Shown one piece after another: positions 1 to 58,896 of a stretch of 58,896 bases of DNA. The notes under the pieces were generated by a model. The model ran no database searches. It was not told where the DNA came from and saw nothing but the letters and a program-made list of their open reading frames with translations. Location: the NCBI GenBank assembly GCA_030324005.1, contig JARDVH010000001.1, forward strand, positions 146,479,945-146,538,840, given 5' to 3'. Numbering within the stretch: position 1 is the first letter of the stretch; every line of letters starts with the position of its first letter. The stretch comes from Negaprion brevirostris (Eukaryota). A program made the position numbers and the translations under genes.

Positions 1-89
1 TTTGAGCTATAATTTTGTATTGTTTCTATAACCTCCCTGATTTTGCACTCAAAAACCTCGGATTTAGAAGCCCAAGATGCCTTGCAACC

Positions 90-1980
90 GTTGAAGATCT
101 ATACAAGTGCACCCTGTGTCTTCTGTCCCTGCACACTCTTTAGAATTACGCTGTCATGTCCATATTGCCTCTTCCTGTCACTTTTGCCAAAATGCATCAC
201 CTCACACTTTTCTGTATTAAATTTCATTTGCCACTTGTCTGTTTTGCCAGCCCATCTATGTCTATTATAGTTGATTGATATCAGCTTTGCTGTCTGCCAA
301 CCTCCAAGGTCCTAGCACTGAATCTTGAGGGACACCATTATTTATCCTCCTCCAGTCTGAAAAGCAATCTGTCATGACTTGCTCCTTGCTGTCCTTAAGC
401 CAAATTTTTTATATTACCAGGCTGATAACAGTCCTCCCTCCTATTGAATCATTTTGTTAACCAGTTTGAGGTAGTTGGTCAAACACTTCCTTGAAATCCA
501 CCAAGACATCTACTGCAATCCCTTCAATGTTCTGTTACTTTACGGAAATATTCAATTATATCTGCACACCTCTTCAAGTGCCTGGTAATATTTTCCTTGA
601 CTGCTATCTCTAAAACCTTACCTATGCCTGCTAAGTGCCTGGCCCATAGTCATGTGGAATGTCCTTGCACCTTTTCTTTAATCAGGGTGTCAGATTTTCC
701 CCATTCCAATCCTCTGGCACTTCCGCCATATTTAGCCCTACTGCTACTTCAACTCCCACTTCCTTCAGCAACCTGAATTGCAAGCAATTGGGACAAGGAG
801 CTTTATCCACTCCAAGCACTGCCAACCTTTCCAATACACCCATATCACCAATTTTCAACCAATCCATTACATTAACATTTTTGTTTCTATATTTTCTCAG
901 TATCCTCATGGTAAACATCAATACAAAGTGCTCATTACATATTCTAGTCTTGCCCTGAGTCTATCAACATATATTGCTTGTTGCCCCAATTGGGGATATG
1001 GGACCTCTTAATATGAACTTACTATTCATGTACTGGAGATTTTCCTGTCACTATTATGTTAGCTGACTCTTGCTGGCATGTACTTGGCGTGCACCTGATA
1101 TATGTTCTCAAAGATCACCCATTGTTCAATTACAGCTTTTCATGTAATGGTTCCATTTTACCCTGGCTAGATCCCCTCTCACCTGAATGAATTTACCCCC
1201 TTTCAATTTAGAAGTTCTCCTTTAGATTGTTCATCGCTCTCCTCCATTACTAATCTCAACCTTGTTCTTTGTTCTCCATTACCAATCTAATCCTCAAGAA
1301 CAATAATCACTCTTAAAGTGTCACCTATAGACCACTCGGCCACCTTATTCCTTAGTACCAGATCCAGGAATGCCTCCTTCATATTTGGACTGAGAACATA
1401 CTATTGAAGTCCCCCCGATGTCACCATTCTACAGTTCTTGTGCATCTCCGCGGCTTCCTTGAAGACTTGCTCCTCTCGCGATATGGAGCTCTGCTGAATA
1501 CCTCCAGCAGTGTGATCATGATGTTTTTTTTTCTGCTCACCTCTAATGAAATAGATTTTTGTCCTTTCTTCCTCAAGGACATTCTCCCTTTCCAACTCCT
1601 AAACAGCGCTGCTACCTCACCTTTTTTTCCTTCCCTATCTTTTTTGAAAACAGTACATCTTTTATCAAACACCCAGTCCTCATCGTTTAAGCCACAATTC
1701 CATTGCTGCCACTATATCAAATTTCCCCAATGCAATTTGTACTTGCTGCTCAATAATCTTATTCAACACACTTCTGCATCTACATACATGCATTCCAAAT
1801 TTGCCTTTATTCTTTGTGATCATTCTTAGTCTGCCCCTATCTAATATAGTACTATTTCCTCCACTACTACTACACATGTATCTCATTCCTCTCTTCTACT
1901 TCTCTGGGATACTGCCCAACCCGTGACCAATTTAGTTTGAACCCTCCCAAACATACCAGTAAACCTCTCAGCAAAGATAT
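90..1980 (-). mobile_element. Decayed CR1 LINE (ORF2 remnants); probably continues at about 2335-2560 beyond the SINE
   Basis: Minus strand at about 185-235 encodes WQMKFNTEKCEVMHFG; further CR1-like pieces are heavily eroded. Confidence 0.65.
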
Positions 1981-2002
1981 TGGTTTTAATCGTAAGATTA
2001 AA

Positions 2003-2328
2003 GGTGGCACGGTAGCACAGTGGTTAGCACTGCTGCTTCACAGCTCCAGAGTCTTGGGTTCGATTCCCAGCTCGGGTCACTGTCTGTGTGGAGTCTGCAC
2101 TTTCTCCTCGTGTCTGCGTGGGTTTCCTCCCACAGTCCCAAGATTTGCAGATTAGGTTGATTGGCTATGCTAAGAAGTTGCCCCTTAGTGTCCAGGGATA
2201 GGTAGATTAGAGGGATTAGTGGGTATAATATGTAGGGATATAGGGGTAGGCCTGGGTAGGATTGTGTTTAGTGCAGACTTAATGGGCCGAAGGGCCTCTT
2301 TCTGCACTGGAGGTTTCTATGATTCTAT
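2003..2328 (+). mobile_element. tRNA-derived SINE, HE1/V-SINE type, with CR1-like tail
   Basis: A box tagcacagtgg, B box ggttcgattccc, V-domain tgtctgtgtggag...gggtttcctcc, tail atgggccgaagggcct...ttctatgattctat. Confidence 0.85.
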
Positions 2329-2614
2329 AAGATACATCCTATCCCTTTTGGATACGTGCTTCCTGCTCCACACGTCTATTTTTGCTATTCCCTCCTGTCC
2401 CTTGCCTATTGGTGCCATAGTCTGGACTGCACCACCACTCCAAGAAACTTCCACCATTGAATACTGGTCTGAGAGTGACATGCACCCAGACCCCTAATAT
2501 CTGCAGCCTCTTCCTAATCTTCAGATGGCCATCCAACTACTGTACTGGACTCTTACTGTTTGTGCTCAGTGCTTGGCAAGTGACTGAGCATCTCACACAT
2601 TGCTAATTACTTAC

Positions 2615-2723
2615 CTTTTCTATAGTAGATCTCAAAAGCAAAAAGATGGGTTTCAATTTTGTTCTTTACCAAGGTTTTCAGAGGAGTCAAAAATTTAATG
2701 GCTTCTTCAAGTGGACTGTCCAC
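2615..2723 (-). CDS. NAA15: NAA15 exon 16 (109 nt) [36 protein letters not shown]
   Basis: Acceptor aaatag, donor gtaagt; manual translation. Confidence 0.95.
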
Positions 2724-3281
2724 CTATTTAACAGAAAACAAACTTGTGAAGATTCTGGCTTTGATGCTGCAAAAGCTCTAGCAACAATGTTTATGTTGGT
2801 ACCACCTGGGGTGAGGACACCAATTGGTCCTCCCTGACATCCAAGAGCACTTCCATGAGACAGTATTTGGGATCAGAGGCTCTGCACCATTCCTCATCTC
2901 ACAAACAGTGTTGCAAAACTGTGGCAAATGAACAGCTGTCTTATTTTAGGAGAAATAATGCTGCACAGAACAAAGGTTTTTCTGGTACACAAGAGATAGC
3001 TAACTAGTTTGGCTAATCATGAAATATCAGGTTGACACGTTGCATTTTTAACATTATTGTTTAGAAAATTCAGTTTAAACAAGGGACTACTTTGGCTGAA
3101 GGGCAGTAAAGGCAGGGAAGAAACAGGATGCAAAACAAGGAGCTCAAGTTCCCAAGAAAAACAGAAGTTCAAAAACTATAATCAAAGGCATCCCAAGTCC
3201 TTGGTTGCATGGTATTTTTGTTAATCTACTCCACATAGACAACCCAAACTTCAGAGTAACGACACAAGCTTTGTTGCATAC

Positions 3282-3475
3282 CTTTGCTAATTTTTCGGGT
3301 ACAAGCTCCTCCTTTTGTGCACCAATCTCTTCCTCATCCTCTTCCTTCTTCTTGCGTTGATTTTTCAGCTGCTTTTCTTTTTCTGCATTCCTCTTCTCTT
3401 CTTCCAATTGTGCCTTCTTCTGCGCCCGACGCTGCTTATTCCGTAACTTCTTTAATTCTTTATCTGACAGATTTG
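3282..3475 (-). CDS. NAA15: NAA15 exon 15 (194 nt), lysine/glutamate-rich helix [27 protein letters not shown]...PEKLAK
   Basis: ORF 3144..3566; acceptor ctgtag, donor gtatgc. Confidence 0.96.
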
Positions 3476-3619
3476 CTACAGGAAAAGAAAAACAGACATT
3501 TAATGTTTTGGGAATGAACAAAATAAACCAACTAGCCCATTTGCTGTCGGCTACCATGTTTATCAAGAAGAAAGGAGGAAGAACAAGATTAAATCATTTA
3601 ACCAGAAGTCAACAAATAC

Positions 3620-3833
3620 CTGTATCAGCTTCCAATTCTTTGTTTTCGTCAGTTAATGGATGATCATGAAGTTTCAGGTAGATCTCAATAGCCACTTTTG
3701 CAGCTTTAAAATAAAATGGATGACATCGGAGCACATCTTCTAGCTTAAGTAAATCCACATACGACCTCAATGTCATTTTCCTCATGCAATACGTGTGGAA
3801 ATCAAACTGGTCATCTGTAATTTCTGCAAAATG
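3620..3833 (-). CDS. NAA15: NAA15 exon 14 (214 nt) [71 protein letters not shown]
   Basis: Acceptor aaatag, donor gtattt; conserved [12 protein letters not shown] motif. Confidence 0.96.
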
Positions 3834-3994
3834 CTATTTTAAAACAAAAAGCTTAAAATCAGCATGGAATCTTACACATAGAAGCACAAAGGTAAACCAT
3901 TGATTTCTTAATGTTTCATTTTATAGCCATGTGCAGATATGCTGTTCTCCAGTCCAGTGGATCTATGGAGCAACTAGTTTGAGAAAGAAGAAGT

Positions 3995-4092
3995 GGAATT
4001 TTATGGTCCTGTCAATGTGGCTAGCCACTCTAAACTCCATCAACTTCAGTGAGGACAGAAGATCGTGTCAGCCAGAAGGGTGGTAAAATTCC
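3995..4092. mobile_element. Small MITE-like element
   Basis: Perfect 9-bp TIR ggaatttta/taaaattcc; similar ends at 28341-28430 and about 13123-13580. Confidence 0.4.
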
Positions 4093-4740
4093 TTCTTTTT
4101 TCAGTTTTTAATGGCTGGTTTTCTGAAATATGACTAAATAGATTTAAATATTTGAAATAAGAACAGAAACCCACATTCCATTGAATCCCGTGGACTTATA
4201 TCAGTAATAGTATCCCTTCAAAGTCACCAACACCAGTATAAAAATGACTTTTTAGATTACAATGTAGGAAAACAGCAGAAGTTTTAATTCACAAAAATAT
4301 GATGTGCAAGATATTTTGTAATGCAACTGGCAAAGCCGAGCAAGAATAAAACCTTTGGGAAATATTCCTGCGACACTTAACATTCTAGATTAGATATGGA
4401 ATTTACTTGTGCAAAATTTAAACATTTCATCTTCATATTTCATTACTTAAAACTGTTGTTCAGTTTTAGCAAGTTTACATCCTGTGAACATTATGTAATA
4501 AATATACTGTTCACTTTGCTTCAACATAGCCCCAAGCAATCTGTTTTTATAGCGAATGCACTTGCCACACCAGAATTTTCATGCTACATTTACGTTTAGT
4601 GGTATAAATATAGTACTTCTTAATTCCAACCGACAGTCACTGAATCCAAAACAGTTCAAACTATATTCATTACAACCATAAATGGTTATTGGCAGAATGT
4701 TTGTTTCCATTATAAATAAATTAGTCACAAACACTACATG

Positions 4741-5004
4741 TTTATTATTAGCGTCACAGGTAGGTTTACATTAATATTGCAACCAAGTTACTGTGAAAAT
4801 CCCCTAGTTGCCACAGTCCAGTGCCTGTTTGAATACACTGAGGGAGAATTTTAGTCCGGCCAATGCACCTAACCAACATGTCTTTCAGACTGTGAGAGGA
4901 AACCAGGGAGAACGTGCAGATTCCACACAGACAGTGACCCAAGCTGGGAAGTGAACCCAGGCCATTGACGCTGTGAGGCAGCAGTGCTAACCAGCGTGCC
5001 ACCC
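4741..5004 (-). mobile_element. tRNA-derived V-SINE with alternative tail (...tgtgacgctaataataaa)
   Basis: Same head and core as 2003-2328 in reverse orientation, with a different 3' half. Confidence 0.8.
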
Positions 5005-6174
5005 ATTAGGGTTAACTCGGCATTTGAAAAGACTAGGGATATCCTTCTTTAACTACAGTGTTTTCAGTTACTAGATTGAAGCTCAAGAATGCTGCTTTTG
5101 GCACAGTAAGCTTTTAGTGAAAGGGAGCAAATGATTGTGTATAAATTTAACAATGCAAGCATATATTAACATATATTTATGTTAAAAGAACTATTTCAAC
5201 CAGCCACTAGAGAAAAAAATTCCAGTTTTCAAATCAATCTCAGATAAGAATTGTCTCAGTTTTGATTTTAGGTGGTATGTTTCAAAGTTTTAAAAGTAGA
5301 AAGTCGATGAGGATTCTTGCATTGTGGTTAAGTTGATCTATAGGTGACCAGTACTTATAGAAGGTGTATTAACTTAGATCTTGTCATCGTTTTGGATAGT
5401 ATGTTTCTTAAATGATCTCCAATACCGCTTCAATCTGCAACTTGGAATTGAAAACCAGTCCCTCTCAACTGGAATAAAGCAACCACTGAAGTAACATATT
5501 CCCAACACTGACTTATTGTTGGGTCAGTGTACCTAGTTGGATACCTTTCCTCAAAGAATGACGGAGAATGGTTTTACATTCTATAGTCCACAAATCCGTT
5601 TGTGGTGTATGAGCTGTTTGGCAGCCTTTTTGAGAAGTGTAAAGGAACACAAATGAGTAATTTTTTTTGTGCGTCACAAGAGCTGCAAGAATTTGGCCTA
5701 AAAGTGGAATCTGTTTACCGGATGCTGTGTGTGTCTTTTTGCTATAATATATTCCCTTACTTGTCGTAAATGAAACTGAACAAATAGTTTGGCTTGTATA
5801 TAGCAGCCTGATCGTTCTATTTTCTTTCCTCCTAACTGATTGGAGCCCTGCCATTCACAAGTAATTGGCCATAATTCAAAGTTAATAGTTACACCTTGGC
5901 TACAACTAACCCATTCATGATAGAGGATGAAGGCACATGCTAGGCTCAGAAAAGACCATCTGTACTCTGAATGAAGCCTGTAACACAGTGCAACAATCCA
6001 ACAAGTGAACAGTAAATTTTTAAATAAAGAAATACAAAGACAAACATGGGAGAGACAGAGCAGCACTTTCATTTTGCATTACTTGGAACTGATGTTGGAT
6101 TTTCTTCCTACCACCCACTTCAAACAGCAACATATTTAATACCACACAAAGATATTCTGCTTTCTTGAACTTAC

Positions 6175-6303
6175 CCTCTCTATTTCATGACACTTCTTCA
6201 GAGACTCTCCATATTTGTTCATTGACTGATAGGCCAGAGCACATTCTGTCTGGAACCACATACATTGCATCTCATTCAGATTGTCCACTGCAGCTGTTCC
6301 TTC
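6175..6303 (-). CDS. NAA15: NAA15 exon 13 (129 nt) [43 protein letters not shown]
   Basis: Acceptor aattag, donor gtaagt; manual translation. Confidence 0.95.
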
Positions 6304-6713
6304 CTAATTAAAAAAGTTACAAAATGAACATATAACCTGAAAGTTCAGCAACACGATTTGGAAATTATACCTTAGCTATTTATTACACCATCTGGTTAAC
6401 AATGACATTCAGTGAAAATGATGCACCAGGAAGTTTAGCTCAGTTAAGCAACCAATTAAACCATCAGATCAAAAAATTATGCATGTCATGGGCCTACATT
6501 ATCAGTACACAGTAATTCATATACTATAGGGTGTGTTTTTAAAAGTTCTCTTTCCTAGATAGCAAACTACCATTTTTATGAAGTATCCTTACCAACTGCA
6601 AATGTAGAGTACCATGCAAAGCATATGCAAATAAATTATATAAAAACAAAATTCACACCACGTTATTTGTCATGTAGCTTATGTTCATAACAACTGCTTT
6701 TAGCGTATACTTA

Positions 6714-6887
<174 letters not shown>

Positions 6888-7216
6888 CTACAGGGTAAAT
6901 AATGTTATGTTAGACAGGGGAATTAGTACAGTTCAATGTCACCAATTTCATTGCAAACACAAATCTTTAGTTTACAGGCATATGCTTAAAATATTTACAT
7001 TTCAAATCAATTCAGATTCAGCAAACTTTTATATTAAACACTCTTTACGACGAACCAACCACAACAAAAATAATTTTTTTTTAAAAAAAAGACTGCATTG
7101 CCAGATTGGTATGAATGGAGGAGGAAGAAATTAGGAACATGACAATTTGTGTGTTTAAACACTTCAAATTTCAGAAACAGTGTTCCTAAAGTACAGAATT
7201 ATTTTGACATTTTTAC

Positions 7217-7386
7217 CTTGTAGATTTTGGCCTTGACAAGGAACAGTTCTATGAGAGTTGGGGTACTCTCAATTGCAGCATTAATGTATTCCAAGGCCAG
7301 AGAGGGTTGTCCAATTCTATCATAATGTTGAGCTAAAAAGTACTGGACCCACAGTCGAGTAGTAGGTGGTTCAAGGTTTCCATCAT
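7217..7386 (-). CDS. NAA15: NAA15 exon 11 (170 nt) [56 protein letters not shown]
   Basis: ORF 7199..7396; acceptor ttatag, donor gtaaaa. Confidence 0.96.
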
Positions 7387-7462
7387 CTATAAACACAGAG
7401 GAAGAAAACTAAATTCAAATGGAATCTTAAATAGTTTTGAGGCAAGCATGCAAAATTATTTA

Positions 7463-8560
7463 AAACAAGTTGCATTTATATGGTGTCCAACCATAATAAA
7501 AACAACCCAAGGCACTTCACACGGGTGCTCTGAATCCAAGTTTGACATTAAGCTCTATAAGATACAAGGCAGGTGAACAAAAGAATGTTCAAAAAGGTAG
7601 GAATTAAAGGCTGTCCTAAAAGTGGGCAGTGAAGCTTCAGGAGAGAATTCCAGAGCTTAGGGCCTTGGCAGCTGAAGACATGGCCTTCAACGGTGGAACA
7701 ATTGCAATTGGGATACTCAAGGGGCCAGCATTACACTGAAGATAGGTTGGAGTCGGTGGGCCTGGAGTAGGCCATACAAAAAAGGACAGGCAAGTCCACG
7801 GAAGAATCTGAAAACAAGGATGAGAGTTTTAAAATCAAGGTGTTGCTTAACTAAGCACAGGTCAGTGAGAATAGGGATGATTGATGAAGAGCACTTCGTG
7901 TGAATTAGGACATGGCCGCAGACGTTCAGATGACCTCAGGTTTTGATGGTAGAATGTGGGAATACACCAGAATTGCCAAATCTAGAGGACACAAAAGGTT
8001 GAAGGTTTCAGCAAATGAGCTGAGGCTAGGATGGAGCTTGGAGATGTCATGGAGGTGGAAATAGACATTCCTATTGATGGTGTGGATATGATGTTAGAAG
8101 TTCATCTTAGCATCAAATTTGACACCAGTAAGAGGGCTGGAGTTGGTGTTTAGGAAATTGAGTTTTTTTTTTGCAAGTATCAAACACGATAGTTATGGTC
8201 TTCCCAACATTTAGCTCAAAGAAATTTCTACTCAAAGTCTGACAATTTGGTGAGTAGAGAGCTGAGACATATGATGGTGAGATACACTGGATGTTGTCAT
8301 GGGACACAAAACATTGGTGCCGGACTTTAACATGATGTCAGCAAGGGAAGCACCTTGATCAGCAATAAGAAGGGGCCAAGGACAGATTATTGGAGGACAA
8401 CGTACGAAATGGTGTGACAACAGATAGAGGAGCCACTACAGGTGATTCTATCTATTAGACGGATAAGAACACAACCAAGCAAATGCAGCCCACCCAGCTG
8501 GACAACAGTGGAGAGACATTGGAGGAGGATTGCGTGGGTAACTGTGTCAAAAACCACATA
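7463..8560 (-). mobile_element. L2-type LINE 3' fragment
   Basis: Tail aacaagttgcatttatatgg; gagaattccagagcttagggcc motif shared with other copies. Confidence 0.6.
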
Positions 8561-8589
8561 TCCTTAGCCGGAGGGGTCAGTTGCATCCC

Positions 8590-9540
8590 GTAATGAGTTT
8601 CAAATTGAAAGGCAATGGTAATTTCAGGAGTCAGTTTGCATATGCAGCTTGACAAAGTGTGTAATTTTGAGTTTATTTTTCATTATTTTGTAGACAGTGG
8701 CCATGTATAAGTATTGAATTTTGTGTATTTCTCCACGATGCTGGAGATGGGCTGGGTTAGTTTGTCATTCTTCACCTCGAAGTGCAAGTGCAAAATGAAC
8801 TAATAGAAAAGTTGAGAGAATTTTGTTTTTATAAACAAAAAATCTTCAGAGTGAAGTGATAAGTTCACACAAAATTGTTTAACCTATTGTTGTGAATGCT
8901 ATTTGTGGTTTTGAGTGTCCCATTATAGGAATAATAATGAAACCATATAGATTGTTGCCAGGAATGGGAAACTTAAACTTGGCTGGGACAATTTCCATGG
9001 AGCAGCGATGACTAAGGAGTGATTTAATAGAGGTGATTTAATAGTTTGAAATTTAGATTTTTTAATTGTGAACACAGGAAAAGTTATTTCCTCTGAAGAA
9101 TTGTTGAAGGGCCAGCAGTCTGAAATTCATTGAAGGAAAAAAGCATCCATTATTTCGTGTCCCCTAATGCATCTGATTCCCTTATATTGCACACCAAGAT
9201 ATTGTGCTTTGGTGACATTGTACAAAAACACATCCATAAATGCTAAACCACTCAGCCATATTGCATCATCTTTCTTGACCTTTCCATTACTCTCTGCTTG
9301 TAGAATTTCCTCCAATGAAAAATTTTGGGAAGACTAAAGCTAGTGTCTTCAGTACTCTTTACAAACTCTGCCACTGCTTTCCCAGGAAACTGCCTGTGGC
9401 TGAACTGGTTTGGTTGCAATCTCATGTCATATTTGACCAAGAAGAGTTTCTGACCATATTTCTGCTCCATTGCTAAGACACCTACTTCCAAATTTGCAAG
9501 AGTGTCCAACTCCATAATCTCAGTTCACTGGCTGCTGAAA
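8590..9540 (-). mobile_element. Possible hAT (SPIN/Buster-like) transposase remnant interrupted by a CR1 scrap
   Basis: WLSGLAFMDV resembles WLxDLAFLVD; the C-terminal NTY...KLTPEI resembles the hAT dimerisation domain. Confidence 0.4.
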
Positions 9541-9644
9541 CCCTNNNNNNNNNNNNNNNNNNNNNNNNNNNNNNNNNNNNNNNNNNNNNNNNNNNNNNNN
9601 NNNNNNNNNNNNNNNNNNNNNNNNNNNNNNNNNNNNNNNNNNNN

Positions 9645-10160
9645 AACCCTCATACATTTATTTGTTACCTCGAGACTTCACTTTCCCAAAGCGGTCCTCA
9701 TCAGCCTCCCATGTTCTCCCCTCTGAGCTTGAGCTCATCCTATTTACCAGCGCACGAAATCCCTTTTACCAATCAACCCAATGCTTATCGACTTGCACAA
9801 GCTCCTGGTTAAGCAATGCCTTTACTTTAAAACTTGCATCCTGGCTTTTAAATTCCTGCATGACCTTGTCCTTCCCAGCCTCTAATCTTGTTCAGATGCA
9901 CAACTATCCAAGATTTCTATGTTCCTCCAATTTCGACCTCTTGAGCATCCTTTAATTGTTCCACCACTGGTGACAGATTACAGCTGTCAAGGCCCTGAGT
10001 TCTGAAATGCCTTTCTTGGCCCTCTATCTCTCTTCCCTTCTTTAAGGCTGTCCGTCCTTAAAACCTAGCCTCTGTGACAAGCTTTCAGCCATCTGCCTTA
10101 ATACTTCACCTGACTCAGTTTCAAAATACCTTGGAAGGTTTTATTATGTTATAAAGAGCA
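9645..10160 (+). mobile_element. L2-type LINE 3' fragment
   Basis: LIHxFVTSRL motif; reverse complement of the 7463-7870 region. Confidence 0.6.
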
Positions 10161-11456
10161 TAAAAATATTATACAGAGTCAGTATAATTACACAGAATCA
10201 GCGCCATTACAGCAAAAGTGTCGGCCATTTGGCCCATTAAGTCCACGTCAGCATTAATAAGAATAAATTACATATGGATAATATTAATACTGAACGCATG
10301 TAACACAATCTTGGGGGAAGACACTCCTAAAATGAATTAAAACAGTTGTTATAACCACAATCAATTTAGTTTTAGTTTTATTTCACATTATGTTGTGTAT
10401 ATAGATTTGCAATAGAGCAGATAATGGTCAACATCTTAATGTTTAAGGGTTAGATTAATCAATTGTAGAACAGCAGGTTTCCACTTAGTTTGGCTCTTGC
10501 ATTCTGAATAAATTGAAATGAAAGGAATACGGATAGAACAGAATACATACACAGACTTATGATTTTAACACATTACCTAACCTTTATTTTAAGCAAGGAT
10601 AGTTGTTCAGGTCAGAGCAACTCAAAAATTTGTTCGGAATGGGTAGAGTTGACTGGGTTAAATTTCCTATAATTTTAGGAAGTCTACTGTACTGGAATTC
10701 TTTTTACCTTGCTTTGAAAGCATGATGGTGCTGGACAAACCACAGGAGATTTAACATTGAACGTTGTTGGTATGTTGCAGGATTTTAGTTGGTTAGGTGC
10801 GACAACACCCTGAAGACAATTTACTGAGAAATTCTTCAGACTTATCTCTCAGCAACCACACCAAAACTGGAAACTGTTTAAGAAACCTGGCTGTGTCCTT
10901 AGAAAGGGCATGCACTCCCTAACAGATGAACCATAAATCTCTCGATACATTTGGTTTAGAATCTTGAGCATGGTGATGACTTACTGCTAATGTCACACAA
11001 CTAGCTGCCCAAAACAAACTTCAGGTTTGGAAATACCAATACCACAGAAATACCTAAAAGGTTTAATGTGTATTTGACTGAGCAGCATTTGATGATTGCG
11101 CTGGTTGCGTCATTCTATTTCCCATTCCTTACCCATATGTATGCAAGAAAAAAAATTGACAATTTAAAATCTAACAGTTCATCTATTGACACCAATTTTT
11201 ACATATGAGTTTGTGGAAGATTTCTAGCTGCCTAATGTTGAAAAGGAACCAAAGAAATCTCAGACAGAAACTATTAAATTCAGCAGCAGAGGGGGGTTGA
11301 TTGAAGTTACAGAAATAAGTGGATATTTAGAATTATTATTTCAAAAAAAGTACACAACGTTGAGACTCTTGATGCAATTTCAATTATCTGTAAATGCTTT
11401 TAAAAATAAATAAAACCAGTACATTTGTTAAGTCCATTGAAGGTTACTGCAACGTA

Positions 11457-11889
11457 CAGGTACAATGTCTTAAAACCAGCAACTTCTGGACCGAGCCCAT
11501 GCCAGATTTCAGATCTGGCCAGTTTTTGAAATGAAATTGGAATCTTAATTCAATTAACAGAAGACATGTGAAATCAAATGAACATACCTCACTTTAAATT
11601 ACTTTAATTATTTTTCCAAACGTTAAAGTAAGGCCGACTTGTAGGCTGTGTTGCATTCAAAGTACCAGTCTGTCAGGGGGGTCAGGTCCAAATGGACCAC
11701 TTGAGGGTGGGAAAAAACTCACATGCAAAGCCCAGGCCAGCACTATGCCAATGAATAACCTAACTGAATTGTTCCAGTAAGGTATCTTAATCATTCAAGA
11801 ATTAAAATAAATGCGTAGCATCTTAGAAAAACGTCCACTCTTTGGACATCTTGAGCTTTTGGATAGTTGGGTTTGAGATAGTGGACCTG
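11457..11889. mobile_element. Tc1/mariner-pogo (Tigger-like) MITE
   Basis: Imperfect TIRs caggtacaatgtcttaaaacca and (reverse complement) caggtccactatctcaaaccca, flanked by TA on both sides (11455-11456, 11890-11891). Confidence 0.65.
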
Positions 11890-12082
11890 TACATGACTTC
11901 ACCTCAAGGTAACAGGACTTAAAAATGCAGTTAGATTTTAATCATGCAGCACTTTGAAGATCACTTTGACAAAAAAAGTGTCATACCACCACCTCCATCC
12001 AAAAGTGTATGTTTTTGAAAGGGTCCAAGAACAAAGCAAGGTTCAACATTTATGTCATGCATATACAAACAATGAAACTTAC

Positions 12083-12155
12083 CATTTGGGTTAAAGAGAT
12101 TGCAACTTTTCAAAGAAGTTTCATACCCAACTACTAATTCTTCTAGAATTGATAC
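12083..12155 (-). CDS. NAA15: NAA15 exon 10 (73 nt) [24 protein letters not shown]
   Basis: Acceptor ttatag, donor gtaagt; separated from exon 9 by a 91-nt intron. Confidence 0.95.
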
Positions 12156-12246
12156 CTATAAAAATAAAAAAGATCCTTAAAACTTTCTCCTTTGAAACAA
12201 AATTAACAATTCAAGAGCTCAGATACAGTATGAACAAAGCAATTAC

Positions 12247-12353
12247 CTTCTCTTTATCATTGTATAATGACTTCAGGGTTGTAAACACAGGAGGACAACC
12301 TTTGCTGAAATTTATCCTCAAATATTTGTCCAAAACCTCTCTGAACTTTTCCC
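12247..12353 (-). CDS. NAA15: NAA15 exon 9 (107 nt) [35 protein letters not shown]
   Basis: Acceptor tgccag, donor gtaatt; manual translation. Confidence 0.95.
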
Positions 12354-13621
12354 CTGGCAGGAAGAGAAACAGTTCAACAGACTTCCATTACTGAACATGA
12401 CTGATAACCAGCAATTTCTTCAATAAAGTTTTGAAAGCAATTTTGCATGGCTATAGATAGTGGACTGGTAGGCTATTCCAAGAGCGATATCATAAATCCA
12501 GTCAACATAGCAGCTAAAAAGTCCCGGAAATAAATCAAGATCATTAGGCTCTCCATATCTGTCCAAGAGGGGAGGACATCGGATGGGATGCATTTGACAT
12601 ATTAACTTTATTTTGTCAAAGGATCCAGAAAGAATAATCTGCTCACATGGGACAATAATCAAATAAACACTCCAACAGTTTTCGTTGGATTTAAATCAGG
12701 GTAACAACTAAGAATTCATTTGTTATGTACCAAAGAGCAACCAAACCGGAACAGCCCTGGCAGAAGGACTGTCTGATATACTCTCCCAAGTGCATATCAC
12801 TAATGCTCTATTGTCTGGGGACCCAAATCTTCTTTCATGTTTCATTTCAGCTAATATTAAGTGAATAACTTAGTTGAAATTTACGGGCCAAAACGACAAT
12901 AATCAGTTAATGTGATGGCGCAAGCACAAAAGCAAGTCAACCAGCACCTCCAAGTACTTGTTGCGGAACCTATACCAAACCACAGTTTTCGGGTTCCAAT
13001 GTTCATGGCGAGGACTAGAGATGTAATAATTGTCAGGTATATCCAAGGCTCAGTGAACAAAGGAAACATTAGACAAAATTATTAACTGGTTTTCTTGAAG
13101 CCTATTACCAATATAGAATACATTGGAATTTAAAGGCCATGGCAGTGACCCCATCCACTGGCTGGAAAGCCAGGGGCAACACTGCCACAGCCATTTCTAG
13201 AAGGCCTGAGAGGATTAGATATTAAATCAGGCAGTTTACTGCCTGGTGTCAGGACTACCATGTCTTCAGAAATCCAGCCTCCAAGTCCGACAGCACCACT
13301 GGAAGCAATGGTAACTGCTGGCCCTGCAAGAAGCCAGGAGCAGCAGGCATGGATCAGTCCCCAGAATTAGCTAAGCAGGGACCCTGGCCACTCAGGATAG
13401 CATTTCACCCTCATCTTCTCTCCCAATTCTACTGCACCATCACCATGTTCCCAGGGGGAAGAGAAGGATTACATTTCTCTCATTGCCTTTTGGGGGGGAA
13501 AAGGAGTGAACACTCTGAAAACTAAGAATTTTAAGAGGTGCTCTGCACAAAATCCTTGCTGAATTGACAAATTCAGCCCATAACAGAAAATTTAGACTCC
13601 ACAACATGGGTGTATGATAAA

Positions 13622-14158
13622 GATGTGAAGATGCCAGTGTTGGACTGGGGTAAGCACAGTAAGAAGTCTCAATACCAGGTTAAAGTCCAACAGATTTGTC
13701 AGCACTAGCTTTCAGAATCTCAAGCTCCTTCATCAGGTGAGAGAGGACTTGTAAATTGAGTTTGTCTTTATATGCCCTGCTTGTGTTCACAAACTAATGG
13801 TTGGAATGCGAGTCTTTACAGGTAATCAAGTCTTAAAAGGTACAGACAGTGCAGGTGGAGAGAGGGTTAAGCACATGTTAAAGAGATGTGTATTGTCTCC
13901 AGCCTGGGCTGGCAATACACATCTCTTTAACCTGTGCTTAACCCTTTCTCCACTCATACCATCCGTACCTTGAAGACTTGATTACCTTTAAAGACTTGCA
14001 TTCCAACCATGATCTTGTAAATTGAGTTTGTCTCTTTATATGTCCTATTTGTGAACATAACTTCCACTCACCTGATGAAGGAGCTTGAGGCTCTGAATGC
14101 TATGCTGACAAATAAACCTGTTGGACTTTAACTTGGTGTAGTGAGACTTCTGACCGTG
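13622..14158. mobile_element. Penelope-derived non-autonomous fold-back element with a hammerhead-like motif in each arm
   Basis: Arms about 13655-13904 and 13907-14158 are reverse complements around ccagcc-tg-ggctgg. Extra terminal tail on the left; imperfect flanking repeat atgataaag/ataataaag; CTGATGA...GAAA motif. Confidence 0.75.
13703..13739 (-). ncRNA. Putative minimal type I hammerhead ribozyme motif
   Basis: Minus strand reads CAC-CUGAUGA-AGGAGC UUGA GAUUCU-GAAA-GC-UA-GUG: both core boxes, stem II, a palindromic AGCU in place of stem III, and a 3-bp stem I. Activity untested. Confidence 0.5.
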
Positions 14159-14367
14159 AATAATAAAGGCCAGATAATATTTGAAAATGGAGGAAGCTCA
14201 GGTGACCCAAATAAATTGTCTAAGGGTCAAATGGGTTGGAAGAATGGGAACTAGATCAGATTATTCCTATCCATCTTCATTCAATGTGATTTAAGCAGAC
14301 AAATCCATCCTATCAGAGCACAATCTTGATTAACATTTTGCTTGGAAACAAGTCAGAAACATTGCCA

Positions 14368-14666
14368 TAGAATCCGTGCAGACGGAGGCCATTTGGCCCA
14401 CTGACTGGCAGAATTCCTGACCCCAGCCATTTCCCCACACATTTATCCATCTAACCTACACATCTTGGAACACTACGGGGCAATTTACCATGGTCAATCC
14501 ACCTCACCCGCACATCACTACAGGAGGAAACTGGAGCATCCAGAGGAAACTCATGCAGACATGGGGAGAACATGCAAACTCCACAGACAGTCACCCAAAG
14601 CCAGAATTGAACCCAGGTACCTGGTGCCAAGGCAGCAGTGCTAACCTCTGTGCCACCATGATGCCC
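14368..14666 (-). mobile_element. HE1/V-SINE
   Basis: Reverse-strand tRNA head, V core and CR1-like tail. Confidence 0.8.
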
Positions 14667-15216
14667 TCCACAAGATGGAACAACAATATTTCACCTGTTC
14701 CATAGAAGTGGGAAGAATCAGCCTGAAAGAAGTTTCTTATTTTGCCTGCAAGCAACAAATCACTAAATCCCCAACATTGTAAACACTCCATAGCCAGGTA
14801 GGCCATTCAGAGAAAGGCTGAGGCACACAGAACAGTAACTAATCAAGGACATATCAGCAATGTCACTGTATTAAGCTTTATTCTGAGGACATGAACACTG
14901 GCAAAATAAATTAGGAGATGCTATTGCTGTAAAGTGTAAGCACAAACTTTTCAGGGGCTTGCTAGCCCATGTCATCATATGCAGTATAACACTGATTTCT
15001 TCCAGCAAAAAATAGCCCAATTTTATGAAACAGTACAGGTTTTAGATTCTGTACCTGTATGGCTATCATTGAGCTGATAAAATAGCTAGGTAGGTACATA
15101 AAAAACCTCATTAAAGAAAATTCTAATAAGCATTAAAAATGCTCTCACATAACTATTAATTAATTTAAAAAAGTCATTGGATAACTGAAAATTTTTGAAA
15201 TGATTATTTCACTTAC

Positions 15217-15312
15217 CAGATAAGAAGTTAAGAGGTAGCCTTCTAGGCACAAGCCCTTTAGGATACTTAGTCCAAGCATTTTCATAGACATCAAGTCGCT
15301 CCTCGACATTGA
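15217..15312 (-). CDS. NAA15: NAA15 exon 8 (96 nt) [31 protein letters not shown]
   Basis: Acceptor ctttag, donor gtaagt; manual translation. Confidence 0.95.
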
Positions 15313-15498
15313 CTAAAGATAGAATTTGAAAAGAAAACAGTTCATAGGGTTAAGTTAATTCTATAAATCAAAAATGAAATAGATTGAAAAGCTGACTCTT
15401 CAATGGTTTAGCATCATCTGCTGATCAGCTAAACAATGCAAAAAGTGCCGATTTCAGGTTGGGTTAACTCAATTGCAAAAACTGGGGACAGCACTTCT

Positions 15499-15983
15499 TA
15501 GAATCATAGAACCCTACAGTGCAGAAAGAGACCATTCAGCCCACTGAGTCTGCACCGACCACAATCCCACCTAGGCCCTATCCCCATATCCCCATGCATT
15601 TACCCGAGCTAGTCTCCCTGAAGGGGTAATTTAGCATTCACAATCCANNNNNNNNNNNNNNNNNNNNNNNNNNNNNNNNNNNNNNNNNNNNNNNNNNNNN
15701 NNNNNNNNNNNNNNNNNNNNNNNNNNNNNNNNNNNNNNNNNNNNNNNAGGGGCAATTTTAGCATGGCCAATCAACCTAAACCACACATCTTTGGACTGTG
15801 GGAGGAAACCCATGCAGACACGAGGAGAATGTGCAAACTCCACATAGACAGTGACCCAAGCTGGGAATTGAACCCAGGTCCCAGGAGCTGTGAAGCAGCA
15901 GTGATAACCACTGTGCTACCATGCCACCCACTAAGGGGCAATTTTAGCATGGCCAATCAACCTGACCTACACATCTTTGGACT
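15499..15983 (-). mobile_element. HE1/V-SINE spanning a gap, followed by a duplicated internal segment (15931-15983)
   Basis: Tail tagaatcatagaaccctacagtgcag; head ends about 15929; repeated aggggcaattttagcatggccaatcaacct. Confidence 0.8.
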
Positions 15984-17580
15984 CCAAGGACTTGTACTCA
16001 TTGTTCCCCCACCTGATGGCTAACTAGCTTAATTAAAAATCTAGAAGATATACCTTGGGTCAGAGCCTAATATCAGACCTAATTATAATGCCCTACATTT
16101 TTGATGGAGCCATATGTAAGCATTGGGGTGAGGACAAAGAAAATAGGATGGAAAAAAAGCACACAGTACTTTCCACAACCCTTTATTTNNNNNNNNNNCA
16201 CCATCAAAACAAGTCCAGTCAATGTCCTTTTCCTCCTTATTCTGCCTAATTTACTAGAAACCATTCAAGTTCTGAATGACATTTCAAAGTGTTGACGCAG
16301 CAATCTGAAAACTAACTCCTTCTCCCAATGAAGGCAACTAAATCATTCATAGGCATGTGGAAATGCCACTCCACTGTCAATTAAGAATGGGTCTTCAAAA
16401 GAGTTCATGCCATGAGTGTCACTCCCATACCCAGTCTTACTACAGTAAGTGAAGGCCCTGCAAAATATAATACAAATCTAATTGCAAAACCAATGTTGCT
16501 GCACATCAAGTGGCTATTGCACAGAAAAAAAACAAAGCCATGTTCTTTACTTTGCAAAGTTAGTTAGACTTTACTTTGGTTGCCAACTCTAAAAGTTAAG
16601 GCTAACTAGAGTTTTAATAAGGTAATACATTAGAGGTCTGTCACTATGACTTCATAAAAACATTTCCAGATAAATTTATGGAACAGAAATTAGAATTCAA
16701 TCTTGAACTCTCTCTCATGCCAAACTCAGTCTTGCCTCTCTCTTTTTTTTTACATCCAAAGGAGCTCTGACTTGTAAGTATCTTTTGTCAGCCAAACACC
16801 AAACTCGTTTTGTTCAGAAACAGGATTATGCAACCGTTTGTAATGTGATCATACTTTAAAAGAATTTCTCTGCTCCAAGGACCAACGAACAAATTATGGA
16901 AAGATTTGGCATCTTAAACACCAATTTGAACGAAGTTGAGGTACGAAGAAAAGAAACAGCTTTCTGAGCAAGATCAAAGCAATATCAAAGTAATAAATAG
17001 ATAACCAAATGTAAGGTGATAGTGTTTCTCCAGTTCACTACCTACCCTTCCCAAATACATCTCGCTTCTCTTCACCCATCTCCACCCCTCACAGCAGTCT
17101 CTCTCTCCTCCTATTTCCAGCAGTCTCTATCCATCACTCTCCCACTCCCTGAAAACCTGTCCTCCTCCCCAAATTGTCCACTTCTAGTGTTCCAACCTCA
17201 GCCTGAATGTAGCAATTGTACATTGCTCATCCAATCAGACTGCTTCTCTGTTTCAGTACTGAGCCTATCAGCAGCAAACAGGAGATAAATTGCTTGTGAT
17301 TGGTGGAGCAGCTCCTGACAATGTTCCACTCTACTTTGCAGCACTCCAGGTCTGCTGGGCAGGAGCAGCATGGCAGGCCAGATTTGGGCTGCAGGCCACG
17401 GACTGGACAAGCCTGTTCCACAGCAACACAGCAATTATAGACTGTTGACTACCTTTCGAATTAATTTTGAGAACTTAAAAGGAACTTGCCAAAAAGCATA
17501 GCAGTTAAAATCCACAATCTAAGCTTTAACAATACTAGGCACCTTAACAGAAATGGCCACAATTCCAAGCATAAACTTAC

Positions 17581-17700
17581 CAGGCCTCAATGCTTTTTCT
17601 AATCCTTCATAATAGGCCCAGTTTTCAGGGTTTCTCTCCAGCAATCGCCTGTACACCTCTGCAGCCTCCTTTAGTCTGTTCAGTTTTAACATCAGTTCTC
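17581..17700 (-). CDS. NAA15: NAA15 exon 7 (120 nt) [39 protein letters not shown]
   Basis: Acceptor aaacag, donor gtaagt; manual translation. Confidence 0.95.
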
Positions 17701-18489
17701 CTGTTTCAGATCAGAACACATCTTACATCGTAACAGTTATACTCCAAAGTTAACATTGGATGGAACATATTACCCATTGAATATTTTAAAATTACAGACA
17801 CTTAAATTTGTTGAACTTTGGATGATGGACAAGGTGCCCAATAAATGTTAACATGCAAAACTTCAGAAAAATATGGACTCTAAATGTGCTACTGGAACAT
17901 GCAGTGTGTGCTTAAAAGCTACTTGTGAACCATGCAATCAAGCTTTAAATTGCACTTGGTGGTTGTGCAGCCAACAGGGACTAAATGCAAAATAACAGAA
18001 CCTAATTTCTTAATTCAGAATTTGTAAAATTTGTAGATCTCATGAACCCATGAGGTTACAAGGGTTTTGAACTTTGTATTTTTTATTTCCATCCGAAAAT
18101 TTTTAAAAACCCATAACATTTTTGATGGCCAGACGAAGAAAGTAGTGCATTTGAAAGCTACAGTTACACAATTGATTGGCTTTACTTGATTAATTGTGTA
18201 ATTTCATAATTCCTGAAGTAGATGCAAAATCAGTGATTCCCAAGCTGAGGTCCATGAAGGGTCTACAAGGCACCTGCAAAGCTGACGGCCACCACGTGAC
18301 TGGGAAATGCTGGTCTGGACACACAATGTATAAATAATACGCAAAAATCGAACAGGTCAGAGTAAGACCTCCTGGAGCTTTTGATGCAGATAGGCTGAGG
18401 TGAGGCAGGAGACTAATCAGTTGGGAGCTGCATAGCTTAGGCCTAGGGAAAAATAAAGTTTTTGCCTTGGTGAGGGCCACATGCGCGGG

Positions 18490-18745
18490 CAAGAACACGA
18501 GACATGCGAAATGTGCTTGAGCAAGAGAGAATGAGAGACAGGCATGCATGTGTATGAGAACATGAAACAGAGAAGTGTGTGAGAGAACGAGAGAGGTGCA
18601 CGTGAGACAATGAAAGACAGAGATGAGTGTGTTCGTGAGAGAACGAGACCAGAAGATGGCAACACGTGCATATGCAAGACTGGGAACTGTGTGCCCAAGC
18701 AAGAGTGATGCGTGTGCATATGTCCGAGGCAAAGAGCCGTGTGCC
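18490..18745. repeat. Degenerate GA/GT-rich low-complexity tract
   Basis: Repeated gagaga, gtgtgt and gagaacgaga units. Confidence 0.55.
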
Positions 18746-19190
18746 CGATATTAGAACAGGCTTTCCAGCATCATTCCTCCCATTAAAAATAACAAAGGGT
18801 AAAACTTAGATACTTTTAATCAAAGAACATTTCAATTATTCCCAGATTAATATATGCATAGACATAGGTAGAAATCACTCCAATTTGATTTCTGTGTTCG
18901 CACCTATTTCAAGGCAAAAAAAAGAGCACCGATATTATGATAGTGGTTGGGGTTCTTCAAAGCTCTCAATAAGTCACTAGAGGTTCCCTGGCTCGAGGAG
19001 ATTGAGAATATACCAATTCTTCCAAAACAAAAATAATTTCGAAAACAAGTTATTCAACATTAATCTTTAACCAAATTCACCAATTTAAATTTTAGTACTT
19101 CCATATTTCTCCCAACACTTAAAACCAAAAGTGGACAGTGTACAAATATTAGTATTCCTACAAATCGTAACAAAGAGAAATTTGCTCTAC

Positions 19191-19344
19191 CTTGGCACTC
19201 CTCCACAGCCAATTTGTCACAAATTTGTTTTTCATGATTGTCAAGATGCTCCAGAGCCTCTTTATACATCCCTCCTTCCCGCAGCACTTGGTTCTGGTAG
19301 AGCAGCAGTTCACTATATTCATAATCAATTTTATCAGGAGAAGC
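19191..19344 (-). CDS. NAA15: NAA15 exon 6 (154 nt) [51 protein letters not shown]
   Basis: Overlaps ORF 19060..19287; acceptor atatag, donor gtagag. Confidence 0.95.
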
Positions 19345-21779
19345 CTATATGCAAAACAAAAGGAATTTGGTCAATTATTTTGCTTAAGGATACATTAAAT
19401 ACACTTTACAACAGTAATTTAAAAAAAAATCAATTCCTGCCCACCCAACCCCATTGTGAAACAGTAATGTTTTTAGTTAGTAAGACTTTAGTGCAAAGTG
19501 TTAATGCTTTCTTTTTCTCCCAGAAATTCAATCACAGCTAGTCCTTGCAATATCCCACTCTTTACAGACATAGGTTATAAGCGAGGCAAAGGGGTATGGC
19601 GAGAAGTGTAATATGAGCCTATGTGCTTGACTAGATTTAAATTTTAACTTACCAAATACAGCATTTTCTATCATGCAATCAAATGCAACCACAGCTGAAT
19701 TCTATTCAGCGGCTGACTCAGATTTTTAAAAATTCTTTGCTTTTCCCAAAAAGCCAGAGAAACTAGTGCACAAGCCCAAAAAGACAACATAAATGTACAT
19801 CAGAAAAAGTATCATGATTTTCCATCTATTAATCTGAACAAGCAGAAAATCAACACTTTAAGGCAAGAATATCAGCTGACCAATAAAGTATTATTTGATG
19901 CTTACATCCCCAAAGTGCTAAAGGTGCCAGCAGTACTTCAGCTCTCATTCCTTTGACCCCTACCCCAAAACCATTACTACGTTATNNNNNNNNNNNNNNN
20001 NNNNNNNNNNNNNNNNNNNNNNNNNNNNNNNNNNNNNNNNNNNNNNNNNNNNNNNNNNNNNNNNNNNNNNNNNNNNNNNNNNNNNNNNNNNNNNNNNNNN
20101 NNNATCAGGAATTCATTCAGAGCTCTCAAATTTACAGAATATACCTTCCCGATGCTCTCATATCATTCTCAGTGATCCTAGCTCCTGTTCCAGTGTTCAT
20201 TATAAACTTGTGCTTCAATGTGGCCAGACCTCAAGGTGTGACTCAGATTATGGGAAAACATCAAAGAACTTCCAAAATCCTATAATCCCACTAGGTCCAT
20301 TCTGAAGGAAATTAACTTAGTGCCCGTGATTAAACCATCTCCATTAAGATCCCTGTTTTAATGAAAATTTCAATCACAATGTTAGGAGACATCTACCAGC
20401 AATGTACCCCCTACTTACATAGTGCATGGCCAATTTGTTGAAGTATGTGGTTGTGTGGGAACTTTCAGGTTGCAGCCACAGGGCTTGGAGAGAACATTGC
20501 TTGCTAGTATATTATTTCACATGTGCAATTATTGTGTGTCACATCTTTCACATTATAATTTAGCATAGCTTTACTTATAATGGACTGCCCATGTAAACTT
20601 CTCTTGCTCCAATTACACCTTCCTATCAAGTGGTGAAACTGCAGTGCTTTAGTTTTGCACCATACTCTCCTGGTAAAATAAACTATAAAAAGAATCTAAA
20701 GAGCCATAAAGTAGGAATGAATGTATGAATTACATTGGGAAATAATTGGAACAAAGGTAACCAATCCTAATCCCATTCCAGCTAAAGACTATTCTTGCTG
20801 TTGACTTCCTGAAATGCCACACGAGATTGACTAGCATAAAAATATCAAATAGCTGAAAAAAGATCCTACATTAAATTTCTTCTCAAAAATCATAACTTGC
20901 ATTTATCAAGCACCTTTTATACAGAAATAAACTCCAAAGAGTATCAAAACACAGATACTAAAACTGAAGGAGGAGATATTAGGAAGGGTGATGGAAAGAT
21001 TTAGATTTTTAAACGATAAGTCGCTGAGGAAGCTTTAGGAAAGGACTGAACAGTAAGCACAGCAGGAAGAGGCTTAAGAGGCTACAGCCAAGAAGAATTC
21101 AGTTGAGACACTGGGAAAGAGATCTGTTATAGGTCAGTGAAGCCAGGGTTATAGATGTGCTGAACCTAGGTAAGAGGTATGATACATGAGAATGTGGCAC
21201 AGGCTGAAGTTAACAGTGTACAGCATGGATGGCTAGCCAGAGGAATACTTGAATAGCTGAGTCTAAAGATGGATGAAACTAGCAACAAAGAGCTGTGCTA
21301 CTCTGCCTTTCTATCTTCCTTTAAGGTGCTCCTTAAAACTTTGGTCATCAGTCCTAATATTTCAGATGACTTGTCAAAATTTTGATAAAAATCCTATGAA
21401 GCAGCTCAACACATTTTACTTCAATAAAGGCTTTATATGAATTCAAGTAATTGTTTGACCAGATATTAGCCACTTCAGTTCTTTTCTGCACCTACAAAAT
21501 CCTACAGCACTCTTAGCAGATAAATAAAAGTAACTTTTGTTGAGTCAACTTAAAATCTATAACCACAACCTAAACAAAACTGCATTTCCAAAACCACATC
21601 CAGCTATGCACAAATATTGAACTATAAAATTCAAGCCCCACAATTTCATTAAGCACTGAGCTGCTACTACAACATAACACTACGTTAATAAGCCAACATA
21701 CCAGAATACTCCAATTAATAGAAACTTCTTACTAAAGCTGAAATGTACAAAATTTGCACAAGTGCAATCATATGTCACT

Positions 21780-23010
21780 TTGCAAGTCAAAGGGTAAGAA
21801 CTGGCATTCCACAGGATTGCTGCTGGAACTTCTGTTGTTCACCCATCACAAATGATTTGGACTAAGGAACTAGAAGTATAATTTCAAAATGCATGGACAA
21901 CATCAAATGTTGATGAATAAATAATCTGAAGATTGCAACAAAATACAAAACAACAACCACCTTGCAGAAAGGGTACACAAATTGCAAATAGATACCAGTG
22001 AGGTAATAAGCTTTGGTAGCATAACTAAGAAGCCATGCACTTTGGAAATTGAGGCTAAATGAGTTAGACTACGGTAGTGATCTTGAGGTACATTTACCCA
22101 GTTTTAGGGCCCTCATTGGCTCCACCACTCCTCTCATCAACCTATTATTTATATGCCAATGGATTCCTAGCCTCTTCTCAATTCCTACTTTGGATTTCTG
22201 TCGTCACTGTTCTGATCTTTCTATATTCAGTTGGGCTCTCACTTGAATTATCAATCTGACATCTTGCGTGTAATTTTTCTGCTTCATCTTACTCCCTATT
22301 TTATCTAGGGTGGGTGCGCTGGCTTTGGTTGCATTTTGTTTCCCCCTTGCGGAATGTACCTCTACTGAACTGTCTCCTCTTTAAAGTCGCCCAGTTGATC
22401 TTGTACATATTTGTTGCCAACTTTTGATGCCAATTTAAGTGGGACAGATTCATTCTCATTCCACTGAAATTGGTCCTCCTCTAAATCAAGAATTTTTACT
22501 TTAGATTACGCTTTGTCTTCTACATTGCTGACGTAAGCTATAGAATACTATGGTCACTGTTCCCCAAATGTCCCCTCTTGACACTTGATCCACCTAATTC
22601 CCCAGAACTGCCTTCATTATTAGACCAGAAGCATATTCATCAAGATAATGTTCCTGAATGCACTGTAGAAACTCTTCCCCACACCGTTCCCCCCCCATCC
22701 CTGCAAGTCTACATGACAATAATGGAAGTCTCTCATTTACACTATTCTACACTTTCTGTACTTCTATAACTTTTTCCTTGCAAAAAAGTTCCTCTACACC
22801 TTGCTACTATTTGACAATCTGTAGAAAACACTTGTGTAATGATACCTCTATTGTTTCTTAACAATAACCAAAAATAGATTCTCTCCTTTACCTCTCCAAG
22901 GCATCTTCTCTTTCCAGCGCTATAGCATTTTCTTTAAACAATACTGACGTCCCTCCTCCTCCTCTGTTATTCACTCTCAAACAAAAGAATGGTATNNNNN
23001 NNNNNCAATA
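21780..23010. mobile_element. Decayed CR1 fragments (+ about 21780-22080; - about 22090-23010)
   Basis: RT-like ggcattccacagga...aatgatttggac; the endonuclease-region segment is similar to 1030-1420. Confidence 0.5.
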
Positions 23011-23634
23011 ACCAAGATTTTCCAGATCTCCCTCTATGTGCTATATTTTCTATGCTGAGAGATTTTGATTTTTGTGGCTCTCTCCCTTGTTTGACAATGA
23101 TGTATATGCTCCTTCACTTGTCATAAAGTAAGCACCATCCTACATATTTTACAGAAGTATTCTTGATTTGCCTGGAAACATGGTCTTTTCACTGTGCACA
23201 AATTTTCTGGATAAATAACAAAGCTGAATTTCTCTGATGGTACCTATTGCAGAACCTTTGATTTCACAGTTCCATACTAATTTCTATGCACATGGACAGC
23301 CCATCTAGTTTATTACATTCAAGTAGTCAATCTTGATTCAACAATTTACAACAAGGAATGGAAGTTTTTTTAGTCTTAAGCTTTAAAACCGAGCTACTGC
23401 CCACAGGTGGGAAAAGAGACATATTCTCTATGTGATGTCAGTGGTGGTCAAAATTTGGACCAGGTGCAGTCAATGGCTTTTACTCTTCTATGTTGACATT
23501 TTGTTCCATGATCTAGTCATATTGATCCACTAGTTTGCAGTCAAGCTTTTAAGCAGAGACCCCAGCACTGTGTCAGACCTCCATTTGGGAAAGTCTGAGC
23601 AATATCAAAAAAGGAAGACTTATTTATATCAAAG

Positions 23635-23782
23635 ACAGAAAATGCTGGAGAAACTCAGGCCCAACAGCACCTGTCAGATGCGCGAGAATCTATTTTCTCT
23701 CCACAGATGCTGTCAGACATGCTGAGTTTCCCCAGCAATTTCTGTTTGTTTCAGATTCCAGCATCCACCGTATTTTGTCTTT
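23635..23782. mobile_element. Short fold-back repeat of a second family, probably also Penelope-derived
   Basis: About 42-bp inverted arms (23635-23675 / 23703-23745) plus a one-sided tail ttcagattccagcatc. Decayed relatives near 27030-27140, 33560-33635 and 47540-47645. Confidence 0.55.
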
Positions 23783-24304
23783 ACTTCTAACTATATGGTG
23801 CTCTTCACGAGCAACATCTCAAAATCACTTTTACAGCTGATTCAGTACTTCTGTAGTTCACATAATACAAGATAATTATTAACAGGGGAATTATCAATCA
23901 TTCCCATTCTGACTGGTACTTGTGGTGTCAGCGTGAGAAATACTTATTTGTTGATTACTAATTTTGATAGAGTTTTTTTTTACAAGAGTAATGAAGATTC
24001 AGAAAACATTGACTTGGTGATTCTATTAGGCAAAGAATTAATGCAGAGTAAAAATGGGTAGTTTTTGAAAACATTCTGAAGATCAAAGAAGCCATGTTTG
24101 CCAAGGGTTAAAAACAGGACACCTTAACACGCAAAAGCAAATTAGACTTCTCTTCCCAATTTACAGACAAAAAGAAACAATTAAGGGAAACAAAAGCAAC
24201 TGTCAAGCCAAGGACTAATTAAATTGACAAGTTGACTGCAGTAACATTGGCAAAAGCGTCTTGAAGCTACATTATAAATCAGAGAATTAAGGGTTTTTTC
24301 CCTT

Positions 24305-25745
24305 CTTTCATTGGATCTGAGCATTGCTGCTAAGGCCAACATTTGTTACCCATCCTTATTTCCCCTGGAAATGGTGTTGAGCTAACTTTTTGAACCACTG
24401 CAGTTCTGTTGTAGTACAGTCAAGAGGGAGATCCAGGATTTTAACCGCAGAGATAAGGCAGAAACAGTAATATAGCTCCATGGTAGGATAGTTTGGGGCT
24501 TGGAAGAGAACTTGTAGGTTTTGGTGTTCTCATGCATGACCTTTGTGTTGGAGGTCATGGGTTTGAGGAGTGCTGTTAAACAAGGCTTGGCGCATTGCTT
24601 CACGGCATATTGTTTTATGATGTACACTGCTGCCACCATGTGCCAGTGATGCATCAGGCAGGCTTTATCTGGACAACGTTGAGCTGAGTGTTGTTGGACA
24701 GGCTTTAGGGAATCAAGAGGGGCGTTGCTCATCAATCTCTGACCTGCTTATTGTACGTGGCCAGTCCTGGTCAATGGTTACTGCCAGTATGTTTATGTGG
24801 GGGATTCAGTGATGGTAATGTTGAACATTAAGAGATGATTATATCCTTGCTGGAGGTGATCATTGCCTCACATTTGTTTTACAAATCTTACCATTCGCTT
24901 TTCAGCCCAAGTCTGAATGTTGCCCAGGTTTTGCTATAAAAGGACAAGATTGCTTTCAGTATTTGGGGAATCACGTATGTTACCAAAAGCTGTGTAATTA
25001 TCACTGAACATCCCCACTTTTGGGCTCATGATGGAGGGAAGGTCATTGACGAAGCAGCTGAAGATGGCTGGACCCAGGACACTTCCCTGAAGAACTCACG
25101 AAGCAATGCTCTGCAGTAGGAATGACTGACCGCCAACAACCACAACTAACTTTTGTGCTGGATAACACACTAGTGTGTGGCAAGTTTTTCCCCCAATTCC
25201 CACGAACTTCAATTTTTCTAAGGCTCCTTGACGCCACAATCAAATGCTGCCTTGTTTCCAAGGGAAGTCACATTCATCTCATTCCGGGAATTCAGCTCTT
25301 TTGTCCAGTTTGGACCAAGGCTGTAAGGAGCTCTGGAGCTGAGTGGACCCAGCAGAACCCAAACTGAGCATCCCCGGCAAACTGTTGTTAGGTGCCATTC
25401 AATAGCACTGTCAACAACACTTTCACTTTGCTGATAATTGAGTGTAGACCAATGGATTGCTATTGGTTCAACTGAATTTGTTCTGCTTTACGTGGACAGA
25501 ACATACATGGGTAACTTTCCATTTTGGCAGTGTTGAAACTTCACGAACAGTTTGGCTGGGGAGCATGAATACCTCAGGAGTACAAATCTTCAGTACTACT
25601 GCCAGGATGCTGTCAGGGATCGGAATTGAATTAGTTGAAGGACTGGCATTAGTAATGCTGGAGACCTCAAAAGGAGGCTAAGATGTGTCATCTACTCAGC
25701 AGTTCAGGCTGAAAGTAGTGCAGAATGCTTCAGCCTGGTCTTTTG
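24305..25745 (-). mobile_element. Same LINE family as 37500-39200, decayed
   Basis: Reverse-complement homology to that element's tail and RT region. Confidence 0.65.
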
Positions 25746-25929
25746 CACTTTAAACGGTCACTGAAAGATGCCTTGGGAACCTTAATGAATCTGTGCAAAG
25801 AACGGTAGCAGAGTTGTGTGACTATTTCAAATCAGTCTTCAATCCTCAGGTCATGCTCAAATGATTGCATAATAAAGTTTAGCAACGCAGAGGTCATAGG
25901 GGATTTGATAGTCTGGGGAACAGTACGAT

Positions 25930-26660
25930 ATTCCGATTACCACCAACATAATTCTACTACTGAGTGATGCCTCTTTGATTTCAGGGGTAAAAGAAACCAT
26001 TGAATGACTGCATAACACTAGCAGAATACCAGAAGTCATGGTAAATATTGGAAATAATATAGGTAGAAATGGTCAATGCCATACAAATTCAACAGCCAGG
26101 GAGAAAATGCAAGGAGTTGGATCTCCAAGTATCTCTGGATTATCCCCACAATCATACGTTAGTGTGTATTGGAGTAGTATGCTAAGGCAAGTAAAACTGG
26201 CTGGAAAAATAGTGCAGGAGGGAGGGATTCAGATTAAGGCGCTATGGATTTTGGGAACAGTTTGCATCGCAGCAGGGCTAGAACCGACGTCCATACAGGA
26301 TACTTTGTTAATGGTACGGGGCGAGTTGAAAACCAACTTGGGAAGGGACAGAGTATCAGGACAAACTATGAGAGAAGAGATACAAGATGCAGAGAACTGG
26401 AAGAGACAAACAGCACTAGAATAAAGTGTAGTTCAAAAATATGAGGGACCAAACGATGGGGAAATGAGAGGCAGATTAAGATAGATTTGGAGTGCATGTG
26501 GATAAATGCACAGATCATGGTAATTAAGGTTGGCAAGATGCAAGCACAACAGGTTATGACAGTGGAGACACAAACATGGAGACGTATGGACACTTAATAT
26601 TCCCGGCTGCAACATCATCAGGGAATACAGGGAAGGAACCAAAGTTGCAAGGTAGTACTC
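25930..26660 (+). mobile_element. CR1 ORF1-esterase/ORF2-endonuclease junction fragment
   Basis: VMVNIGNNIGR and ISGL, then LECMWINAQ...LNIPG. Confidence 0.6.
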
Positions 26661-26674
26661 ATCAAATTCTATCA

Positions 26675-26881
<207 letters not shown>

Positions 26882-27665
26882 TTAACATCAAATCAAATAA
26901 AACTGAAGCTTGAGGAAATGACTGAAGTCAAAAAAATTTATAGCATGAAAGACACAGGATGGTGTATAGTTTCGTTCTATGTTTTAGGGTAGCAGTAGAT
27001 ACAAGTGCAGCTATAAACACACTAATAAATGTTATCAACCTGAAACAATTAACAGTTTCTCTGTCACAGATGATGCCCAACTTGCTGACTATTTTCAGTA
27101 AATTTCAGATTTGCAATAATCACAACATTTTACTTTTTGCCCTGAAACTACACATCCATGTCAAGTGCTTGCGTTCAGCATGTTGTAGATGTAAGAACAG
27201 CAAGAAATGTTACAATAAAAAAACATTTGAACGCAGCACAATTGAAAGAAACATTTTTCATCAGTCATGTCATTTGGATCAAGCAACATAATCCAATTAC
27301 CCAAATTTTGGAGAGAAGTCGTGATTAAACGTTTTGCGATGCACTTCAAAACTATTCCATGAAGCGGCCACAAATTAACTATTTTGCAAAGGCCAGTTTA
27401 TTTTTTTTAATCAGCAGAAAGAAGCAAGAGGTTTGTGCAAAGAGTATTAACAGTGATTCTGTTGCCAAGTTGAATGCTTGGTCAAAATGAAAAATACAGG
27501 AGGGGTTGGGGGCAATTTCCCAGTGGAGACCACTTAGCCAGCTTCCCACTGGGTGCCACGGCCACCGAGCGCCAGATTTCCAGCACCATCAGCTCCGCGC
27601 CAGAAATCAGCAGGGAGCTATATAAATTATGCCAATGGGGATTAGTATATCATTAGCGGGTGCGG

Positions 27666-27742
27666 CACAGACAGTGGCCCAAGTCAGGAATCGAACCCGA
27701 GTCCCTAACAGTGAGACAGCAGTGCTAACCACTGTGCCACGG
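27666..27742 (-). mobile_element. SINE tRNA-head fragment
   Basis: ggaatcgaacccg...gcagtgctaaccactgtgccac. Confidence 0.7.
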
Positions 27743-27779
27743 TAGTTAACAGTGCCCTCAAATGTCATTACTTATACTT

Positions 27780-28020
27780 CTGTCCCCATGGCTTTCCCTC
27801 CTTGCCAGAACCCCATGCTGCGACTTCCCACCCACTACCCTCCGTATTCTGCGATTTCCACCAACTCCAGCAAGATGTCAACACCGAACACACTGTTTCC
27901 TCCCCGTTCCCATAAGCTAGCTGAAGGGAGCCTTTCCCTTTGCAACATTCTCTACCCACTCCTCTACCACACCTACCACCTCAACATCTTTGCACAGCAC
28001 CTTCCCATGCACTTGTACAA
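27780..28020 (+). mobile_element. Decayed Penelope-like ORF fragment (RT to GIY-YIG linker region)
   Basis: attctgcgatttccaccaactccagcaagatg...aacacactgtttcctcccc recalls the ILRHFRxLQxDxTTKHIFPSPP segment of Penelope-like polyproteins; frameshifted. Confidence 0.45.
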
Positions 28021-30031
28021 GTCTATGAATGAGATAGGTGGGATACACATAAAGTGCCAACAGTTACTCAAGTCATGTTGGAAACCGGTTTAGAATCGGA
28101 GTCTCAGGCATGTATGACAAAGTGAACATTTCAATTGTAGGTCAAAATCAAATCAGCTTTTGTTAGTGAAAACTCCTCCTCAGACTTAGTACAAGGTAAG
28201 TTAGCGTCTTTTCACAAATTCTGGAAGTCTGAATCAGAAAAGGAGGCATCTTCCTAAGAATAGCAAATCAGTGATTAAGTTTGATTTGTGATTAATGAAA
28301 AACAAGAAATGTGTTCCGATTGTGTACAATTCACACAAGTGCTGAATTTTAGGGCGGATGAAGCCCATCCCATTTTACATGCCCTTCCCTTGTAGGAAAT
28401 ACCCCCGCCAAAAATACGTAAAGTTCGGCCTCTTGTAACTTTATCCACTCCGGAGGAAGTGTAAAGCACCCTCGTGGTTATTTGCAAGTTTACTTACAAG
28501 ACAAAACTGAACTAACATCAGTAACTGGCAGCCATATTCTCCGAGTAATTTTGTATCAGCAACTTTAGATACGATTTTAGACATATTAAATTTGTTTGAA
28601 CTGGTTCACAAAATGGTGAGCTAGCCAAAATTAAAAAGCATGTTTTATTTTGATTAGTCATTCAAAACCAGCATTAACTGCCCTTGAGAAGGCTGTGGTG
28701 AACCACCTTCTTGAACCATTGCTGTCATGTGGTGTAGACACACTCATTGCTGTTAGGAAACAAGTTCCAGGATTTTAATGTAGCCAAGTTCAAGATATTT
28801 GTGCAGGATTGCATGCTATTCATGATTTGTGTATCTTTCTGCACATCTTCCTTGAAGGTATGTAAAGGTAAGAAGGACTTTTTTTTATATATCACATCAA
28901 TGAACACATTGGTACAACTAACTGTTTTAAAGAACACCACACAAGGTGGTAGTTTTGGATTTTAGAGCTATTATACATACTTGAGTATAGTCAATCTCAA
29001 AAGTTAACCCTCTTTTCACCAAGTCCAAAGTCTGTACTCAACACGTGGATGTTGCTGAAAATCAAACCCACCCTCATACAAACCTATTCATTAGTAGAAT
29101 AGCATACCATGGAAGGTAACTGTTCTGTTCAGTTCAGCGTCTGAACATGTTAGCAAGTGCTGGCAAGGTTACCACAATGCTACCTTCCCACCAATCCCAC
29201 CCTCTGATATGGCCAAGAGTAAATGTGCAAAGACAGGAAAGCCTAGCATGTGGCCACAGTTAGAAAATATATGAATGGACTCTTAATTTCTACTGGATCA
29301 ATCCAAATCTTCGCCCTGAGGCGAGCGAGAAATTTAGGCGTTGCACATTTTAAACTAGCTCTGGACAGCGCACAAGATTTATGAAGAGAAACCATTTTAA
29401 ACTNNNNNNNNNNNNNNNNNNNNNNNNNNNNNNNNNNNNNNNNNNNNNNNNNNNNNNNNNNNNNNNNNNNNNNNNNNNNNNNNNNNNNNNNNNNNNNNNN
29501 NNNTTTCACAGCATCTTCCAACAATAGTTTATAATAAAACTTCCGACAAAAGAATGGACATGGATTTGGCCTATACTGGTAACAAGGGTGAGACTGCCAC
29601 GAATTTTGACATGCCAGCCACCTTGCGAGCAAGTTGAAGTGTCAGTGAAGACAGCTGGCCATGAAAAAGAAAAAGGTTATTACTTCTAAATAAAAATTCA
29701 AGGATATAGATATTTTTAGGTTCCTTTTTCACTACTTTTGGGGTGGTTTGGGTTGGAGTTAGCAGGAACCATTTCCAATCAGGCAACTCTGCAGTAGCAA
29801 CTATGCCGTAGCAAAATGGCAGAGGAAAGTGAAATTCAACTCCTCAAAATATTATCCGTCTAGAAGTCAAACCCCTACTTTTTGGCTAAAAATTTGATCT
29901 TAAGTATACACGGTTACACAACGTCATAGCTCTTGTCCCAGACAGGAATTTACAAGTCAGTACACTTGAATGTGAATTCTGTTCAAGGAAAACCACATTC
30001 AGAGTGCAAATTTCACTCGAACAATCCCTCA

Positions 30032-30244
<213 letters not shown>

Positions 30245-30504
30245 TCACAAGTTCCTAGTTGCGAAAGTTCCATACCTTATGTGGATCAATGTAAATTTGA
30301 TCTGAATGTAATTTTTCTTTGATGTCTCAAGCTTTACGACAAATTTTCAGACAAGCACTTTGAAAGACAAAAATGGTGTTAAACTACCACAAATATGAAC
30401 TAAAGGGCCTGAATTTTACTGTTCTGTAATAAACCCTTCTGCCTTTGTTCTCTTTTTAGGAAATTCTTAAAATCTAACTGTTTAAACAGTTCAACAATTA
30501 AACA

Positions 30505-31325
30505 ATCGGATTGCAATGAGATCTTGATCAATTGGACCAATGGGTTGACGAATGGAGTTTAATTTAGATAAATGTGAGGTGATGTATTTTGGTAGACTGA
30601 ACCAGTACAGGACTTACTCAGTTAATAGTAGGGCATTGGGGAGAGTTACAGAACAAAGATCTAGTGGTGCATGTTCATGGCTCCTTGAAAGTGGAGTCAC
30701 AGGTGAACAGAGTGGTGATGAAGGCATTCGGCATGCTTGGTTTCATTGGTCAGAACAATGAATACAGAGTTGGGACATTTTGTTGGAAGTTGTGCAAGAC
30801 ATTGGTAAGGCCACACTTGGAATACTGTGTGCAGTTCTGGTCACCCTATTATAGAAAGGATATTATTAAACNNNNNNNNNNNNNNNNNNNNNNNNNNNNN
30901 NNNNNNNNNNNNNNNNNNNNNAAGAAGAGCTGGATAGATTGGGACTTTTTCCTCTGGAGCATAGAAGGCCAAGGGATGATCTTATAGCCTATAAGATAAG
31001 GGGGGGAAATAGATCAGCTAAATAGTCAATATCTTTTCCCAAAGGTAGGGGAGTCTAAAACTAGAGGGGATAGGTTTGAGAGAGGGGAGAGATACAAAAG
31101 ACTCCAGAGAGGCAATTTTTTCATACAGAGTGGTGAGTGGCTGGAGCAAGCTGCCAGAGGTAGTAGTAGAGGTGGGTTCAATTTTGTCTTTTAAAAAGCA
31201 TTTAGACAGTTACATGGATGAAGATGGGTGTAGAGGGATATGGGCCAAATGTGGGCAATTTAAAAGAGGTGGCATGGACAAGTTGGGCTGAAGGGCCTGT
31301 TTCCATGCTGTAAACCTCTACGACT
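30505..31325 (+). mobile_element. CR1 LINE 3' fragment inside the U12 intron
   Basis: MEFNLDKCEVMYFG and LVRPHLEYCVQFWSPYY; tail gggctgaagggcctgtttcc. Confidence 0.9.
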
Positions 31326-31564
31326 CAGGAGGAAACGGCATCGAGGGGACTAAATATGAGTAAATGAAACAGCATCCTGCTATGACATTCAATCGTGTTT
31401 AGTGTTCAAGTTTAATGTTATTAGGTTAGTGACTGGGTTCGGTAATCTATCAAAAGTAATCAGGTTACAATAATCTGCATTGTCAGTTACTACAACCGCA
31501 TCAGCATGCTGCCAGCAATGTCTGCCAATTTTTGAAAGAACTAGCAGCTCATCCCCCTCGAGCC

Positions 31565-31604
31565 ACTTATGGAATGGTACTTATGGAAGTACTTATGGAA
31601 TGGT
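31565..31604. repeat. Three-copy tandem repeat acttatggaa(tg)gt
   Basis: Units 31565-31578, 31579-31590 and 31591-31604. Confidence 0.85.
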
Positions 31605-32148
31605 ATTACATGGGTATTTTTGATGGGGTGCAATTTTAACAGGTTACTCATCAGAATCGAATATAATGCTGACTCTGAAAAAAAGGTGCTTCAGAAGCAA
31701 ATACCCATGCTACATAAGCTCAAGAACTGCAGTGGGCCATTCAGACCCCTGAGGCTGTTTTGCCAACAAAAGGGTCATAAATGTACAAAGGCCCTGTTGC
31801 TAACTCTGGGCACATTTGGGTAATGACAAGAGTGAGAAACTTGCATGTTGCTGCAGAAAGGAGGCCCAGCCTATTCTAACTCGTGTGACTTTAACACAAT
31901 GCAGTACATTCCTGGTTAGAATGGGTAAAAAGAGCAGCATGAGAGACCACCCCAAAATAAGGTAGATGTTGGGATGGAGCAGGTGTGAAAAATAATCTAG
32001 CCATAAGGAGCAGTTCGCTCAGCCAAGAAAAGAAAAAGACTTTTTTCAGCCTCTTCTCATCTCAATTTACTTGACTACCAGTGAAGATTTAAATCTGTCC
32101 TGTGAAGAGTTTAATGATGTGGTCACATGCAGATCATCATTTGATCTA

Positions 32149-32337
<189 letters not shown>

Positions 32338-35300
32338 TTACTTGATGATTTTGTTGCAAAATTCACAGCAATGCTATGGTTCAAAGCACACACCATTTAG
32401 ACTGGAAAAACACTTCTTTCCAATACTCCCCAACCAAGTTATTTTTTCCACAACATAAAGATTTCTCAATTATCAACCATATCCCAGAACAGGTTAGACA
32501 TCAAACGGCCGTTTCCCATGTTTCTGCCACTCTAAATCCATTACTTGATGAGAAAAATTGAGAGTCAGTTCCTTACTGTGACAAATTATATTGCCTCACC
32601 TTCTCTCAATGGACATCACTGAGTCAGGAATGATGAGGGAAACAAAGTTAATGTCATTTGCTGCTACCTTATCAAGCCTAATCCAAATTTAAGTTTTCTT
32701 CAGAAGGCAAACAAGGCTCATCCTGCAAGCATAATTGCTGAGCGATGTAACGTTCACAAGACTATTGTTTGTATTAGTAGCTTCCTTTGGTTGGCAACAT
32801 TGACACAGTGGTAACCATTCACTGTAAATAGTAACAATCGCATCTGAAATTGCCAAACTATGACTTGTCAATTATCTGTGATTCTGGGTATCAGAAGTAA
32901 TTTATAATCTTCAAAAATTAACAGAAAATTACACAAACTATACTTAAGGTGAGCTGCTGGTATTGAAATAGACCTTACACAAAGTTTTCAGTCAGTCCTT
33001 TCTGTCCAGTTGTGGCTCTCCATCACAACTTTCATGTGCAGACATGCTTCCACTAACCTGCTGCATCATCTAACCACCCCCCATATAGCATGAAATACAA
33101 GCATCATTAATGTTTAAGTAAAGTGAAACTAAGGCAAAATATTAGGGATATTTAAGTATAAAAACACTCCCAGAATATTCTTGATAGTGTGAGTATGTGC
33201 AGAAGGGGGTAAAAGCAATCTCATTAACTTTACTCTTCCAGATCTCTCAGCACAAAATTCTTTATAAAAAGAAATATCTGCTAGAAGAATTTCTTCTTCT
33301 ATGAAAAACCAAAGAATGCAGTAATGCAAGGCTAAACTCAATCTGAACTCGTTCCTGACCATTGTGGGGAGCAGTATCCAAGAACCAAGTTAAATAGGCT
33401 CATCACTAACATAAGCTACCTGCTCCCTTTTCCAGTTGAGATGGCTTTGTATCCCAGGAGGTGCTGAGGCCAACTGTAGCATCTCTGTTGTCTGGAAATT
33501 TTGATCAGGTATTGACCTAGCACAAGTAATTTTTCATTTAAAAAAATCTGCAAATGGAATATAAATGGAAAATGCTAGAAATGAATAGTAGTCAGGTCAC
33601 TATCTGCAACGAGAAAAGACAGGTTGATGTTCTCTCGAAATTGAAAGTGCTCTTTTCATAGTCTTAACTGCTGAATTCTGCACTTGGTGTAAATAATTAC
33701 AGAACCAGCAGGAAACTACAAAATCTCAGGCAGCTTCACCCAAATATTGATATGCTTGATGACTATATGCAGGAGGCAGAAAACTGCAATGCCAAGTGAA
33801 AGCAATAGAGGTCAAATCACAAATCTATTGAAATAACAGATGTGAACGTTGCTTTAAATAAAAAAAAAGTATTCTGAAACAAATTAATTTTGGATAATTT
33901 CTGTAAAATTGTACATGAAATGAACTTATAAATTGCAACTGTATAATGGCATTAGCTGTAGATCAGTTTAGTGCATTGGAAGGATCAGTTGAATGCCAGA
34001 TTGCATTTCTCACCATTTCTAATGATTGTAGAATCTTAAAATAAAAACAAAACTAGACTAGAAAAGTGGGAAAAAATGATGGAAAAGGTGCATAATCATA
34101 CAGGACAGGAGTTAGCAACAAAAATAAAAATCAGTTTTTTTTTTGTAGGGACATAGTGAATTAGAATTCATTGCAAATAAATGAGCTACGTAAAAGAGGG
34201 GTGCATTCCATTTTATACTACTGAATTATTGGTAAACAGCAGTCATTTAGTGAAATCAATTCCTAAATTAGCTGATTTTTAAAACAGCTGAGCCATAAAG
34301 ACCAAGGATGTATTGTGCAGGTACACTAAATTGCTGCTTCATATGAGGTGAGGGAATAAAAATAAAGACTTGAAAATGATTCTCAGTAAGGAATTAAACA
34401 TGACACTTATGACAGCAAGATTTTTTTTTTAAAAAAAAGGAGGATCTTATGGCTGTGGAATTTACTACCAGTTAAGTGATTGAATAAGCAGTGAGATGGA
34501 CATTTAAATTGGTTTAGTAAATGATTGAAGGGAAAAGAATAAAAAGGATGAGAATAAAACAATCTAGGTAGAAGAGCAATATGAGATTAAGATTACTGTT
34601 CACGCAAAGGATAAAATGAACTTAGAATGAAAACTGAAATTAAATCAGATCAAGACCAACATACGTCACGTTTGGAAAATACTGACAAGAAAAATACTTT
34701 AGGCTTGGCCAGCCATTCCTTTTTACTTTGAATTTAATAGGTTAAAACTGGAGAAGACAGGAAAACTTGGTATATATCCCTATTTCAACAAAAGAAAATG
34801 AAAAAACTGCCAATGCTACAGATAAAAATAATGCAATTTCTTCTTGCTTCAAATTGTTAAACGTTGGTGCAGCTTGTTCTTCCACCACTGGACAAATGAA
34901 AAGTCAACCAATTCTTAATGTTTTCATAAAATGCCATTACTGCGGATGCAAGTTTCCCTTTATTGTATAATGTAATTCCTTTTACTTGTGAAATCTGGTC
35001 ATTTTACAATTGATTTCCCCCATTACAGTTTCTCTTTTCCTGTGTGTAAATCCAGATTAACGTCTACTCACTTTTGTACTGCCTTGGAAAGGCAATGAGA
35101 CAACTCTGTAGTTCCATGTTAACTAAAATTTATCCTTGCATTTTTCCTAAAAATTCTGCATTTTTAAAGAATTAAGTTTTTTCTCACTAGGATGCAAGCG
35201 TTTCTGTACATTGTGATCAACTGAAATGCTATTGCACATGGTCGGTAAAAAAAGATTAAAACCCAGAAATAATTAGGTGCGTTTCTGGAAACAGAACCAA

Positions 35301-36014
35301 CAGCTCAAGGATTAAAGGCACAAAGTTTGGGTGATGTAAAAAAAAAGGGACAATTGGCTGAGCCTCAAGCCTGCTGTGGTTGAGACTAAAGCCTGCAGTC
35401 AACANNNNNNNNNNAGTCAACAAGTTCTTGTGATTTTACCATTCCCAATTAATGACCTCTCCCACATTTAAACATTAATCTAATGAAACAGAAGTTAAAC
35501 CAAGCATTGCCTGAACAATTATAAATACCTGAAATAACATGCGCAGCAGCAAGAAAAGTCAGTAAACGGTGCACAAGGTAACAATAAAATCAAGCCTGAC
35601 AAATTACTGCGCTCATTCAATATACACCACTGCTCTCAGATTGCAGAATAATATCCAAGTTTACTTTAAAAAAACTAGAAGAAAGTTAGAGCACTGGGCA
35701 ACGTGTGCAAAAGATTAATTGTTTTTCTTTACCCGATACATAATGCCAAAAATGCAGAGACAGGCACTAAGTCAAAATAACAAAATCCGATACAAAGAGA
35801 TTGACCAGAGTTGTCCCAAAAAGTCAACTTTGCCTCAGCCGAAGTAGCTTGTAGTGGCAAGGAACACATGAGAAAATGAAGGCTAAGATCCACTTTAAAA
35901 AGAAATCTCTTCGCACTTCATACAGCCTACGAGAAAACCATTTTTTTTGTTAAAAATCAAAGCACTTTCTTCAATGATACAGCAACTTAACCCAGTGTAG
36001 GTGAACAACTACCA

Positions 36015-36790
36015 CAACTTGTATTGATGTTGTACCTTTAAGACAGTAAAACAATGCCAGATGCTTCACAGCAGCACGACAAATTAAAATTTGACACCAA
36101 GACACATGGCATTAGGGCAGAGGACCAAAAATTTGGTAAAGATTAGGTTTTAAGGATCATTTTAGAGGGAAAAAAGGCAGACAGGATTAGGGAGGAAGTG
36201 CCAGAGCTCGGAGATTTGCAGCTGGAAGCATGTCTGCCACATGCAGCAATCGTAGTCAGGTATTCTCAAGCCAAGAACTGGTGAAGTGCAGATATCTTGA
36301 TTGTATGGCTGCAGGAGATCAGAGGTCGGATGGGGTGGGTCCGCGATGGAATTTGAAATTAAGGGTTTTAAAACTTAACCAGCAGTTCAAAGTCAGTCAA
36401 CGCGCAGAGGATGATAGGCAGATTGAATGTGGTGCAAGTTAGGAAAATTGGATGTGGCGCAAGTTACTCAAGCAGCTGTGTTCTGGATGATCTTAAGCTT
36501 TTGAATGGCACAACATGGAAGTGAGTCAACAGTGTTGGAATAGTCAAGTCTGGAGGTAACAAAGGCACGGATGACAGTTTCAGCACCAAATGATTTGAAG
36601 CAGGACAGGAGTCAAGCAATTTTGCAGAGGTGAAAATGGCTGTTCTTAACGATGCCCTGGATATTTTGTTTGAGGCACAATTATGAGACCGAGGTGCAGT
36701 CTGGCTCAGTCTCAAGACAGTTTCTAGGCAGGACAGAGTCAGTGGCTAAAGAAGAGCTTGTAGCAGAGAATGAAGACAGCGACTTCAGTT
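36015..36790 (-). mobile_element. L2-type LINE 3' fragment
   Basis: Similar to 7463-8200; gtcaagtctggaggtaacaaaggcacggat encodes (I)RAFVTSRLD on the minus strand. Confidence 0.6.
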
Positions 36791-37499
36791 AGGTCTCAAA
36801 TTTGGTCTGTACTGAGTTAGCTGAACTACGCAGTTAGGAGAAAAATAAAGATTTCCAACAGATAATTATTCAGGTCACCCTTGCTAGTAAAAAAAGGATT
36901 GCATTTTGCAGTAACATTTCTCCTCTACCTTCTTTCGCCACCCTTTCCCAACACACAATGAATAATGATTAAATTTAGTTAGAGTCAATCTTCACCTGCA
37001 GAATGGCAAGAGCAAAGAGTGATCACCCCAAGGACAGAATACATGAGAAAAATAATTATCCAAAACTTCTATGGGGAAGTGTGTGGCTCAGTGCTATTGT
37101 TACTGGACTAGAATTTAGAAACCCACAGTGAAGAGCTTGGGAACTTTAATTCAATCAATAAAGATCTGGAATTAAAAATCTAATGACGACCATAATACCA
37201 TTGTCAATTGTCACAATAACCCCCCCAATTCATTAATGTTTTTCAGAGAACGTAAATTTGTTCTTAGCTGTGGTTAACTAACAGCCCTCTGAGATACCCT
37301 GCAAGCCAGTTATATCACAATTGCTAGAAGGCAATAAGAAATGAAACCAGGTAGGCCACCCAACACCAACCTAGGTACCTGTCTCACTGGCAGAGGTGGC
37401 TGCCCCGAGAGTCCTCATCGTTGACTCTGGACTCATACAAGTCTCTCAGTATCAGGTNNNNNNNNNNNNNNNNNNNNNNNNNNNNNNNNNNNNNNNNNN

Positions 37500-39200
37500 G
37501 GGCACCTCAATGTCCATCAAGAGCACTTCCATTGTACCACTACCAGTCAAGCTGACCAAGCGCTAAAAGGACATAACTGCTAGACTGGGCCTGTGGCAGG
37601 TGGTGAGAGAATCAAGAGGGGAAAAGTAACTTGACTTCATCCTCAATCAGCCTATCACAAATGCATCTATTCCATTCTCAATGATGGGGGAGCTCAGCTC
37701 TTAAAGCTCAAGCATTTGCAATAATCTTCAGCTAAAGTGCAGATTGGATGATCCATTGCTGCCTGTTCCGGAGATCCCCAAGCACAGACCAGTATACAGT
37801 CAATTCAATTCACTCCACTTGGCATAAAGACAATACTCCGGCAATAATACTAAAGACTTGTGCCGCAAAATTTGTGCCCCTAGCGAAGCTGTTCCAGCAC
37901 AGCAACACTGGCATTATCCAGAAATAGAAAATTGCTCAGGTATGTTCTGTACCGAAAAAAACAAATCCAACTAGGCCAATTACCACCCCCATTAGTTTAT
38001 TCTCTATCATAAGTAAAAGGTGATGGAAGGGGTCATCAACAGCACAATCAAGTGGTATGTGTTTACTGCTCACGGATACTCAATTTAAGTTCCATCAGGG
38101 CCACTCAGCATCTGACCACATTACTGCTTTGATTCAAACATGAACAGAAGAGGTGAAGAGAGAGTGACTGTCCTTGACATCAAGGCAGCACTTGACTGAG
38201 CATGGCATCCAGGAGCCCGAACAAAACTGAAGTCAATGGGGGCGAGAAAGCTCTCTGCTGGTTTGAGTCATACCTAGCACAAAGGCAGATGGCTGTGGTT
38301 GTTGGAGGCCAATCATTTCAGTTCCAGAACATCACTGCAGGAATCGGGCAGGGTAATGTTCCAGACCCAAACACCTTCAGCTGCTTCACCATTGATCTTC
38401 TTTCATCATAAGGTAGCATTCATGACTCCCCAGATACTGGAGCAACCCATGTCCAAATGCAGCAAGATCTGGACAATAACCAGGCCTGCACTGACAGGTT
38501 ATTTGTGCCACACCAGGCAATAACCATTTCCAACAAGAGACAATCGAACCACAGCCCCTTGAGATTAATTGGCTGTGGCATCACAGAACCCCCCACTATC
38601 AATATACTGGGGGTTACCATTGATAGAACCTGAACGAGCCATATAAATACTGTGGTTACAAGAGCAGATCTGTGGCTACGAATTTTGCAGCGAGTAACTC
38701 AAAACCTGTCCATCTACAAGGCACAAGTCAATACTCTCCATTTGCCCAGATGAATGTAGTTCCAACAACACTCAAGAAACTCAAAACCATCCAGAACAAG
38801 GTAGCCTGATTCACTGGCAGTACATGTACAAACAGACTAATCCCTCTTCCATTGACACACAGTGGCAGCAGTACGTACCATGTACCAGATCACTGCAGGA
38901 ACTCACCAAGATTCCTCAGACAGCACCTTGACCGCCATCCAGGAGAATAAGGGCAGCACAATCATGGGAATGCCACCACCTAAAGTTGCCCTCGAGGAAA
39001 CATACCCCAGCTTAGAAATATATCAGCATACCTTCAGAGTCACTGGGTTGAAATCATGGAACTCCCTACCAGCACTGTGAGTGTACCTACATCACATGGA
39101 CTGCAGCAGTTCAAGACGGCAGCTTATCACCACCTTCTCAATAGCAATTAGGAATAGCATTAAACGCCAGCTTAACCAGCGATGTCTATATTTATGAATG
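37500..39200 (+). mobile_element. CR1/L2-superclade LINE, 3' portion
   Basis: VLDIKAALDxxWH RT motif, NILGVTID, YKAQV, SWNSLP, FKTAAYHHLL; tail aatgaat. Confidence 0.8.
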
Positions 39201-39437
39201 AATATTAAAGACAAAATGAAAGTACTTTGCTCTGCAAACTAATACATCTATGAATGTTCCCTTACTGCCACTCCAACCCCCTCCCATTATTAACCATAAA
39301 AATTACAGCAATCCAAGGAATGTTCACATTATAAAAACATATAGATGCAAAAACACAAGAGGCACTTTATTTTTAGGTCTGTTAGCAAACAATTAAAGAC
39401 AAATTAATTCAAAGCCATTCATCCAAAGTTAACTTAC

Positions 39438-39522
39438 CTCCATGTTCTGCATACTTTGGATTGCTAAGAATTTGTTTGCAGAACTTCAACCCATGTCTGT
39501 ATTGCTTGTGTTCATAGCATTT
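39438..39522 (-). CDS. NAA15: NAA15 exon 2 (85 nt) [28 protein letters not shown]
   Basis: Acceptor tcacag, donor gtaagt; manual translation matches NAA15. Confidence 0.95.
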
Positions 39523-41000
39523 CTGTGACAAGAGGGGAAGAAATATGACAATCAGAATACATGAAAGCCACAAGACTATGTCACGCTTTTAAAAAGTAAG
39601 CTGGAGACTTTAGGGTATTTTAGTACTCCACAATACTAGATACAGTTTAAACATAAATATAACCCAAAATGTCAGGTAGAATCAAATCACTGGCCTGTTT
39701 TCTACTTCTACAGATTTGATGGTTTATATGCATTTTTACCCAGCTTAAGTTGCAGAATATTTTTAAGTTGAAACAGCAAGCTTGCAGAGTAGCTGTCCTC
39801 GGGAACATAGCATGATATTTTGGTGCTTGATGACAAGTACAAATTCAAGTTCACCTGAATATAAAAATTACAAATTTCCACATCACAAAAATTCTAAAAA
39901 AGGTGACTGCAGACACTTTGAAAATAGCATACATCAAATGCAACATCAAGTGCAAACAAAACTCTCATTCCTCATTCTATCCTATTAGTCCAAAGAATGG
40001 AAATTTCAACAATGCCTGGAATATTTGGGTAAATCTGTGACAATCAAGTATCCTACCCAATATACAATGAACAATTTACCAGAATGCATTGCTCAGAGGC
40101 AAACTGAAGAAACCAGGTGAATCTACATCTTAAGCTCTTGCTTGCACATTATGATGAACGTCTATTCACTTGTGTTTAAGCTGTACTGCTCCTTTTTAAA
40201 TAATTGTAAAGTTTCAAGGACCAAGTCATGAAGATGAAGGCGAGGTATTACCCATTTTGAATATTGGGCTCACCACCAGAGATGAGATTGTTACTTCAAA
40301 TGCAAGTAGCCCCTACATCTTAAAACCTGTCAGCAGCTTCTAATCTAGCAAGAGATTTGTTATTTTAGAACTTTAGCATGAGCATCTGAAGCCACTTAGT
40401 CTGTGCACACCCTCTTACTACCTAACCATCTCTAAAGCCCCTTTCAATTTAGTCCTGGCTATAACATATGCTGCAGTTTCTGCCATGACACCAACACCCG
40501 GTCTTATCGTCATCTTTGTTCTAAACTACCCAACTATCTTTTCTTGGGTTCAAGTTTATTCCAGACATTAGTCCTACCACTCCCCAAATGAAACTACCTC
40601 CTCTCACCTTTAAATTCTATTTTAAGCATCACATCATTGTCATCTCTAGTTGCACGCACATATTTTAATATTTTCACCAGTTTCAGACTCCACCTTAGCA
40701 CCAAGGTCACTTTTGTGCCTTTCCAAACATAGTTTTTCCTCAAATATTGCCAAATAGTTCTGCCTCCTGCATCTGCAGTCGTCTCTCAAATGTCCACAGG
40801 TCTGTTAACAGTTTTCTTGATACCTCATACATATTATTCCTCAGCGGGGTCAGGTGTAACTACAAGAGCAGCTCCACCCATACACCGACAACACCCAACT
40901 ATAACTCTTCCACTGCCATCACTGATGGCAGGACTCTTGCTTTATCAGATTCACTGTCTGACAGCAAAGCTGCATAAGTTTAAACTTTCTAACAGTTTAA

Positions 41001-41285
41001 GTTTATTTATTAGTGTTACCAGTAGGCTTACATTCACACTGCAATGAGGTTACTGTGAAAATCCCCTAGTTGCCACACTCCGGCACCTGTTCAGGTACAC
41101 TGAGGAAGAATTCAGCATGGCCAGCACGCCTTTTAGACAGTGGGAGGAAATCAGAGCACCCGGAAGAAACCCACGCAGACACGGAGAACGTGCAAACGCC
41201 GCAAAGACAGTGAGCCAAGCCAGGAATTGAACCTAGGTCCCTGGCACTGAGGCTGCAGTGCTGACCACTATGGCACCATGCCACC
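41001..41285 (-). mobile_element. V-SINE with alternative tail
   Basis: Homologous over its whole length to 4741-5004. Confidence 0.82.
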
Positions 41286-42234
41286 TACTGCTAAATGTAC
41301 AAAACTAAAGGCACGCAGGCATCTCTGGCTCGAAACAGAATCAAAGAATGATACAAAAGAGGCCGCTATTTGGCTTGTTCCATCAATGCCAGGATTCAAA
41401 TGAGTTCCTTGGCTGTTCATGGAGGTTGAACTTAGTAGAGTTCAAAAGTAGCCTTTTGATTTAACTGCAATATTTTAAACTTGCATGCAGTCCATATACA
41501 ATCCCAACTGAGTCTTTAGTTCATTGAACAATTGTTCAATTAAGCCTTCATCATCCTAAAGTTAAACCTATATTCTGCATTAGGCTGACCTAAGAATTTC
41601 TAGCACAGACACCTCTCAAACTTGCTGACAGCAAAAGTACAAGATACAAAAATGTTAGGAAAAGACCAGTTGTTCAATCAAGCCCGACCCAATCCAATAA
41701 ACACATCAATAATTACATCCCTCAGTCATGTCTTGATGAAAAAGAAAAATAACAGGATCTATAAGCAGAAAATCTCTGGGAGATCCCTCTTTAAATGCTG
41801 GTGATAGTCACGCGAGATAACACAAATTGCCCAATATAAAATCTGTGTCCCATTTAGTAACATACAACATATAGTAAACTCTTAATTGTTCGTAACCTGG
41901 TAAAGCCATTTCTTAAATAATATACGGCACTCAGTAGCCTCAAATCTATTCATGATGTATATGTAANNNNNNNNNNNNNNNNNNNNNNNNNNNNNNNNNN
42001 NNNNNNNNNNNNNNNNNNNNNNNNNNNNNNNNNNNNNNNNNNNNNNNNNNNNNNNNNNNNNNNNNNNNNNNNNNNNNNNNNNNNNNNNNNNNNNNNNNNN
42101 NNNNNNNNNNNNNNNNNNNNNNNNNNNNNNNNNNNNNNNNNNNNNNNNNNNNNNNNNNNNNNNNNNNNNNNNNNNNNNNNNNNNNNNNNNNNNNNNNNNN
42201 NNNNNNNNNNNNNNNNNNNNNNNNNNNNNNNNNN

Positions 42235-42800
42235 TTTAATTCAATTTCCCTTTGAAATTATTCATCACCTCCACATGCGCCACACTTGTAGGCAGAGAGT
42301 TTGTGGTCATTACCACTCGCCGTATAAAAGAGTACTCCCTCACAACCCTTTATATCTCTTTCCCAAAATCCTCAAATCTGTCACCCATCTTGCACTCAGC
42401 TTATAGAAGCGATCTCTACATATCTTAAATGAAATCTTTCATGATAATGTACATCTCTACTAAATTTCCTTGCAATCTCATAGGAAGATTCTCTTTCTCC
42501 TCCAACTTAACTTTATAGCTAAAATCCTTGATCCCTGGAACCATTCTGGCAAATCTCTTCTGCATCTACTGGGACTCAAATACTTTAAATGTTGCATTCA
42601 GTTCTGTCAAAAAAAGTTAGAGCCTAACCAAAGCATTATAAATGTTCAGCATAATTTCCATTTTTGTACTTAGAACCTCAATTTTCCACAGCTCAAAACC
42701 TTCTTGATCTTGACCTCAAGACAAAGCTTTACTAATTATTCTCTCAGTATGTGTTGCCATCTTCCATGATCTATGCACATGAACAACCAGTTTCCTCTAA
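42235..42800 (-). mobile_element. Decayed CR1 3' fragment
   Basis: Similar to the CR1 3' copies at 48350-49370 and 53920-55150. Confidence 0.5.
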
Positions 42801-42829
42801 CCTGAGCTCTAAAAACTTATCTAATCAAA

Positions 42830-43430
42830 ATTCAGAAGGCAGTCACTGGTAGGGAAGATGGAACTGCAGAATGTGACAAGGCTGGAGTGCAACAAGTGCT
42901 AATTTGGGAATTTGGTGCAAGAAGGAAGGTAATATAGAGGGAAATACGGTGCTCCTTTTTATATTTTTTTCACCATCGGAAGCTGGTGAGTGTTCAAAGC
43001 TTTAATTAGGTGAACAGAGAGATNNNNNNNNNNNNNNNNNNNNNNNNNNNNNNNNNNNNNNNNNNNNNNNNNNNNNNNNNNNNNNNNNNNNNNNNNNNNN
43101 NNNNNNNNNNNNNNNNNNNNNNNGTGTTCAAAGCTTTAATTAGGTGAACAGATAGATGATTATTTAGTATGTTAAGATTTTATCCCTTTAAATGCAGGCA
43201 GTAGTTTAAAAAAGGCCGTACTGGCACTAGGGTTAAGGATATCTTCTCAGGGTTGGAGATGAATTTGGAGTGGGAGGGGTAAGAACTAGTTGTCGTCATC
43301 CATGCAGGTGTCAATGACATAGGTAGGACTAAGGTCGAGGTTCTGCTGAGGGTGTATGAACAATTAGGGACAAAATTAACAAGTAGAACCACAAAGGATC
43401 TCAGGATTAGTACCTAAGCCACCTGAAAAT
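42830..43430 (+). mobile_element. CR1 5'/ORF1 esterase fragment
   Basis: RVKDIFSGLEMNLEWEG..VVVIHAGVNDIGR. Confidence 0.6.
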
Positions 43431-43859
43431 TCATGTTCAGGTCATACAGCAGCCTTAGAAATGTAATATCATTTGTCATTGTTGCAGTCAAAATCCTGGA
43501 ACTTCCTATCTAAAAGCACTCTGGGAGTATTTTCTCCGAATATACTGTAGTCATTCAAGGTGGAAGTTCACCACCGATTCAACGATAATTAAGGATGAGC
43601 AATAAATGTTGACATTGCCAGTGAAAGCCATATTCCATGAATGACTGGATTTTAAAAAGGCTAATGCTGCTTGGTATGAAGAAATACTGATAAAAACTAT
43701 ATTTTCCCATTTTCTTTATGTTTCAATTGAGTAATGCAAATGTATGTGTTAAATTTATAACGATACCACATGTAGGAAATAGAAACAGATTGCTTCCATG
43801 TTGGGTCAAAAACAAAGGGCTGTAGGCAATGAAATTCATTACATGAGATTCTCAAGAAT

Positions 43860-44730
43860 TTTCTTTGCAGAGTTCCATGGCTGCAACTGCCACTATGTTA
43901 ATGTTCAAGATTAGATCGATTATTTGGAGCAAACACTTAATTCCGTCATTTGTCATAAAACAACAAGTGCAAATGTCTGTTGTTTGTGTTGATTTTTTGA
44001 AGACAGACATTGATTCATATTTCGTAGCGTTTTCCTTGCAGGGAAACTGTCTTAGGATCAGAAGAAATAAGAGGTGGCCATTTGGCTCACTGTTGCGCCA
44101 TTCAGAAAGATCCCAGCTGATCTCACTGTGGACATTATTCCACTTTCCTTCCTGCATCCCATAATCCTTGGCTGCCTTGATGATCAAAAATACATTAAAT
44201 GCAGTGTTGAACGTGCTGAAGTTCTCTCACCACCTTTTCCTTTTGGTTCGTCCACAACATCAATATCCTAGAATATTCAGGTTCCAGCCATGGTCACTTT
44301 GCAAGCATGTTTTTATAATCGATGCCAAATTTATTTCTACTTATGCTACCAGTTCACCCATCTTGTTACAAATGCTGCTTACATTTGGTTGGAGTCCTTT
44401 TACCATTTTGTCCTTAATTTGGCCTTAAATGCCAGTGCAATCTGTAAATTTGTAAGCTCTGTCCCTTTCTGTTAAATTGATTATTTGCATCACTATCATG
44501 CACAATTGCCATGTCCTTTTTCCTTAACTTTCCAAATGAACACTTCCACCTCTCTCCATCACTGCCCTGTCCCCAACCCCCCCAAAACTATTTAAAAGCC
44601 TTCTCTACAGACTTATAGGTTTTTTCAATGCACTGGTCCTGGTGTAATTAAGGAGAACACGGTTCCAATGCTACAACTCCCTTTAGCCCTAGTATTAGGA
44701 GCCAGTGATCCATGAATTGAAATCCATACA
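43860..44730 (-). mobile_element. CR1 ORF1/ORF2 junction fragment
   Basis: GFQFMDHW at the esterase end; SICNKMGELVA at the endonuclease start. Confidence 0.55.
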
Positions 44731-45049
44731 TCCATGCCCTTGTTCTTCCTGGGTGTAGACGTCACAGTTTTGGAAGGTTCCATCATAGGCTGATTCTGGA
44801 AGAAATGAATGTCTTTAAAGAACAGTGTAACATATACAAGTGAACCTTTCTTTCAGGTTGTGCCATAAAGAGGGTATTCCACTCTGGTTTAAAGTACAAG
44901 CTGCCTACAAAGATAATGTTTAGTCATGCCTTTTTAGTCTTTTGTTACATTAAACATTTTAAAATATGAAATCTTGTGTCGATTTTTCAGCAATTAACTG
45001 GAAGTTCATTTTTTAATTAAGTTATTGATTTTTTTTTTTTACAGAGATC

Positions 45050-46560
45050 ATAGCATATGAATGTTACTTGCCACTTATCAGCCCAAGTCTAAATATTGCT
45101 CAGGTCATGCTGCATGCAGGATTGACCTGTTTTGTATTTCAAGTTGTGAGCAAACTTTCCAACTTCTGACCTTATGATGGAGGGAAGTTTATTGATCAAA
45201 CTGAAGATGATCAAGCCAAGAACACCATTCTGAAAAACTCCTGCAGCAATTATCAGGGCTGAGATGGTTAATCTTCAGCAACCACCTTCCTTTGTACTAG
45301 ATTTAACTTCAAGTGTTCAGTTTCACTCAAATGCCTTCACAGAATCCCTACAGTGCAAGAGGAAGACAATTAGCCCATCAAGTCCACACTAACTCTGAGT
45401 GCGTCTTACCCAGGCCCTATAGCCATGACCCCACATGTTTATCACACTATGCACCACAGAAAAAGTTCTTTCTGGTCGTATCACAGCATGTTATAACTCT
45501 TGCTCTGTCCAAGACTGGAAAAAAATTACAAAGGATCGTGAACAAAGCCCAGTCCATCACACAAACAAACCTCCCATCCATTCCCACTGCCTTGGAAAAG
45601 CAACCAGCATATTCAAGGATGCCATCACTTCTGGGCATCCTCTCTTCCATCTTCTTCTGTCAGGAAGATACAAACATCTGAGGTTACATACCAACCGACT
45701 CACGAACACAGTTTCTTCCTTGCTGCCATCAGACTTTTGAATGGACTTGCCTCGTAAAACTGATCTTTCTCTACATCTGAGCTATGACTAACACTACATT
45801 CTGCACTCTCTCCTTTCCTTCTCTATGTATGATGTGCTTTGTCTGTAGAGTACTTTTCACTATATNNNNNNNNNNNNNNNNNNNNNNNNNNNNNNATAAT
45901 AAATCAAATTACTAATTCCTCCTAACCTACACATCTTGGGACATTAAGGGGCAATTTAGCATGGCCAATCAACCTAATTTGCACATTTGTGCTACCACAT
46001 TGTCAAATGTTGCCTCCACGAAAGGGCAAACGCTCTCACCTCACTTCTGGAACTCAGTTTTTCAGTCCGTATTTAGACCAAGACTAGTGATGATCCACTG
46101 TACCTCACAGATCCCTTCTTTTGAATTTTAGATCTGTTCTGAACCTATTAATTTGGAACAGTGCTGGTGTATGACATCTTTGATATGAAGATGGGACTCA
46201 TCCCCACATGGACAACGCAGTTGTCATTCCAACCTAAACTGGTCATGGCCAAACGCATTAATGAGTGGTGAACTGATGAAAAAGTCTGAAGTAGATTTTC
46301 TCATGTGGGTTTGCTCACTGACTGCTGCAGGCCTACTCTGACAGCTATGTTCTTTGGGTTTCTTCAGATGATGGGCATTGAATAGTACATTCTGTTGACT
46401 TGCTACCTTCAGTGCTTCTTCCAAGTGGTCTTCGACATAAAGTACTGATTTGCCAGCTGGGTGAGGAGAGCAAGTGGCAATCAGCAGGTTTCTGTATCCA
46501 TTAAACTTTGTCAGGTTCAGATGTTCTCCTTTCCTCCTTTGGACCACTATGCAATCCACC
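45050..46560 (-). mobile_element. LINE fragment (family of 24305-25745) interrupted by a SINE and a Rex1 insertion
   Basis: 45050-45310 matches 24880-25160 and resumes at about 46000. Confidence 0.6.
45445..45910 (+). mobile_element. Rex1/Babar-like LINE 3' end
   Basis: KKLQRIVNKAQSI...GHPLFHLLLSGRY...TNRL...RLLN; tail aataaatcaaat. Confidence 0.7.
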
Positions 46561-47904
46561 TATGATGAGTCCATTCTGTGGGGCAACAAGACATTCCTCT
46601 CAGATGTCTTGATAAGGATCATTAGTGCCTCTTATGTTCTAGATCATGAGAAGAAACTAGAATTGCATTCCAAATAATTATGGTTTAACGAACATAAGGT
46701 GCTGCCTTTAATGTGAAACTGCACACACTTCGTCTATAGCATGAAGTGTACTACTTACTGGGAGTACAATTCCGGCTGATTTTTTTGTTAACCAAAATGC
46801 ATCAGCTCACATTAATGCATAATTCCATCTGTCAATTACCCACGCCAGTATCTCTTTAGTTTTGTATGATCTGGAGAATTAAGTACACTTTTATTTTGGT
46901 TTTACAGTAATTTCTCATTTAGTGTCATAGTTACATTGAGAAGTGCAACTTTTAGCAAAACACATTTTCCCATTACAAACTAATGTATAAAGTGGAATTT
47001 GGTTCCTTTAGGCATTTGTCACCAGGAAAAAAAAAGCACAATTGAAATAGTGTACATGCACAGTACATACCAGATGAAATAAAGTAAAATACATTTCTGA
47101 ATGTAAAAGATATAAATTTAAAATATTCACAGCAGTTTCAACATTGAACAAACTGACAATGAGAAAAGCATTGTTAAACATAGGATTATTGAATAGAATG
47201 CAGATGTCAGGATCAAGTCAGATGGGATCAGGATCATTGACAAAAGAGATTGCAGAGAGTAAGTATTCCAAACAGACAGAAAAGTTAACTAAGTGGGATA
47301 GAAGGAGCAGCAAGGACGCCAAGAGCGCCAAACAACTATGAATAATTCATGAGGATAAACTGAAACATCCAGACAATTAGTAAAAACTGAGAGTTGATGT
47401 TATTATGTTAGTTTGGATGTGTTTTCTTGTTGGATTCCATGCTTGTGTGTTTATCCCTGTTAGCTCCTCAGTTTGTTTTAGAAAAAGTTCCTTTATCTTA
47501 CGTACAGACTGAATAAGCAAAAACAATAAAATCCTTTTTTGATCTCTGGAGAAAGGTACTTGATCTAAAAATGTTAACTTTTTCTCCGTCTACAGACTCT
47601 GGCAAACCTGCTTAGTATTTCCAACATTTTTTGTCTTAGATTATAATCAAATCGGTTATTCACTGGTGGTAATTCATTAAGTACTGGGTTTTAAAATCTG
47701 TGGCCACTGAATTCAATAAAGAATGAGGCTGATTTCATCAGTAAATTCTCCTGATCGTGGTCCGTTGACAAACATATTGGTGTCGCAACATTAAAGGGAT
47801 AGATGTTTCCTATCGTGTTATGAAACCACCATGACCAAATCTTAAGTGAGAAGTCACTGCATCTAAAAATTTCAATACGACTTCATTTGTATATATCCAA
47901 ATCA

Positions 47905-48111
47905 CAATTAGAAGTCTCACAACATCAGGTTAAAGTCCAACTGGTTTATTTGGTAGAACTAGCTTTCAAGGCCTCAAGCTCCTTTTTCAGGAAGAAGGAG
48001 CTTGAGGCTCCGAAAGCTAGTACTGCCAAATAAACCTGTTGGACTTTAACCTGGTGTTGAGAGACTTCTTATTGTGCTTACCCCAGTCCAACGCCAGCAC
48101 CTACACATCAC
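47905..48111. mobile_element. Second, shorter copy of the same Penelope-derived fold-back family
   Basis: Inverted arms about 47905-47990 and 47991-48075, plus a ccccagtccaacgcc tail; exact 10-bp direct repeat ATCCAAATCA at 47895-47904 and 48112-48121. Confidence 0.8.
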
Positions 48112-48349
48112 ATCCAAATCATCCATACCTAGAGTAAATAAATTTGACACAAGAGCTGAATCCTGCGAAAAACCATTCCACATTTCTTACCACTGAAAAA
48201 AAATCTCTTCAACCAGAATTGTTTTCTCCAGAAATCCAGTTTGCCATCTTCCCTCCATAATCTCCAGTGTGGTTCCTTCTCAAAGCTTTTTTGCCATTTT
48301 ACCAATCCAGTTTGGGACTGATCCTTTTTCAAATCAGAAAGATACAGCA

Positions 48350-49370
48350 CCAAAACAGATCCTTCAGCCCAACTCATCCGAATCAAACAGATTTCCTAAA
48401 CTGAACCAGTCCCATTTGCCTGCATTTAGCCCATATCTCTTTAAATCTTTCCAATCCATGTACCTGTCCAAATATCTTTTAAATATTGTAATTGTTCCCA
48501 CCTCTACGACCTCCTCTGGCAGCTCATTCTATATGCCCCCTAGCCACTGTGAAAAAGTTGTCCTGCAGGTCTCTTAAATTTCTCCCCTCTCACCTTAAAC
48601 CTATGTAGACTAGTTTTGTACTCCCCAACCATGGGGAAAAGACCGTGGCTATTCACCATTTCTATGCTCCTATTTCATAAACTTCTAATGTTATTCTCCT
48701 ATTAGCCAGGGATAAAGTTCACAGCCTATTCAGCCTCTCCTTACAATTCAAACCTTCCAGTCCCAGTAAAATCCATGTAAATCTTTTTTTTGGGACCTTT
48801 CCAGTTTAACAACGTCCTTCTTAATAGCAAGGCGACCAGAATTGTACACAGTACTCCAAATGTGGCCGCAACAACGTCTTATAGTTATAACAATGTCCCA
48901 ACTCTTGTACGCAATGCTCTGACCGACGAAGGCAAGTGCGCCAAATGCCTTCTTCACCATTCTGTCTACCTGTGATGCCACTTTTAAAAGAACAATGTAC
49001 CTGTGCTACGACGTCTTCCTGTTTGACAACACTCCCTAGGGCCATACCAATAACTGTGCAAGTCCTACCCTCGCTTGTCTTACCAAAATGCAACACCTTG
49101 CACTGATCTGAATTAAACTTCATCTGCCATCCCTCAGCCCACTGGCCCAGTTTATCAAGATCCTGTTGTAGTCTTAGATAACCTTCTTCACTGTCCACTG
49201 CACCAGCAATTTTGGTGTCATCTGCAACCTTAACTAACCATACCTTCTGTATTCTCATCCAGATTGTTTACGTAAATGACAAAGTGGACCAAGCACCAAT
49301 CATTGTGGCACACTGCTGATCATGAGACTCCTGTCTGAGAAACAGCTCTCTACCACCATCCTTGTCTCCT
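48350..49370 (-). mobile_element. CR1 LINE 3' fragment (RT C-terminus)
   Basis: ORF 48821..49258: ADDTKI, LQQDLD, WQMKFN..CKVLHFG, RPHLEYCVQFWSP. Confidence 0.9.
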
Positions 49371-49429
49371 ACCGGCAAGATAAAAAAAATCAAACAGAAA
49401 TGCTAACACGACACTCACTGTTCCTTGGG

Positions 49430-50910
49430 AGCACAGCAGAGAGGCAGTGATTCAAGAGAGTAAGCCAGAGTGATTTTCAAAACTAACTTTTCTAGTTTTT
49501 TTTTAAATTTTATATCGGAAACCGGAAGGAGTTTGCAAAGAGGCTTGGGGAGCTTTTTTCCCCCCCTTACCATAAATTGGAATGGTGAGGAATCCCAATA
49601 CTCTACACAGGTAGAGTATCCCACCCTGCCCCCTCCTCTAACCTAAAAAATGAGAGGGAGGCTCGGAGTGAGAGCAGGTAAGTTTGTTTTTGTGAGCTGT
49701 CAGGGCTTTGGCTCACAGGGCCAAAGTGAAAAGGGTGAGGCAAGGCAAGTTTAAGTTTTTTTAATTACTTTTTTTTCTCCTCTATTTCTAAAAAGGGCAA
49801 TTATGAGTGTGAGGTCAGTATGTTGTTGCCAATGCAATATGTGGGAGATCCTGGAGGCTCCTGGTCTCCCAGACGTCCATATCTGTGCTGGTTGTGTAGA
49901 GCTGCGGTTCCTAAGGGACTGGGTTAAGGAACTGGAACTGCAGCTTGAGGACCTTCGCCTCATTAGAGGGAATGAGGAGGCAATTGACAGGAGCTACTGG
50001 CAAGTGGTCACTCCAGGGCAACAGAAGGAAGACAAGTGGATAGCTGTTAGGAAAGGGAAAGCTCATGTGATGGAGAGCATGCCGGTGGATGTCCCCCTTC
50101 ATAATAAGTGCTCCTGTCTGAGAACTGCTGGGGGGGGACAGCTCACCTGGGGGAGGCAGCGGTGGCTGGGTCTCTGGAGCCGAGCCCGACCCAGTATTTC
50201 AAAAAAGTGAGGAAAAGAGGAGAAAGGCAGTGTTAATAGGGGACTCCATAGTGAGGGGGTCAGACAGGCGTTTTTGCAGACGCAGACGGGAGTCACGGAT
50301 GGTGGTTTGCCTCTCTAGAGCTGGGATCCGGGATGTCTCTGGACGCATCCAGACATCCTGAAAGGGGAGGGTGAGGAGCCGGAGGTTGTGGTACAAATAG
50401 GTACCGCTGACGTAGGCAGGAAGGGGGAAGGGGTCATGAAAAGGGATTATAGGGAATTAGGTGAGACAGCTGAGAAAGAGGAACGCGAAGGTAGTAATCT
50501 CAGGATTGCTGCCTGCGCCGTGGGAGAGTGAGACCAGGAATGGAATGAGGTGGAGGGTGAATGCATGGCTGAGGGACTGGAGCAGGGGGCAGGGATTCTG
50601 GTTCCTGGATCATTGGGACCTCTTTAGGGGCAGGTGTGACCTGTACAGTAAAGACGGGTGGCACTTGAATCCCAGGNNNNNNNNNNNNNNNNNNNNNNNN
50701 NNNNNNNNNNNNNNNNNNNNNNNNNNNNNNNNNNNNNNNNNNNNNNNNNNNNNNNNNNNNNNNNNNNNNNNNNNNNAAGACTTCTGGATGAGTACATGGG
50801 ATTTAATGGGATTGGGAGTTACAGATAGTTCTATGGCCTGGTAGGTATGGATACGAACGGTGCAACTTATGGGCCGAAGGGCCTGTTTGTGCTGTAGTGT
50901 TCTATGTTCT
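49430..50910 (+). mobile_element. CR1 LINE: 5' UTR, ORF1 (Zn-finger/leucine zipper plus SGNH esterase), 100-N gap, then 3' tail
   Basis: ORF 49803..50210 has CxxC...CxxC and VKELELQLEDL. Frameshifted downstream motifs IGDSIVRG, VVVQIGTADVG, VVISGLLP, FLDHW and DGWHLN. Tail ttctatgttctat. The 5' boundary is approximate. Confidence 0.85.
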
Positions 50911-52883
50911 ATAACACTGCCACCCAGGAAGTACAAGGCATACTACTGCCAGTGCTTTTAGTTCACATAAAATTCATTAACCTGGCTTGGACTCTGCTAC
51001 TACAGTGCAAAATTAAACAGCAAAAGCATGCAGAAATGCTGCAACAAGAATTGAAAGTGGCTATTATTTGTCCACTTGGAGGAGAATAAATTTAACAGAT
51101 TAATAAGTGCGTAATAATTAAATTAATACATTTAAAAGATTAATAAGACTGGTCCAGAAAATACTGCGTGGACATGCTTCTCCTGCATTTTAATGAATAA
51201 TGTTTGATGAAAATTACTTCCACTTAAAAATAAATTTATTGTACTTCAGTTTGCTAACAATCTCATGGCTCATCGTTCATTTTTAAAACTATAAACTATC
51301 CTTTTTAAAGTTACTGACTTGAAGGCACGCATACAAGAATGAAATTTTAGCATTGTGCAAATTGCACCAGAGAAAGAAAACTTCAGAATATCCAGTAAAA
51401 GTGATTCAAATTAACTTCCATGTCAGAGTTCAGAGAGTTGCATTGTGAAATGGCACAGCACTTGGATAACTGAAGTGAACTTTGCAATTTTTCCTATATT
51501 AGTTTTTTATTTCCAATTCCCTAAAGAATAAACACCAGGCTGAGGTATGTTGCTTCATCAAATTGCACATATTAAGCTAGGGTTAAGTGGACTTGGTGCA
51601 ACTCCCCAACAAAATCAACCTGCCAAAACCTACATCCAAGACAGGTACACTGGCCACCTAGGCAAAGGACCAGGACAATTATAATTACTCATGGAGCTGT
51701 AATCAAAACAGGGAATCAACTTCAAGAGAAGACTGCCAAATAAGTATTTTTGTAGTCTACTACTCATAATTCGATCAGTTTATCCAAAAATTGAAATATC
51801 TGATAACTTGAAGTAAGCAACTTAAGTAATACAACAAAGTGGGAGCTTAGTGCTAAAAATCTTGAAATCACAATTTATTTGATGTGACTTTAAATTAAGA
51901 TTAGAATGTTTCCCAGAACTGGCTCTCAGACACAATTACAACAATCTCTCATTCATTCTTTACTGAAATTAACCCAATAGCAGAATATACGGACAGGCAC
52001 AAATATTTAACAGGTGATGTAGGAGAAGAATGAAAATGTTCTTATTCCTCTTGACTTAGTCGGGCTACTTCCATCATATACAAACAAGATTCATTAATCT
52101 CTTCCATAGTTTTCCTTCTCCTGATGGTAATGGCATGTGCGACTGTGTGTGTGTGTTGGGTGATGTGCGCGTGTGTGGGGATGGTGGGGGAGGGTGATGT
52201 GTGTGTGCTGGGCAAGATACTTTTTGAGAGTTGGTACAGATTCGCTGGGCTTCTTTTGTACTGTAGGGATTCTATGGTTTATGAATGAATTCAAACAGTG
52301 CAATGTACCCAATATTTGATCGCAGGGACCAGCCTATCCAAGCCCAACTGTTTTCTCAGCTGACAGGAATATCTGTAAAAGGCAATCAGGCAGGTATTAA
52401 AAACAGGTCTCCTTCTTGGTGTTAAGCCTCTAGCCTCAAGGCACAAAGGTTACTTGTCTGAGATCAGCTAACTACATTACTTATGAAATCTAAGAACTCA
52501 TATTACTCTTTGTAAAATGCAAGTAAAGGGTTTATATATATTGCACAGATTGTGGAGCCTGAAGTCATGAAATTGCTTCAACTTAAATGTCCTCTAAAAC
52601 TAAATCTCTGAATTCATGGACCACCCAACTTCATAGTACATGTAAAACATACATTGTTCTCTCAACTTGGGTGATATGAGCCAGTCAAGTGAACTAGCTC
52701 TCTGTACACAGCTAGTATCCATTATCATGGCCAATGGTGTTCTTTTAATGAAAGGAGATCCTCCAAACATGATGCAAAATTCTGGAATCCCAAGTAACAT
52801 TTAATTCAGTTACCAAATGATAGTACATGCTCACAAGCAATAGGTTATAACAACGTGAACTAAGTAAATACTATTAAGGCCAA

Positions 52884-53115
52884 CCCGGCTTGGGTCACTC
52901 TGTGCTGAGTCTGCACATTCTCCCCATGTCTGCATGGGTTTCCTCTGGGTGCTTCAGTTTTCTCCCACAGCCTGAAAGATGTGCTGGTTAGGTGCACTAG
53001 CCATGCTAAATTCTCCCTCGCTGTACTCACAGGTGCCAGAGTGTGGCAACTCGGGGATTTTCACAGCATCTTCATTGCAGTGTTCAACGTAAGCCTACTT
53101 GTGACACTAATAAAC
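52884..53115 (+). mobile_element. 5'-truncated V-SINE with alternative tail
   Basis: V core plus tail ...gtaagcctacttgtgacactaataaa. Confidence 0.8.
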
Positions 53116-53119
53116 AAGT

Positions 53120-56100
53120 CATATGATCATAAAGATGTCATTCATAAATCTAAAAAAAAAATCAGGAGAAACATCTTTACCTAGAAAGTGGTTAAAATGT
53201 GGTAATTGCTACTACTTGAGGTGAATAGCATAAATACATTTAAGGGGATGTTCGTTAGGTACATGAGGGAGAAAGGAACAAAGGCATATTACAGATAGGA
53301 TTGGTTGAAGCAGGGTGGAAGGAAGTCTGATTGAAGCATGAATTCCAACATAGATCAGTTGGGGCAAATGGCCTGTTTTGGTATTGTAAAGTCTATCAGG
53401 AGAGGTTTGCACTTCACAGCTAGCAAGCCAAAACCATTCTAGTGTTTGGAGAAATGGAATAGATGCGCACAAAAGGAAACGCTTACATAAGTGTGCAGAA
53501 ACATGAAAATCCAGCAGACTAAGCTATAAAAACTAAAGATAATTTAAGTGATAATGGGCCAAATGCTAAAAAAGTCAAAAGAAAACTAACAAGGGATGTC
53601 AAAAGTTTTTGTAACAAATTAAGGGATAGCAAGATTACAAAAGTGCTAATAGATGAATGCAGGCAAACTTATAACAGCTAAGGAAACTACAAAATTATGA
53701 CATTATTTTCTTCTATCATTTCACTGCAAGGACAAAATATCAGAGGTATGACAGAACATAAGAGCTTAGTGGATGAAATGTTTCTTTAAAAATAGTAAAT
53801 GGAGAAAATAATAGGATTTTATAAAAGGATCTCCAGGACCTGATAATTTCCAAAGATATTCAACATGTTCCCCATGGAAAACATGCTTTTGGGTTGGAAA
53901 CTCCAAATGTCATTAAATCATAGAAAGGTTACAGCACAGAGGACGGCACTTGACCCAGGGTACTTGCTGCTTTCTGTAAGAGCAACTCAGCTCGTCCCAC
54001 TGCAAATTTTCTCTCTATACGTGATATTATCAAATGCCCCTTTTGAGATCTACAATTGACTTTGCAAGCCCACTACACACATAGGTAGCATATTCCAGAT
54101 TCCAACAACTCATTGCATAAAAACATTTATCCTCACATTATCACTGATTCTGTCAAAGGGAACAGTTTCTCCCCACTTTCATTGCCTTAGCCCCTCATGA
54201 TTTTGAAAACCACTAGCAAACCTATTCTGAACCTCTTCCTTCTCCAAGGCTAACACCCGGAATCTCCAGTTTATCCATGTAACTGAAGTCCCTCATCCTA
54301 GAATCACAAATCTTTTCTGCACTCTTTCTAATGACTTTGTTCAAAAAATGTGATGCCCGGAGTTGGATACAATACTCCAGTTGGGGCCAAACCAGGGTTT
54401 TCACAGAAGTTCATCATAATTTCCTTGCTTTTATATTTTGTTTCTATTTATAAAGCCCAGGAAGTCACATGCCTCTCAACCTACCCTGCCAAAGGTTTGT
54501 GCATATGTACCCCAAGTTTCTTCATTCCCCATTTCCTTTACAACTGTATCCAATCCTTATTCCTCCTATAAAATCTATAATTTCACACTTTTTTGCATTC
54601 ACTTGGACCAAGTCAGCCCACTCCCCAAGCCTAAGTCCAACTGAAATTTATCACTATCCTTCTCACCATTCACTACACTTCAAAGCTTTGTGTCATTTGC
54701 AAGTTCAAAATTGCACCCTGCGCACCCAAGTATAGATCACTGATAGTGATCACAAAATACAGTAGTCCCAATACAAATCCCTGGAGAATTCCATTGTAGA
54801 CCTTCGTCCTGTCTGAAAAACATCAATGTCACAAGTGTCTGCTGCCTGTCAACCAATTCCATATCCATGCTGCCATGGACTTGTTTATCCCATGGGCTTC
54901 AACTTTGCTAGCAAGTATACTGGGTCATATTTCTATGAAATGCCCTTTGGAAGTCCATGGATGCCACAACAACCACATTATCCTCAACTTTAGTCAAAAT
55001 TTTCAATTGAGTTAAACACTATTTGCCTTTAACAAGCCGCGCTGTGCTTTTCAGTTAATTCATACTCATCCAAGTGGTTGTTATTCTTGTCCCGGGTTAT
55101 GGTTTCTAAAAACATTCCCGCCACCGAGGTTAAACTGGCTGATATGCGTGGCTTGGATGAAAAAAGAGAATGCTATATGTCTAGATTTGCAGATGCTGCT
55201 ACTATAGATGCCAGCGTACAAGTCATTCTATGAAGTCTCAAATCCCCTCCACAAACAGGGGGTTGGCTTATACACTGAGTGTAGAAGTGAACTATGAACA
55301 TAGGTGTGGACAGTTGCCAACTTTCTTACTTACGAGGTTATAATAACCCAGATTGTCTGCTAGATCCTTTGCACTCAGTTATAAAAGATAAAGTAAAACA
55401 TCTATTTGTGGGATGAAACATTGAGACTGACTACTGGTGCAAATAATAGCATGCTTTGGCTGAAAGGAAGGGATGAGAGTAGTCTTACATACCAAGTATA
55501 TACAAAAACATTACTTCGGGGAATGAAAATATTGAGTCTCATACTCCAGGTTTAATTATACTTAGTGATCTATAGTATATTGTAGGGATTTGAGCAGGCA
55601 AAGTGGCACAATGAATGAATGGACTAAACTAAGGAAATTGGAGTTAAATATAGACAAGTATGATGTTATTCACTTTGGACCTGAGAAAGATGACTCAATG
55701 TGTTGTTAAAGATGAGGGACAAGGAGCTGAGGTGGAGCAAAGAGTTTGAAATACTTGAAGCTAATGCTCAAATGCAAGTCAAAAAAGTAGGCCTTCACCA
55801 CAGAGGCTAGACTTCAAAAGCTGGATCTGACACCAGTTATATGGAGCCTTGGTCAGACCCCATCCAGGGGCACCACATTCAGTTTTGGGCACAATCTCAG
55901 AAAAGATATACTGGCCTTCAACAAGAGTACACAGTAAATTCACCACTATGATACCATGGATTAAAGGGTTACACTACAAGGATAGAACACATTAAACACA
56001 GGCCATGTTGGTAAACAATTCAGAATGTTTAAAATGATAAAAAAGAGACTTGATTGGGTATACACAAATAATTTATTATTTGTGGGTAATCCAGAATAAG

Positions 56101-56370
56101 AGGATACAATTTTAAAATGAAAACTGGGCTATTTATGAGTGAAATCAAATCAATAAACACAGGATGCAATTTTTCATACAAATATTGGCAAAAATCTCAA
56201 ACTCACCCCAACCCTTTCAAAAGGCCATGGCTGCAGGTAAAAATGAAGTTGATAAGATTTTAGTTAGGTATGGGCTTTTAAGTGCTANNNNNNNNNNAAG
56301 CCATGATTTAATTGAATGGCAGGTCAGGCTGGACAGACTGAATGGCCTGTTCAAGTTCCTAGGTTCTTCC
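53120..56370. mobile_element. Cluster of decayed CR1 fragments (+ 53120-53900, - 53920-55150, + 55570-56370)
   Basis: ORF 54222..54404 KTLVWPQLEYCIQ; tails aatggcctgtt; aagtatgatgttattcactttgg. Confidence 0.65.
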
Positions 56371-56844
56371 TTAGTTCAATTTAACAGACTATTTTCACAG
56401 CTAGACTGACCTAGCCAATAAAAGAATTCAGAGAAGGGTATATATTTCCATTATATCTAATTATAAATTGTTGCATCATGTCTGGCCAAATGGAACAATC
56501 ATTTACAGGACTTTATCACCCCCTACTCTATATAGTTGGAACTGCTGTTTATGGAATTGCATTCCCACTGAACAAAATTGTAAATCAATAACATGATGCA
56601 TTTGATAGATAGCATCAATCCTTCTCCCAGATTCCACTTGTAATCTTGAAGGTCCAAATGCTTCTCAGTAACAGTTACATACACTTGTACGTTCACAGAA
56701 TTCTGTGGCAGCCATATTCCACTAAAAAGCTGCTTTACATAGAGGAAGTTTATTCGGTAATTATGATCAGTAAAGCATTTTATTTTGCAGTATCTTACAC
56801 CAATAGTGTCAACTATAAATCAGTTAATAGCATTCACTCCTAAA

Positions 56845-57220
56845 TCACAGGGTTATGGGTTCAAGATACCTTGAGCATTATCTAAGCTGACGTTTCAGTG
56901 CAGTACTAAAGAGTGCTACACTGTCAGAGATACCTTCAGATGAAACATTAAATGGCAGACACAAAAGATCTCATAGCACAACTTTGAAGAGCAGGGGAAC
57001 TTTCTCTGCTGATCAGAACTTTATTTGTCTTGCAATCAACATCACTAAAAGAGATTATCTGGTTTTTAGCACATTGCTGTTTATGGGAAATTGCTGTGTG
57101 CAAATTGACTGCTGTGTTTCCTATATTATAGCAGTGATTACATTTCAAAAAATACTTCATTGGTTGTCAAGCACATCCCTCAGACATGAAAGATACTATG
57201 CAAATGCAAGTCTTTCTTAT
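56845..57220 (+). mobile_element. DeuSINE-like (SacSINE1/AmnSINE1-related) element
   Basis: cagtgcagtact...cagatgaaacattaaa...aaaagatctcatagcac...gaagagcagggga resembles the Deu domain; L2-like tail ...aaatgcaagtctttctt. Confidence 0.6.
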
Positions 57221-58896
57221 TAAAGAAATGATTTGCCTTTCAAACAGATTTCTACAGTATTGCTTTGGCTTTCTGGATTATTTGCCCATATCCTAGCTAA
57301 ATATATTTGCAGTGAATTCTACAGCTCAATTCCATAAGAAACTGCTCAAACGATACCTCTTAAATGGTTACAAGGAGACATAATCCATTTATTACAGAAA
57401 TACTTTAACTGTATGTGGTGGCTTCCAGTATCTTCTTTGACCCCATTTAAATTGCTGGGTAAATTCAGATCAGCAACTTAAGTGCTAATTGTTCATGGTT
57501 GTGATATTCTAGTTGACTTTATTTGCTTACTCTCCACCTTCCCATTTTGGGCAAAGAGTCATACAGGCCAATAATGTGGAAATCGTACTGCTAGCCTCTA
57601 TGGGTGGGCTGTGTTCAGTTGGTTCCTATCTGCAATACTGTTGGCCTGCACTGCTACATCTGGATAAACTTTGTTAACGCACCATCCAATGTGGTCCTCG
57701 ACCCCTCAGCTTCACTGGCATCACTAGTTATTTTCAATATACTGCAATGCCATTGCTCACTGCAGTCCAATATAATTGATCACCCTAAATATCTTCTAAT
57801 ATTCAAGTCAGTTCACAGTTTAATTAAAACTAACTACAAAGTAGGAAACTGCCGTACTAAAGTACATGGATAAACCATAGGTAACTGACTATTCCATAGA
57901 CAGCAAATATTTGATCTCATGCAACCCATCTAAAAATGGATGGATGGGAGTGTACGGAAGGAATGACAAATACATACTGCCAGAGACCTTTAACAGTTGG
58001 TGCACAAATATTTAGAAAACAATTTTTAAAACTTTTTAAAGATTTTAAGAGCATAAAAGGAGAAATTTTTAAAAATTTCCTGAAAGATTTTAACTTCTGT
58101 TTATATGAGCATCATTACATCAGGTTCATCAAATACATTAAAGTTTCACAACCACATTATTGATAATATTGAGTGCCATTTGAAAATTAAATGCTGAAAA
58201 TTTGACCTAATATATATTAAATGCATATTGAGTCAGCATACTTGGTTATTCTTAAAATCCAAACCCTCTTTAGACAGGCATAACACCGTAATTTCAAACC
58301 CCAAGTCCTATCCTAGATGTGGAATATTACAGGGCATCTACCTATTCTAGGCTTTCTCTCTTGCTATAGCTGCTCGACCTTATCCATCACATGAACTGAC
58401 TTCCAAGGTTGGCTATCCAAGAAGGCACTATATAAGCCAAGTTCTTTATTTCATGTGTGACTCCTTTCCTTTATACTGAATCGTACTACTTTTTTTCCTT
58501 CCATTCATTGACGTATTTAAATAAAAGGACCAAAAATACAAACAGTGAAATATATAGGATATAAGAATGTAAATCATGTATGATTGATTCGAAGATTTCA
58601 AAATAGTCAATATGGTCAGGCCTGTATCAATCCTCTATTCGAGTTCCACAAGATGATTTCATGTCAAAGAAAGAAATCGACAACTACATGAAATCCTGAT
58701 GTTTCCTGATTCCAAGTATTAAGATTTTACTCCTAATCTGCGCACAACAAAATCTCTTAAGAGACAGATGTCAATGCGATTGTAACAAAGAGGTGGTTGG
58801 TGCAAGGCCTGGGGCCTCACTTTGCAAAAATATAACCAGGGAGCGGCTCGAAATCTCACTCCGGCCTCCCATCCAACGCCTTTCACGTGTTTGGGT

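Follow-up and report, generated by a model that had tools for sequence, protein, structure and literature searches.

Structure and setting of the insertion

The window, a stretch of 58,896 nucleotides of contig JARDVH010000001.1 of Negaprion brevirostris, contains at positions 13622 to 14158 a non-coding insertion located between two consecutive minus-strand NAA15-like exons, the upstream one with its reading frame at 15212 to 15349 and the downstream one at 12214 to 12387, which match residues 268-304 and 300-342 of solved NAA15 as well as Pfam PF12569. The original prediction had already placed the insertion in NAA15, which fits these NAA15-like exons (NAA15 or NAA16); its label of intron 8 would agree with human exon numbering.

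As originally described, the insertion consists of two arms in inverted orientation that are 76% identical: a left arm (13622-13904) with its sense on the minus strand and a right arm (approximately 13903-14158) with its sense on the plus strand, the alignment of 13655-13904 with 13907-14158 extending over 261 columns at 76% identity (E ~1e-41). The left arm is the 5'-truncated 3' end (3' UTR and pseudo-LTR, pLTR) of a Penelope-like element (PLE), likely of Neptune type, and aligns with positions ~2722 to 3010 of a 3013-position family profile; the right arm is a 5'-truncated pLTR whose 3' end lies at -33 from the ATG. A terminal tail of 33 bp is present on the left arm only (13622-13654, minus strand), matching the one-sided tail first noticed, and adjoins the ATG of the open reading frame (ORF) in 5'-complete copies of the family. 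Both arms begin ~45 nt past the ORF stop known from longer copies, in keeping with their description as non-coding. They meet head to head in the sequence CCAGCC-TG-GGCTGG (13899-13912), in which CC is shared by the arms, the arm ends are at most ~4 nt apart, the loop is 2 nt long, and the hammerhead core is ~172 nt downstream. The flanking duplication is imperfect, as had been reported, but it is better read as 13 bp (11 of 13 alike) than as 9 bp: its left copy GTGTATGATAAAG (13610-13622, plus strand) shares its final base with the tail end and its right copy GTGAATAATAAAG (14156-14168, plus strand) shares GTG with the no-tail end. This target-site duplication (TSD) overlaps both ends of the element and has a score of 7, which is reached by 24 of 992 mismatched flank pairs.

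The right arm contains a predicted pLTR promoter (14035-14068, plus strand), recognized from sequence: a TATA-like box TTTATATG (14035-14042) stands 31 nt ahead of an initiator-like (Inr-like) CCACT (A at 14066), with equal spacing in most long arms of the family. The TATA-like box of the left arm is flipped relative to the family orientation by a private internal inversion of ~40 bp (a 38-bp piece, 13748-13785, plus strand), a feature that the earlier reading overlooked. This piece could be an inversion or a transposition with CTTGT microhomology, has the appearance of template switching, and is apparently also present in a contig of a related organism. Antisense to the hammerhead front of the right arm, the minus strand at 14080-14064, which is the NAA15 sense strand, reads CAG/GTGAGT, a candidate splice donor that agrees perfectly with the donor consensus; in the family consensus it is present in every antisense arm.

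A second, shorter fold-back of the same family (47900-48109, ~210 bp) has its junction at the hammerhead core, its tail on the right arm and a 10-bp TSD ATCCAAATCA (47895-47904 and 48112-48121); its subfamily type, marked by the GGAGCTTGAGG stem, matches that of the 13622-14158 copy. Another abundant repeat, SINE-like in appearance, occupies 14330-14640 and 15630-15950, and contig depth is very high from 14377 on.

Contigs of the related organism span the right junction, and one of them includes a portion of the left arm, in which 4 of 108 letters differ; the flanks show 15 differences in ~496 and 14 in ~351. The insertion appears to be shared by these contigs and is thus apparently older than the split between the two organisms, and the differences give, in this small sample, no sign of extra conservation of the element. 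No empty-site joint was found among the matches listed, which came from contigs of three runs.

The coding parent element

A genome search with the element returned 10,606 candidates, of which 40 were scored. Single-arm matches continue upstream into a frame whose last residues before the stop are GLNRDLGFMSH-like, and a walk further upstream passes through an endonuclease region with a PCHSNLCKTC linker and the thumb and core of a reverse transcriptase (RT) to the N-terminus. The Pfam model RVT_1 matches one copy (L175) at E 6.9e-8, over the cut-off, and another (L081) at E 8.6e-5, under the cut-off; Pfam gave no match on the endonuclease or N-terminal fragments. An intact database relative of 881 residues (P0001), in which the linker reads PCNSILCKTC, is 59% identical over 99% of the 407-residue RT-endonuclease frame of L081, 49% identical to the N-terminal frame of the family and 56% identical to its C-terminal frame. 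No solved structure similar to this relative was found, and two shark database proteins contain fragments of the family at 68-77% identity. The arrangement of RT and, after it, a GIY-YIG-type endonuclease within a single ORF is seen in the broken copies as well as in the intact relative.

The arm sequence also borders the ORF at its 5' end: the tail directly adjoins the ATG in five of ten loci examined (L154, L157, L160, L174 and L178), the pLTR is repeated ahead of the ORF as a partial tandem in L154, L157, L174 and L178, and L154, L174 and L178 possess an inverted arm upstream as well. Judged from sequence, the arms are almost certainly the pLTR of a PLE family encoding RT and GIY-YIG-type endonuclease, with a unit length of ~3.0 kb. 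The original prediction had connected the arms with Penelope pLTRs, a connection borne out by the upstream continuation into the endonuclease C-terminus and RT and by the attachment of arm sequence to a Penelope ORF at both ends. Dozens of copies are collinear across these joins, so that chimeric joins are unlikely. The family likely belongs to Neptune, an assignment based on the linker rather than on a tree, because the CX2-5CxxC linker marks Neptune or Nematis, which has a form of it, rather than Poseidon (PMC8557442), and because Neptune and Poseidon are reported as the PLE clades of vertebrates (preprint 10.64898/2026.07.22.740005). In the loci examined the family looks inactive, since none of the 89 loci fetched by coding-region queries contains an intact ORF (the longest open frame has 435 residues) and the best DNA matches are 84-88% identical.

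Hammerhead motifs and the possibility of a host function

Each arm contains the predicted CUGAUGA-stem-GAAA-GC-UA motif: 13739-13703 in the left arm (minus strand) and 14069-14105 in the right arm (plus strand). The plus-strand motif is broken by the change of GAAA to GAAT that had been noted and additionally by loss of the first G of the 3' strand of stem I. The minus-strand motif, a minimal type I hammerhead originally regarded as intact, retains its core boxes, but its stem II has decayed by three changes, which include conversion of G10.1-C11.1 to G-U and one C-A mismatch, and its predicted fold amounts to -0.8 kcal/mol. When the whole element is folded as the NAA15 sense strand, a long hairpin is predicted (-298 kcal/mol, 77% paired) in which this motif pairs with the opposite arm. 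A search of positions 12500-15500 with Rfam models gave no hammerhead match at E<=10, only generic hairpins far under their cut-offs. Neither motif is predicted to fold as a hammerhead, and self-cleavage or formation of circular RNA by this copy is predicted to be unlikely.

At the level of the family, the minimal type I hammerhead is genuine, with covariation in its stem. Among 66 motif-spanning arms, which were picked through fuzzy matches to the core boxes so that core-box conservation is partly built in and covariation is not, pairs 1 to 4 of stem II are paired in 65, 61, 65 and 60 arms, in six arms pair 3 is G-C instead of A-U, and in seven pair 4 is A-U instead of G-C. The observed Watson-Crick counts were reached by none of 5000 shuffles, a procedure that ignores relatedness. 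The free core position 7 is U in 46 arms, C in 17 and A in 3, and the base at the cleavage site is A, U or C in 63 of 66. This covariation fits a functional minimal hammerhead in the source elements (PMC4209133). In genomic copies the CpG formed by C11.1 and G12 is a site of decay, with G-U in 23 arms and loss of G12 in 17. One subfamily (L192, L250, L260 and L262) has GTGAGT after the cleavage site, resulting in a longer stem I, and its upstream part seemingly lacks the TATA segment.

Co-option by the host, with the minus-strand hammerhead or the 250-bp hairpin regulating NAA15 pre-mRNA, would draw on the position of the core-intact motif on the NAA15 sense strand, the long predicted hairpin and the apparent sharing of the insertion with a related organism; decay of stem II, burial of the motif within that same hairpin and, in a small sample, conservation of the element no greater than that of its flanks make such a role exceedingly improbable. 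The 13622-14158 copy is now passive and without detectable role.

Abundance and diversity of fold-backs

In a sample comprising the window, the 200 kb that follow it and 80 pieces of 10 kb from scattered sites, 54 loci of the family account for 1.45% of 884,617 non-N bases. One exact 16-mer of the family occurs 39,791 times in the genome, which corresponds to ~85,000-111,000 arms. Genome anchors carrying the core number 13,304, those carrying a motif at -25 number 7,099 and those carrying a motif at -95 number 3,985; the corrected genome-wide shares of arms reaching these points are ~72%, ~24% and ~17%, with the calibration of arm length based on only 15 long arms. Forty-one sampled loci retain a 3' end and are gap-free at the 5' end; two arms are present in 15 of them and some inverted partner in 21. 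These counts are probably too low, because assembly N gaps often begin inside or beside arms: such gaps at the 5' end, which may hide inverted partners, led to the exclusion of 24 of 156 arms and 23 of 60 long loci.

The original prediction interpreted the insertion as one of a separate non-autonomous, retrozyme-like family consisting of pLTR and ribozyme only and mobilised in trans. Under this reading, the unit of transcription and of re-insertion by the Penelope enzyme would be the whole fold-back, or a short, hammerhead-only version of it. Such a family could account for the frequency of fold-backs, for their possession of TSDs of their own and for the many short fold-backs with junctions near the hammerhead front. 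However, the arm forms the terminus of a coding element, no tandem head-to-tail array of the element was found, and the inversion point, far from being fixed, differs in all ten other fold-backs of the same size (judged by eye), although these had been picked for their likeness to the query. Short fold-backs vary in their junction letters and cover all subfamily types. The ends of long arms are likewise widely spread: in a set made up of the first 60 loci listed, with the sole requirement that they extend to 95 nt upstream of the hammerhead, the 37 arms kept have 5' or inversion points from -102 to beyond -1000, and only four fall in the bin of the 13622-14158 copy (-185 to -151). A preferred second junction near -175 had been hinted at by a selection-biased sample and was dropped on account of this low count. 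We therefore consider a separate family very improbable, with the qualification that the junctions inspected are a few dozen out of tens of thousands, among which a small fixed-junction lineage could escape. The differing junctions, the spread of long-arm ends and the lack of a tandem array indicate instead that the fold-back structure is made anew at each insertion, and the 13622-14158 element results from a single insertion, now decayed, and is a commonplace dead representative of a class already known.

Formation of fold-backs

The 3' ends of the family cluster at two fixed points separated by 33-36 nt; of the 145 ends that could be scored, 135 are at -41 to -26 or at -4 to +10 from the ATG. 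Tails could be scored in 32 of 39 two-armed fold-backs, and 28 of these have exactly one. A TSD of 10-16 bp with a score of at least 7 encloses 21 of 32 fold-backs, compared with 24 of 992 mismatched flank-pair controls. The arms of long fold-backs are unequal in 15 of 17 cases; the partner of a long arm is also long in 15 of 17, compared with ~17-24% genome-wide. In 17 of 20 fold-backs the two arms agree in subfamily type, where 45% would be expected, and in 11 of 19 the partner ranks within the closest tenth of arms. One fold-back, at ~174,550-174,780 of the stretch 146540001-146740000, has arms of clearly different subfamilies, the sequences of which suggest two different RNA templates.

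In the mechanism that we propose, the enzyme of the element would make a staggered cut of 10-16 nt and use both cut strands to copy RNA, so that each of the two 3'-OH ends primes a cDNA of its own, one at the tail end and the other at the no-tail site; the two cDNA ends would then be end-joined head to head, both cDNAs usually deriving from one RNA or one source. A biochemical precedent is the PAc protein, which cuts and extends both strands, is a predicted dimer, requires ORF sequence downstream, and starts reverse transcription in vitro at two adjacent internal sites that bound the tail (PMC11167929). Overlap of the TSD ends with the RT start sites by microhomology, mostly positive and dependent on boundary calls, is suggestive. 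At the junctions of L002, L006, L010 and L013, short stretches of neighbouring element sequence recur as templated repeats, a pattern typical of end-joining with re-synthesis.

Some observations do not sit easily with two primers: three of the 32 scorable fold-backs are two-tailed and one is tailless, one has the differing subfamilies mentioned above, and the arm ends at 13622-14158 are so close that only 2 of 17 long fold-backs are as symmetric. The near-perfect symmetry and 2-nt loop of this copy would be natural products of self-priming, in which a palindrome results when a single cDNA, or an antisense template, folds on itself and serves as the primer for its own copying, as inverted pLTRs have been read before (PMC3846280). 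Both arms also have the rare variant GCTGAC where other copies mostly have GCTGCC, and further symmetric cases exist (L125, L198, L312 and L327). Nevertheless, a palindrome copied from itself is difficult to reconcile with asymmetries of 25 to more than 600 nt in 15 of 17 long fold-backs, with arms from different subfamilies in one fold-back, or with a no-tail end that is a fixed point, is found in single copies too, and corresponds to the second RT start observed in vitro (PMC11167929). Self-priming thus appears unlikely, and the fold-backs probably formed from two separately primed cDNAs that were joined. With considerable confidence, the best explanation of 13622-14158 is a decayed insertion of two 5'-truncated 3' ends of a PLE, likely Neptune, set head to head, likely as a result of two-strand priming.

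Accumulation of 5' ends ahead of the hammerhead

The 5' ends of the 132 gap-free arms (156 minus 24) pile up just before the CUGAUGA box, with 34 ends at -8 to -1, 7 at -15 to -9 and 6 at -30 to -16; the corresponding numbers in 42 copies that have no inverted partner are 10, 0 and 2. Boundaries based on a hidden Markov model (HMM) broaden the peak to 28, 18 and 19 ends. An accumulation at the hammerhead cleavage site (approximately +29) was considered and rejected, as its first hint came mostly from copies abutting N gaps: in the gap-free arms there is no excess at this site, with 16 of 132 ends at +21 to +35 and 13 of 132 at +8 to +20, counts that are blurred by subfamily indels.

The pile-up, 1-8 nt ahead of the hammerhead core, coincides with the TATA/Inr-like site, CCACT. 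Copying that begins at the pLTR-ORF junction would run off the 5' end of the transcript at the Inr, before the hammerhead, and such run-off would account for most family copies being short. As an alternative, the near-palindrome TCACCTGATGA, which begins at the site of the pile-up, could make joining more likely at this point without any transcription start. The palindrome also confounds an inspection by eye of the 5' ends for an extra G derived from a cap. We lean, by a narrow preference, towards run-off at the start of transcription from the predicted promoter. The 13622-14158 copy is a longer, rarer case outside the 5' peak, and would need a read-through template because it extends ~170 nt beyond the run-off point.

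Implications

The 13622-14158 locus is in itself unremarkable, and its value lies in the family-level clues that it offers to the mechanism of insertion. The origin of inverted pLTRs and one-sided tails in PLEs has been called unresolved (PMC8557442), and the two RT starts in vitro are reported without an apparent tie to inverted copies (PMC11167929). The combination of one tail per fold-back, an enclosing TSD and unequal arms favours two primers as the source of PLE inverted pLTRs, a reading that yields exact predictions for the existing PAc in vitro system. The pile-up at the Inr would explain the thousands of lone minimal hammerheads in vertebrates without invoking a retrozyme cycle. In a broader proposal to which we give an even chance, the ~100,000 stubs are a fossil record of Penelope insertion, with a staggered cut of 10-16 nt, two internal RT starts, usually one RNA and mostly run-off at the Inr; the commonest product would then be a ribozyme-sized stub or hairpin made anew, from a template that is usually uncut by the hammerhead.

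Comparison with known systems

The layout of the insertion is already published (PMC3846280, PMC8557442), as are opposite-strand hammerhead pairs (PMC4209133). Our literature search, conducted with most subscription journals outside its scope, found no description of this shark family or of a 5' pile-up at a pLTR initiator; the family may already have a name in Repbase or Dfam. PMC2377424 and PMC6155905 served as general background only.

Non-LTR retrozymes resemble the shark element in being non-coding, related to pLTRs, equipped with a type I hammerhead and of a 150-450-bp scale (PMC7229834; 10.64898/2026.07.22.740005). They are, however, head-to-tail tandem repeats that give rise to circular RNAs (same sources), whereas the shark element consists of two arms set head to head, its minimal motifs are decayed and lie on opposite strands, and it has none of the same-strand, head-to-tail tandem hammerhead units by which retrozymes are recognized. 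Closer in arrangement are the pairs of minimal hammerheads on opposite strands, 100-700 bp apart, of Schistosoma, which have likewise been read as truncated PLEs, in a different host and family (PMC4209133).

With Neptune PLEs (PMC8557442) the family shares a C-terminal GIY-YIG-type endonuclease with CCHH cysteines and the upstream CX2-5CxxC linker; as a difference, no microsatellite targeting was noticed, without counting, in the flanks inspected. Two fixed 3' ends that bound the tail, with a minimal hammerhead just upstream, are shared with PAc, the Poseidon element of Anolis, but in PAc the ORF start is inside the hammerhead (PMC11167929), whereas the shark ATG follows the tail, ~120 nt downstream of the core.

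The most similar known insertions are those of Pen2a_Av of the rotifer Adineta, which have an inverted pLTR, a tail, a TSD of 8-10 bp, and a TATA box and TCACT initiator in the pLTR (PMC3846280), and endonuclease-containing (EN+) PLEs in general (scheme in PMC8557442). The shark copy differs from these in its TSDs of 10-16 bp, in a tail that ends at the ATG rather than within the ORF and in retaining no ORF, because both arms are truncated inside the 3' UTR. It agrees with them in the head-to-head inverted, 5'-truncated copy, the tail of 30-40 bp at one end, the short TSD, and a pLTR with a TATA box and an Inr-like TCACT or CCACT.
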